DNA of 64,000 nucleotides, taken from NCBI GenBank assembly GCA_951406725.2, contig OX597823.1:88598001-88662000 (forward strand). Reading direction: 5' to 3'. The notes under the pieces were generated by a model. The model saw nothing but the letters and a program-made list of their open reading frames with translations, did not search any database and was not told the origin of the DNA. The translations under genes and the position numbers were made by a program. The stretch is from Octopus vulgaris (Eukaryota). Positions 1 to 64,000 of the stretch are shown in pieces; position 1 is the stretch's first letter; the number at the start of each line of letters is the position of its first letter.

Positions 1-444
1 TTGACACTTGTGGAATAACATAGACCATGACTTTAACTATTACAGGTTAAAATTTAACACAGAGTATTTGGTCCCTCGAAAGGTATGGTATATGAATATG
101 AGGGATTGCAATTTATTTTTTAAAATTTCTAAGCTGACATAATGAAACTACAATATTACTCATCGTAAGACCGGTATATTTCGAAGTATATTAGTGCTGT
201 TCTGGAACCAATCAGGAAGTGGGACATTCATACAATGATTATTATTAAACATTGAAAACGAATTTCTTATTGCTTATACAAAATGATGAAATGCATAATA
301 ATTTTCCGAAGAAATTTTGTTCTCACCTTAAAATAGAATTAAAATAATATGAATTTTTCATTTTTATAGTTGCAATAAGCAAGTTATTAATTTTCTAAAT
401 TTCATCAACTTAATGGCGAACTCTTCCGTGGTAAAAACGCATTC

Positions 445-791
445 TTTTACTTGTTTCAGTCATTTGACTGTGTCTATGCTGGAGCACCGCCCTTAGTCAA
501 GCAAATCGACCTCAGGACATACTTTCTAAGCCTAGTACTTACTATATCGGTGTATTTTGCCAAACTGGTAAGTTAGTGGGACGTAAAAACACCAACATCG
601 GTTATCAACCGATGGTGACGGGGACAAACACAGACGCACATATACATGTATGTATATATATATATATACAGGCTTTGGTCGGTCCGAGGCTATAGTAGAA
701 GACACTTGCTCAAGATGTCACGAAGCGGGACTGAACTTGGAACTATTTGGTTGGTAAGTAAACTGGTAAGTAAACTACTTACCACACAGCC
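445..791 (-). mobile_element. tRNA-derived SINE, family A (CORE-like, OR2-type), diverged copy
   Basis: Reverse complement of the 32335-32735 copy: 3' end TTACTTGTTTCAGTCATTTGACTG..GCTGGAGCACCGCC, body ACACTTGCTCAAG, head ..ACCACACAGCC; internal 12-bp duplication TGGTAAGTAAAC. Confidence 0.85.
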
Positions 792-954
792 AATCCTACG
801 TGTATTTTTTCAGAAGGTTTTCTGCAATTCTTGTGTTAATTCCTTCTCATCCTCTCTCAAAACTAGTGATTGTCAACCAGGATCTATATGGCCCCTGGGC
901 GTCGATATAAGATTCTGTTTATATGCAATAAACTTGGTATACTTCTAGATTACA

Positions 955-1310
955 TTCCTTTTTATTTGCTTCAGTCATTTGATAGCCGCCATGATGGGCA
1001 CCGCTAGTCGAACAAACTTCCCCAAGAACTTATTTTTTAAAAGCCTAGTACTCATTGTATCGTTTTATTTGGGGGTGGGGGCAACCGCTATGTTACAGGG
1101 TCGGAAACACACCAACACCGGTTATCTCGTTGGTGAGAAAACACAGACACAAAGGCACACACACACACAGACAGATTGACAGAAAGACACAGCTTTAGAC
1201 GGCCCGAGGCTACAGAAGAAAGCACTTGCCCAAAATCTCACCCAGTTGGACTGAACTCTGAACAGTGTGCTGGGGAAGTAAGGTTCTTAACATACAGCAA
1301 TGCCTGCGCC
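955..1310 (-). mobile_element. SINE family A, diverged copy
   Basis: Same blocks as 445-791: TTCAGTCATTTGATAGCCGCCATG, GCCTAGTACT, CCCGAGGCTACAGAAGAAAGCACTTGCCCAA, GGACTGAACTCTGAAC. Confidence 0.8.
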
Positions 1311-1880
1311 TGTTTTAACAATTTTTTTAATCTTATACAATTCTTAATAATATTTAATTATGAAAACGTATTATTTTTTTTAATATGAAATGGCTAAGAG
1401 GACACAGTCGAGTAAAATATGGATCAAAGTGATCAAATTTTTTGTTTTAAAGTGAAGAATCAACGGAAATGCAAGACCCAGGAATTCATAGTGCACAACG
1501 GAACAGAGGCAACCTTAGAATCTCTGAAGCCATCCTCATACACCAAAAGAAACCTAAAATCAACAATAGAAGGGAGTTACGTGAAGCTATCTGGTTGCTA
1601 TGGCAACACTATTCTGCGCGTGTCCGCTCCACACACGCCCACATACACACGCACATTGGCATCATTAGTCAATTTCTTGAAAATGGGTTCATAACCACGA
1701 AATATTGAATACAAGGTTAGTGTACATTAATTCCCATATTTGTTTGCTTATGATTTACTTTGCATTTACTTCGCATTGTTTTGGCTTTAACCACGATCAA
1801 TATATTCTACACAATACTTCATAGTAATTATTTTACATATATATAAATATATATGTATGTGTGTGAGAGAGAGAGTGTAT

Positions 1881-2038
1881 GGCGGACTTCTTTCAGTTTC
1901 CGTCTACCAGACTCATTCAGAAGGCTTTGCTTGACCCGCAGCTGTAGTAGAAGATAGTCGCCCAAGGTGCCACTCAACGGAATTGAACCCAGGATCAAGT
2001 GGCTGTGAAGCAAATTAACAGGCAGCCAAGCCTGCACC
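1881..2038 (-). mobile_element. SINE family A, 5' half
   Basis: CTTCTTTCAGTTTCCGTCTACCA...GCCCAAGGTGCCAC...GAATTGAACCCAGG matches the reverse complement of 32340-32490. Confidence 0.8.
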
Positions 2039-2042
2039 TATG

Positions 2043-2081
<39 letters not shown>

Positions 2082-2909
2082 GTATATAAAAGTTAAACTT
2101 TTTACTAAACATTTATGTGTGTATACTTATATATATGAAAGGGTATTGCCGTATAAAATGCAATCAAAGAAGGATAAAAGGAGACCATATTTATTTATCC
2201 CAAGCACGTGTACAATGTATAGCGGAAAAAATGGGAAATCTTTCGTGCTCAGCAATCAAAAACATGTATGAATGAATGATAATCCATATAGACATGTTCG
2301 CAGTAGATTTTCTACTTCTTTTACATTCCTAAGTATTCTAGTTCATAAGAAGGTATTCTGATTAATAAGGCAACCAACACTTCCAACAGATTCACAATTC
2401 ATTATATTTTTTCACATCATGTTATATTATCGAAGTTGCTCCTTTGCTCCGCCTGTACATTTTTCTATATATTAAAAAAAAGCAAAAATATCACTGTTTT
2501 TATGATGTTTTTGCTGCTTTTTATTAAAGCATATTATTCTACCTCCGGTATTCGAGTACTATTTTTCCGAACTGGTTTCATATTTATGTGTTTACTCTGG
2601 TGTATATGTGTGTGTACACACACACATGCATATATATATATACACACACACACACAGACAGGTGCATATATATATATATATACATAGACAGAGAGAGCTC
2701 TAAGTATATATAATTATGATTCATCCAAGACTAATATCACATATATGTTCAACATTCTTGCGTGTTCATAAATTTCTCATATATATATATATATATATAT
2801 ATGCATATATGAATGTATGTATGTAGGTATGAACATGTACACATGTATATGCGCACGTGTCTCTCCGTCTGCCTGATTTTCTGACTGTTATGTCTGTAGT
2901 TATAAATAT

Positions 2910-2952
<43 letters not shown>

Positions 2953-4988
2953 TACATATATATAAGCATGTATGATGTATGAGTCTACGACTGTAACAGC
3001 GTTTGTAATTTATCAGTTACATTATGCCTGGACAACTGCTGCGTACGTAAGACGTCAAAGATATCATTTCATAACCAAAGACATGTCAACACTAGAAGGG
3101 GGTATTATTATATGTCAGTACATATGTCGCCGCCACATAATCATGAAATGCATTCATATCCATATACTCATGTGGATATACACATGTATGCATCCATACG
3201 TACTTAACAATTACATCTATGTATACCTATAGTCATGCATCCATACTTTCGTATACGTATGCATCATTCCAACCGTCTGTCCATTCATTCATCCAACCCT
3301 CCATTTTTCCTCTCTATACAGACATAGAATGCATAAGTACTCACATACAGGCTTTCATCCATCCACCCATACATTCATACATACACGGTTGCATGCATGT
3401 ATGCATACGTATGATACATACCTGCATATATGCATACATATATACATACATATACAAACATACATAATACATACATACATATTAGATACATACGTACGTA
3501 CGTACGTACATACATATATACATACATACATACATACATACATACACACACACATACACATACATACATACATACATACATACGTACAGACATGCATACA
3601 AACATACAGATTACATACATAATACAATTAGATGGCTACAGATTCAGTCAATCACTGGAACGGTAAAAACCTGTAAAGAAACTTTCTAGAAGTTTATCAT
3701 TTAAATATGTATGAGCATGTCTACATATGCAACTATAAACATGAGAATACATACATAAAAGGAAACATACAAATCTGCACATATACATACATACATACAT
3801 ACAAAAATACCTTGCTTTTGATGTTGAGCTTCCAATGGAGAAGCATTTGATCTAGGTTAGAAACCGTCTCTATCTCTATTAGCAAAAAATCTTGAAATAA
3901 AACTGAACATTCAGATGCGTGCATACCCACCCATGCACACATATACATACATTACTATATACATAGATGATGGCTGCTAAATTGCAAATGAGTACATTCT
4001 TCACTGGCAATGCAATGCTTGTCCAAAATTGTGGTTCCAATAAGGATTGCACAATACCTCGTAGACCCTCTTTTCCCTATTGGCATTACCTAGAGTCAAA
4101 TCAAGGCAGGATATCTAATGCCAAGATAGGTCGTAGTGTGTGTAATATGGGGGTGTTATGAACTCAAGTGCAAGTAAAAGATTCTCGAATTATCCAGTGC
4201 CATTCATTGCATATCAGGCTCAATATCAGAATGACTGTCTCCTAGCGACATGCTTTAAAAAAACACTGAGGACACCTCATTCCTATCAAGCCGGACACCA
4301 AAAACCGGTGCTATTCCTAGATAGTCGGATTCCTAGATAATCGATTGCCCGTGCTATTCGTAGGTGGTCGATTTACCTACACTGGATTCATCTGTCGTTT
4401 TGACAGGTCATGTTTTTTCGTCCGCTTCCTCTTCAAGGAAGACCAGGCTAGCCTGGTGCGGTGACGTTTTAGTCATTGACGACCCGGTCATGCTATAGAT
4501 TGTAATGGATACCATTTTAACAGTGGTACTCGAGATAGTACGCACAAGAGGCATTACAAGTGATCTGTCATACCTACAAACACACATACTTATATACATG
4601 CATACATACTTATATACATGCATACTCCAAATACTCTACACCTACATGAATACATGCAAAATTACCCTGTTGATGTTCAAATTCCCCCAAAAAGTTACTT
4701 CGATCTAAATTGGAAACCGGCTCTTTCTCTATTGGCGAGAAATCTTGAAATAAAACTGTTGAAACACTACTGTTACAACCTGGGACCTTGAAGACTGCTA
4801 TAATGCATGAAAGTATATTAGTACCCTGATATTTTTTATTCAACATTTCATCTGTTCAATAAGACAGTCAATACTTCATTTTATTTTACTATATATATAT
4901 ATTATTTATACTATATATTCTATATTCTACATTAATATTATAAAGAATATAAGACATAAAAAACACAGAGTTGGAACTTCTTTGAATA

Positions 4989-5024
<36 letters not shown>

Positions 5025-5158
5025 TATGTGTATATGTACGTATATATGTATGCATACATACATATACACATATCATATATAACGGGAAGCTTTATGAAAA
5101 TAGACAAAAGACGAAGGCAGGTGGGAAACAAACAAACAATTCTATTAGTATGGCGCTC

Positions 5159-5190
<32 letters not shown>

Positions 5191-5212
5191 GCATGTATGT
5201 ATATATATATAA

Positions 5213-5415
5213 AGTTAATCCAAACAAGAAAACACAAAAAAACAACAACGCGAGGACGTGGAACAAATAAAGTATTATTGGACGCTCAGGAAAGAAGGGA
5301 AGAAGGAGGGTTTAACGTTTCGAGCGGAGCTCTTCGTCGGAGACAAAGGAGAAGGAAAGATCCCGAGAAGGGAAGACAGAGGAAAAAAATCGCCAGCGGT
5401 ACTCACGAGGTCACA
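5213..5415 (-). mobile_element. Short repeat with minimal hammerhead-like motif (Penelope-like terminal fragment), copy 1
   Basis: Closely matches 27666-27830 (AGTTAATCCAAACAAGAAA..CAACAACGCGAGGACGTGGAACAAATA..GTATTATTGGACGCTCAGGAAAG..GGGTTTAACGTTTCGA); starts at the edge of a TA/TATG tract. Confidence 0.75.
5310..5344 (-). ncRNA. Minimal type I hammerhead-like motif, U4C core variant
   Basis: Minus strand: GUCU CCGACGA A GAGC-UCC-GCUC GAAA CG UU AAAC. Perfect 4-bp helix II, palindromic AACGUU in place of helix III, GUU triplet, helix I with one mismatch. Confidence 0.55.
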
Positions 5416-6331
5416 TATATGATATATATGAGTGTCTATGTATGTATGTATGTACGCGTACATACTTGCATATATTCACACACATATAAAGAAGATATGT
5501 AAGACTTTACAGGAGTAACTAGACATTCAATTACATTTATGAATCATATGCATAAAGCAGGCACAGCTCTGCACACTTACTGACAAAACATACTTCCTAT
5601 ATCCACACGTACAACTACACCTGACCTTGCTGATGACATTAAAATGCTAATGAAAGAGCCTTGGTTGCAGGTTAGAAACTGCCTCTATTTCCGTTGGCGA
5701 GAAATCTAGAAATAAAACTAAATAATAAAATACATATTTATACTATGTAAAACACTTCAACTGTCAGTGACCACTTTGAATCTAATAACAGCTTAAAGAT
5801 ATCTCAAAGTACAGCATACATGCCTGATTTCATGTAGAATATTTCAGTGTCGCCATTCAGTTAAATCTGACTCTTTATCCAACACCGTTTTTCGATACAT
5901 AATAGTCTCATATAATTGACCTTTCTTATTCAACAAACGGAAAATCGTTATCTGTCAGCCGTGGTGATTGGATGATGAGTGTAGGTGAATGCATAAGAGA
6001 ATGTCTCACAGAGCGAATTATCTTCTTCCAGTGCTTCTTCTGTCTATCACCTATCTACGTATTTCAATTCAAAGGGCCAACGAGCAGAGATATCCTTAAC
6101 ACGGTCACTCGGTCAACTCTCCTCAAACCACATCATATGATTAAAAAGAAAGAATTATTGGATTACTTTGACTTACGTAGACTATATGTGAATATAAGTC
6201 ACGGCTGGAAAATCTTTGATCATAGTTGGGATCGATCAGGATGGCCATGGGGTTATTAGACATCAATAAAAATGTCTATTGTTATTATCATCATCATTAT
6301 CACCATCATCAGCGTCATTATTATCATTGTT

Positions 6332-7020
6332 AAGGCGGCCAGCTGGCAGAATCTTTAACACGTCGGGTAAATACTTAGCGACATTTCGTTCGTCTTTACG
6401 TTCTGAGTTCGAAATCTGCCGAGGTCGACCTTGCATTTCATCTTTTCGGGGTCGATGAAACAGTTACCAGTTAAACACTGGGGCCGAAGTAATCGATGTA
6501 TCCACCCCACCCACCCCCGCTGGAATTTGTGGCATTGTGCCAAAATTTCAATCCGCTATTGTTGTCATTGTTAATGTTAATATTAATATGGTGAGTTGGT
6601 AGAATCGTAACCGCACTGGTTAGCGGCATTTCTTCTGACTTTACGTTCTGAGTTCAAATCCGAACGATGCCAATATTGCCGTTCATCCTTTCGGGGTCGA
6701 TAAAATGGTGTACCCGTCATGTACTGGTATCGATATAATTCACTAATCTGCAGCTCTCAAAACTGCTGGTCTTTGTACTTAAAGCAGAAAATATGATAAT
6801 TATTAAGGCGGCAAGTTAGTAGAATTGCTAGCGCGTCGTACAAAATAGTCAACGGCAATTTTCTTCTGGCTCTTTATGCTGTGAGTCGAAATTCCACTGA
6901 GGCTAGCTTGACTTTATATTCCTTGGGAATCAATAAATTACCAATAAATAACTAGGGTCGACGGTATCGATGAAATTCCCCGGTTATATTCCTGGACTTG
7001 TGCCAAAATTTTAAAGAATT
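6332..7020 (+). mobile_element. Three head-to-tail SINE family B copies (6332-6550, 6590-6790, 6805-7020)
   Basis: Each has (AAGGCGGCGAGCTGG)CAGAATCG..GTTCTGAGTTC(A/G)AAT..GAGGTCGAC..TTCATCCTTTCGGGGTCGAT..TACCAGT..CACTGG..TTGTGCC with variation, separated by ATT/ATC-rich spacers. Confidence 0.85.
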
Positions 7021-7399
7021 ATGTTTTTTATCATAATTATTATCATTATTATTATAATTACATTTTGGCTGTCTTTTAATTTCTGCAATTTGTTCTCATG
7101 TCTCAACAAGGCCAACAAGATTTTGCATCTTGAAGATACTGACAATTGAGATACCAAGCATCTCAATTGTTGTTGTTCTTGTTCCTGCTGTTGATTTGAT
7201 TCAGTTTCGTTCCTTATTCCTATATGTGGTATGCGGATTATTGCCTAACACATGCTAACACATGCAACCTGGTCTTAACTGATTGGATGTGCTTATATGT
7301 ACATGACAGACATTATCTAGTATTGCATTATTATCATTATAAAATTGCTGACCTTGTGCCAAAATTTGAAATCCTTATTATCATTATTATTATTGGTAA

Positions 7400-7618
7400 T
7401 GTGGCGAGCTGGCAGAGACTTTAGCCCACCGGGCAAAATTCTTAGCGACATTTGGTCCGTTTTTATATTCTAAGTTCAAATTCCACCGTGGTCGACCCTG
7501 TCATTCATCCTTTCGGGGTCGATAAATTAAGTACCAGTGAAACACTGGGGGCGATGTAATCGCCTAGTCCCTTCCACAAAATTTCAGACATTGTGTCTAT
7601 AGTACAAAGGATTATTAT
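7400..7618 (+). mobile_element. SINE family B copy
   Basis: GTGGCGAGCTGGCAGA..AGTTCAAATTCCACCGTGGTCGAC..TTCATCCTTTCGGGGTCGATAAATTAAGTACCAGTGAAACACTGGGG; ATT tail. Confidence 0.85.
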
Positions 7619-8554
7619 TACAATTGGTGGTCAGGGGTATCTTGGACAGTGGGGTTCATCGATTATCTCTAGAGGTCATCCTGTATCAAGAGGGCTCATC
7701 TCTATCCTTCCGTCCCACACTTTTTTTTCTTCAAATCTCTCTACACTATGTATATTTCCCTTCCTTTTCTTTGTATACCGAGTATACTTATTATTATTTT
7801 TGTTTCTTTTTTCATTTAATTATTTCATCATTTCATTATGTCTGTCTTTGTATTGCTCCCTCGCCTTTCCCCTACTGGCAAATAAATGAAATATCATCAT
7901 TATTATTATTATTATTATTATTAATATTTTTATTATTATTATTGAACCCGCCGCCTATGTGGACAAACAAAAAAAACAAAATTTTTGGTTTTGTTGTTTG
8001 CAGTTCTTTGTGGTTCAGACAAAATCCTGATATTATATTTATGTACTGTTAAAGAGAAAATTACTCTTTTATAACTGAGACTATTCGGCTTCTGGTGAGA
8101 AATGAAAATAGGTTGCAGACTAGACTTAATTCATTGGCTTCTTATCTAATCTTCTATGGAATCCACGCTGTATTTCGCAGCAGCCCATTTTAAATGACTG
8201 TGGATATGCCGAATCGATAGCCTAAAAGACAACTAGAATAGCGGTCGACAGATTCTGCTATGTAATCTCCGTTTTTATGTGTCCATAACTAAGTGTTCGA
8301 TAAAAACTGAACAGGGTCATTCCACGTTCATTTAGCCACATGTAAACATTGCAGGAAGTGTGTAATTTAAAGCTATAGGAGGAGGCGCCTGTGAAACACT
8401 TTTAATTGATTCACACGCTTGCGTTACTGACATATGTGTAAATGAATGTAATTAGACTAGTATTTTATCTTATGTAGGATTACCAAGCCAGCCAGAGTTG
8501 TTCACTAGCCACAATATTGGTTATACGTGAAAGTCAATAATAATGATTGCATAG

Positions 8555-8717
8555 CTTTCGTCTTTACAATCTCCGTTGAAATTCCGCCGAGGTCGACTTT
8601 GCATTTTATCTTTTCGGGGTCGATGAAATAAATACCAGTTGAACACAGGGATAAATGTACTGGATTAGCACCCCTACCCGACAATATTAAGACTTGTGCC
8701 TATAGCAGAAAGTATTA
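8555..8717 (+). mobile_element. SINE family B, 5'-truncated
   Basis: AAATTCCGCCGAGGTCGACTTTGCATTTTATCTTTTCGGGGTCGATGAAATAAATACCAGTTG..TTGTGCCTATAGCAGAAAG. Confidence 0.8.
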
Positions 8718-10041
8718 TCTAACTGTTGTCCCTCTTCTTTTTGTAAAGTTAATAATTTACTGAAAAGTAACGCAATGCTTGATGCACACTACATTCATGA
8801 TCTCGTCCTACTGATGAAATTCAATAAGGTCGAAATTGCAGTTATATACAACTTTTAACGATACAATGATTAAGAGAAAAATTAAAAGAAAATTTAGTCA
8901 AATGAACACACAAAAATAATTCACTTCATTAGTTTTACACTTGATTAAAAAGAAAATATGTAAATTATATATTCGTAGGAAGGAGATTCATACTATAGGT
9001 AGGTCTTTTCAACACTATGCGATCACCATAATTACTTCGGTAAAAAAAAAAAGACCAACTCAGAGATTACATTGAGTAACTACTAGTAATGCCTTAAATT
9101 CCCACACTTTCGCGTCATCAGGCCGAGTACCAGAGACCGGTGTGTTTCTCGACAGAGCTATATTGCTTGACAAGTATTTTTTTTTTTGCCTTTCTTCGGG
9201 CATTTTTTACAAGTCATCATATTTTCAGCTAGATACATAGACGTTTGCTACACCTGCCTTGCAACTTAGGACCCGAAAACTGGAACAAATCCCGCAACCA
9301 GAAAACGGTAGTGTAAAAGCCTTTAAGTTTACCCCTTGTCCACCATCTTAGATTGTTGAATAATTTTATCGATCTCGGATGGCTAAATGGGACATTTAAG
9401 ATAGAAAAGATTTTTTCTTATTTTTTGTTACACAAAGTGAGATAAATGTTTCCAACGCAAGGAATTCGAAAATACCTTCAGGTTCCAATCTTGTGGAAAG
9501 CTACAGAGTGACTGTGGCTCTGCTAGAAATTGAAGTTAAGTACCCCTAAAAACGTGCCATATTTGAAAAAATCGAGAGACATTGGATGAGATTGTTTGGA
9601 GAAAATGCTTGCAAATGAGATAGGAGGGTCATGGCCGGAATACTTTGTTATTAGGTATGCATGATCAGAGCTAAATAACGACTGCATTTACGTCATTCAC
9701 TGCGATAGCTTAATATTGATTTCTCAAAGCTGGCAAGAAGAATTGACACTCTTTGCTAAGCGAATGAATTCCCGCGTCTTATTTCTTTTTTTTTTTTGTT
9801 TTTGTTTTTCTCATTATTATTGTATTTATATTTTATTGTTATTTCATTTATTTTCTTTCTAGAAAACATTTAATAAAAATGGAAAGCAATTTAAACAAAA
9901 GCAATGTATGTCAAACGAAATGATTTCAACCGGAATTGAAAATTGAAACCGACGTGTGTGTGTGTGTATGTGTGTAAGCGCATAATTTTATACACACACA
10001 CATATATATATATATATAATATATACAGTACATACAAACAT

Positions 10042-10094
<53 letters not shown>

Positions 10095-10366
10095 AGTGTG
10101 TATGTATTGTATATATGCATATAGATAGATAGATGTATATCTACGCATTTTTCTATCTGTATGTGTGTGTGTGTGTGAGTGTGTGCATAAAAGCTTCATA
10201 CTTATGTTTAGTATGAAAATATTAACCCTTGGAGAAGATGTGAAATGATTTAAATTATTTTTAATAGAAGGAACAAATAACTATCGGAATCCCAAAACAA
10301 ATAGAAAGCTTCAATAGTAAAAAGGTAAGATCGAGCTTTACCTGCGGGATTCCAAACCACGTATCT

Positions 10367-10644
<278 letters not shown>

Positions 10645-10825
10645 ATTCATAAATGGGATCTTTTTGTTACAGATATAGATATATGCGTATGTGTTTGTGT
10701 AAGTGTGTTTGAGGTGGGGTAGGTGCCTGGGTGTGATCAGAATTTAATTCTTCTCCTCTTTCGAAATTCGTTTCTCTAATTATACATTGATTGATTATTT
10801 ATTGCCTGCGCATACGAAATCCTAC

Positions 10826-10994
10826 CCTCAGCCACAAATATATGATGCTGGCCGAGAGAGAGATGTGCTTGTGTAACAGTTGCTATCGTTCATATGTTCA
10901 GCGTTTGTAGCGCAAGTGATGCAGTGAATTGACTTCTCGCCAGAAGCTAAATCAACTTGCAGATAATGTCCCACTCGGCGCCTAACTCTTGGCT
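10826..10994 (-). other. Possible exon (unique sequence with splice-like borders)
   Basis: Minus strand: TTCCATATTCTCAG|AGCCAAGAG...GCTGAGG|GTAGGA. No recognisable protein; the longest frame ends in TGA just before the donor. Confidence 0.2.
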
Positions 10995-11613
10995 CTGAGA
11001 ATATGGAAATATGCAATGAAGTATTTAAATAATTTAAATGGTTTTCTAATAGAGATTTTACACACTTAACACGTATATATATACATGGACACGCACACAC
11101 ATACGCGCACATGCACACACACACAGACACACACACACACATAAGTATACATATGCACTGCCAATTATTGATTGTGGTTAACCTTGTTCAAAATGGACGA
11201 ACACCTTTTGCACACATACTCACGCACACTCTCACATATGCATATGTATGTGTGTGTATGTAAGTATATGCGTCAAAGTGTATGTATGTATGTATATATA
11301 TATGTATATAAATGTATGCAATTTTAAACACTATTGGATTTTACTCATGAGGTATTAGAATCTTATATATATATACCATTCTGCCTAAATAATGAATCTA
11401 CAAATGCAATATCCCTGCATATCACACATCTATTTCCATTCCTCCACTTCATTCTCTATTTTGTATCTTATCTAAAATAACTATTGCTTAACCATCTTCT
11501 CACACCGTCTCTAATGAAGGGATATAATAAATATCCTAGAAGACCTATTTATATATGTTCTAAAATCTACACAGCCTTGTTTTTTTTTTATCTTATTACG
11601 GAAAAAATTATAC

Positions 11614-11648
<35 letters not shown>

Positions 11649-12227
11649 TACGTATATGCACACACACTTACGCACACAAACTCATACAAGATGGAGAGAA
11701 TCAGAGACAGATACGCACAAGCACACACAAGGAGTGATTTGTTTGTGCGGGGTGGGGTTATGACAGTGAGTGTGAGAACCTGTGTGTACTTGTGTGCGAG
11801 TGTATACGGACAGGTACAGCATTGGATGACAGACTGCTCCGATGAATTGAATTTGAAAAAAAAAATTCGCTTTTGTAAAATTTCAGACATCTGAGAAAGC
11901 CAAGACGCAAGCAAGCACGATAAAAGCAAATTCACAGATTCGCACGCTTGTTCACACAATGGCTTTTACGGATGCGAACATCAAAACACCTTTCACCAAT
12001 CACACAGTGATGCCTTTTAGAACACAGGTCAAGTAAAAGTTCCCTGCATTGCCTATACACATGAGTATTATTTGTCAATTTCTAATTTACTATTACTACT
12101 ACTACTACTTATTATTATTATTATTATTATAGACGTCGAACAGTATACAATATCGTGGCATTGTTGATTGAAGATATTGTGTCTACCGGAGATTTGTACT
12201 GTTTGTCAAGTCATAACATATTGTCAA

Positions 12228-12890
12228 TGCGACGCGCCGACAGAATTGTTAGCGCAGCATAGGACAAAATGTAATGCGGCATTGCTTCGGACCCTACATT
12301 CTGAGTTCAAATTCCACCGAGGTCAACTTTAAATTACATCCTTTCCGGGTCGATAAAATAAGTACCAGTTGAGCACCGGGGTTGGGGGTAATCTAGTATC
12401 ACCCTCCACCGAACTTGCCGGTCTCATTCTAAAATTCAAAGTCATTGCTGGTATTATAAATGCGATGCGCAGTCAGAATCGTTGGCGCACCGGAGAAAAG
12501 GCTTTCCCACATTTCTTCCGTCTCTTTACGTCATGAGTTCAAATTCTGCCAAGGTCGAGTTTGTCGTTAATCCTTTTGGTGTGGATAAAACAAAATTCTA
12601 TCAAGTAGTAGAATTAATATAATCTATTTGTCCCCCATCCCGCTACAGTTACTGACCTTGGGCCAAATTTGAAAGAATTATTTGAAAGAATTATTGAAAT
12701 AATTACTATAAATGTTAAGTCGGCGAGCTGAAAGAAACGCTAGAATGTTCGACAAAAATGATTTGCGGCATTTCTTCGGATTTCACATTCTGAGTTCAGA
12801 TTCCACCGAGGTCAACTTTACTTTTCACATCATTTTAGGGTCAATAAAATAAATACCAGTTCAACACTGGGTCGATCTAATTGATTTGTA
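12228..12890 (+). mobile_element. Three head-to-tail SINE family B copies (about 12228-12440, 12462-12680, 12720-12890)
   Basis: Repeated CAGAAT(T/C)GTT..TGAGTTCA(A/G)ATTC..AGGTC(A/G)A..GTC(G/A)ATAAAAT..TACCAGTT blocks, downstream of an (ACT)/(ATT) tract. Confidence 0.8.
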
Positions 12891-13551
12891 TTCTATCCAA
12901 GTAGTTATTTTTATTATTAATGTGTGTGTGTGTTTGCTTATGTATGTGGGGGGGTACATCTACATTGTGTGCACGAAAACATGCTCAAAGACAGGGAAAG
13001 GATTTGAATAGTAGACAAACGATGTAAAATGTTATCATTTGAAAGTACCATTTTTCATAACTCCTATACCTACTTTCACTTTCTCTATGGTGATTCATTT
13101 TTTCACTGCTCTCTTTACCACGCATGTACATATACATACGTGCGGTTACGCAGAGCGAAATCAGGCGCGTATACGCACAGAAGTCAAGTGAAATTTTCAT
13201 CTACCTTGCAAATGCGTATCCATATAATTGCATATTATGGATAGATGTACATTTATCCCAATGTACTCATGCATGTATCATCAAACAGCACACATATATA
13301 TATACATATATATATACATACATATATACATACCAACATACATACATACATACATACATACATACATACATACATACCAACATACATACATACGTACGTA
13401 CACACACACTGAACTTTATATATCTATATGCTGTTATATCAGTTCATTGTTTCATGCTAAGAATGTGTCTATCTTGCTATATTGTTACTATCAGTGAACC
13501 TGACTGACTCGCTTTTTTCTCTCTTTTCCACTCTGTTTCTCTCACTCTCTC

Positions 13552-13590
<39 letters not shown>

Positions 13591-13746
13591 TTTCTATCTG
13601 CTTAAATTAGTTCTTTCTTTCATTGTATGAGTTTTTATATATAGATAGATGTATGTCTAATATCCATCGATTTGTCTGCCAGTCAGTCAAGTATTGGCTG
13701 TCAGTCTCTGTCTTCTTTTCAGTGGCTTTCTCTTTCTGTATATGTG

Positions 13747-13778
13747 TATGTGTGTCTGCATGTTTATCTGTGGGTGCA

Positions 13779-13831
<53 letters not shown>

Positions 13832-13851
13832 TCACAGATAAACATGCAGAT

Positions 13852-13858
<7 letters not shown>
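13747..13858. repeat. 34-bp inverted repeat around a (TA)n spacer
   Basis: TATGTGTGTCTGCATGTTTATCTGTGGGTGCATA (13747-13780) versus TATGCACTCACAGATAAACATGCAGATACACATA (13825-13858); 2 differences. Confidence 0.85.
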
Positions 13859-13886
<28 letters not shown>

Positions 13887-13959
13887 CATACATGTATATG
13901 CATATAACATTGCATAAATATTTATATATACACACGTGTTTATGCATACACACACCAAC

Positions 13960-14270
<311 letters not shown>

Positions 14271-15420
14271 TATATAGATATACCTAGATACAAACGAATC
14301 TGGTTCTACCTATTTGATTGTTCACCTGTATCTATGCTAACTAGACATTCAAAATCCCCCTTCCCCACCCGCCGCCGTCTATTTCCGTATGTTTTGGCCT
14401 ATATTCTTATTCCTACCGATTCGTTATATATGTGCGGCTACGCTTGAGAAAAGAATTCGTTTACCTTATTCCTAGAATAATGCTTTAAGACTGAAAACGG
14501 TAAATTTGTAGAACTACGGCAGTAAATATTATACGGCACCGTCAAAACCACATGCACCGGACTGATTGAGACACGTTACACACAAACACGAAGGCACATA
14601 CATACATACACATTCAAAGACATATATACAGACACTCTCAAATACAGACATGTACACACAACCATGTGAGTGTTTGTGCGTGTGTATGTGTGGCGGTGGA
14701 CAGGAAAACGAGAGAACGTGTATGAAAATGTATGAGAAAGCTAGGATGTGTTTGTGTGTTTGCGCATGCTTCTTTAAAGTGTCCCTGCATGTGTTGTATG
14801 TGTCATCTTCTTAATTTTTCTTTCTCTGTCAGCTCTGATGGAGCTGATAAATGATCAAAAACCGTTCCGCTTTTCCGCTTTTAACCATCCATCACGTATT
14901 TTTTTTGTGTGATCACAAACTACTGCTTCTAACGTTACGTTCGGATTTCATTTGTTTATTGTTTTAAGAGAATCTTTGTGGTGTGAGAGCGGTTTCTGTT
15001 GGTATTTCTAACTTGTGAGATCGATCGTGTAGAAGCTTCTCTCAACGGTTAATGATGCGTTGTATGTTTCAGACTAGCACATGTATATATCTGTGTGTCT
15101 GTGTGTGTGTGAACGAAGCATATAGATATGTACGTGTGCGTGTGTCTCTAGCTCACACACATATATTAATACATACATACATACATACATATATAAGTAT
15201 GTATATAGTATATGTGAGTATGTATTATGCATATCATATATAGAGAGGGAGGGGCGAGAGAGTTAGAAAGAAAAATAGATAGATAGATGGATAGATAGAT
15301 AGGTAGATAGATAGATAGAGAGGTAGATAGATTTGTGTGTGTGTGTTTATATATATATATATACATATACACATATATACAAATATATCTATCTAATGCT
15401 CTCTCTCTCTCTCTTTCTCT

Positions 15421-15455
<35 letters not shown>

Positions 15456-15465
15456 ATACATAATA

Positions 15466-15744
15466 TGTGACAGAACACACTTGACACGGGCTGTCTTGAA
15501 GCAAACAACACGTTTACGTACACACAAACATAATCTCTGGCACTCATATTCTGTCACCTTCTCTCTATCTCTCTCTGTTTTCTGTGAGTGCATATGTGTA
15601 CATACATACATATACACACGCAAAGAGAGAGAAAGAGAGAGAGAGAGAGGCAGAAAAAATATGAGTGCAAGAGATTGTCTTTGTGCGTACGTAAACGTGT
15701 TGTTTGCTTCAAGACAGCCCGTGTCAAGTGTGTTCCGTGTCACA
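15466..15744. repeat. Long inverted repeat (~90-bp arms), MITE-like or foldback
   Basis: GAACACACTTGACACGGGCTGTCTTGAAGCAAACAACACGTTTACGTAC (from 15472) is the exact reverse complement of GTACGTAAACGTGTTGTTTGCTTCAAGACAGCCCGTGTCAAGTGTGTTC (to 15735); pairing continues through GCACTCATATT/AATATGAGTGC and the inner (TC)n/(GA)n. Confidence 0.9.
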
Positions 15745-16239
15745 TACATTACATACACACTACATGTCATCTGTTGTCAACACGTTTCAAAGAAAGAATC
15801 GGCCCCTGTCTTAAAACTCCTGACTTTGCCGTCATGATACATCGCAAAATATGACAATATCAATTTTCGGTACTGTTCTGTCGCGTTCAATTAAGATCCA
15901 CATTTATCTTTTGGTGTTTTTCACTGCTTTCGTGCTCTGCAAAAGGGCACGCCCTTGCGATTTACTTTTTTAGGGTTTTCAAGGATTATGGGATATATGG
16001 GATAAACATAGGGAGTTGTTCTCAAACAGGAGACGGACGTGGATCACTACTCGTAAAAAAATGCGCTCCGCTATAAACGAAGAAGGTGGAGTTGTTAAGC
16101 AGGGCGGAGTGTTAGATCGTGCCCCGTTTAATACAACCAGAGAGTGTATGTGTGTGTGTGTGTAGATACAAAACAGATAGATAGACGGACGGACACTCAG
16201 ATAAAGAGACAGATAGCCAGACAGATAGATACATTGTCA

Positions 16240-16240
16240 T

Positions 16241-16305
<65 letters not shown>

Positions 16306-16312
16306 AAGAGGC

Positions 16313-16367
<55 letters not shown>

Positions 16368-16408
16368 AAGAGGCAGATAGATAGATAGATAGATAGATAG
16401 AAAGAGGC

Positions 16409-16483
<75 letters not shown>

Positions 16484-16569
16484 GATAGAGAGAGGCAGAT
16501 AGATAGATAGATAGATGGATGGATGGATGGATGGATGGATGGATGGATGGATGGATGGATGGATGGATG

Positions 16570-16625
<56 letters not shown>
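16240..16625. repeat. (GATA)n/(GGAT)n array with recurring GAAAGAGGCA interruptions
   Basis: Read directly from sequence. Confidence 0.95.
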
Positions 16626-16626
<1 letters not shown>

Positions 16627-16653
16627 GTGAGTAAATTCAGATACACACAAAAA

Positions 16654-16684
<31 letters not shown>

Positions 16685-17319
16685 ATAAGCATGCGTGTGA
16701 CAGTATTGATTTTATTTTCATTTCCATTTTTCTGTTTTCATTTCATCTAGCAAAGTGTAGCCATATGCTGGGTCGGTTCTGTCCTCTTAACCCACAGAAA
16801 GTTAAGAAAAACGTTAACCGGCGAAAAGAAGACGAGAAAACAATAGAGGAGAGCAACAATATAGATAAAAACAATAAGAACAACAACGACAACAATAGCG
16901 TTCCCGCTGATGACGACAACCCTGAAAACCTACAGCAACAAGAAGCTAACAGGCCACCAACCTATAGAGAATCAACGAGCCAAACGTGGCAAAAATCTAC
17001 GTGGTCGTTCGATCCGCTAGAAATAGCAGCGAAATGTTTGTCGAATTGCACCGTACCTAAGTGTGAAGCGAGATATATTTTTGCCGTGATGATCGGCGCT
17101 GGATGTGATTTAGTTTACAAATATGCTTTATCGATACTGACCAAGGATGCTGACAATAAGAACTGCCGCGAGGCCGCGCATGTGTGGACGGGTGCATGTA
17201 TGTATGCGTGCGTATATATGTGTGTGTGTTTGTGTGTGTATATGTGTGTCCGTGTCCGTACGTAGCCGTTGGTCGTTGACCTGTAGGAAGATGCCTCGTG
17301 CAACATACTGCCACATGTA

Positions 17320-17663
17320 TTAATGATAATATTAATAATAACGATTATGATGATAATAATGATGATGATGATGATGATGATGACCATGATGATGGTGGTT
17401 GGAGGGGGAGGGGTCGGTTGTGGTAGTGATGATGATGATGACGACGACGACAACGGTCATGATGACGACGATGGTGATGATGACGATGATGATGATGACG
17501 TTGACCTCGACGATGACGACAATGGTGAGGACGAAGATAACGATGATGATGTGATGGTTGTAATAATGACGATGATTATGATGATGATGAGGATGAATGA
17601 TGGTGAGGAAGATGTTGACGATGGCGATAATGATTTCTTTTATTGATAATGATTTATTTAATT

Positions 17664-17713
<50 letters not shown>
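17320..17713. repeat. Degenerate (GAT/GAC)n tract followed by (AAT)n
   Basis: Read directly; it produces the poly-Met/poly-Asp pseudo-ORF 17323-17646. Confidence 0.9.
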
Positions 17714-17714
<1 letters not shown>

Positions 17715-18685
17715 TTCTCTTGTTTTTTAAATAAATTCATTAAAAACATGTTTTGAAGTGTTTGATCAAAGCTCCTTTCAGTCAGGGTTGCCTTGGAGAT
17801 AAATAACTACAGAAACAACAACATCAACATGAACAACAACAACTAAACACGTACAGTAGTGGAGCCCGTTGTCTACATGAAATAGCAGTTAAATCATCTT
17901 TAATTCAAATTTTATTGTTTTGTATTTTTACAAGGACACATTCTATAATGTACAGAAAAAAAGGGGGACTTTAAAAGATGTAATGGTCACTTTTGGAACG
18001 CCTTCCATCGTATGTTTGCTAAACCGCTACTTAGCCGGGTCGGACGAAATCACTAACTAATGAACCAAACACTCAACTAGTCCGCAAGTGAGCCTGTATG
18101 AGGTCACACGATATGCTTGAAATTACAACCAAACCTGTCTCAAATCACATACAAACGTCTCCAGTTCACTTAGGTTATATAGAAGCTGGTTCACTTAAAC
18201 ACGTTAAGCTTCACTACAGTTGGTCACAGTTGGAACGTAATTTGCCCATAAAGATCTGTTGATTAGTGCTTGACCGGTGGCTGGCCAGTAATGAAAGTAA
18301 CGAATCAACGACAGTTTAATCAACAACAACACGGCGAAAACAACAATACAAAAACATAAAATGTTACAATTCAAGAAATTATTTTTAAAAAGGTGTTTAA
18401 ATATTTATAAAATAAAGAGATTTAATAAAGTATGTCTAATGAAAGTGTTATGTGTACACATATGTGTGTATGAATGTATGTATATATATATATGTGTGTG
18501 TGTGTGTGTGAGTGTAGATATATATATGTATATATATATGCACACACACGTATACAAATATGTAGGCATATATATATCTACACACACACATATATATAAA
18601 TATTTATATATACACATCTAAGTGTATGTGCGTACGTATATGTATATATATATGTTTTGGTTCTTATTCATTTACGTGTGTGTAC

Positions 18686-18717
<32 letters not shown>

Positions 18718-19477
18718 ATGTGTGTGTGTGTGTGTACGTTTGCACATCTGTGTATATTTAAGCGCAATTGAATATATATCTAAGTATAGCTTTTGTGCAT
18801 ATATGCATGTGTGTGTATGTGTGTGTGTGTGTGTGTCTAAGAAGGCATTCGTGCAGCATGTATGTGTGTATATAAATTTTGCCGGTTTGTATCTATACAT
18901 ATAGGCTTAACTGTTCCTGTGAATGGATTGAATGGATATACGTTCATGTGTGCGTATATATTTGGCATGCAGGTGGATTTTATCTCAGGATTTATGCATA
19001 CGTATGTATGTATATATGTATGTGTGTGTGTTTATTTGTGAGTCCATATATGTGTAAGAATACATGCGAGTCTGTGATCGAATGCATGCATGCATCTATA
19101 TATGTGTGCCGGTTCCAATAAGTATACGTCAGCGTCTATGTAAATGTATGAATGCACACGTTGTAGATATGCAGGTGCGTATATTTTGTAATAATATATA
19201 CGTGTTTATTTACCTGTGTGTGTGTGTGTGCGTGTATGTATAATTGTATCTACATAAAGCTTGTAAGTATCCACGTATTTCTTGGTGATTTCCGCGGAAT
19301 TCTTGCCGGTCAAGATTCATGTATATATACATACATATACTTCGTTATCTATGCACGTATGCCTGCTGCTCCTATGTATATATGAATTTATGTATGATCA
19401 TGTGATACATACATACATACATATATATGTATATATGTATATATATATAGATACATATATATGTATAAATGTGTATG

Positions 19478-19532
<55 letters not shown>

Positions 19533-20289
19533 GTATGTTTATATGCATGTTTGTATATATATATATGTATGTGCATGCATGCATATATTTATATTGTTTT
19601 ATCCGTTTACTTATTTCAGTCATTTGACTGCGGCCATGCTGAAGCACCGCCTTTATATATGTGTGTGTATACATAAGTACATATTTATATGTCTGTACAC
19701 TCATACACACACACACATATATATGTATATATATATATATATGACATACATATACATGCACACATGAATGGTTTAATTATCTGTTTATGAGTATATATGT
19801 ATGTCTATATAATTGTTATCTAATAATTTTTATCAATTATTTTATTTCTAGTAAGATGGTGGTGGCCTAAGATAGACAAAATTCTCCATTCCTTGGATTT
19901 GGAAAACAAGCTGAGTGAAGAATGATATTTATAACTTTAAAAAACTCTTGTATATTTTTAATGTTCTTCTTACAGATAATACTTCTAATCGGACCGGGCA
20001 GGTCTCACTGTATGAATGTATGTATGTATGTTTTTATGTATGTATGCATGTATCTATGAGCGTAAGTATATATGTATGTGTGTATGTATGCATGCGTGTA
20101 TGTATGTATCTCTGTACGTTTAAGTATATATACATGCATGTATATATGCACATGTGTATGTACGTATGCATGCATGCATGCTTTTTCAGTGCAAGCTTGT
20201 ATGCACATGTGTATGTATGTGAATGTATGACCGTGTATATCAATATATGTGTATATATATATATACGTGCACAGACACATATGTATATA

Positions 20290-20325
<36 letters not shown>

Positions 20326-20747
20326 AATTTTTTTGTCAATGACACCCTCTGTGTATGCATGTATGTGGACAGTAATTCACATACATGCATATATATAGAT
20401 ATAGATACATCGATATATATATGTACACACACACATGTATGCGTATGTGTGTGTGTTTGAATGCGTATCGATGTATGTGTGCGCGCGCGCGTTTCTATAT
20501 ATTGGTGTCTGTATACTTGTGGTCACAAGTATCCGTATATATGTTTGTATATACTGACACGTGTGTTTGCGTTTGTGATTTTGTGTGTGTGTATATATGT
20601 GTATGTGCATGTGCATGTATATTTGTGTGTACCTATGAGTGCACACGTATGTGTTTATGTGCATGCCGGTATATATGTACATGTGTGTGTGTGTATGTGC
20701 TTGTTTGTGTGCAAGTATGTGTGTGTCTGTGCATACATAATCCGTAC

Positions 20748-20876
20748 CTTTTTTGCAGCGGCTCGTGCGAGTTTTGTTGAGGGCGAAACCCTGGTGGATT
20801 TTCCACTCGACCGTCTCGACAATGATACTTGGTCTGGCGAAGACATGTACGGTTTCATAGCTGCTACTTCCTCCAT
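20748..20876 (-). CDS. Candidate first coding exon (MEEVAAMKPYMSSPDQVSLSRRSSGKSTRVSPSTKLARAAAKK), product unknown
   Basis: Unique GC-richer island amid microsatellites; GCAATGG start context; 43 codons ending at AAG|GTACGG (phase 0). A plus-strand reading (TTTTTTGCAG acceptor at 20758, open frame) also fits, so strand is uncertain. Confidence 0.3.
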
Positions 20877-21607
20877 TGCGGTAGAATTCCGGCAAAATGG
20901 TTCGGATAAATTTTTTGTTTATTTTTTATTAAATTTTTTTTTTTTAGTTTACACTGGTCTTAAGTGTATATAATAATAATAATGCAACAATGTCATATAT
21001 GGACATGTATGACGTCTCTCTCCCTAACTCCCTTTCTTCCCGGCTAGGGTGGTTTTCAGCTAATCTCTCTAAAGGCTCGCATCGGCTTTTAGTAGTACAT
21101 CCGTTAGCTCACTCACTCACTCACTCACTCACTGATTGCTCCTTCTCTCACTCTCTCTCTTTTTCCCCTCTTCTCTCTCTCTCTCTCTTCCTCTTTTTCT
21201 CTTTCACTCTGTATTTTCCTATTTCTTTCTCTATTGTCATTTGGTCTTTCGCTCTTATCACTTATCTCTCTTTTCACTATTTCTCACTCTCTCTTTCTAT
21301 CTCTCAATCGCTCTCGCTTTATAAATACATTTCCCTCTCTCTCTCTCTCTCTCTCTCCGTTTCATTCCTAGCCTCTCACCATGTCTCTTACTTTTTTATA
21401 TATTTGCGGGGTAACACCTCTTTATTTACAATCAGTGTATGATGAAATGATTGTAAAAGTAAGTATTCGATAGACGTATGTGCATCGATGTATGCGGCTT
21501 TTTCCTCTGTTTTATTCGTGCATATGTATTTTGCATAGAGGTATGTGTATATATCTAAGTACACACACACACATATATGTGTGTGTGTGTGTATGTATGT
21601 GTGTGTG

Positions 21608-21658
<51 letters not shown>

Positions 21659-21742
21659 ATATGTTGTTTACGTCATAGGAATTTGGAAACTTCGAGAGAC
21701 GTGAAATAAATCGTTGATAACACTGTGACTGCAAGTAGACAA

Positions 21743-21804
<62 letters not shown>

Positions 21805-21910
21805 AAAAAACGTTTGAATTTTGGATTCAACTATTCCATATGATGGGGATTTTTAGTTCAATAATATTTAAACGCTAATATGCATAGACTTATATAGATA
21901 CATGTATACA

Positions 21911-21955
<45 letters not shown>

Positions 21956-22058
21956 CAGTATTTTATTTTATACAGGTAAGTAGATAGATAGATAGATATA
22001 AGGATAGATAGATAGATACAAGGATAGATAGAAGGATAGACACAAGGATAGATAGAAG

Positions 22059-22113
<55 letters not shown>

Positions 22114-23513
22114 CAATTAAAAACATATGTATGCAGAAGTTTGATCTGAAGTGTATCACATATGTGTGAGTGACTGTATGAGAGAATGAGAGAGAGTGAG
22201 AAAGGGAAAGTGAAAGTGGAAAAAAGAAAGAATGCACCTGTGCCTGTATGTGCACGTGTGTGATTGTATGCGTGTGTGCCTGTGTAACTAAGTATACAGT
22301 TTTGTTATTTCCGTTGTTGTTGTTGTTGTTATCGGTGGTGGTGGTCGTGGTAGAGGTGGTGTGATCGTCGTCATCCTTGTAGTTGTTAATATTGTTTTTA
22401 TCGTTTAGACCCTCTTTCATTCCTGTTTGAGTGGGCCTTCGATCAATAGCATTCCAGCCATGACCATCCCATTTATTTATTAATTTGTTGTTCTGCATTC
22501 TCCAATGCGATATTTATCATTCTGTAAGGCAGTATAGTACAACTCTGGAAAGATTTGGTTGCTATTTCTAGCAATTTGTGCTACCACGTACAGCCTTGCA
22601 TATAAAAATGTGCGTATGTGTGTAATGTGTGCAGTGTGCATGTATGCGTCGTTTATTGAAGTGCAGATGTGTGTCAAGAGCCGTTAATGATTGCGAATGC
22701 CGGGCAGCACGGCGGTCTATCTATCGGTCTATCTATCGGTCAGTCTATCTCTCTTTTATACGCGACTAATTGGTAGTCTTTTGGTCTCTAACTCTATGTA
22801 CCTGCCTATCTCTACATGTATCTATCTATCTATCTATCTATCTATCTAATAAACAGTTTCTCTATCAATTCATCCATCCACCTCTCCCTGTATCTGTCCA
22901 TCCATCTATCTATCTGTCTGTATGTCTGTCTCTACATCTCTCTCTCTCTCTCTCTCTCTATGTAGCTGTTTATCTTTCCATTTATCTATATGTCTACCTA
23001 TCTATCCATTTATCCATCTACCTATCTGATAACCCATGTCTGTATGTAGCTGTTTATTTATCTGTGTATCCATCCCTCTATCTATCTACCTATCTGTCTG
23101 TCTGCCTGTCTTTCTGTCTATTTTCAGTATAACCTTTTGCAGAACTGCACAGTCAACAAAATAAAAAAAGAAAAAAGAAATGAAGAGAAAAAGAAAAAAG
23201 CCGGTTTATTTACAACGCTTTCAAAAACAAAATTAAAAACAAACGGAGAGAAATCGAAACCCGTACGACCTCTCTGTTTGATTGCCAACCAACCAGTTTA
23301 TGTATCTAACATTGTGCAAACTATGAAGTCCTTCCTGATTAAAGCAAAATACACCCGATTTTTATTGTAATTGGTTTTTCAAGTTTAATGGATTCACACA
23401 AATGTAAAAACTATCTTATTTGAATCCTGCGTCCTTTTTTCCCAAAAAGAAAATTAAAATACATGTTGATTAATATCAGTAACGCACAGCCACACGTGTG
23501 TGTGTGTCTGCAT

Positions 23514-23614
<101 letters not shown>

Positions 23615-24231
23615 ACGGACACACATACACACAGAAAAAATACAATGGATTTTTTTTTTCTTTTTTCAATTATACGAATATTTTTGTAAATCGTTCGTCT
23701 CTGCTCATTAATTTATTTATATATATATATTAATTAGTTTCGTTGCCTTCTAATGATTGAAGTCGTTTTGTTGGTGACTGTCCTGTTCTAATTCCACGTC
23801 AGTCACAGTCGCGTAGGCACATCATGGGAGAAAAAAAAATCGTTCCTGTAAACATTCTTTCATTTTCTTTCCCTTCTTAGACTACATTCTCCAATTTGCG
23901 GCGATTTTTTTTTTCTCCTTAATGCTGTCGTGTAATTTTACCTGGCTGCTGTTTCAAGCAGGTCGTGTGGTCATATACAGGCTCTCCACATTGTGTCACT
24001 GTAGAGAAATAATAGAATTCATGTGTTTGTTGTTTGAGTGCTTGAGAACCACGAGAGAGCAACGTACACAATGAAAAAATAACGATAGTCTTATGGCAAC
24101 ATAAGGCACTCACAGAGGGATGCGTGTGCATGTGTGTGTGTGTATGTATATATACATGTATATATATATATATATATGTATGTGTGTATGTATACATATA
24201 TATATATATATATATAATTTTACTCACACAG

Positions 24232-24262
<31 letters not shown>

Positions 24263-24294
24263 ATTTTACCCTCACACGCACGCACGCACACACA

Positions 24295-24385
<91 letters not shown>

Positions 24386-25109
24386 GAGTCTCGAGTGAAT
24401 GGAGTTACAGGGATTGATTGACAGAAGAATGCAGAGGAATATAGAATATGAGAGATAATAGGAACTTTGAGACAGAGAAAAGACAAGCGATAGAAAGACA
24501 TACATAGACAGGCAAGCACATAGACAATTTGATAGACAAACAGAGACTGAGGGAGACGAAATCAACAGGAGAAATGAATGGCGAAAGTGAAAGTAAACGA
24601 GAAAGAAGGAAAGATAGAGATACTAGGGGAGGGAAATAAACGAAGAGAACGTAGGCATTAAAAGGTGAGAAAAAGAAAGTGAAGAGAGTGACTGATGAAA
24701 GAGAGAGAGAGTCTGGGGAGAGAAAGTGATGTATAGTATATAAATAGTGAAAGAGGGACTGAGAGAGAGAGAGAGACAGGCGTCTTTTGTGTAATTCTTG
24801 GTTTTAATAAACAGAGAATATCGAGTTTTAAATATGAGAAGGGAGAAATTGATAGATATTTGAGAAGAGATGGCGGCAAGAAAGAGTCAAAACACAAGGA
24901 AAAGAACAAAGCGATGAAAATCCCCCTCCCTCACGTTTACTTGTCTTTCACTCCTCGGTACTATCGCCACCCCACCCTACCCCTTACTTTTACTACTGCC
25001 ATGTTTATAATCTCCTACCAAAATCTTGATATCGTTTCGCGTCCTTGTTGACAGAGAAATACACGCAGTACACACCGAAGCGACACACCCACACATACAT
25101 AGTATTTAC

Positions 25110-25171
<62 letters not shown>

Positions 25172-25605
25172 ATATACATATATGTATGTATGTATATATA
25201 CATATATGTATGTATGTATATATACATGTATATATGTATATGTATATATGTATGTATGTATATATACATATATGTATGTATGTATATATGCATATGTGTA
25301 TGTATATATACATATGTGTATGTATGTATATATACATATATATATGTATATATATATGTATGTATATATACATATATATATGTATATATATATGTATGTA
25401 TACATATATATATATGTATGTATATATACATATATATATATGTATATAAACATATATATATATATATGTATATATGTTTGTATATATACATATATATGTA
25501 TATATATATGTATATATTTATGTATATATATACACACATATATACAAATCCATACAAATATATATTATATATATATACATATATATATGTATGTATGTAT
25601 GTATA
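25110..25605. repeat. Long degenerate (TA)/(TATG) microsatellite
   Basis: Read directly from sequence. Confidence 0.95.
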
Positions 25606-27239
25606 AACTGCTTTACGGACGGACAGTGTCAGACAAACTCTCACACATACACACACTCACTAATACGCACACACTTGTATACACCATCGTACATCTCATT
25701 CTGACGCACGCGCGTCTACAAAACAGATGTCAACACAAAACACGAAAATATTTCAAAGAAGCAACGCTGTATTTTCCCCCTCTCTCTCTCCCTCTCTATC
25801 TATCTATCTTATGGTATCCTGTCCCTCCATCACTGCTTCGACCATTCCCTTCTCAATGGAATACAGTACTTCCTTTACTTCAATAAACTATATCATTTCT
25901 AACTTGTATTTATTTTCTTCTATTTCACTTTTACTTTCGTTTTTTACGTATCTAATTTTCTTCAGTTTACATTCACTTTCCTTCCCACATGTCATTTAAC
26001 GTTTTCATATCTATCGTTTCTTCCGCTTGTTTTGTTTTCTTTTTTACCTTTCTCGGTCGTTCTTTCCCGCGTGTTACTTCTTTCAATTTTAATTTCACTC
26101 TCATTTTCGTTCGCATTAACCTCATCTCTTCTTTCACTTCGCGTTTTAACATTCTCGTTCATGCATTTATTTCATTTATGCTTTTATTCTTAGATTTTCG
26201 TTCACTCATATTTCACTTCTCTCTCCTAATCGTTCACACCCCCTTCTGCACACGTCACTCTCACATCCTTTTTATTTCTTGTCACTTTTTCTTTTCACTT
26301 TCAAGCTTTTCATATTTCTCCTTTTAAATTTCTTTCTCTAATGTTCCGGACATAGAACCGGGAAATGAGTCTAAAACAAACAAGATTTAACGCTAATGGC
26401 GGTGTCCCAGAATAGTTCCAACTTCTGGTTGAAACCAACAGAATATAAAAGAATAAAATATTTTTCTTTCACTTTCTCATTTTGACGTATAACTCTTTTT
26501 TATCCATTGTTTTTTTTTTTAATACAAGTTCTTTTAATACAAGTTCTTTCGTTCCCACCCATATAAATGTATTGATTCCTTTATTTTATTTACCTTCATT
26601 TTATATATATCATAATTTCTTGCGCTTTTCTCATTGCATTTCTTCATATCTGTCATTTTTGCATCCGGTTTTATTTTCACCAGAGTTTTTACGTTATTTA
26701 TTCTCTTACATTAATATTTCTATATACTATTGTCCTCACAAATCTCTTGCTTGTACGCACCTATCTATCTCCAACTGCTTCATATTCACTTTAAAAATAT
26801 TCTCACATCTTCAATCCTTTTCTTATATTAGCAAAAAAACATGTATTTACGATAACACTCCTGCAGTATACTCACGTGGATTTACACATCAACACTTATA
26901 GAAAGTAACACGATTCTTCTTATAGAATAATATATCGCCCCACAAATATCTTTCAAATATTCTGATCAAACAACTAATTAGAACAAACACAGGATTATAC
27001 ACACAAACTCATACACCACAATTAATACAGATACATGCGTATACACACAAATACACAGACGCACACATTTACATCTAAGTATCCGTATATGTATACACAC
27101 ACGTACACACATATATAAATACATATATGACAGACAAAGAGTAACATATTGCACAGAAGGACGACAAAATCACAAACAACACGCAAGACGCTGACATGAT
27201 CATCCTTCATCGGTTATCGAACCAAAATCAATACAATCT

Positions 27240-27303
<64 letters not shown>

Positions 27304-27305
<2 letters not shown>

Positions 27306-27546
27306 GCGCCCTTTTAAAGCCTAGTCAGGCTCATGGGCCTGGTTTCTATGTCGTATGTGTTCCCCAGCTGGACGGGACGCCAGTCCATCGCAGCGTTACT
27401 CATTTTTGCCAGCTGAGTGGACTCGAACAACGTGAAATGAAGTGTTTTTGCTCAAGAACACAACGCGTCGCCCGGTCCAGGAATCGAAAACACAATCTTA
27501 CGATCATGATGTTGACAATCTAACCACTAAGCCACGCACCTCCACC
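27304..27546 (-). mobile_element. tRNA-derived SINE, family C, near full length
   Basis: Minus strand: A box TGGCTTAGTGG, B-box-like GTTTTCGATTCC, CORE-like TGTGTTCTTGAGCAAAAACACTT, central GCGATGGACTGGCGTCCCGTCCAG; inserted in a (TA)n tract. Confidence 0.85.
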
Positions 27547-27592
27547 TATATATATGTGTGTGTGTGTGCATATCCATACCTATATATCTAGC

Positions 27593-27665
<73 letters not shown>

Positions 27666-27667
<2 letters not shown>

Positions 27668-27850
27668 TTAATCCAAACAAGAAAGCACACAAAAAAAACA
27701 CAACAACGCGAGGACGTGGAACAAATATAGTATTATTGGACGCTCAGGAAAGGAGGGTTTAACGTTTCGACCGGAACTCTTCGTCGGAAACATAGGAGAA
27801 GGAAAGATCCAGAGAATGGAAGACAGAGAAGGAGAGAGGGAGAGAAAGAA
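27666..27850 (-). mobile_element. Short repeat with minimal hammerhead-like motif, copy 2
   Basis: Homologous to 5213-5415, with the same left boundary next to (TA)n. Confidence 0.75.
27757..27791 (-). ncRNA. Minimal type I hammerhead-like motif, U4C core variant
   Basis: Minus strand: GUUU CCGACGA A GAGU-UCC-GGUC GAAA CG UU AAAC. Helix I GUUU/AAAC is perfect; helix II has a G-G mismatch. Confidence 0.5.
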
Positions 27851-30097
27851 ATTCGTAGGTGCCAGTACCTTTCCAATAACTGTGTAGGGGGCATGAAAAC
27901 GTGTGCGTATTCATGCTTACGGGCATTTGATGTGAATTTGTGCTCATGACTGTGTAAATGTTGATGTTAATATGTAAATCGTTTAAATGTGTAAAAGTCG
28001 ATATATGTAGTTGGAAGAGTGACGGCTACAAGTATTTACTCGTCCTTCCTTCGCTAAGCTTCAGGACAAAGCTGATCGAATGGAGACTCTTAATGTAAGT
28101 TACACTAACTGTGACAATCACGCCTTTGTTAAAAACATTAAGTTCCCTAATGCAACAGCTACTTAAGAAAGAATGTTGTCATCTTAGGTTTACATGGTTT
28201 CTATTTTTTGCAGATCCACCGACCACGAGGAAGACTCCACGTTCAGTTGCCGCTTGGACAGTATTTTAGCAAGATTCCGTTTATATTAATCTGCGTATTC
28301 TAGAAAATTCTATGAAATACATTAAACACTGTATATTTATTTCTCTCTCTGGAAAAACAACACATGTTTTTGAATTGGACGGAGGAAGCGACCGTATTTT
28401 GAAACTTGAAGTGGAACCCAGCGAATTTTGGTCTCGGAAAAACAAAACCGAAAAAAAAAAAAACGGTGGGGGAGACTTTACTAAACACCACGAGACTTTT
28501 GTACTGTCATCCTCCGATTTAACCTATCCTGTGATAAATATATATATATATATATATATATGATGGTGGGGTATAAATGGAACAACAACGCAATAGAGGG
28601 CATTAAAACGTTTGGACGGATAGACGACACAAAGGCGAACAACAGAAGCAACGATTAAAAGGACAGGCAAAAAAAGACGGGTCATTCTTCGCTTTCTTAC
28701 ATCAGTCAAGTCCCAGAAGTCACGACCATTTCGGACAGTTACACTTGAGATAGTCCGATCTGGATGTGCCCCAAAAAGTTTAAGCTAAAAGCATTAGGAC
28801 CCCTTTGTAAGAAAGCTAACGAATGTGTACGGCAACAAAGACGAAAAAAAAACACAAAAAAAAAACCGAGAACCTGTTACACAGTTACGAATACAACAAC
28901 AACAAATAACAATAGGCGTCTTTCGACTGAGAACAATTCAGATTGAGCTGATGTGTATAAAGTAAAAGCCTAAAAGCAGGAACATGGGAGTGGGACACAT
29001 TTATTTAACTTTTATTTATTTATGTACTTGCATACTTATATGTATGGAAGTATATATGTGCGTAGTTATATATATTCAAGCAAATCTTTGCAAATGCCAA
29101 ATTTGTACAAAGACTTTTATATTCCAGAAGATCAGTAAGAGATTCCTAAATAAATATTCACTCATCTAAGATACAGATATACGTAAATTTTATCGTTTGG
29201 ATACTTTGTTACGGATTTCGCAATACATATTCCACACGGGTTCCATCAGCGAAAGGAAAGTTCTTGTGTTACATTCAGATATATACCAAATCATATAAGT
29301 TACACCTTGAAGATACCTGTATTTACCTTTTTGTCTAACTAAATACTTCTTTATGCGTTTGTCTATCTATCTATCTGTCTATCTATCTATCTATCGACCT
29401 ATATATATATATATATCTGTCTGCCTGTCTGTCAATCTATTTCTCTATTACTTTGTCTGTCTCTCTGTATGTTTACCTATTTATCAGTCTATTAAACTAC
29501 CAATGAATTTAGCTGATACAGACATTCACAGAATCACGAACGAGTTGAAACACATATTAACATGCACACAGACACGAACACACACACCTGTAGAAAGTAG
29601 TTGCCGTAGATGCAGAAAGTACAAAAAAACGTGAGAGAGGCACTGTTGATATCGGTGCATATACCTAGTATATATACGTGCATATGAAGCCAAACACATA
29701 CATGTATGTGTATCTATTTATATCTGTCAATATATACACACATATACATATGTGCATGTGCGTATACCTTTTTATGTCTATCTATCAATGTATACACACA
29801 TACACACAAACATGTGCGTGCATCTATGAATGAATACACACACAAACGCACATATATTTATACAAGTGTGTGTTTCTATATCTATCAATATATACACACA
29901 TGCACCTTTGTAGCTTTAATTCTATATATCACAAAATGCTGACTCTATTTGGACTACTGCTGATGCTTCTGTGAAATGACCGACGAATCAGAGCTATACA
30001 GGTGCTTTTATATATGTATATACACGCACACATGTAATTTACAGACATATATACACACATATATATACACACATATACACACACACATATATATATA

Positions 30098-30490
30098 GGC
30101 GCAGGAGTGGTCATGTTTCCGAACCACATGGTTCCAGGTTCAGTCTCACTGCGTGGTCCCTTGACTATGTGTCTTCCTGTTAAAGCCTCGGGCCGACCGA
30201 AGCCTTGTAAATGGATTTGGTAGACAGAAACTGAAAGAAGCCCGTCGAATATACACATATACTTGTGTGTATATGCGTGTGTATATGTATGTATGTATGT
30301 ATGGAAGCATGTATGCATATGTCTTTCGGTTTGTCCCCACCCCCACCATCACATGACATCCGTGGTTCAGTAAAAAGACTGATAGAAAACTACTAGGCTT
30401 AAAAAGAATAAGTCCTGGGGTCGATTATAAAAAAGGCGGTGCTCCAGCACGGCCGCAGTCAATTGACTGAAACAAGTAAAAGGATAAAAG
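30098..30490 (+). mobile_element. SINE family A with small deletions
   Basis: GGCGCAGGAGTGG..CCACATGGTTCCAGGTTCAGTC..GCCTCGGGCCGACC..GAAACTGAAAGAAGCCCGTCG..GGCGGTGCTCCAGCACGGCCGCAGTCAATTGACTGAAACAAGTAAA. Confidence 0.9.
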
Positions 30491-30850
30491 AATATATATT
30501 CATACATATACACTCATATAGCATAGACACGCATAAATGCACACGCAAGCAAGCGTGCATTCACTCACACGAAAGAGCGGACATAAATACATGCCCCTAT
30601 GGTATGTATGTGTGTACGGTATTTATACGGACGCAAAAACATTCATATGCATATAGATGGATGTATAATAACGTCACAGATGGCAAGCAAATTAGAGATT
30701 ATTAAGTCACGGTAGAGATTAATACATGCTGCGTGTGATACTCCTTTCGATTAGAGGCACATGGCCTGTTGCGTATAATAATAAATTCTTCAAGTATTTA
30801 TGTGCATGTGTGTATGTTCGGGCAAGTGTTTTGTTATATAGCCGGAGCAG

Positions 30851-31250
30851 AAGGCGGCGAGCTGGCAGATTCGTTAGCACGCCGGGCGAAATGTCAGCGT
30901 TATTTCGTCTGCCACTACGTTCTGAGTTCAAATTCCGCCGAGGTCGTCTTTGTCATTCATCCTTTCGGGATCGATTAAATAAGTACCAGTTACGCACTGG
31001 GATCGATGTAATCTACTTAATCCATTTATCTGTCTTTGTTTGTCCCCTCTGTGTTTAGCCCCTTGTGTGTAGTAAAGAAATAGGTATTTCGTCTGCCGAT
31101 ACGTTCTGAGTTCAAATTCCGCCGAGGTCGATTTTGCCTTTCATCCTTTCGGGATCGATAAATCAAGTATCAGTCGCGTACTGGAGTCGATCTAATCGAC
31201 TGGCCCCTTCCACTAAATTTCCGACCTTGTGCCTAGTGTAGAAAAGAATA
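30851..31250 (+). mobile_element. SINE family B, young copy with duplicated body
   Basis: AAGGCGGCGAGCTGGCAGATTCGTTAGCACGCCGGGCGAAATG..; the block TATTTCGTCTGCC..ACGTTCTGAGTTCAAATTCCGCCGAGGTCG..CATCCTTTCGGGATCGAT occurs twice (about 30901 and 31085). Confidence 0.9.
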
Positions 31251-31469
31251 TAGCCGGAGCAGACCAGTTTTACAATATACACGCATATGTGTGGTGGGTG
31301 GGGGCTGTGTGTGTGTGGCTGGGTATGTGTTCGTGTGCATACTTGTATGTGTGTGTGTATGAATGTATGTATGAATGGGTTATATATGGGTGTGTGCAGG
31401 TGTGTGTGTGTTTGTGTGTGTATATGCTGTGTGTGTGGTGCGTGTGTGTGTATGCAGTATGTTGTGTTT

Positions 31470-31660
31470 TTCTATTTGTCTTTGTCCCCCAAAATAGCTT
31501 GAAAACCAGTGTTGGTTTGTTTACGTTTGCGTGACCTAGAAGTTCGACAAAAGATATGGATACAGTAATTACGAAAGATAAGGATTAATTTGTTTGAATA
31601 AACCTTTCAAACTGATCCAGCATGGCCGCAGTCCAATGACTGAGAGAAGTAAAAGATAAA
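31470..31660 (+). mobile_element. SINE family A, 3' part
   Basis: TTTGTCCCCC..GTGTTGGTTTGTTTACGT..TCCAGCATGGCCGCAGTCCAATGACTGAGAGAAGTAAAAGA. Confidence 0.7.
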
Positions 31661-32334
31661 GATGAATATGTGTGTGTGTATGTGTGTCTATCGTGTTTGT
31701 GTGTGCGCGCGTGTGTGTGTGCGTGTATGTATGCGTAAATGTGTGTGTATGCTTGTGTGTGTGCATTTGCGTGTGTATGCTTTTGTGTGTGTATGTATGT
31801 GTACGCGCGTGTGTGTGTTTGTGTATGCGTAAGTGTTTGTGTGTGTATGCGTGTGTGTGTAAGCGCGCTAGTGTGTGTAGGTGCATGTATGCGTGTATGT
31901 GTATGTATGCTTGTGTGTGTGTATTTGTGTATGTATGTGTACGTGTGTGTGTGTGTGCATGTGTGTGTATGCGTGTGTGTGGTTGTGTGTGTGTAAAACA
32001 ACGAAATATTACTAGTTTTTTTTTTACCATTCCTAAGTTTCATTTACGCTGTTGGTAGTTTTCTTTTTTATATTTTCTATAATCCATCGTAACGTATATA
32101 TTTAACTTCTCCATGTGAAAGTCGAGAGTGAAGTGATCCGTGACAAGACTAAAGACACCCGAAGATAGGCGGAAGAAACTTAATGTTAACAGCACAACCA
32201 TCTGTGGATTACTCGTAGTTACGACTTTAAGTGATAGACTAAACATTCCAACCAAGGTATTCTGTATGCATTCACGCACTCACACGTACACACGTACACT
32301 ACACGAGTACACACTGATGTATTCATTGTATACA

Positions 32335-32496
32335 GAAGTGGCTGTGTGGTAAGTAGCTTGCTTACGAGCCACATGGTTCCGGGTTCAGTCCCACTGCGTG
32401 GCACCTTGGGCAAGTGTCCTCTGCTAGAGCCTCGGGCTAACCAAAGCCTTGTGAGTGGATTTAGTAGACGGAAACTGAAAGAAGCCCGTCGTGTAG

Positions 32497-32538
<42 letters not shown>

Positions 32539-32735
32539 TTGTGTGCCTGTGTTTGTGTCGCTTGACAACCGATGCTGGTGTGTTTACGTCACCGTAACTT
32601 AGCGGTTGGGCAAAAAGAAGCCGATAGAATAAGTACTAGGCTTACAAATAATAAGTTCTGGGGTCGATTTGCTCGACTAAAGGCGGTGCTCCAGCATGGC
32701 CACAGTCAAATGACTGAAACAAGTAAGAGAGTAAA
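32335..32735 (+). mobile_element. SINE family A, full-length, best-preserved copy
   Basis: A box TGGCTGTGTGG, B box GGTTCAGTCCC, CORE-like GGCACCTTGGGCAAGTGTC, internal (TG)n, 3' GGCGGTGCTCCAGCATGGCCACAGTCAAATGACTGAAACAAGTAA. Confidence 0.92.
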
Positions 32736-33489
32736 ACAGTATATAGAGATATATGTATACATCTATACATGTCACATACATATACGTTCAAATGTGGGTG
32801 TGTCTGTGTTTGTGTGTGCGCGTGTGCGCGCATCCGTTCTCGTGTGCCTAAATGTAGGGTGAAGAGCTTCAATAAAGTTTCCATCTACCTAATTTTACTC
32901 GCATACATTTGTAGAAGGGAGGCAATATATGTGACATTTTACCATCACGCCACACCGTGAAATCGTGCCTTGGACGTTGGAGTTGCAAATTTTCGGCCGA
33001 ACCGCGTGTGTATCCATTTATCCGTCTGTGTGTGTGTATGTGTGTGCGCGCGCCTACGTACGTAAGTTTGTGTGTGTACACACATACAGGAAAAAAAAAG
33101 TTGATAGAGAAAAAAAAAACGTTAGCAGATAACATTAGCTAAACAGAAGACGTTCGCTGATATCTACAATTCTCTGTAGATATCCATAGATATATAATAA
33201 TTACGAGTTTAGCAATGGAAGTTCTATTCAATGCGGAATACGAACAAAATTTTGAAACACAGATACGGTAATCCTGCAATAAACTATTTAAATAACTTGG
33301 AGTTAACGGTTTAACACTTTCTAGTCAAACGCAGGTTTCATCAGGTACAGTTTCATTTCTGTGATCAACTGATGCCTCCACAGGGAACAGAGCAATCGTA
33401 ACGTTACTATTACAACTTCTTGCAGAAGACGACACCGGGATGGTTTCGAAATTTTAATAGACTTACAAACGACGTCGCTCCAGACTAAA

Positions 33490-34450
33490 TATACGGATTT
33501 CTTAACTAAACACGAAAAACAATTCATTAAAAAAATGTTTAAAGACCAAGACAATCCTGTCTGTAATATAAAGCAAACGCACAAACTACTGACGCACATA
33601 AATTCTAACCCTACAGGCATAGCTTGTTTTCGAGTATAAGATCGAGAAATTAAATTTTTTAACAAGTTGTAAAGAACTAAAGTAGTTCAAACCATGCGTG
33701 CCAATAATTTTCCTATACTGCATTATAATTTTAATTTGATAAGAGTCGAAGAAGGTAGATCTTGTGTTACTGATACAGTGTTTAATAAAGGTTGTAAGAA
33801 TTCCATAGAAACGGCGAATGTTGTCTTTGTACAAGTGTAGTTATAATAATGATTTAGTAAAAGTAGTCTAAAGGAATGGCCTGTATTATGGATAATATTG
33901 CATGTACTACATTAGCTGGGGAAAGGTTTTAGACATTTAAGGGGATTCTGGGAGCGGTTAATTGCAGCTCTTCATTAGTGGGTTTTTCATTTGTTTTCAT
34001 GCGAAAAAATTATCTATACCGAAGGTAAAAGGTTTAATCAAACAACTCAGCAGATGTTGCAAATACATCGATGATATTGCTATTCATAACTAAATCTATT
34101 TCGAATATTTTCTTGAGAAAAATCTATCCGAATGGTCTAGAAGCGACTAGAAATAGTAACATGATAGGTGGGGTTAACTTTTAGACTTTAAAGTCTAAAT
34201 GAAAAAAAAAAAGATTTTATGGCAAGTTCTTTATTTTCGCATTGATCTTTACTCTCGGCGAAAAGTAAAATTCATTGTAAGAATTCAGGTTATTAGATAA
34301 GGTAGAATTATAAATGAAGTTGGAATGCGCTTGGAGAGAATTAAAATGTTATCTATACAAATGGAGAAACAGGATTACCATAAGAAAAGATTAAGTAAAT
34401 GTTCTAACTGTGGTTTTGGGAGGGAGAGTGAAATTTTGAGAAAATATGGA
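33490..34450 (+). pseudogene. Decayed Penelope-like element reverse transcriptase (Naiad-type motifs)
   Basis: Hand translation across stops and frameshifts gives motifs in the expected order: CNIKQTHKLLTHI; TMRANNFPILHYNF..TDTVFNKG; KGILGAVNCSSSLVG..HLFSCE (cf. GIPMGxNCxPLLAxLxLxxxE); LIKQLSRCCKYIDDIAIHN (YIDD at 34064-34075); LRKIYPNGLEAT..VNF(L)DFKV; ending ..EILRKYG. Confidence 0.75.
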
Positions 34451-35548
34451 ATGGTCGCCAGTTTGCAATTCAGCGGAGTTCTTAGACGCTGTTTGTTTTA
34501 ATTAAGTGTGAAAGTGAAGTCGCTATTTTGCAGTTTATGAATTGGTTGTTATATCGTATTGTTTGCAGCATCACTTCCGTTAGGAGGATGGAACGGACTT
34601 CTACCTGTTGAATGTTTACCGTCTTTTGGTTTTTCGCAGCGATGTCGCTAACACGTGAGTGATTTCGTTATTTTCTTCGCAGCACATGGACTTTACTTGA
34701 TTTAAATGAAAAATATGTTCAACGTGATTTGTTTATTCTAGCCATTTTTGTGTGCGTTTCAGGTGAAAATATTAGTTTAAATATATTCTATAATTATGTT
34801 TATTCATTAGTTATTGGTTTTGTTTGGGTTATGTCCAAACTGTAAGCATTTAATGCTGTATGCTTAAATGGAAATCTATTGAGTTTGTTTGCAATCACGT
34901 CCTTTTATTTATTTAGTGATTTGTTATAATTTGGAAGGTTTGTCATATGTATAGCATATATTTCTTTACATTCTATTTACTTTTAATTAGCAATTTGTTT
35001 GGTTAATTTATTTTCTATCATTAGACATATATTTAATAGATATTTATCATTTGTATTTTATTTCCTTCTGTGCGGTTCAAGGTCGCTGGTCAAAAGGTTC
35101 CGTTAGTTTACATTCGGTCCATTTTTGGTGTATTTCAATGTTTGGAAAGTGTTAAAGAGTGCAAAACAGCACATATATTGGTCTATGTTCATGAATTAAT
35201 CTGTAAGTTTGCTATCCATTGCGTTATGCAACAGTGATTCAGTCAATGTTTCTCAATAAATATAGCCTGCTGGTTCTACTTTATTCTGTAGTTTTTGAGA
35301 TAGCAAAGTCTTTTGAGGGGACTAATTTCCATTTTCTATAGATACTACATTTTAAATAAATGTAAACGTACCGCACATATCACGCTAGTGTTTCGCTACT
35401 TCTCTGTTGATTCTCTAACAGTGTTTATATTTTTAACGCTATTGGTACCGCCTGCCTAAGTTTCGAAACTATAGCGATATGAACTTGGCAGCTGATGAGG
35501 GGAATATATGTTTGATATGCTTATTGAACATAAATGTTATATCTGGGA

Positions 35549-36310
35549 TCTCGTTCTTCTGAGATGTCCTCCTTGTTGTCGTACGGTTGAACACGTTAAA
35601 GAGTTCATGGTTCATTACATATTACATACATTCCATAATATTGTCTTATTACATACATTCCATAATATTGTCTTATTACATACATTCTATAATATTGTCT
35701 TCGCTTGGTGATCTTATTATGGTAGATAGAATGACAATTAATAATTTTTAATTTTAATAGGTTGTGTGGCATATGTGTGTGGGTGTGTGTATGTGTGTGT
35801 GTGTAGGGGTGAGCGGACATACAAAAGAAAATGGCACTCAACACATTTAGTAGGAGTTTCAAGTATCATTTAAAACAGTTTATTCGGCTCCATGTGACTT
35901 AAAATTTCTCGGGTCTCTTACAGAAGTCCGTCACTTTCAGGCTTTATGGATTACAAAAGGACTTTACATTAACGATGTGTTTCCGTTAGACGTCTGCGAA
36001 ACTTTGTCATATGCAGCCGAACCAAAATGTTATATATAATGTGTGTGTGTGTGACCCTTATCAGCTGAACGCGTAGTACATATTGCTTTTTAGTTTGTTT
36101 GTCCACTCACCCCTACACACACATATACACTCACCCACACACATATGCCACACAATCTGTCAAAACTAGAAACCATTAATTGTCATTCTATCTACCATAA
36201 TAAGGTCACCAAATGGAGACAATATTATGGAATGTATGTAATAAGCATGAACCATGAACTATTTAACATGTTCAACCTTACGAGAACGGAGGACATCTCA
36301 GAAGAACGAG
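35549..36310. repeat. Inverted repeat pair (35549-35830 and 36086-36310) downstream of the Penelope-like RT
   Basis: CTCGTTCTTCTGAGATGTCCTCC..TGGTAGATAGAATGACAATTAAT..GTAGGGGTGAG matches, inverted, CTCACCCCTAC..ATTAATTGTCATTCTATCTACCA..GGAGGACATCTCAGAAGAACGAG. The left arm has a 27-bp unit in three copies (about 35622-35700). Confidence 0.9.
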
Positions 36311-36493
36311 CGTATAGATTTTAAGTTTAAAAAAGTGTGAAAGGAAAAGTCGAAAGCAGTCCACAGGATTCGAAAACACATTCTGTAAACATGGCGATTA
36401 GTTAAAAAACATACATGAGGAAGAAATCAAAAACTAAAGAAGTAGGACAACAGACCAGAAAAATGTTGTTACAAAGCAGCAAGAGCTTAAAGA

Positions 36494-36524
<31 letters not shown>

Positions 36525-36544
36525 GCTGTGGCACTTTGACTTTA

Positions 36545-36586
<42 letters not shown>

Positions 36587-37324
36587 TGTGTGTATGTACA
36601 TTCGAAAATGTGATAAGAAAGAGTTGTTGAAAAGAAAAGACAACGTAAACAAATGGCTGGAGATGGTATAAGTCAATGAATTTAAATTCACGTCTCTCAT
36701 TTCTGAATTCTATTTGTGCTCTCTCTCTCTTTTTCTCCCTCTCTCTTTCACTAAGAAGAAGAAGAAAAAGAAGAGGAAGAAGAACCTGACTAAGAGGCAG
36801 ACTGGTATTACATTCTATGTCCAGACAGTGTAATACAACAGATTATCTTCTTTAGTTTTCTTACGCCATTGTCTGTGTGAACCAAATATATCATAACAGT
36901 CACGTTTGGACGAACTCATATTGTAGCGTTGACATTTTATTCAATATTTCGAGTAACACACATGCGTACACACATACATGCATGTACATATATATGAGTG
37001 CGTGTGTGTGTGTACGCATAATATATAACTATACATCTATGTAAGCATATATATATATATATATATGCACACATGTATGCATTAACACAAACATACACAT
37101 ACATACACGCTGTCTGTTAACGTAGTAGTTGATGGGCTCATGTACAACTTATGTGGTATGCTTTAGAAAACTGTTTGGCAAATTAGGAAAAGTAGTTGCG
37201 TGACAGCCCATCAAAACTTTGTGTAAAGGCTCACTGCGTATGTGGCAGTTCGTGTTTATGTATATAAACAGCATAGAAGTACAGATATTTTTGTATGAAA
37301 GTAGTGACATACAAATATCGTGTC

Positions 37325-37457
37325 ACTCCATAAGTTACAACGACGAGGGTTCCAGTTGTCGCTCAATAAACACCCAAAACGCCCAGTCTTGGAATCGAAA
37401 CCGCGACCCAACGCCCGCAAGTCCACTGCCCTAACCACTGGGCTATTGTGCTTCCAC
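37325..37457 (-). mobile_element. tRNA-derived SINE head fragment
   Basis: Minus strand: GTGGAAGCACAATAGCCCAGTGGTTAGGGCAGTGGACT..GGTTTCGATTCCAAGACTGGGCG (A and B boxes). Confidence 0.7.
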
Positions 37458-37883
37458 AACATACAAATATACCCAACACTAATACATTACCATAAAGTTA
37501 CGAAAAATACTATGGCGTCCTGGGAGACATATCCAGAATCACCTAGATTTTATCAGGGATCGTGAAAATTAGCCTAAGAAGAATCAATTTAAAGACATTT
37601 TATTGATGAAATATCCATTGTGCAATTTGCATCTACTGCCCCTTTCATTCAACTCACGTCAAGCTCTATTAAGAAACAAAGAATGCCTTTCCATGTGTCC
37701 ATTTCTGCAAAGGGACGATTTAATATTCAATATTGCCTCGTGATACAAACATAAAATCTAAAATATCTCAGGAAATTCTGAAAGACGCGCAGTTATGGGT
37801 ATGTAGAAAGAAGTTTGCTTTCCAACCCCATGGTTCTGAGTTCAATCTCAATGGGTAGCACATTGGGCAAGCATTTTCTATTA

Positions 37884-38150
37884 AATGCTGAAGTGAATCT
37901 AACGGTTTTTATGTGTTTTAAAATGGCTTATGAACACCTTCCACGCTGCAATTATTTTTGTTTCAGAACAAGATCTCAGATCAAGTCATTTGCTATGCAA
38001 GTACATCTCGTAAAGAATCAAAGTGTTTATTGAAACATAATAAAACGAATGGAGAATACATCTTATTAACTGAGCGGATTTCGTTAAAAACTAAATAGCA
38101 ATTCATAACGTTTCATGAATTTCGGACTTAAAACAGAAGGTCGTGAAGTT
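37884..38150 (+). repeat. Fragment of the G3-C8 hammerhead repeat family, inverted relative to 39210-39460
   Basis: TGCTGAAGTGAATCTAACGG..ATGGCTTATGAACACCTTCCACGCTGCA..GATCTCAGATCAA..TATGCAAGTACATCTCGTAAAGA..GGAGAATACATCTTATTAACT is the reverse complement of 39277-39460; abuts a SINE A head fragment (about 37800-37880). Confidence 0.85.
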
Positions 38151-38511
38151 TGGACATGAACGATAACCCGAGATTGCTGCAAAAATTAGTTGAAGCTTTC
38201 TTGACCGCATTGCAGCGAGATGGCGAATAGTATAACATTGATGTGTTTACTAATATTGTCGGATTATCTGCTCAGTTTACTACAAAATACATTCGTTGAT
38301 TTTCAGCATTATCAACAGTATCATTTTCCGTGTATATACACACACGCATATATGCATCATACATAGATAACACTCGCACCCATATACACCCACGTATGTG
38401 TGTATATATATATATATTTGTGTGTATGTATGTGTATACATATATATATATATATGTGTATGTATGTGTATACATATATATATATGTGTGTGTGTGTATG
38501 TATGTGTATAC

Positions 38512-38552
<41 letters not shown>

Positions 38553-39209
38553 CATATATATATATATGTGTGTGTGTGTATATATATATATACACACATA
38601 GACACATATATATGCATACATATTCGATTCCAGTATAAAATCTCATTTTCACAATGTATTCAGACATTGACCAAGAGCATATATGCATATATTCATAAAT
38701 GTAAATATATGTAAATATGTATATACATTTTTTTTCTTGTTCTCACTAGCTAAAACATTTTAAAGCTACATACATAAGAATGCGCTCCTGTCAGAACGGA
38801 GGGTGTACATCGGATCTCACACGATAGTATCAAGACTACTGTTATTGCTGCATGTAGCAATTTCTAGTCTATATAATTGACGGCTGCTGCATTGAATGCT
38901 AATTCATATATACATACATATTGTTTATTATCTACATCCAGCAAGCGCTGCAGGACATTTCTGTAATCAGTTGGCGACTGACTATCATCATCATTTTTTT
39001 TCAGTCTTCTGATATTATCACAACCCCGAGCGATGCCTAACTCGATGAAACTACAGAGGGAACGTCTAGTGGTTTACTAACAAGTAATTCCTGAAGGAGA
39101 CACATATCTATTAGTATTCAAAACAAGATTAATGGAAAAGCAATTGCCAATTTGGCAAACAAAAATAGTTGTAATAAATTTTACATCACTGACTACGAAA
39201 TACTAGCAT

Positions 39210-39635
39210 TCGCAAACGTGCGACCTTCATCTTCCGCCATATATCAGTCCAGATATATCGCATAGTTCATTCACCTTAGTTAATAAGATGTATTCTCCTT
39301 ACGTTTTATTATGTTTCAAGAAACACATTGAATCTTTACGAGATGTACTTGCATAGAAAATGATTTGATCTGAGATCGTGTGCTGAAACAAAAATAACTG
39401 CAGCGTGGAAGGTGTTCATAAGCCATTTAAAAATACACAAAAGCCGATAGATTCACTTCAATACTTAAATTTAATTTGTCAAAATATTTTCGTCGCTTTG
39501 AGACCGCGACCTGTTCACTGACAAAATTTCTTAAGCGACGAAAATATTTTGACAAATTAAATTTAAGTGCTGAAGTGAATCTATCGGCTTTTGTGTATTT
39601 GTAATTGGCTTATGAACACCTCTCACGCTGCAGTT
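39210..39635 (-). mobile_element. Penelope-like terminal repeat or retrozyme fragment with an inverted partial copy (103-bp palindrome arms)
   Basis: Arms 39396-39498 and 39533-39635 are near-perfect reverse complements around a 34-nt spacer; a hammerhead motif spans the left arm and spacer. Confidence 0.75.
39475..39525 (-). ncRNA. Minimal type I hammerhead motif with G3-C8 swapped core
   Basis: Minus strand: UUUGUCA GUGAACA G GUCGC-GGUCUCAAA-GCGAC GAAA AUAU U U UGACAAA. 7-bp helix I, 5-bp helix II, palindromic AAAAUAUUUU helix III region, UUU triplet. Confidence 0.6.
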
Positions 39636-40086
39636 GACTTTGATTCTTATGAATGGAAAAATGGAGTATAACCACCCATTCTAGTTTGGAGCTGTCGGAA
39701 ACAGTTTGAACTTAACTCGCAGATCTGGCTCTTACATCTCTAACAAAGTTCACTCCGTGCACAGTGAACATTTTTGGCTGATGATGCTGTTTTTAGATAG
39801 GCGCAATATCATTTGCCTTTGTTCGATAATGTAGTTCATACTGAGAAGGTGCCGAACGATCTAAAAGTTCAATGTAGGAGCAGTGATTTAGTGTACGAAT
39901 AAATATCAGACACCAAAGTCACATTCTACAGATACTAAAAATATGCTGTCAACTTCCGTGAGATTTCAAGGCTCGCCTTCTCGTTATCAGTGAATGTTTA
40001 TAATGTAGATTGTTCTCCTGGATGAAACTGAGAGAGAGAGACAAACAATGAGAAGGAAATGGCTAAGAATGTCGTGTATCGTGCTG

Positions 40087-40134
<48 letters not shown>

Positions 40135-41179
40135 CGTACATACACGCACGCACACACGCTCAAACACAAACGCACACATACGAACATTCAAATGCACGAG
40201 AGTATCAGCAGACCATGGGGAAACTATTCAATCTGACAACGAGGCTAATGACAGAACATAACTCAAGCCTTCATTCAAAACCATTCCGACATGTGTTAAC
40301 GGGATAGCATATACTTTTACAGTCGAACATCTATAACTGGGAATCTTAAATTACGCTCTAGCGTCTTTAAATCTAAAGGGCACATTGTATAATTTAGTCG
40401 TGGATATGCAATACAAAAACGAAATATGCCATGGCTAGGGGTGGAATGTTTTAATAAAACTTCTATTCAGCGATGACTGATTTTAAACAAAATCTAATAC
40501 AACAGTAAAACCAACTGACACCATGCATTCAAGAAACTTGTTTGCCTGTATTGAGTTGAGCACAGAACATGGAAACGATCTCTGCTCTCCCATTCTGTCA
40601 TTAAATGATCTATGAGTGTACACCTGTAGATAGGATGGGATGTGACAGCATACAAGGCTAGTATATATTTTCAGTTCACTAGATTGAAGCAACGTGTAAA
40701 TAATCACCATGTTCAAGGGCAATTCACATTCCAGAAATCGATTTCGTGACTTCATGAGCGCGAGCCAAATATCCATACCTATAGGTTATGTACAACCCAT
40801 TCCTCAACTAGCCGGTACACACCATCGCATAAGCCGTCATGATAACACAAACAATATTTCAGACGAATATCGATAGGTTTTTCCACGGAAGGTATGTGGT
40901 TCCCCAATTACTAAAACACGAACCTTAAACATTCTGGATAAAATTCATTCTTATTGAAACATGGATATCGATATGGGGCGGTATTAAATATCTAAATTCT
41001 TTTAGCAATACGTAGTCACAGCCAAAAAGATTCTTCATGCATATCTCTACCGACTAATTTTCCAAGTAGGTTCCTTCAAATATTATCTATCAAATAATTG
41101 TCCATAACGATCAACAATGGGACCAATTAAGCATCGACAATCTCCGCAGAAGACTGAAATTAATACCAAGGCAAGATGT

Positions 41180-41218
41180 ATGTATGCATATATATATAAA
41201 TATGTGTGTGTGTGTATG

Positions 41219-41260
<42 letters not shown>

Positions 41261-41287
41261 TATACATATATATATATATACATATAT

Positions 41288-41318
<31 letters not shown>

Positions 41319-41670
41319 CATATATACACATATATATATACATACATATATATACATATATACACATATATATATATATACATACATATATATACACATA
41401 TATATATACATACATATATATACATATATATATACATACATATATATACATATATACACATATATATATACATACATATATACACATATACACATATATA
41501 TATACATACATATATACACATATATATATACATACATATATACACAGATATATATACATACATATATACACATATATATATACATACATATATACATACA
41601 TATATACACATATATATATATACATACATATATACATACATATATACACATATATATACATACATATATT

Positions 41671-41725
<55 letters not shown>
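41180..41725. repeat. Long degenerate (TA)/(TACA) microsatellite
   Basis: Read directly from sequence. Confidence 0.95.
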
Positions 41726-41731
<6 letters not shown>

Positions 41732-42685
41732 AGAAATCTAAAGGAGACTACAGCAGCGGTACTGGATATTAATAGTTATCGGCAAGCTAACACGTCAGTG
41801 CAGGACTGCCATGTTAGCTTGGCGATCACTATTAATATATATATATATATACACGGATCTATGGGGGTGAGCATATTTACACTAGCAAAATGCACGAAAA
41901 ATATGATGCGCTATGCATACATGCACATGTCATTCTCGACTTAATTAGTTTTACTAAGGGCAGCCGAGAAAAGTAGAGTGGTTTCTTTTCTTATAAATAG
42001 TAACATGAACTGAAACCAGATTGCAATCTGACACCTAACAAAAATATCAACTGTAAACCATATTGAATATGACGTACAAAACTATTGCTGTTCAAGGCTG
42101 GAAGATGCCCATCATAACACTGCATAATCGGTGCGATACTAAGGTTGAACATTAACACGTATATTAGCTTCCAGTAATAGACTAATCCTCTCTATCCGTA
42201 ATTTTCAACAGTTACCAATCATATATACATTGGGTGTGATATTGTGTATTATTTGGCCCTGACACTAACGCAAATATACAATTACTGCTACTTCTCTTCC
42301 TTCTTCACCTTTTTATTTATCCTCTTCATTTTCCCCGTCCTCTTCCTTATTTTTCTTCTGCTTCTCCTCCCTTGGCTGCTCCTGATTAAAACATCAATTC
42401 TTTGTACTCAAAATACTATTCCTTCAGATTTACTACTACCTACCTACCAAACGACGAGGAAGACACAGAGAGAGAGTATTTGGAGAGTATGGAAATATTT
42501 ACAAAACATTTCACTTAATTTCTCTCTCCAATTTAATTGTTTTTCTTATTTTACTCTTAGTTGAAAAAGTCTAAAAGTCGGGAACCGGTACTAAAATGTC
42601 CTTCATAAGAAAATTACTTTTCTATCTTGTCTTCTTTTCCTTATACATATCAATTCATGTGTTACTTTTCTACTCTCTACATACA

Positions 42686-42733
<48 letters not shown>

Positions 42734-42740
42734 TTAGAGA

Positions 42741-42779
<39 letters not shown>

Positions 42780-43118
42780 CTACACACACACACGCATATA
42801 TGTATACACATATTTATATATATTTGGCGCACATCCCCGTGTAATATATTCCTTTATATAGCAAGTTAGAACATGCATATCGATGTATATGTATGTATGC
42901 ATATATGTACGTACATGCGTATGTCTACATAATTAACTTACACCGCATCAGATACATATAACGCAATATGCATTACATATGCATACGTACGTACACACAC
43001 ATATATACATACCGAAACACATACATACAAATATACTCATACAAATACAATTACGGCTGTATGAATATGCATATATATTATATACATATAAGTATTTATA
43101 TTTATATATAAGTATTTA

Positions 43119-43153
<35 letters not shown>

Positions 43154-43549
43154 GCTTATGCATATGTATGTGTATGCATGGCAATGCAGATATGTGTGTA
43201 TATATACAAATGAATATGTACATGTGTATATGTGCATGGCGTGGTTGCGCAGGCGCGTGTGTGCTTCTGTGTGTGGGGGGGTGTATACTTCAGGATGTCT
43301 ATTAGAATAATATATTATTGTATTGTAAACCTAAATTTCACTTTGTCGTAAATCATTTTCTCCCCAAATGGCCGATATGAAAAATTCAAAATATGGCTTT
43401 GAAAATATCAATAAATCTTCTAAATGCTATTTCATGTATACAAGTTGCTCAGCTTTGTTTGTTCTACCTTAAATTACGCTTAGTATACCTGTCTTTGTAT
43501 CACAATATATGTGCCTGTGTATGAGACGAGTGTGCCAATATGTGGCTGT

Positions 43550-43551
<2 letters not shown>

Positions 43552-43595
<44 letters not shown>

Positions 43596-43768
43596 TATAC
43601 ATATATATACATATACATATATAAATACATATATATATACATATATAAATACATATATACATACATACATATATATATACCTATATAAATACATATATAT
43701 ATACATATATAAATACATATATATATATATACATATATAAATAAATATATATATATATACATATATAA

Positions 43769-43803
<35 letters not shown>

Positions 43804-43814
43804 TACATATATAA

Positions 43815-43851
<37 letters not shown>

Positions 43852-43877
43852 AATATGCATTTGTGTGTGTGTGTGTT

Positions 43878-43935
<58 letters not shown>
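43552..43935. repeat. (TA)/(TACATATATAAA) higher-order microsatellite followed by (TG)n
   Basis: Read directly from sequence. Confidence 0.95.
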
Positions 43936-43936
<1 letters not shown>

Positions 43937-44383
43937 ATGTTCTCCTATGCAGAATTCAAGCTGGTTACTAACAAACAGACGAGTTTATTTTGTGTGAGGC
44001 AATCAAGGCTGTTGCAAGTATTTTTGGTGACTGTGAGTATACATGTCGGTAAATATTTGCATATACCTTAACATCAATAACAGCTGTTCATATGTCTTTC
44101 ATAGAAGGGAATGAGTAATCACGCCTTAGTTTAAATTATCTTATCTAGCTAAGCATCTATCCATCTGTCTATTTATATATTTATCTACTTACCTATCTAT
44201 TTGGAGGGTGGGGTCTCCAGTGAAGGAGACGTCATGGCGTCTTACATCATGTAACAGGGTCTCAGGCTTATTCGAGATTGCTCAATTGAGGCCTCTCAAT
44301 TGAAACTATTGAATTCAGATTTTATTTGGATAGCATTGTCGCTGGAATGGCCATAGGTGAGGCAGCAGGGGTCCGGTCTTTGT

Positions 44384-44650
44384 CAGAAGTGTTTCTCAGA
44401 CAATTGCTATTACTTCATCAGCCCCAAATTCTGACAACCTAATCTCCCTCGATTGTAATCCTATGGAATACTTTGCCATGAGGCACAGCTGAAAAAGACA
44501 TCAAACGCACTGCCTTGCAACAGCAAGGTCTAGCTGATGCCGAAGATCAAGGTGTTCGAAGGTTTTCCCAGAGACTCAGTGAGGAATGCATGCGCCAGAG
44601 AGCGGAGTTGTCTTGTGGCCGTGGATCTGTGGGTGGCTACTTTGAATAAA
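44384..44650 (+). pseudogene. Tc1/mariner-superfamily transposase C-terminal remnant (maT/DD37D-like)
   Basis: Frameshifted translation QKCFSDNCYYFISPKF*QPN(S)LDCNPMEYFA..TAEKDIKRTA..LMPKIKVFEGFPRDSVRNACARERSCLVAV..GGYFE* parallels WPPxSPDLNPLDY..WG..AC..F..RL.AV....GG.FE*. Confidence 0.7.
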
Positions 44651-44787
44651 TTGTTATCCCCTAGACATGATCTGGTACATATCTTTTGATTTAAAAAAAA
44701 TGTTATCTGTAGATGAAATATAATGGTTTCTTTTCATTTTATGCAAACTGTCCCCAACTTACCCAGAACAATCTCTCACTCTCTCCA

Positions 44788-44826
44788 GTTTCTGAAGAAG
44801 GGCTGTGCTCGAAACGACAGAGAACC
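44788..44826 (+). ncRNA. Degenerate minimal hammerhead motif related to the 5310 and 27757 copies
   Basis: GUUU CUGAAGA A GGGC-UGU-GCUC GAAA CG AC..: canonical core and helix II, but U16.1 is replaced by A, so likely inactive. Confidence 0.45.
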
Positions 44827-45071
44827 TTTCTTTCCTTCTCTGCAGTAACCATATCCCATGCCTATATAACTAAATTGGTAGCTTATCCATTATGAAATCA
44901 CTGGTGAGCTTCACACGTCTGTAGAACAGTGTTTCACACGGATTGTTAAATATGTCACTTACTCAAGACTTAAGTTTAAAAAATGAGTAAAATATTTGTG
45001 ACATTTACTGTGCAAGTCTTTGCTACTTTAGTTCCTTAAGTGCATGTTATCGTTAGTAGCATCCTTTCAAA

Positions 45072-45210
<139 letters not shown>

Positions 45211-45224
45211 TCCATGTACATATT

Positions 45225-45272
<48 letters not shown>

Positions 45273-45655
45273 ATTATTCATGTATGTGCAGTCGTGCCTA
45301 GTTATGTATGCAGTATGTATTTTTGTGCGGAACTAATTATATTTCATCGTTAGATACGTTAATGCTTGTGTACGTATGTCTGTATTTGTATATGTAATCC
45401 TGTCTAAGTGTACATCAGTAGTTGATATGATTACATATTACGATTGCAGCACACGAGAGTTTAAGGTGAAAAAGTTTACAAAATTTGATGTTACTTCATC
45501 AAACCAATGATATTGTAAGTGTATGTCTGTGTATGTATGTAGTTAAGATAGTAGGTAAGTAGGTAGTTGATCAGGACGTATGTAGGTAGATTCGTAAGTA
45601 GAGAGGTAACTATGTAACAAATTAGTGGGTGGGAAGGTATGTAGGTCCATAAAAA

Positions 45656-45710
<55 letters not shown>

Positions 45711-45802
45711 GCAATAATAAAAGGAAAACTGAGAGTTTAAGCTGATTTATATTAATATTTGTTAATTTATTAACATAATAATACATTATAAAAAAATAGA
45801 TA

Positions 45803-45896
45803 ACCCCTGCAATTGTTTCGATTCAAACCGAAAAACTGAGAAAGTTTTAAAAATTCATATCATGGAAATATTTTGAGTAAGAATCTTATCAAGGTA
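45803..45896 (-). ncRNA. Hammerhead-like motif with U3-A8 core and long loop II
   Basis: Minus strand: UUACC UUGAUAA GAUUC-(56 nt)-GAAUC GAAA CAAUUG C A GGGG. 5-bp helix II and palindromic CAAUUG; position 16.1 is C and helix I is short. Confidence 0.35.
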
Positions 45897-45911
45897 AATA
45901 CATATACACAC

Positions 45912-47290
<1,379 letters not shown>

Positions 47291-47892
47291 TATATATATA
47301 TATATATTTCATCATGTTGAATCATTAATCCCTACACTCTCTTCCTCTCTCCGACTTTTTCGTTCTCTCCATATTCTCCATATTCTTTTTCCCTTTAATT
47401 CATTCTGTCGAAGAATACTCCTCCTTGCTCTTCCCTCACCTCTGTTCGTATTTTGTAAATTTTAACTATATCTATATATATATATATACACACACATTTT
47501 TTTCTCGATGTTACAAGCTGATGTGGTCGACATATCCAAATTTCAAAATGTTTTGGCTGAGAGTAAAACACAACCACGCTGACCATTCACAGTGTTAACT
47601 TACAGGTACAGTTGTTATTCTTTTTCACTTGATTGTTCAAGGGTAAACATAAATAGAGCATCTTGAACAAACACACAACAACCCCCTCGATGCTACGCCA
47701 AGAAGCATTGCATACACTCACATTTATATATATGCGCATAACCACTAATACACACACATTTACTTCTGTATCCTTTTTGGTTTATAGATTATCTCACCGT
47801 GAGGGCCATAGTAGAAGACATCTACCCAAATGCAACGCAATAAGATAGGACATAACACTATGAAACCATACACCAGTGTAACTATCCTTAAG

Positions 47893-47940
<48 letters not shown>

Positions 47941-48411
47941 CATGATGGTGAGAAGGCGACAGAATAGGGCAGCGTGGTATGTATCTGTCAGAGTATATAT
48001 TTCTGTTTGTAAGGTAATGTGTAATTATATTTGGCAGAAATATATTTCTCATAGTTATGGCGTGGTCGTCATCAAAATATTTAATAGCAGATATTTCATA
48101 AAGTCGGGTACGTTTTAGATTATGTGATCTAGGTAATTTTATCCGACATGTATTATTATATATCTAGTAATATCCACTACAATTTAGACGAAAGGAATTA
48201 CAAAGAATAAATAATAATTTGAGAGGTAACTGCTCATGAATATATACACTAACGATCCGATGTTAAGCCAAGAATATGTGTTTGCTTTTACATACATACA
48301 TACATATATACACACACAAATACACACACACACATACATATATACACACACAAGCACACACACACACACACATATATATACACACACAAACACACACACA
48401 CATGCACACAT

Positions 48412-48462
<51 letters not shown>

Positions 48463-49454
48463 GCAAATTCCTTGTAATGTATCATCTTTTGCATACCTAT
48501 ATCATATAAAAGTTCAGTAAGGCTAGCTTCAGTGTGACTGAAGCAAAATCCCCCAGTGTTCTGTTCTGAATACGAAGTTCTCATACGGAAATGTCTCAAA
48601 GCTGTACTTCCGGAAGACTTACTTCATTATTTCTATTTCAAATTACTATTTTTAACTGCATAGTATGTGTAGTTAATATGTGGAGATGCCTACTCAATCA
48701 CACACAGATATACAATATATAATTATGTGTTTCTGCAGGATTATACTTACGTATATAATGATCCACGTACGAATATTTCTACGTAAGTGTATTTGTACAC
48801 ATATACGCAATTGCTTAGCAGAAGCCCGCCAAACCTGGCTCACAATAAGAAATTATAATTCTGTTTTATATCTATTATAACTAACACATTATTCGTAGCG
48901 ACACATGAAAGCGAGAAACAGACAGAAGATGCTTTAATTATATACTTACAAATGTAAAAGTTCCAAATCTTTGACATAAGGGCTTCGGACACTGAGAGGC
49001 TCTCAAGAGTTTCGCCCACAGCCATTACATATAATACGATGACATCTATTTATCAAGTTTGAAAATGGAAAGCCTACCGACTCATTACAACACACGTTTA
49101 GCCTCCAGCTATCAACTAATATAGCAACGACGGTGCAAGTATTTCGATGCGTTTTAATCCATACTTGAAGATCAATGTGAAATTATCAATTTATGTTTCC
49201 ATAATAATATGCTTACATATAGACAGGTGTGTGTATATGTTTACTCACAATAGTACATTCCTACCGAACATTTCTCTCATCCTAAGAGTAACTCGTTGTT
49301 CAAGGGAAGTAAAATCGAATCAGATTGTAGTATCGTAGTTACATGTATGTGTGCGTATGTGTGTGTATGTGTGCGTGTGTGTGTGTATGTGTGTGTGTGG
49401 GGGGGCAGGAGTGTGTATATCTATATAAACATAGATAGGTAGATTGATAGATAG

Positions 49455-49514
49455 CTACGTAAATAGATAGATAGATACATACATAGATACATAGACAGAC
49501 AGACAGACAGATTT

Positions 49515-49600
<86 letters not shown>
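49455..49600. repeat. (GATA)n microsatellite
   Basis: Read directly from sequence. Confidence 0.95.
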
Positions 49601-50234
49601 GCAGAAATATTATATAGGCACACATATATACATAAACACACATACACACGAAAAAACGCACATCGTACATACATATACATATATTACATAAGAACATCCC
49701 AGTATATGTACCTGCAGACTTTGTGGCTGTCAATTCGTAAACACGAAGGACTAACACTGACAAATTATCTTATTTTCAGTGTTAAAGACAATGGCTGTCA
49801 ACAATGTCCGTGCTGAAATTTCAAATCAATAACAGCTTGCTGAACACTGTTAAAATTCTCACCTCCAAAACCAAGTGGTCTGCTAACAAGGAAGATCTCC
49901 GTCTTAGCAATGGGCTGGGTGTGATTTGGGAATTTCCTTCTCATGGAGAGATGGCTAAATATAAAACAGGCGGTCACTCATTCGCAGCTATTTGATGGCC
50001 AGTGACTCTCTACGGAGACCTTTAAAACGATTCGTCTTTTGTCTTGCAAGTTTTCAAACAAAAAACATCGCTCCTCACCGAGTAGGTTTGGTAGAGACGC
50101 CGGCTTAGTTGCCGACGGCCCATCCGGCGACTGGTCGTACAGCGTTATACGTTACCAATTGCACTGAGTAATCTACATAATTACATTAATACATACCCAC
50201 ACTTACTCGCACACGCACACACAATGCATTCATA

Positions 50235-50350
50235 GCCATGGCTGTGTGGCTAGGAAATTTGCTTTGCTGCTCTGTGGTTTCGGGTTCAGTCCCACTATGT
50301 AGACGACAAGTACCCTTGACATTGATTGACCCGGGACTATACTGAGAAGC
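50235..50350 (+). mobile_element. SINE family A head fragment
   Basis: ATGGCTGTGTGGCTAGGAAATTTGCTT..GGTTTCGGGTTCAGTCCCACT. Confidence 0.7.
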
Positions 50351-50385
50351 AATTTTCCAAGTTGTGTACAATGGAACGGGACATA

Positions 50386-50609
50386 TACGAGAGCGCTGGG
50401 TAAGTGCGATGAAAAGTTCCCGGCTTTGGACAAAAGAAAATACAGGAGGATCAATTAATTATGAGTTTTTTCAACATATTACCCACTCAGATTCAATTGC
50501 AGCGATCAGTTAGCTTTTCTAATCCCTGTAAGAGAATTCAAATGTTTGGGCCCCCAATCAGGTCTTTCGCGATACCCTTAAAACCAGGAACTTTTCAGCG
50601 CCCCTCGTA
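50386..50609. mobile_element. Mariner-type MITE (~225 bp)
   Basis: Left end TACGAGAGCGCTG..TGAAAAGTTCCCGGCTT and right end AACCAGGAACTTTTCAGCGCCCCTCGTA are inverted repeats bounded by TA; no coding capacity. Confidence 0.8.
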
Positions 50610-50629
50610 AATACACACAGAATGTAAAT

Positions 50630-50955
50630 CGCAAATGATGCTTGGAAAATTGCTAGGAACCAACACAACAACCCCCAAATCAGTATTTCAGCTAAAGAAT
50701 GCTATTTTTTCAATTTGGTGGGGCTTGAAATGTGTTGTCTTTTACGAGCACCTTCCTACGGACAGAAACATCAATTCAGATATGTACTGTGACTAACTGG
50801 ACAAATAAGAAGCATCCAGCACTTGCTAATCATAAGAGCAGTCTTGCATCTCAACAATGCCATATCAGACACTTTTTGCAGTCACGGTAGGAACTACTGA
50901 GGCTTGGCAGGAGTGTTTTTCCGCATCCTCCGTATTCGTCTCTCGCCTTCAGATG
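50630..50955 (+). pseudogene. Second mariner transposase remnant (catalytic region)
   Basis: TTPKSVFQLKNAIFSIWWGLKCVVFYEHLPTDRNINSDMYCD*LDK..KKHPALANHK..VLHLNNA..ELLRLGRSVFPHPPYS..PSD. Confidence 0.85.
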
Positions 50956-50962
50956 TACACAC

Positions 50963-50997
<35 letters not shown>

Positions 50998-52263
50998 GGA
51001 ATATTAGTCCAATCTATACTAAATCAGATTTCACAAAATATAATATATGTATATAAATTTTTTTTCTATATGGTATAATTTAATTATTTCAATGTTGATT
51101 TTATGAAAGGTGATTTATATATATATATGCTCACATACAATTATGTACTGATATGAAAGTTTTCTTAACTTTCATCAATTAAATTCAATTCGCAATCTCA
51201 TTACAATATTACATTAAATAACAACGTAGCTTATAGTCAAATTGTATCTGGAGGCACATGACAAGTACTATAGCATTCATTTTTCAAATTGCATTTAATG
51301 GTCACCCATAAGGTGTTTTTTTAAGAATCCAAATTTAGTGTACTTTCTGCTTGCATGTCAGGATACTGAGATGCAGTGTTGCTGCAGCTGTTCCTCTTGT
51401 TGTTATGGTTCAGCCATAAGTGAAACCCAATCAAGCAGAAATAAGAGCGAAAGCAATTTATCCTTGACTATCCTGTGTCTCAAAACCTAGTCCACCTTAA
51501 CATACATTATCTGATATATTCTCATTTCCAGTGTGAGCTCAAAGAAAGGTAGCTGTTATTACTGGCAAAATGAACCACCATATAGATGCGTCCTCATTGG
51601 CGCCAGAGCTCATTTGCACATCTTTATGGTAGTTGTTACAAACTATTCAGCTTGCAACAGTCAGATGTCTTGCAGAGAGTGCACTGACAGTCATGAAAGA
51701 TAACCCTTATACGTTTTGTCAACTAGGCCACACACTAAACGCTGCATCTGACTGAGACACTTAAAATTCTTTCAACGTAATCGAATACAACATCTACATT
51801 TTCTTTTATAAGACACAGCTTGTCTAGCTTGACAACTGTTTATTATTTTCTTTCCAATTTCCATAATAATTATTGTAAAATTCCATTCATTTATTTCTTG
51901 TCAAAATGACAGTTTATACGCATTTCAGCTACACATTTCTATCGTTCCTACTACGATTACTGTCTATATCTATTCATATTGCTGTGCTTTATTTTAATAT
52001 TCTTTGTTCTCTTTCAGAATTTTCTTACATTGTTTATGTTATTCAATGCTAAGATGTGTTTGGTGTGTTGTTCACAGTCATTACTCTACCTTCATTACGC
52101 TTCAGCTAATAATTTTGTGTCTTAGTTGTGACATCTCTATATTACTATGCTATCTCACAAAGACAGGCTTATATGGCCAACATATCACCATCCAGTTCAA
52201 CAGCAATATAACAGTACTGTTACATGACATATTCATTTTGTTGTTTAATTCTAAATATTTCAG

Positions 52264-52332
52264 AAATGGATGACGAATACAAATGGCTGCAAATACTTCA
52301 AGATTAATTTGAAACGTTCATTGATTTCTCTG
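52264..52332 (+). other. Possible 69-nt exon
   Basis: ..TCTAAATATTTCAG|AAATGG...TCTCTG|GTAAGT; open in phase 0 (KWMTNTNGCKYFKINLKRSLISL); no recognisable homology. Confidence 0.3.
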
Positions 52333-54067
52333 GTAAGTTCGGTCGATTTAAAAATATATACACGTAGCAAAAAGTTGTGTTGGTAGTGTTACATGCAAAA
52401 CGGTATCTACAGGAAGTTATTATCTTGCCGTGGAAATTATTACTTTCTTAAGAAATGACCGCGTTCTAAACCAAGAGCTTATTAGGTTCAATCGTATGGT
52501 AGACATTTGAATATTATATATTTATGTTATATTATTATATTATTAGATTATGTTATGTTTTATAGCTTTTATTTGTTTTGACCATTGGTGTATGGCTAAA
52601 AGTGTGCATCACTTTGTAATATAAAAAAACGCTTCAAAAATATTATTATATTATTAAATTATATTAAATCATAATATATTATGTAATTATTATATAATAT
52701 TATAATATATTATATATTATATATATTGTAAAATGTTTATATTATATTATAATATATCATGTATTATATTGCTTTCAAACACAGAGATACATGAGGTAAA
52801 GCATTAGCACATCCTTAAAAACGTTTGTATTTGATTTGTAACAGTCTGGTAGAGACACGAAGTTTTCAATGTTATAGTGATGTAATTGTATTTTAGGAGG
52901 GTCATACTACCAATAAATGTACACACACTGGCTACGTTTCATTGCAGTTTCAGTACCAGTTAATTGGGCATTTAGTCGATTAACTGTTCAATCATTAGCT
53001 TGTCAAAATACATACGTCGCACTCTGTGACTTTACCAATGATTGCGTGCTGCTCAACTACACCTTTCTCCGCATTATTTATTTTATTATCACTATTCCAT
53101 GCTTACATTTCAAAAAGATTTTGTCAAGACTAATCTATAAAACAATTAATCAAATCATTCCTCGCTAAATTGATCGGCAATGCATCTGAAGTGAGACATA
53201 ACCAGCGTGTGCACTTTTATTAGCAGTATGACCTTCCCGAAATATGACCTCGCTAGTCACTTTCTCATAATGAGTAAGGTATGAATTGAACACTGAATAT
53301 TCAAAATAATTTGCGGTACACGAACAGTCTTATCAACTGCATAATCGTATAAATATCGAAAACCAAATAGCATGATTAGTATAAATTTGAGAAACTAATA
53401 TGGTGTGTGTGAAGGAGGGTCACGCCGTATTCGATTCTCCAGTCCTTAATTGACTTCAGCTGGGCTCTAAGTACCCAATTAAATTACTAATTCATTATAA
53501 ATTGTTATCGTCGTTTGTAGCCACAGTTTTTCATATGAAGTCTGTTTTGTTTCATATACAGTGTTCCGTTTTTATGAATTTGTCAAAGCTTTAAATCAGA
53601 ACAGCTGCTCATTCGCTCACTGGTTAATTGAAATAAATAATTAGAAGTAATATTTCATACCTCGATATATTTATTTTAAATTAAATTATGCTGAGGTCAC
53701 TTTTAGTGTTCTGTGAGACTGTAATATGATTAAAAAATGATATAGTTGCTTTATAATTCCTCTTATCAATTAATTAACGGCTATTTCAGAAACGACAAAG
53801 GTAACGATTAAGTTATCCCTGGCGATAGAAAGAAACAAATTTGTTATGGTATTTAATCTCTAGAGCCCCAATTCCAGCTTAGCTCTTACACCATTAAAAT
53901 CCGGTTTGCTACTTTTATCAATCACGTGTCGATAAAATTAATACTAATGATAATCTAGTGTAAAGTCAATTATTGAAACATGTAACAATCGTCATGGTTT
54001 CGATACAGACGAAGCTGTAACTTCAAATGTATTTTTGAAAGAACAGTTTTACATATTCAGGAGGTTA

Positions 54068-54197
54068 AAGTGGCGAGCTGGTTGAGTCGTTAGCACGCTG
54101 CACAAATGCATTTCGTCCATCTTTACATTCTGAGGTCGAATCAATCGACTAGTCCTTTCTGCCCAAATTTAGGCTTTGTGCCTATAGTAGAAAGAGT
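54068..54197 (+). mobile_element. SINE family B, internally deleted
   Basis: GTGGCGAGCTGG..GTCGTTAGCACGC..ACATTCTGAGGTCGA..TTGTGCCTATAGTAGAAAG. Confidence 0.75.
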
Positions 54198-55687
54198 TAT
54201 TACATATTCTGGCTTCTTGCTGATGCAAGCACTGCTTGTATGATGTATAAAATTTAATATTTCAACACAATATATAAACAATGGTGGGACCTAATTGGTG
54301 TTGGGAAATGTCAACTTAAAATATTTCAGAGAATATAAGATTTTCAATATATATATATATATTATTTTTTTTTTTTACTAGACCGTGAAATTATTCTACT
54401 TTAATGACCTAAAGAGAATATATTGAATATTCAATGCATTATAGAAATACTTTGCTTTCTTTGAATCTGTTAATAAAGAGTCGAACACTAATGCTTTTGT
54501 TTATTATTTTCTTTCTTTTGAGCGCCGATAGTTACTGGGAAATTATTTGGAAATTAAAGCACTAAAGGGTTTTTTGTTCTTTGATTTTAAACAGAAGAAT
54601 AATCGTAATTATTTTAAAGCTCAAACAATGAGAAACGAAGGATAGCAACATGTATTTAACAAAGTAATGGCATCAGACTTATAATGGAGAGAAGTTATGC
54701 GGATGCAATTGAGTGGTTAAAAACAGAAAAAATAAAGTTATATAAACTCTCAATTTAACATGAACAGGCGGATATCGCTTTGTTCTTTAATGAGACAAAT
54801 TCATTTAGATACCAGAAATCCACATAGGGAAGAAAGTTACATTAAATCATTAAATGTAGCTCTGTTTTATTCATTTTGAATTTTGTTTAAGTTTTTATGT
54901 TTTTGAAATCTAAATTATATCAAAGCTTCCACATTTGCAAAATAATGTAACGAATGTTATTGATAAAATAAAATAAAATAAGAAAATATGATATTCTGAG
55001 GATTTCATTCGGAAAGATTTTTTATCACATCTTAGAATAATGCTATGAGATTATGCTGATAATTTAATGGGGATTCTGAAAGTGAAACACAATAGGTTAC
55101 TCTATATAATTTATGATTCCACATTCAGATGTGACCTCGATTTTATCGAATATAAAAAAGCAAAAATCAACAAATTATTTTTGTAAATAAAATAAACGAT
55201 ATAATATTTCTGAAAATATAATAATCTGTCTGATTCATGTGGATTAGGGACCTATTATTTCAGTTCTGAAAGGCATATTATTGTAACCATTTTAATAGCA
55301 ATCATTTGAATAAAAGATAAATGATCCAATATGTTTATCACTTAGACAGCGGATGAATAGCAACGTCCATGACCCAATTCACATATTTTTATATAAGCAA
55401 GGAGTTATATCCAAACACGTGTCCTGACCCAAATGTTTGCCTATGAAGATGAATGCTACTACATAGATTATAAAAATCTAACACGCACTGAAATATAAAG
55501 ACCAATTTTTATCTATTTTTAACCTTACTGGAGAGGATTATGAATGCATTGTTTTGATGCACTACACATGGCACAGGAAGCAAAAGTGGAGTTGCTTTGT
55601 GGTGGCGTATCTTTTAGAAATAACAACTAAATCTTCCTTCAACCACATCGCTCCCATTTTAAAAATCATTATCAAATCTTATTATAT

Positions 55688-55860
55688 AGGGCGGTCAGCT
55701 TGAAGAATCATTAGCACGCTGGACAAAATGCTTAGCGGTATTTCGCCCATGGCTACGTTCCGAATTGAAATTCTGCTGTGGTTGGCTTTCGATAAATAAA
55801 ATACCAGTGAAATGCTGGGGCCAAATGTCAGGCCTTGCGCCCATAGTAGAAAGGATTATT
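55688..55860 (+). mobile_element. SINE family B, internally deleted
   Basis: GGCGGTCAGCTTGAAGAATCATTAGCACGCTGGACAAAATGCTTAGCGGTATTTCG..ATACCAGTGAAATGCTGGGG..ATAGTAGAAAGGATTATT. Confidence 0.8.
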
Positions 55861-56154
55861 AAATACAAATATTTACTTAAAGATTTTGGGCTTGCTGTTT
55901 AACTGTTAAATTGCAAATTACAGCAATTGTTATATCGATTGAGCTATCATTAATCTTAGTGTCACTATCTTTATTACTATCATTATAATCTTCTGTATTT
56001 ATTTGAAGCGCTTGAATGTGTATATCTGTGTCCGTAGTGTGTGAGGACGTACAGACACAAACGTACACACACATGCATACATGCATATGTATATATAAAA
56101 ATAATATATATATATATATATATATATGTACAGACGCACACACATACACACACA

Positions 56155-56710
56155 GGCAATATTAAATCGCTGAGTAAGAAGTAAACAATAGCAGTAAGGA
56201 ATCGTAAAATATAATTACCAAGTAAATGTAGCAGTCCCATAGAGGACGATGCTACTGTTGTTTGTAGCCCCAGGAAGACATCTCCTCCAGCTGGCTAACG
56301 ACACATTGTCTGTGTCCATCCTCTATGGGACCTCCACATTTAGTTGGCAATTATATTTTACGATTCCTTACTGCTACAGTTTACTTCTCGCTCGGAGATT
56401 TAATATTGCTTATTTCTCCCTTTGCGAGATCAGCGACAGTTTGTCACTGGACAAATCATATAGTACTTTGCGTGTGGAATGAGTTTTCAGCACTAGCTCG
56501 TAATTATCACACACTGATGACGGGTTACTACCAGAAACCCGGGTCTGTGTGTATCACGTAAGACTACAGATGGGAACGATGTTTTCCCCTCCCAAATACT
56601 AATGGAACACAAACAGTGTGTGGTTAACCAGCTGAAGGAGATGTCCTCCTGGGGCTAAAAACAACAGTAGGATCGTTCTCAACATTTAGATGGCAATTAT
56701 ATTTTACGAT
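56155..56710 (+). mobile_element. Hammerhead-bearing non-coding element (non-LTR retrozyme or Penelope pLTR-like): ~360-bp unit, partial tandem, with inverted 5' copy
   Basis: Forward 56320-56710 reads Y-Z(hammerhead)-X-Y'(partial); ACATTTAG.TGGCAATTATATTTTACGAT recurs at about 56336 and 56682. 56155-56319 is an inverted X+Y copy. Both sides are flanked by CA/TA microsatellites. Confidence 0.75.
56508..56551 (+). ncRNA. Minimal type I hammerhead ribozyme motif (canonical core, GUC site)
   Basis: CACACA CUGAUGA C G-GGU-UACU-ACC-A GAAA CCCGGG U C UGUGUG. 6-bp helix I, CUGAUGA at 56514-56520, GAAA at 56534-56537, palindromic ACCCGGGU helix III, predicted cleavage after C56545. The 10.1-11.1 pair is a G-A mismatch. 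Confidence 0.75.
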
Positions 56711-57180
56711 ATACATATATACACACACACACACGCACACACACATACACACACACACAAGCACACACACACACATATGTATATATTAGAAAAAGTGTGG
56801 AATCTTTGGTACAGTTAGGTATATTTGGAAAAGAAAATCTGACTTCCCTTGTAGTTCTAATCAATTTAATTTCCTAATAATATAATTTTACACATAAAGA
56901 ATCTTGCAAACCAAATCCAAAAACGAAATATAATTTTACAGTTTGGTTTTTAGAATTAGTACGTACGTTTTTTAAAAGATTCCTCGTTAACATTTCTGGA
57001 GAATTGCCCTCCTGCTGATTCCATTTGAGTAGTTGACTTCTGGTGAAAAGTATAATTGTCAGATGTTTTTACAAATTCTCTTAATTTCATAAAGAGAAGC
57101 TTCGGTAATATACTATGTTAAAGATGAGTTTAAGTGTGTGACTGGGCGGGGTGTTTTGAGCTGCAAGATACGTGTATTTT

Positions 57181-57600
57181 AAGGCGGAGAGCTGGCAGAA
57201 ACGTTAGCAAGCCGGACGAACTTCTTAGCAGTATTTCATCTGCCGCTACGTTCTGTGTTCAAATTCCTCCGAGGTTGACTTTGCCTTTCATCCTTTCGGG
57301 GTCGATTAAATAAGTATCAGTCACGCACTGGGGTTGATGTAATCGACTTAATGCGTTTGTCTATCCTTGATTGTCCTCTCTGTGTTTAGCCCCTTGTGGG
57401 TAGTAAAGAAATAGGTATTTCGTTTGCATTTACGTTCTGAGTTCAAATTCCGCCGAGTTTGACTTTGCCTTTCATCCTTTCAGGGTCGATAATTTAAGTA
57501 CCAGTTACGCACTGGGGTCGATGTAATCGACTTAATCCCTTTGTCTGTCCTTGTTTGTCCCTTCTATGTTTAGCCCCTTGTGGGCAATAAAAAAATAAGA
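57181..57600 (+). mobile_element. SINE family B, young copy with duplicated body
   Basis: AAGGCGGAGAGCTGGCAGAAACGTTAGCA..; body duplicated, with the same junction TTTAGCCCCTTGTG.GTAGTAAAGAAATAGGTATTTCGT as 30851-31250. Confidence 0.9.
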
Positions 57601-58974
57601 TATGTGTCTTTTGATCAAAAAGGGATGATACCAGAGAGAACAAAATATAAGGTTACTTTTGGAATGTTTGTTGATAGAAATGTTCAAATGGAACCACCAG
57701 GAGGGCACTTCATAAAAGACTCCTTAAAAACCTCACCGCCACCCAACTTCCCCTTCAATTAATTATCTTGTTTTTACCATTCACTATTCGCTTTCAGCTG
57801 TTGTTCATCAACACTCCTTCACTCCCACAGTTATTAACAAATCGCAACCCCACCTCAGACGCACCCAAATCTCTTATATGTAGAATCACACTGTACAAGA
57901 AAACATGAGATCAGTTTGACAAGCAAGAAAGTTCTCCAGAAAGGTTTCCATGGAAACTTTAAAACATCTCCCTACCGAAGTTAACAAAGAACTTACTAGT
58001 TCTAAAAATCATATTATTAGGAAATTAAATTAAGTAGAACTACCAGTGAAGTAATTTTTTTCCTTTTTCAAGGAAAATTTATGCAAATTAGCTGATATAT
58101 ACCACACTTAAAAATAAGTATTGGCGATGATTTTCTCGATTAAAGCCTCTGTCCAATGACTGAAACAAGTAAAAGATAGAAGATGTACATGTGTGTGTTT
58201 GTGTGTGTGTGTGTTTTCGCACGCGCGTGTTGCCATAACTATAATTTCTTTTTACATTTTTCCTTCCGTCATAAAAATTTATTAACATGTGAGGACACTA
58301 CTAGTAATAAAACTCATAGATTCTTGCAGCCATACAACTTCCATATAAAGCATAGTGGTTTGCAGCAAATTGGGAATTTATTAAAATTATGAGTTACTCT
58401 TCGTTGTATAAATATATTCGGCTTTTGCGATTGATAAGTGTTACATTTCAAACGAATGGAATCTCTTTGCGTGTGCAATTCCAATTTCGGCTTCTGATCA
58501 TTTTGAGATCGGGGAAATCGACTAGTTTACTTATAAGGAAATCGGTAACATCAGACACTTTATTATACTCGTTGCATAATCTAAGTACATTACGATCAAT
58601 AAAAAATATTCTATTTTAATAACCGCCTATAGAGACTTACATTTTCAGTGACCATTTAACATGTATATATATATATATACATTGAAAATATTATATAGTC
58701 ATAATATATAGTCTGAATATAAAATATAACATAAAATATTAGAATATTGAGATTCATTCCAATATAAATGGTTTATCTTTTATAAATTTCGTTTATTACT
58801 TATTAGATCAGAAGGATGCTGGATATCATTTTGTGAGTATTAGACGTTAACCATAAAATGGTGACTTGCCTAGGTTAAAATCTCCATGTGGCAAATTCAC
58901 CACAAAATATTAGAACAAAAATTAGATACGTGATAACAGCGTGGACGACATAAGTTAACCATTTAGCGACACAC

Positions 58975-59225
58975 AGAAATAGTTAACTTCACTTAAACAT
59001 TTATTTCGTCGCTTGAAACTGCAATATAACTTCACCAACAAAAGATTTTGAAGCAGCATTTTTTTTTGTCAGGGATCAGATCTGACACCATATTAATCTT
59101 GACACTATATTAATTTCAAATTTTGGCCAAATTGTGACATGATATAACAAATTTTTAAGCTAAGTTGACTGTATCTGCATGTTTCCGAATGTCTTCCACG
59201 GTGCAATCGCTTTAGATTCAGCCCA
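58975..59225. repeat. Highly decayed relative of the 39210-39635 family
   Basis: ATTTCGTCGCTTGAAACTGC, TTTTGTCAGGGATCAGATC (cf. TTTTGTCAGTGAACAGGTC) and CTTCCACGGTGCAAT resemble family blocks. Confidence 0.4.
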
Positions 59226-60530
59226 CCATCTTTGAGCAAAAGTCTTGCCAAGCAAGTATTTTTTCTGTAACTTACAAATGATTTCTCGATAAGTCTTGAA
59301 GAAACTAAATCTCAATTATACCCACAGATTATTCTCATAATATAGTGTCGGGTTTTTCAACAAGGCCCTTTGCTCTCTAAATGCTTGGTCAGTTTACAGT
59401 AAAAATACGTTAGAAAAAGCATTTCTGAGTGATATGCACCATTTTATGCTCATAGTGTTGTACCAGATTTTTCGACACTCCCGTTGCTACCACAATGTTC
59501 ATTTTGCTTTGCTGTAAAAATAACTGCTGGTATTCTCAAAATGACACTGTAAGCAGAGACTATTCAATAAAAATAGCCATTTTTCTTATATTTCGAGGGT
59601 TAAGAAATATTTTAAAACAATCACTTTTAAATGGACCCAGAGACATTAAGTCAATATCAATTTTGATGATGACACTACAACATCATATGACAAATACAAT
59701 TATTGTCCACGTTTTCGTCTGCAAAATAGAATAACTTTTGAAAAATTATAAAAAAGATGAACTGACATTATAGTATAAATGATTGAAAAATACGGGAAGT
59801 GACAACTATTGATTATTTTTATCGATTTCCAAATTCGTTCTAAAATAACACGTGAATTAAATTACTACAACACACACAAAAGAATATCTATCTTGTGAAT
59901 GAAATTAGCAAGAATGAAACAATAGCAATTACGGAATTTGTTTTTACGATTTAAACAAAACAAGATACACGTATAGATATATATATATACGTATACCAGT
60001 TCATCTGTTCATCTCTTATGTAACATAATAGCAAACATAAGTGTGAGGTTACAAAGTACGCTTCATAACCACGTGATTTGGGGTTCAGGCCAATAATGCG
60101 ATTACAGAGGGCAAGGGTTTGAATTCATCTAAGGCTTAAGTTACAAGTCTGGCTTAAGGGGGCACAGCTTGGTACAGGTTTATATTAGTGAAGACAACGA
60201 TATACACACACGTTTACTCTCTTATACATACTCACGCACACCCATGTAGATGCACAAATGCATAAAATTAAATTCTAACTTTGCTTTGTTTAAATAACAA
60301 TTGTATGAATGACTCTTCGAGAGAGAAGGAAGTAAAGACAATTGTCCTCTGATGAATGCACAGCATTTCCTGAAGTGTGTTGGCTCAATATTTATTAGCA
60401 ATCTGTGTGTTTTGTGAATGATTATGGTGATGTGTGTCTGTGAGTGCATGTTTAGTGTTTCACAGAGATCTCTAGTTTAACTAATTTAGGTTTATAAATA
60501 TCATATACATACATGCAAAGCTATAGATAA

Positions 60531-60566
<36 letters not shown>

Positions 60567-61557
60567 GTGGATGTATCATACTGAGACGGGCTGCTCCAAA
60601 ATGTTTTCAGCTTGACTAAGAAACATCTACACAGATCCATCGTTATTTGCTACGTTACTAAGTATTATTTATGTTGGGTTCAGCTCAAAAACCTTCGAAA
60701 AGCTCTCTTACGCATGCGTGTGTGTGTCTATGTCTGTATGTGTACACGACTAGTTTCCGCCTAACAAAGTCCAATCACAACACATTAGTTATCGCACTTC
60801 TGCAACGTGAGATAATTTGCAGAATGTGCTATGCACTTAATTCGAACTTGAAATCTGATAATTGCTAAACGGAGTTCTTACGCACGTGGCTAAGTCTGTG
60901 CACGTGCTCTTCCTTTAATTTTATTTGTTTATCTGTACAAAGAATTGAATGTAGCTAAAATTTTCGCTTCACCGAAAATAATTAAAAGCCAATAACAATT
61001 TTCTTGCGTGTAATTATATATTGCAAAACAAATTAGTCTGAGAGATATGAAATTCCTTCCGTGATGTCTGTGTCAGTCTGCTTGCCGGCATATTTTTCCC
61101 AATATACGTGGTTTGTGTGCTGTTTTCTTGTTCAGTTTACTCATAGTTTTTGGCACAATTATTTCACAACTCGTTTACTTCCTGAGAAAATTTGTTTTCA
61201 AAATGGATTTTTAATACGGAAATATTCATCATGGCGTACGAGACTTTGATATAACAGGTAAAAGGAATCTTTCAGCAATCAGCTACAGAAATAATCATAA
61301 GAAGGATCAGTTACGTCAACCGTACCTTACGGATGGTGAACAATATATTTCATCGTGTTATTGGTACCTAAATGTTGAGGGTTGTGGATAGAAGATTCCT
61401 TGCTTGGCTGACCCAAACACTTCGTCGTAACTATTTACAAGTTGAATCAGAATTCATCAAGTTGATAAATAAAAACCATTTAATTATTGCAGTCGGTTTA
61501 GTAGACTGTGTTTAATGTACTGTATAAAACTTACAATTAATAATTAATTCCCATTTT

Positions 61558-61752
61558 AAGGTGGCAAGCTGGCAGAACCGTTAACAGCATTTCATCCTTC
61601 TTTAGTGCTGAGTTCAAATGCCGCAGAGGTCGACTTTGATTTTCATCCTATCAGGATCGATAAAGTGAGCACCATTTGAGCACTGGGGTTGATGTAATCA
61701 ACTTACCTCCCAGACCCGGAAATTCCTGGTTTACAACCAAAGTTTGAAATCA
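61558..61752 (+). mobile_element. SINE family B copy
   Basis: AAGGTGGCAAGCTGGCAGAACCGTTA..TGAGTTCAAATGCCGCAGAGGTCGACTTTGATTTTCATCC..CACTGGGGTTGATGTAATC. Confidence 0.85.
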
Positions 61753-62584
61753 TTGATTAATTTCCATTTTATTCAGGCTCAAACAACTGGTCGAAAAGTA
61801 AACACAGTAAATTCATCCAACCCATTGCAATACTCAAAATATAATTTTGAGAGAAAACAATGCTTTTTTTTTTTCATAAAAGTAAATGAACCGAGTTTGT
61901 GAGAACAGTTGAGTTTATTTCAGATATTCTCATTTCAAAAATCATCTCTGGCTAATCATTGGTTTTGCCTTGGCGGAGGTTTCCGCTCTCTTAGAGCTCT
62001 TGTTTTATACTATTTTAATATTATCTTGTATTACTTTATTCCAATTGAACCAGTGACAATTCCACCAAAACAGTACCTCAGTTTTTATGATTTCCTCTAA
62101 ATGTAATTATCTTGTTTCTCCGGTAATATTCAATATTTTATTCTCGCACCTCTCAGTCTTCATTAATCCCTATTTTTGTTTTCCTTAATCTACATTTTGA
62201 TTAGCACTTTTTTTTTATTTTCTCCATCCCTCTAATTCAGCACCTCTGCCAATTTAATTTTTATCTTATTTTCATTTTTTTACCGTTCATTCATTACTTC
62301 TCGTACTTCATCATCTGCTCTGCCAAACCCTGTTATTCAAACACCTGTTCCTTTCCTTTTTGTTTCTTTTTCGTTTATTTTTATATATATTCTTTCCTAT
62401 TCTTCCTTTTCACCTTTTGTTTCTCTTGCTCTCCCTCCTCGTCCTTCCCTCCGCCTTTTCTTCATTTTCTTCCTTTTACTCTCCTTTAATTTTATTTTCA
62501 TTTCCTTTCTACTATAATCCTTCCGTTTCCTCTTTTTCCTTTTTCATCTCCCTTTCTTCCTTCGTAATAAAATTTGCCCTAATA

Positions 62585-62800
62585 TGAGACTGTATACGGT
62601 TTCTTCACCTGCTAGAAATGTAAACCAAATCTCCCTCAAATTACATATAGCCTTCTTTAAAAATGAAACTCAGTACATTCTGTCGGGCTAGATTCACTTC
62701 ATCTGGAAATAAATGGTAGTGATAGTCACAAGTGGAATGCCGTTTGTCATAAGCTTTCACCATTAGAGCAAGCTTGAGGATAAACATCAACAACAGCAAA
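62585..62800 (+). repeat. Old dispersed repeat; relatives near 9510-9680, 17000-17055, 17860-18290, 22480-22600 (minus) and 55590-55660
   Basis: Shared block GCTAGAAAT(AGCAGC/GTAAAC)CAAATCTCCCTCAAAT..GGTCAC(A/G)..TGGAA(T/C)GCC seen in several diverged copies. Confidence 0.55.
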
Positions 62801-63515
62801 CTATAAAATATTTCATACAATCAATTCTAATTCTGTTGAACCTGTGTCAGTTTTTCTTTATTTGTTTATTCATTCTTTGTCCAATTTGACTAATTGATAT
62901 AATTCTAAAGTAATTACAATTTGTTTAACGACGTCTGATTACTGAAATAAAATTTGGTGTTGCTGAATTCCGGAGAAAATTAGCGAAATCCAAATTATAA
63001 ATTATATAGTATGGCACTAAGTGACACGTTTAAAGGAAAATAAATAATAGTTGTCAAAAGATATTTCGTTGCAATAGAGACATAATATAGTGTTGTGTGT
63101 TTATTGCGTCGGTGAGACAGTTTGGTGTACTAAAAATGAAGAGAGTTTCGATAACGAAGTTAACCTATATTTTCTGAATGTAGAATACCAAATTTGAGAA
63201 GACGATACGGTTTCGAAATAATTGTTTAGAATATTTTTAATTTTTAGCTTCTACAATCTGAAATGAAATATTCCACGATTATTTTGGCTCGATATAATAG
63301 GAACAAAATGTATGTATCAGATTTAATTCTACCAATTATACTAACATAAATAAGCAATAATATATTTTTTTTACCCATACGACTAGAATCGTGATAATTA
63401 TATAATTCGAAGAAAACGCAACTGTTTACAATAGAGCATTCAGTACATTTCTATGGAGCCGAACAAAAGATATAATAATGAGAACATTCTTCAATATTGG
63501 CAAAGAAGCGCTATT

Positions 63516-63519
63516 ATAG

Positions 63520-63552
<33 letters not shown>

Positions 63553-63644
63553 CAGGAAGATAGAGAGAGAGAGAGAAAGAGAGATAGGTCGGTAAGTAGG
63601 TAGATAGATAGATAGATACATATATAGCTAGCTAGCTAGCTAGC

Positions 63645-63710
<66 letters not shown>

Positions 63711-63722
63711 TACATACAGACT

Positions 63723-63774
<52 letters not shown>

Positions 63775-63786
63775 TACATACAGACT

Positions 63787-63854
<68 letters not shown>

Positions 63855-63870
63855 TACATTCATACAGACT

Positions 63871-63939
<69 letters not shown>

Positions 63940-64000
63940 GTAGGTAGGTAGGTAGGTAGGTAGGTAGGTAGGTAGGTAGGTAGGTAGGTAGGTAGGTAGA
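63516..64000. repeat. (GATA)n array with three TACAT.CATACAGACT-type interruptions, ending in (GGTA)n
   Basis: Read directly from sequence. Confidence 0.95.

Follow-up and report, generated by a model that had tools for sequence, protein, structure and literature searches.

The window, a 64,000-nt stretch of Octopus vulgaris DNA, contains at 56155 to 56710 what is probably an old insertion of a 357-bp non-autonomous mini-element. We suggest that it was mobilized in trans by a Penelope-like element (PLE), and that in intact copies its hammerhead would act only as a dimer. The insertion consists of a closed unit with recognizable ends and a type I hammerhead motif. It lies in a microsatellite, and it belongs to a family of many copies. 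The enzyme, the template, and the cleavage reaction proposed below would account for this arrangement.

Anatomy of the insertion

The forward part of the locus (plus strand, 56317 to 56710) comprises 1.13 units, with a recurrence period of 357 bp. This period agrees with the original prediction of a non-coding unit that recurs after about 360 bp. One full non-coding unit with a GC content of 43% occupies 56365 to 56710, as delimited by joints, bridging pieces, and alignment. The unit is 357 bp long in the family and 346 bp long here, with an 11-bp deletion after about 56679, as read from the 3' recurrence. It is preceded by a 48-bp 3'-end fragment of the preceding unit (plus strand, 56317 to 56364), which forms a partial tandem, or mini pLTR. 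This fragment is identical to 56678 to 56710 at 31 of 33 positions and runs on from the sequence of the inverted copy.

The inverted copy lies on the minus strand at 56156 to 56316, head-to-head with the forward part. It had been predicted at 165 bp, and by self-alignment it measures 161 bp. It is a 5'-truncated copy of the 3' part of the unit plus a tail, and is identical to 56605 to 56710 at 92 of 105 positions and to 56319 to 56409 at 80 of 91. The tail of about 45 bp (minus strand, 56156 to 56200, equal to 56365 to 56409) is the 3' end of the element extended into its 5' start; in the alignment it is found on the inverted arm only. At the inversion junction, sequence and fold reveal a 17-bp hairpin palindrome (56300 to 56316) with a 6-bp stem and a 5-nt loop. 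An assembly artefact was ruled out, as the two arms are about 12% apart and the junctions are seen again in other copies.

TA/CA microsatellites form the target on the left (56051 to 56155) and on the right (56711 to 56786). The flanks share an exact 18-bp match (56137 versus 56738), the right member of which does not abut the element. Because the flanks are microsatellite and this match lies off the right edge, no target-site duplication can be called.

We place the natural 3' end of the element at 56710, equivalent to 56364 one unit earlier, because the locus ends there and because the depth of matching contigs steps at the equivalent boundary, 56364|56365. Sharing with sister families could be responsible for part of this step. 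By the same two observations, position 56320 or so, which the original prediction took as the start of the unit, would be a point of 5' truncation and inversion and not an end of the element.

The partial tandem, the adjacent inverted and truncated copy, the junction palindrome, the tail, and the microsatellite target together make up the anatomy of a PLE insertion. PMC8557442 names partial tandems, inverted copies, and microsatellite targets among the features of such insertions and gives tails of 30 to 40 bp; PMC3846280 describes junction palindromes at PLE inversions, with a 31-bp tail in one case. The predicted permuted, longer-than-unit insertion with PLE-type termini is thus borne out by the bridging pieces, the tail, the inversion, and the palindrome. 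The 45-bp tail is slightly longer than the published 30 to 40 bp, which counts against our preferred reading.

The unit has little coding capacity. Its longest ATG frame, on the circularized sequence, has 78 codons, and ARAGORN predicted 0 tRNA genes, which gives no sign of a tRNA head. Neither a reverse transcriptase (RT) nor a GIY-YIG domain was found in the 104 of 160 window open reading frames (ORFs) of at least 85 aa that were scanned, 56 low-complexity ORFs having been dropped. The locus therefore lacks the RT plus GIY-YIG ORF that marks an autonomous PLE.

There is no further copy of the element elsewhere in the 64-kb window, which does hold other repeats. A SINE-like repeat at 57180 to 57597 has two 184-bp units that are 86% alike and further copies in the window (for example, 6330 to 6748, 12281 to 12887, and 30851 to 31201); we take it to resemble octopus SINEs. 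Diverged repeat copies at 54076 to 54206 and 55687 to 55865 share their start with the SINE head at 57180 (families D4, D6, and D7). Nested inverted arms surround the SINE pair between 56825 and 58071 (56834 to 56889 with 58005 to 58060, 56971 to 57003 with 57932 to 57964, and 57001 to 57028 with 57684 to 57711); they probably represent an old MITE-like element that received an insertion later. An inverted pair of 30 nt, partly TA repeat, lies at 54333 to 54362 and 58667 to 58696, 4.3 kb apart and 93% complementary. A broken Mariner transposase remnant occupies 46266 to 47114 (Pfam HTH_48, E = 4e-11; Transposase_1, E = 8e-16).

The hammerhead motif and its predicted folding

A hammerhead descriptor scan of both strands of the 64 kb returned a single match, at 56508 to 56551 on the plus strand, where the original prediction had placed a hammerhead with core boxes, a GUC site, and a palindromic helix III. 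Helix I consists of 6 bp, CACACA (56508 to 56513) with UGUGUG (56546 to 56551). Three more base pairs, read by eye, may extend it (56502 to 56504 with 56553 to 56555), so that the motif as a whole spans 56502 to 56555. The core boxes are CUGAUGA (56514 to 56520) and GAAA (56534 to 56537). The 8-nt palindrome ACCCGGGU of helix III lies at 56537 to 56544 and the GUC site at 56543 to 56545; the predicted cut is after 56545. All that a type I hammerhead requires, CUGANGA, GAAA, NUH, and helix I, is present at 56508 to 56551.

The description near-canonical is too strong for this copy: its helix II has just GGU/ACC, lacks the core-adjacent pair, and is scored as 0 by the descriptor. The Rfam hammerhead model, proposed as a check, gave no match at its gathering score and nothing at E ≤ 10 over 55800 to 57000 beyond low-complexity matches. 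The G10.1-C11.1 pair beside the core, which had been expected in the family, is absent in the standard register, where C and A flank helix II.

Other copies differ from this one at helix II, which is one base short here: it lacks a C that is present in many of them. The inserted C follows 56530 in 3, 14, and 17 contigs of the DNA runs, and at least one other listed piece is likewise without a gap at the helix II base. Consensuses of loose ends at 56531 to 56532 (five rows of 21 to 35 contigs each, agreement 0.68 to 0.81) retain CUGA-N-GA, and the sole core variation is at position 7 (A, G, or U). The 4-nt loop 2 varies among copies, and the C/U changes in helix II are wobble compatible. In many family copies, therefore, helix II has 4 bp and a 4-nt loop that varies, and position 7 varies as well. 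The A before GAAA appears to be kept, because no A-to-C change reaches 20% in any run and because of the alignments that start at 56531 to 56532; an A-to-G variant is possible at this base, 40 of 56 variant rows having been seen. We infer that the C...A flanking of helix II holds in many family copies.

A motif that arose by chance or died long ago, carried by a repeat that spread through DNA-level mechanisms, is a very improbable account of the hammerhead. Although the missing Rfam match and the predicted misfolding of this copy (see below) would be expected in that case, such a motif (helix I of at least 6 bp, helix III of at least 3 bp) arose only once when the whole window was dinucleotide-shuffled 100 times. 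Moreover, the copies vary at position 7 and in loop 2, and the insertion anatomy is of the retroelement type. In other collections, metagenome contigs gave 0 matches to each of two patterns, and four viral-contig matches to a loose hammerhead pattern were taken as chance, none of them having a helix I.

Fold prediction for this copy pairs 56521 to 56526 with 56536 to 56541 at a probability of 0.9 to 1.0 and gives helix II a probability of 0.0. By nearest-neighbor energies, which leave out the core contacts of a hammerhead, the monomer reaches -5.0 kcal/mol as a hammerhead and -19.7 kcal/mol in its best fold; for the dimer, the values are -30.7 kcal/mol as a double hammerhead and -43.7 kcal/mol in the best fold. 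The ribozyme of this copy is therefore predicted to be misfolded and inert, and the motif does not look like a working ribozyme here, given the lost helix II base and the favored inactive fold. Because the inactive fold is favored even as a dimer, folding lends no support to dimer cleavage of this copy. On visual inspection, the family letters still allow five of the six alternative pairs. This suggests that the alternative pairing could lock the monomer in the family; escape as a dimer does not follow from it.

Such a lock is part of a more far-reaching reading, which we consider doubtful. It proposes that a whole lineage, probably that of the octopuses, has a retrozyme family that would make 357-nt RNA circles and leave dispersed copies with the complete PLE insertion signature. 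The 5' strand of helix II, including its non-canonical C, would pair with the helix III palindrome and lock the monomer, and tandem transcripts would be cut as dimers. If this were true, the dispersed copies would be a direct genomic record of PLE enzymes mobilizing a ribozyme-made circle.

Copies of the family and the 3' region

Words of the element are present in 20 listed runs, which come from 10 studies and carry five organism labels. We aligned four runs to 56317 to 56673 at 80% likeness: three DNA runs (X1, X4, and X10, from three studies with organism labels A, B, and E) and a presumed RNA run, X9. At 80% identity or more, X1, X4, and X10 yielded 1,332, 1,552, and 1,736 matching pieces of contigs, respectively, most of them less than 95% identical. 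The prediction of a multicopy, ORF-free unit thus stands. Summed depth in mid-unit is about 4,000 to 14,000, against 17 to 60 for single listed contigs, and is not a copy number. Several related animal species thus carry the element in numerous diverged copies. These copies are probably dispersed in the genome, as judged from the divergence of the contig pieces.

This copy differs from the majority letters of the family by about 6% or more; in X1 the majority differs from it at 23 of 40 listed variant rows (16 more rows exist). If the octopus rate quoted in PMC13282606 applies, the insertion would be, very roughly, 15 to 20 million years old. In X9 there are 22 pieces, one of which has 6 differences in 255 letters; contig depth is only about 2 to 8 over the hammerhead region and 44 to 72 over the 3' segment, a pattern that neither favors nor disfavors a circle.

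Across 56364|56365, summed depth drops 2.3- to 2.5-fold in X1, X4, and X10. A second step, at 56400 to 56413, is not clean, as depth climbs again at 56425 to 56448; this is a further point against our preferred reading. The long pieces of the DNA runs that are listed number 24, with 4,810 shorter pieces besides. The junction 56364|56365 is crossed, with at least 31 letters on each side and through to the hammerhead core, by 7 of the 24, each with 26 to 44 differences from this copy; 7 of the 24 span the cut site, again with at least 31 letters on each side. Therefore, the unit is closed in other copies too, since these pieces join the 3' end, the 5' start, and the hammerhead. With listed pieces crossing the junction and listed pieces spanning the cut site, reverse transcription would have passed through an uncut or rejoined hammerhead.

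Joints in the DNA runs that go back 351 to 353 letters, with 4 to 5 letters between, give the unit length only. Joints that go back about 350 letters are no evidence of arrays, because the first 48 nt of the query lie ahead of the natural 3' end. None of the 24 listed pieces spans a whole unit, the contigs being short, so that arrays can be neither seen nor excluded in them. An opposite-strand joint of 56319 to 56547, one base off the cut site, occurs at another locus in one contig each of X1 and X4. Two other opposite-strand joints (56352 to 56614 and 56395 to 56532) lie away from the cut site; such joints are too few to interpret.

The 3' region (plus strand, 56572 to 56710) is rich in hairpins, as seen in folds and depth tables. 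The 3' part of the inverted copy forms stacked hairpins (z = -4.06 versus shuffles); the corresponding region of the forward copy is no better folded than its shuffles (z = -0.44). A two-copy RNAalifold gave 0 compensatory pairs out of 22. Segment 56629 to 56664 is about 10 to 100 times deeper than mid-unit in the three DNA runs, with up to 938,000 summed in X10. Its loose ends lead into related but different sequences on either side that preserve the hairpins. This points to a segment with a structured 3' signal that is common to much more abundant sister families, and these may include the autonomous partner.

The same segment bears on the possibility that the unit is all or part of the pLTR of an autonomous PLE, perhaps internally repeated, and the locus its 5'-truncated stump. 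We find this quite unlikely. In its favor, segment 56629 to 56664, far deeper than mid-unit and continuing into other sequences, is common to larger families; PLEs with tandem hammerheads exist (PMC7229834), and most PLE hammerheads are single motifs in truncated copies (PMC4209133). However, the 5' start reaches the hammerhead within 150 nt in 7 of the 24 listed DNA pieces, so there is no space for an ORF between them. In addition, none of the best 18 loose ends of the DNA runs (644 more exist) falls within 56365 to 56507.

Proposed mobilization and comparison with known systems

We return to the non-autonomous mini-element as the preferred reading. In this scenario, a source copy or a head-to-tail pair would be transcribed, and a PLE protein would bind the hairpin-rich 3' end and nick a (TA)/(CA) repeat. 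Reverse transcription would start at the fixed 3' end (56710) and run through the uncut hammerhead and 48 nt of the next unit. A second cDNA, in the opposite orientation, would end at the hairpin and give the inverted arm with its tail. The PLE reverse transcriptase/GIY-YIG endonuclease would thus act in trans on a template slightly longer than a unit. In intact members, the hammerhead may cut only as a dimer, via the 8-nt palindrome, and so free units from longer transcripts. Non-autonomous PLEs with head-to-tail copies are described in PMC8557442. The helix sizes of the family (6-bp helix I, 4-bp helix II) speak against this reading, being nearer to the canonical retrozyme than to the PLE minimal type.

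Helix I and II sizes of this canonical kind would instead fit a bona fide non-LTR retrozyme, an alternative that we regard as possible but unlikely. Transcripts of tandem source arrays would be cut by paired hammerheads into 357-nt monomers and ligated into circles, a PLE RT would copy these for more than one round, and the locus would be a dispersed 1.13-round product. A length of 357 bp and 43% GC fit the mussel retrozymes, for which PMC7229834 gives 350 to 390 bp; copies continue across the cut site and across the point where the 3' end meets the 5' start, and the circularized unit folds better than shuffles (z = -2.6). The axolotl Amex2 hammerhead, with U-U at the base of helix II, tolerates this mismatch and cleaves as a dimer, according to PMC7229834. 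However, the locus has a single hammerhead, no array was found among the listed pieces, and the insertion terminates at a constant 3' end, which lies some 165 nt away from the cut site. A circle is also unnecessary, because Naiad PLEs without canonical hammerheads have the same partial-tandem and inverted anatomy (PMC8557442). Only one of nine predicted Xenopus dimers cleaved in a recent preprint (Li, Clavereau and Pollet 2026, bioRxiv 10.64898/2026.07.22.740005).

That preprint treats animal retrozymes as non-autonomous PLE derivatives, describes and counts dispersed monomers, and takes a tandem of two hammerheads as the criterion of an active retrozyme. The unit here has the size and composition of a retrozyme (non-coding, 150 to 450 bp, low GC, type I hammerhead), and to that extent the label retrozyme-like was apt; with one hammerhead only, the locus falls short of the tandem of two. 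The element would work like a retrozyme, yet we do not class it as one, because the locus lacks the tandem of two hammerheads and a circular RNA is hypothetical. Since the literature describes non-autonomous PLEs as well as retrozymes derived from PLEs, the choice originally posed between a retrozyme and an ordinary pLTR is less sharp than it seemed.

The case for PLE mobilization of retrozymes has so far been built on co-occurrence and on resemblance to pLTRs. This claim predicts the kind of footprint seen here, in which a closed, non-coding unit with a hammerhead bears the inversion, the palindrome, and the tail of a PLE insertion, and many copies in several species could reveal whether the templates are circles or tandems. 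Within reach of the literature searched, this would be the first such family reported for this animal group; the idea itself has precedents, and the copy studied here has decayed. We found no description of the family in the literature and supplements searched, including PMC8967140, and the main text of PMC7229834 has neither "octopus" nor "cephalopod" in it. It counts against the preferred reading that the search for an autonomous partner yielded none: four 9- to 14-mers from the element led to no octopus entry among the Naiad/Chlamys/Hydra consensuses of one published set. The family may already be catalogued under an automatic name in Repbase, Dfam, or the O. vulgaris Zenodo library (PMC13282606). 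O. vulgaris has 190 PLE families that make up 6.83% of its genome (PMC13282606).

Among known systems, non-autonomous PLEs and PLE insertion units (Craig et al. 2021, PMC8557442; Arkhipova et al. 2013, PMC3846280) resemble this element in anatomy and in a type I hammerhead with a palindromic helix III. The element here is ORF-free, only 357 bp long, and has a tail of about 45 bp. Metazoan non-LTR retrozymes (Cervera and de la Pena 2020, PMC7229834; Li, Clavereau and Pollet 2026) share with it the non-coding unit, a GC content below 45%, the type I hammerhead, the head-to-tail junction, the many copies, and a proposed PLE mobilization. In contrast, this element has 1.13 units, one hammerhead, and full PLE-type ends; any array, cleavage, or circular RNA is putative.

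The hammerheads themselves can also be compared. In File S2 of PMC8557442, PLE-X1_cBra has the same C...A mismatch between core and helix II as this family, and many Hydra-clade PLEs, which have microsatellite targets, have U...U at that position. The C...A flanking is therefore not unusual, as it is printed for PLE-X1_cBra, with U...U for Hydra PLEs and Amex2. Both groups have a 3- to 4-bp helix III with a 0- to 3-nt loop, as here; they differ in sequence and lie within RT-coding elements. The same file prints a PLE hammerhead of Octopus bimaculoides, Hydra-1_Obim, which differs from that of this element and ends within some tens of bases of the 3' end, versus about 160 nt here. In the PLE minimal hammerheads (Cervera and de la Pena 2014, PMC4209133), helix II is long, at 7 to 8 bp, helix I is short, and the G10.1-C11.1 pair immediately precedes GAAA. 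In this family, by contrast, helix II has 4 bp and helix I has 6 bp, and an additional A stands ahead of GAAA. The minimal hammerheads are like those of this family in their palindromic helix III, in the extra base after position 9, and in their presumed action as dimers.
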